A DNA stretch of 215 nt from a phage, in sequence record X15721.1. One strand, given 5' to 3'. Of the stretch, positions 1 to 215 are shown one piece after another (the stretch's first letter is position 1; every line of letters starts with the position of its first letter). The notes beneath the pieces were generated by a model that saw only the letters and a program-made list of their open reading frames with translations, ran no database searches and was not told the origin of the DNA. Position numbers and translations under genes: made by a program.

Positions 1-30
1 GGTACCATCGCTACGACTCAGGTTATTCAT
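1..30 (-). CDS. possible 5' end of a divergently transcribed ORF (partial, runs off the left edge; N-terminus MNNLSRSDGT..)
   Basis: On the - strand there is ATG at 30-28, with AAGGA (complement of 41-45 tcctt) 10 nt upstream, and the frame is open to the window edge (atg aat aac ctg agt cgt agc gat ggt acc). Only 10 codons are visible. Equally possible alternatives are the C-terminal tail of a + strand gene (frame 1 ends TAA 58-60; frame 3 ends TGA 30-32). Low confidence. Confidence 0.25.
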   Translation of the reverse strand, partial: MNNLSRSDGT

Positions 31-35
31 GAATA
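24..35. repeat. 12-bp perfect palindrome TATTCATGAATA; candidate binding site for a dimeric DNA-binding protein (function unproven)
   Basis: Positions 24-35 tattcatgaata equal their own reverse complement. Flanking bases 23 (t) and 36 (c) break the symmetry. The centre holds ATG on the + strand (29-31) and ATG on the - strand (30-28). A perfect 12-mer palindrome in 215 bp is expected by chance only about 5% of the time. Confidence 0.3.
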
Positions 36-123
36 CCAAGTCCTTCAGCCGCTTAAATAAAAGGCTGCCGCACTCCCGGTTAGATGCCTGCCCAGTGTAA
101 GATACCCGATAAACTAGGAACGT

Positions 124-144
124 GGAAGGCGTTAGCCGCCTTCC
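124..144 (+). other. GC-rich inverted repeat: 8-bp stem GGAAGGCG / CGCCTTCC with 5-nt loop TTAGC; probable RNA stem-loop in the 5' leader of the downstream ORF, function unassigned
   Basis: Read directly: 124-131 ggaaggcg pairs perfectly with 137-144 cgccttcc (6 G-C and 2 A-T pairs), loop 132-136 ttagc. It is followed by ccctcctgctaagccc, not a T-run, and on the - strand by acgttcctagtttatc, so it is not a canonical rho-independent terminator. It ends 17 nt before the SD. Confidence 0.5.
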
Positions 145-160
145 CTCCTGCTAAGCCCAA

Positions 161-167
161 AAAGGAG
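161..167 (+). promoter_or_regulatory. Shine-Dalgarno ribosome-binding site for the ORF starting at 176
   Basis: AAAGGAG at 161-167, strongly complementary to the 16S rRNA 3' end, followed by an 8-nt spacer (ttacagcg) and ATG at 176. The spacing is within the canonical range. Confidence 0.55.
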
Positions 168-175
168 TTACAGCG

Positions 176-215
176 ATGTTAGGTGCCGTTGTTGGTGGCA
201 TTGCCTCAGCCTTAG
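176..215 (+). CDS. 5' end of an ORF that continues beyond the window; hypothetical hydrophobic (probably membrane) protein, N-terminus MLGAVVGGIASAL
   Basis: ATG 176-178 is the first start codon after the in-frame TAA at 152-154. AAGGAG core at 162-167 sits 8 nt upstream. The frame (atg tta ggt gcc gtt gtt ggt ggc att gcc tca gcc tta g..) is open to position 215. Of the other + frames here, one has TAG at 180-182 and the other has no start codon. The peptide is Gly/Ala/Val/Ile-rich with GxxxG-like spacing (G3, G7, G8), consistent with a transmembrane helix. Product not recognised; only 13 codons visible. Confidence 0.55.
   Translation, partial: MLGAVVGGIASAL

Follow-up and report, generated by a model that had tools for sequence, protein, structure and literature searches.

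The question raised by positions 161–215 of this phage sequence (record X15721.1) is whether a strong ribosome-binding site (RBS), followed by an open reading frame (ORF) with an uncharged and Gly/Ala-rich beginning, marks a small membrane peptide or the start of a larger and already familiar gene. The whole stretch of DNA that was analysed, here called the window, is 215 nucleotides long, and in a megablast search against annotated phage records it was matched over its entire length by coliphage alpha3 (Microviridae, Bullavirinae, Alphatrevirus). Every aligned position was identical (195/195), and the overall megablast identity of 91.5% is explained by one gap alone, of 20 nt, located between positions 99 and 100. 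Positions 1–60 on the plus strand encode the C-terminal end of G, the major spike protein, comprising 19 codons (GTIATTQVIHEYQVLQPLK) and a TAA stop at 58–60, and this end is identical to that of alpha3 gene G (NC_001330 4396–4959), whose product matches the Pfam family Phage_G. Gene H follows directly downstream on the same strand, in the F-G-H order of the Bullavirinae, and the window thus runs from the end of G through the G-H spacer into the start of H as in alpha3. The same layout of G followed by H on one strand was found in alpha3, NC3, St-1, phiK, WA45, ID62, NC29, phiX174, ID2 and G4, and the annotated coding sequences in the Bullavirinae records compared are on the plus strand throughout. 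At the edges of the window the sequences GGTACC (1–6) and CTTAG (211–215) are present, which we take to be a KpnI site and a DdeI site (CTNAG), respectively; their presence at both ends suggests that the record was delimited by a restriction fragment, as in early fragment-based sequencing.

The translation start itself is compact. AAAGGAG at 161–167 is followed by a spacer of 8 nt, TTACAGCG (168–175), and by ATG at 176–178. Translation of 176–214 gives MLGAVVGGIASAL and base 215 opens codon 14, and by identity to alpha3 the segment 176–215 (plus strand) constitutes the first 13 codons plus one base of gene H, which encodes the DNA pilot or minor spike protein. A TAA at 152–154, read from the sequence, closes the H frame upstream, and ATG, GTG and TTG are all absent between this stop and position 176; ATG 176 is therefore the only possible start. 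The arrangement AGGAG-N5–10-ATG occurs once in the window against an expectation of 0.02, and was encountered in 4 of 200 dinucleotide-preserving shuffles. The Shine-Dalgarno (SD) sequence AAGGAG at 162–167 (plus strand) is conserved in alpha3-like phages and coincides with the ribosome_binding_site of H annotated at 194–199 in GenBank M25640. From this annotation, together with the gene record of alpha3, it follows that the RBS, the start codon and gene H were already annotated. The sequence-only reading had proposed precisely this RBS, spacer length and start codon, and in that respect it was accurate.

The 40 nt of H coding sequence, the RBS and the order G-spacer-H are identical in alpha3 and the window, and while the window is without 20 nt of the upstream spacer, there is no difference from alpha3 within 161–215. 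The setting differs in phiX174 and G4, where H begins 8–10 nt after the G stop and the RBS is found inside the end of G (in phiX174, GTGAGGTGATTT-ATG). The alpha3-type phages, in contrast, have a spacer of 115–135 nt with an origin of replication between G and H, and a different and stronger SD, AAGGAG.

What the start codon at 176 leads into can be read from the intact relatives. From the window's ATG, alpha3 H (NP_039599.1; NC_001330 5095–6087) extends for 330 codons, and the ORF has 325–337 codons in nine other members of the Bullavirinae. Profile scans were made with alpha3 H, the 13 residues of the window being too short on their own; the Pfam model begins at about residue 18–19. Alpha3 H matched PF04687 Microvir_H (Microvirus H protein, pilot protein) with 328.5 bits (E = 6e-98, cut-off 22.7) and, over its full length and from residue 1, PHROG 1471 (phrog_1471, "pilot protein for DNA ejection") with 523.7 bits (E = 4e-157); its first 40 residues alone matched positions 1–35 of PHROG 1471 (E = 3.9e-8). 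The H protein of phiX174 belongs to the same family, is about 55% identical over the body of the protein, and its coiled-coil tube (PDB 4JPP, 4JPN), the central domain, aligns to alpha3 H residues 159–292. The window itself holds 13 codons, and it is by identity to alpha3 that its own H would be about 330 residues long and contain the coiled-coil domain of the tube at its centre. Several GenBank records (M25640, X60322, DQ085810) already provide an annotated sequence of alpha3 gene H, and the H start at 161–215 is accordingly known, an ordinary annotated gene start and no new small membrane peptide.

Conservation of the N-terminus was assessed in ten phages belonging to three clades (alpha3, phiX174 and G4), in all of which the motif M-[LFI]-G-[AS]-[VI]-x-G-G-I-[AG]-S-[AS]-L was retained. 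The first 13 residues of H are MLGAVVGGIASAL in alpha3, NC3, WA45 and NC29, MIGAVVGGIASAL in ID62, MLGSIIGGIGSSL in St-1 and phiK, MFGSIAGGIASAL in G4 and MFGAIAGGIASSL in ID2, while those of phiX174, MFGAIAGGIASAL, differ from the window at 3 of the 13 positions, all conservatively. Besides the initiator Met, residues G3, G7, G8, I9, S11 and L13 are invariant in the ten phages, each being encoded by two to three different codons, and over the 13 codons the variable sites are distributed as 6, 3 and 12 among the first, second and third codon positions. Invariant residues written in varied codons, together with this third-position variation, reveal purifying selection and therefore a real reading frame and a functional motif. 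The earlier call of a coding sequence is hence well founded, with a frame conserved in ten phages and uninterrupted by any early stop in alpha3. The identity of the gene, its RBS, its start codon and the conservation of the motif under purifying selection are direct observations of the present analysis.

The composition of this N-terminus had been described as uncharged and rich in Gly and Ala with a GxxxG spacing, as inconsistent with a Sec-type n-region, and as suggestive of a membrane-interacting, glycine-zipper-like start. These descriptions agree with the full-length protein: the 13 residues in the window are all uncharged, the first charged residue of alpha3 H is K20, and residues 3–23 of alpha3 H contain one strict GxxxG (G3–G7) and nine more small-xxx-small pairs. 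Residues 1–19 form the most hydrophobic 19-residue stretch of alpha3 H, a maximum which supports an interaction with the membrane and from which we infer insertion itself. The mean Kyte-Doolittle value of this stretch is 1.54, and the classical cut-off for a transmembrane segment is about 1.6. Being just below the cut-off, the call of a transmembrane helix is borderline. When three H N-termini were compared with Pfam at E ≤ 10, no glycine-zipper family was obtained and Microvir_H was the only family returned.

Taken as a whole, we hold it to be very nearly certain that 161–215 constitutes the start of gene H in an alpha3-type microvirus, with its initiation region and 13 opening codons, encoding the protein of the pilot tube, with an N-terminus that is most likely a membrane anchor. 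In this proposal, the AAGGAG located 8 nt before the ATG would recruit the ribosome to a DNA pilot protein of some 330 residues, of which each virion would contain about 10–12 copies. Upon infection, ten H molecules would exit the capsid and assemble via their central coiled-coil domains into a tube spanning the cell envelope, through which the circular ssDNA genome would enter the cell. The uncharged, Gly/Ala/Ser-rich N-terminus would most likely provide for helix packing through small-residue, GxxxG-like contacts, and the N-terminal helix of about 19 residues would insert into the host membrane, thereby anchoring the decameric conduit for DNA at one of its ends; published genetics also implicate the N-terminus in the assembly of the particle and in attachment to the host. 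The structure and function of the tube are taken from the literature, the function as a DNA-translocating tube being established for the phiX174 homologue, and that residues 1–19 insert into a membrane and pack as helices is the most likely reading of the sequence. [quoted passage not shown] The solved crystal structures of H start at about residue 143, the coverage given in PMC7354561 being residues ~151–271, and the N-terminus is outside them. In the literature the N-terminal segment of H is a predicted transmembrane or anchor segment, and reviews of the tube structure propose both termini as membrane anchors.

Another explanation is that the N-terminus of H acts mainly within the virion or procapsid, in the incorporation of H during assembly and in the exit triggered by attachment, rather than spanning a membrane as an anchor, in which case its many Gly and Ala residues would keep the segment flexible or let it pack against the coat and spike proteins. 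We consider this unlikely, but it is an alternative of some substance. Mutations in the N-terminus of H were reportedly linked to assembly and attachment defects by Young et al. in 2014, to judge from the title of that work, and by the same token membrane anchoring may be neither the sole nor the main function of this segment. The borderline hydrophobicity of residues 1–19 points in the same direction, as does a 2026 saturation-mutagenesis preprint, in which a hydrophobic N-terminal region is described and effects on viral assembly are reported besides an interaction with host membrane lipids. A role in the particle is, however, compatible with membrane insertion as well, and both the anchoring by the two termini proposed in the tube reviews and the final location of H and the genome at the cytoplasmic membrane (PMC7354561) argue against confining the N-terminus to the virion. 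Membrane anchoring remains the preferred reading.

The long spacer which separates H from G in the window is a known type of element in its own right. Positions 61–175 (plus strand), 115 nt in the window as compared to 135 nt in alpha3, align end to end with the F-G spacer of G4 (NC_001420), and by this homology represent the known, G4-type complementary-strand origin that is dependent on DnaG primase. In the GenBank record of G4 an "RNA primer of replication" is annotated at 3970–3997 and an "origin of compl. strand synthesis" at 3998. The architecture of hairpin I, the CTG start and the loop motif GCGNNAGC are shared between the G4 origin (NC_001420 3970–3998) and the window, and the upstream hairpins of G4 are homologous to those of intact alpha3. 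The two differ in location (F-G in G4, G-H in the window), in the loop (GCGAAAGC in G4, GCGTTAGC in the window) and in the 20 nt of upstream hairpins that the copy in the window is without.

Hairpin I of the origin extends over 124–144 (plus strand) and is composed of GGAAGGCG (124–131), the loop TTAGC (132–136) and CGCCTTCC (137–144). Its 8-bp stem was present in both the minimum free energy (MFE) and the centroid folds, and the pairing is preserved in full in 8 phages, among which G4 has one A-T pair replaced by C-G in a compensatory change. Inside hairpin I, at 129–136, is the "mini-hairpin" motif GCGTTAGC, which PMC13037366, citing Sims, Capon & Dressler 1979, assigns to hairpin I in the origins of St-1 and alpha3; SSB-dependent priming by DnaG is likewise reported there for alpha3, St-1 and phiK with reference to the same 1979 study. 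On the 3′ side of hairpin I, the CTG at 148–150 corresponds to the primer start of G4, and the whole arrangement is collinear with that of the primer and origin annotated in G4. The reverse complement of the G4 primer region (3970–3997) is AGTAGGGACGGCGGCTTTCGCCGTCCAT, and by homology to its position a putative primase RNA primer in the window, 5′-AGGAGGGAAGGCGGCUAACGCCUUCCAC-3′, would be templated by 122–149 (minus strand) and start opposite T149 of the CTG. Hairpin I was also considered as an intrinsic terminator and rejected as such; no T-run follows the stem and the terminator scan was empty.

The homology between the G4 F-G spacer and the alpha3 G-H spacer does not end at the origin, but extends past the CTG via AAGCC(C)AAAAGGA to the next ATG (window 148–178; G4 3996–4022). 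Since it runs through the SD to the following start codon, the origin and the downstream RBS look like one block, and this block appears to have been moved as a unit, being placed upstream of G in G4 and of H in the alpha3-type phages. The same continuity could be taken to mean that AAGGAG is conserved mainly as a part of the ssDNA origin, its role as the SD of H being secondary. This is improbable in our estimation, as in G4 the block precedes the ATG of gene G at a similar spacing and is RBS-like in both phages, and as ID62 and NC29 have moved GGAG by 2 nt and yet keep an SD, which fits a translation signal and not a fixed element of the origin; AAGGAG is, moreover, called an RBS in GenBank. 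We therefore retain AAGGAG as the translation signal of H. It can be added that CTCCT at 146–150, where the primer would start, can pair with AGGAG (163–167) within this SD. The resulting 5-bp helix was part of the MFE folds, was partial in one centroid fold and was absent from another, and it could reflect a weak masking of the RBS in the mRNA or be a coincidence.

The 20-nt gap at the junction 99/100 lies outside 161–215 and affects the upstream part of the origin. The missing sequence, GGGCAGACCGAGCCGTACGG, is present in three independent alpha3 records (X60322/NC_001330, M25640 and DQ085810) and conserved in all relatives including G4. In the alpha3 fold, CTGCCC pairs with GGGCAG, and this pair is conserved in 8 phages (alpha3 and 7 relatives); in the window CTGCCC is found at 88–93 (plus strand) as an orphan 5′ arm, its partner GGGCAG being absent. 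The missing 20 nt correspond to the 3′ arms of this hairpin and of its enclosing helix, and the upstream hairpins are consequently not intact in the window. These would presumably be hairpins II and III in the nomenclature of G4. No microhomology was detected at the gap junction, and the junction sequence had zero matches in the viral, genome and metagenome contig collections. The gap more likely goes back to nucleotides left out of an early sequence record, and we give only a slim chance to a viable alpha3 stock having truly lost these 20 nt.

The spacer also contains ORFs that do not appear to be genes. ORF 84–182 (plus strand) is a mechanical one that is missing from intact alpha3 and St-1 and was discarded. 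On the minus strand, ORF 80–160 has 26 codons for amino acids in the window and 135 in intact alpha3 and St-1 (L001 1273–1680 and L006 1073–1480, both on the minus strand), where it runs antisense through gene G. It was rejected as a gene on account of its inconsistent open length among relatives, the stop-free antisense stretch reaching 79 aa in NC3, 106 in NC29, 225–228 in ID62 and WA45 (228 in WA45) and at most 47 in G4, and it looks like a by-product of codon usage in G and not a conserved gene. A search of Rfam with a permissive E-value returned DUF2815 RNA at 13 bits (cut-off 41.2) and a fragment of the RMST lncRNA, both of which are at chance level and were rejected.

A stand-alone small hydrophobic peptide starting at 176 and possibly controlled by an antisense RNA, the candidate reading first proposed for this start as a small membrane stress peptide, a holin-like protein or a type I toxin, has the composition of 13 residues to speak for it (uncharged, Gly/Ala-rich and GxxxG-like) and can be set aside with hardly any reservation: the same ORF is a large and well-annotated protein of 330 codons in alpha3 and 325–337 in nine relatives, whereas such peptides typically are below 60 aa, it belongs to Microvir_H and phrog_1471, neither strand of the 215-nt window holds a single promoter-like or terminator-like site of the sort expected from an antisense partner, and the window had no match in the plasmids and E. 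coli genomes searched, which are the expected home of such loci. The likeness to type I toxins and to small membrane proteins with a glycine zipper or GxxxG is confined to the uncharged start rich in small residues, G3xxxG7 and the small-xxx-small periodicity. In contrast to them, H is without a matching profile of that kind and without antisense signals, and its 330 aa include a long soluble coiled coil; as a component of the virion, it is delivered to the cell from outside. The multi-pass transporter that had been mentioned as another possible product likewise gives way to the DNA pilot or minor spike protein H.

The lesson of the locus is a negative one: when a short fragment shows a strong RBS followed by a hydrophobic ORF start rich in Gly and Ala, this combination does not count as evidence that a small membrane peptide is encoded. 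With regard to the origin upstream of H, should the 20-nt gap be a real deletion, the upstream hairpins would be dispensable for the initiation of the complementary strand in vivo, and hairpin I together with the CTG would suffice.
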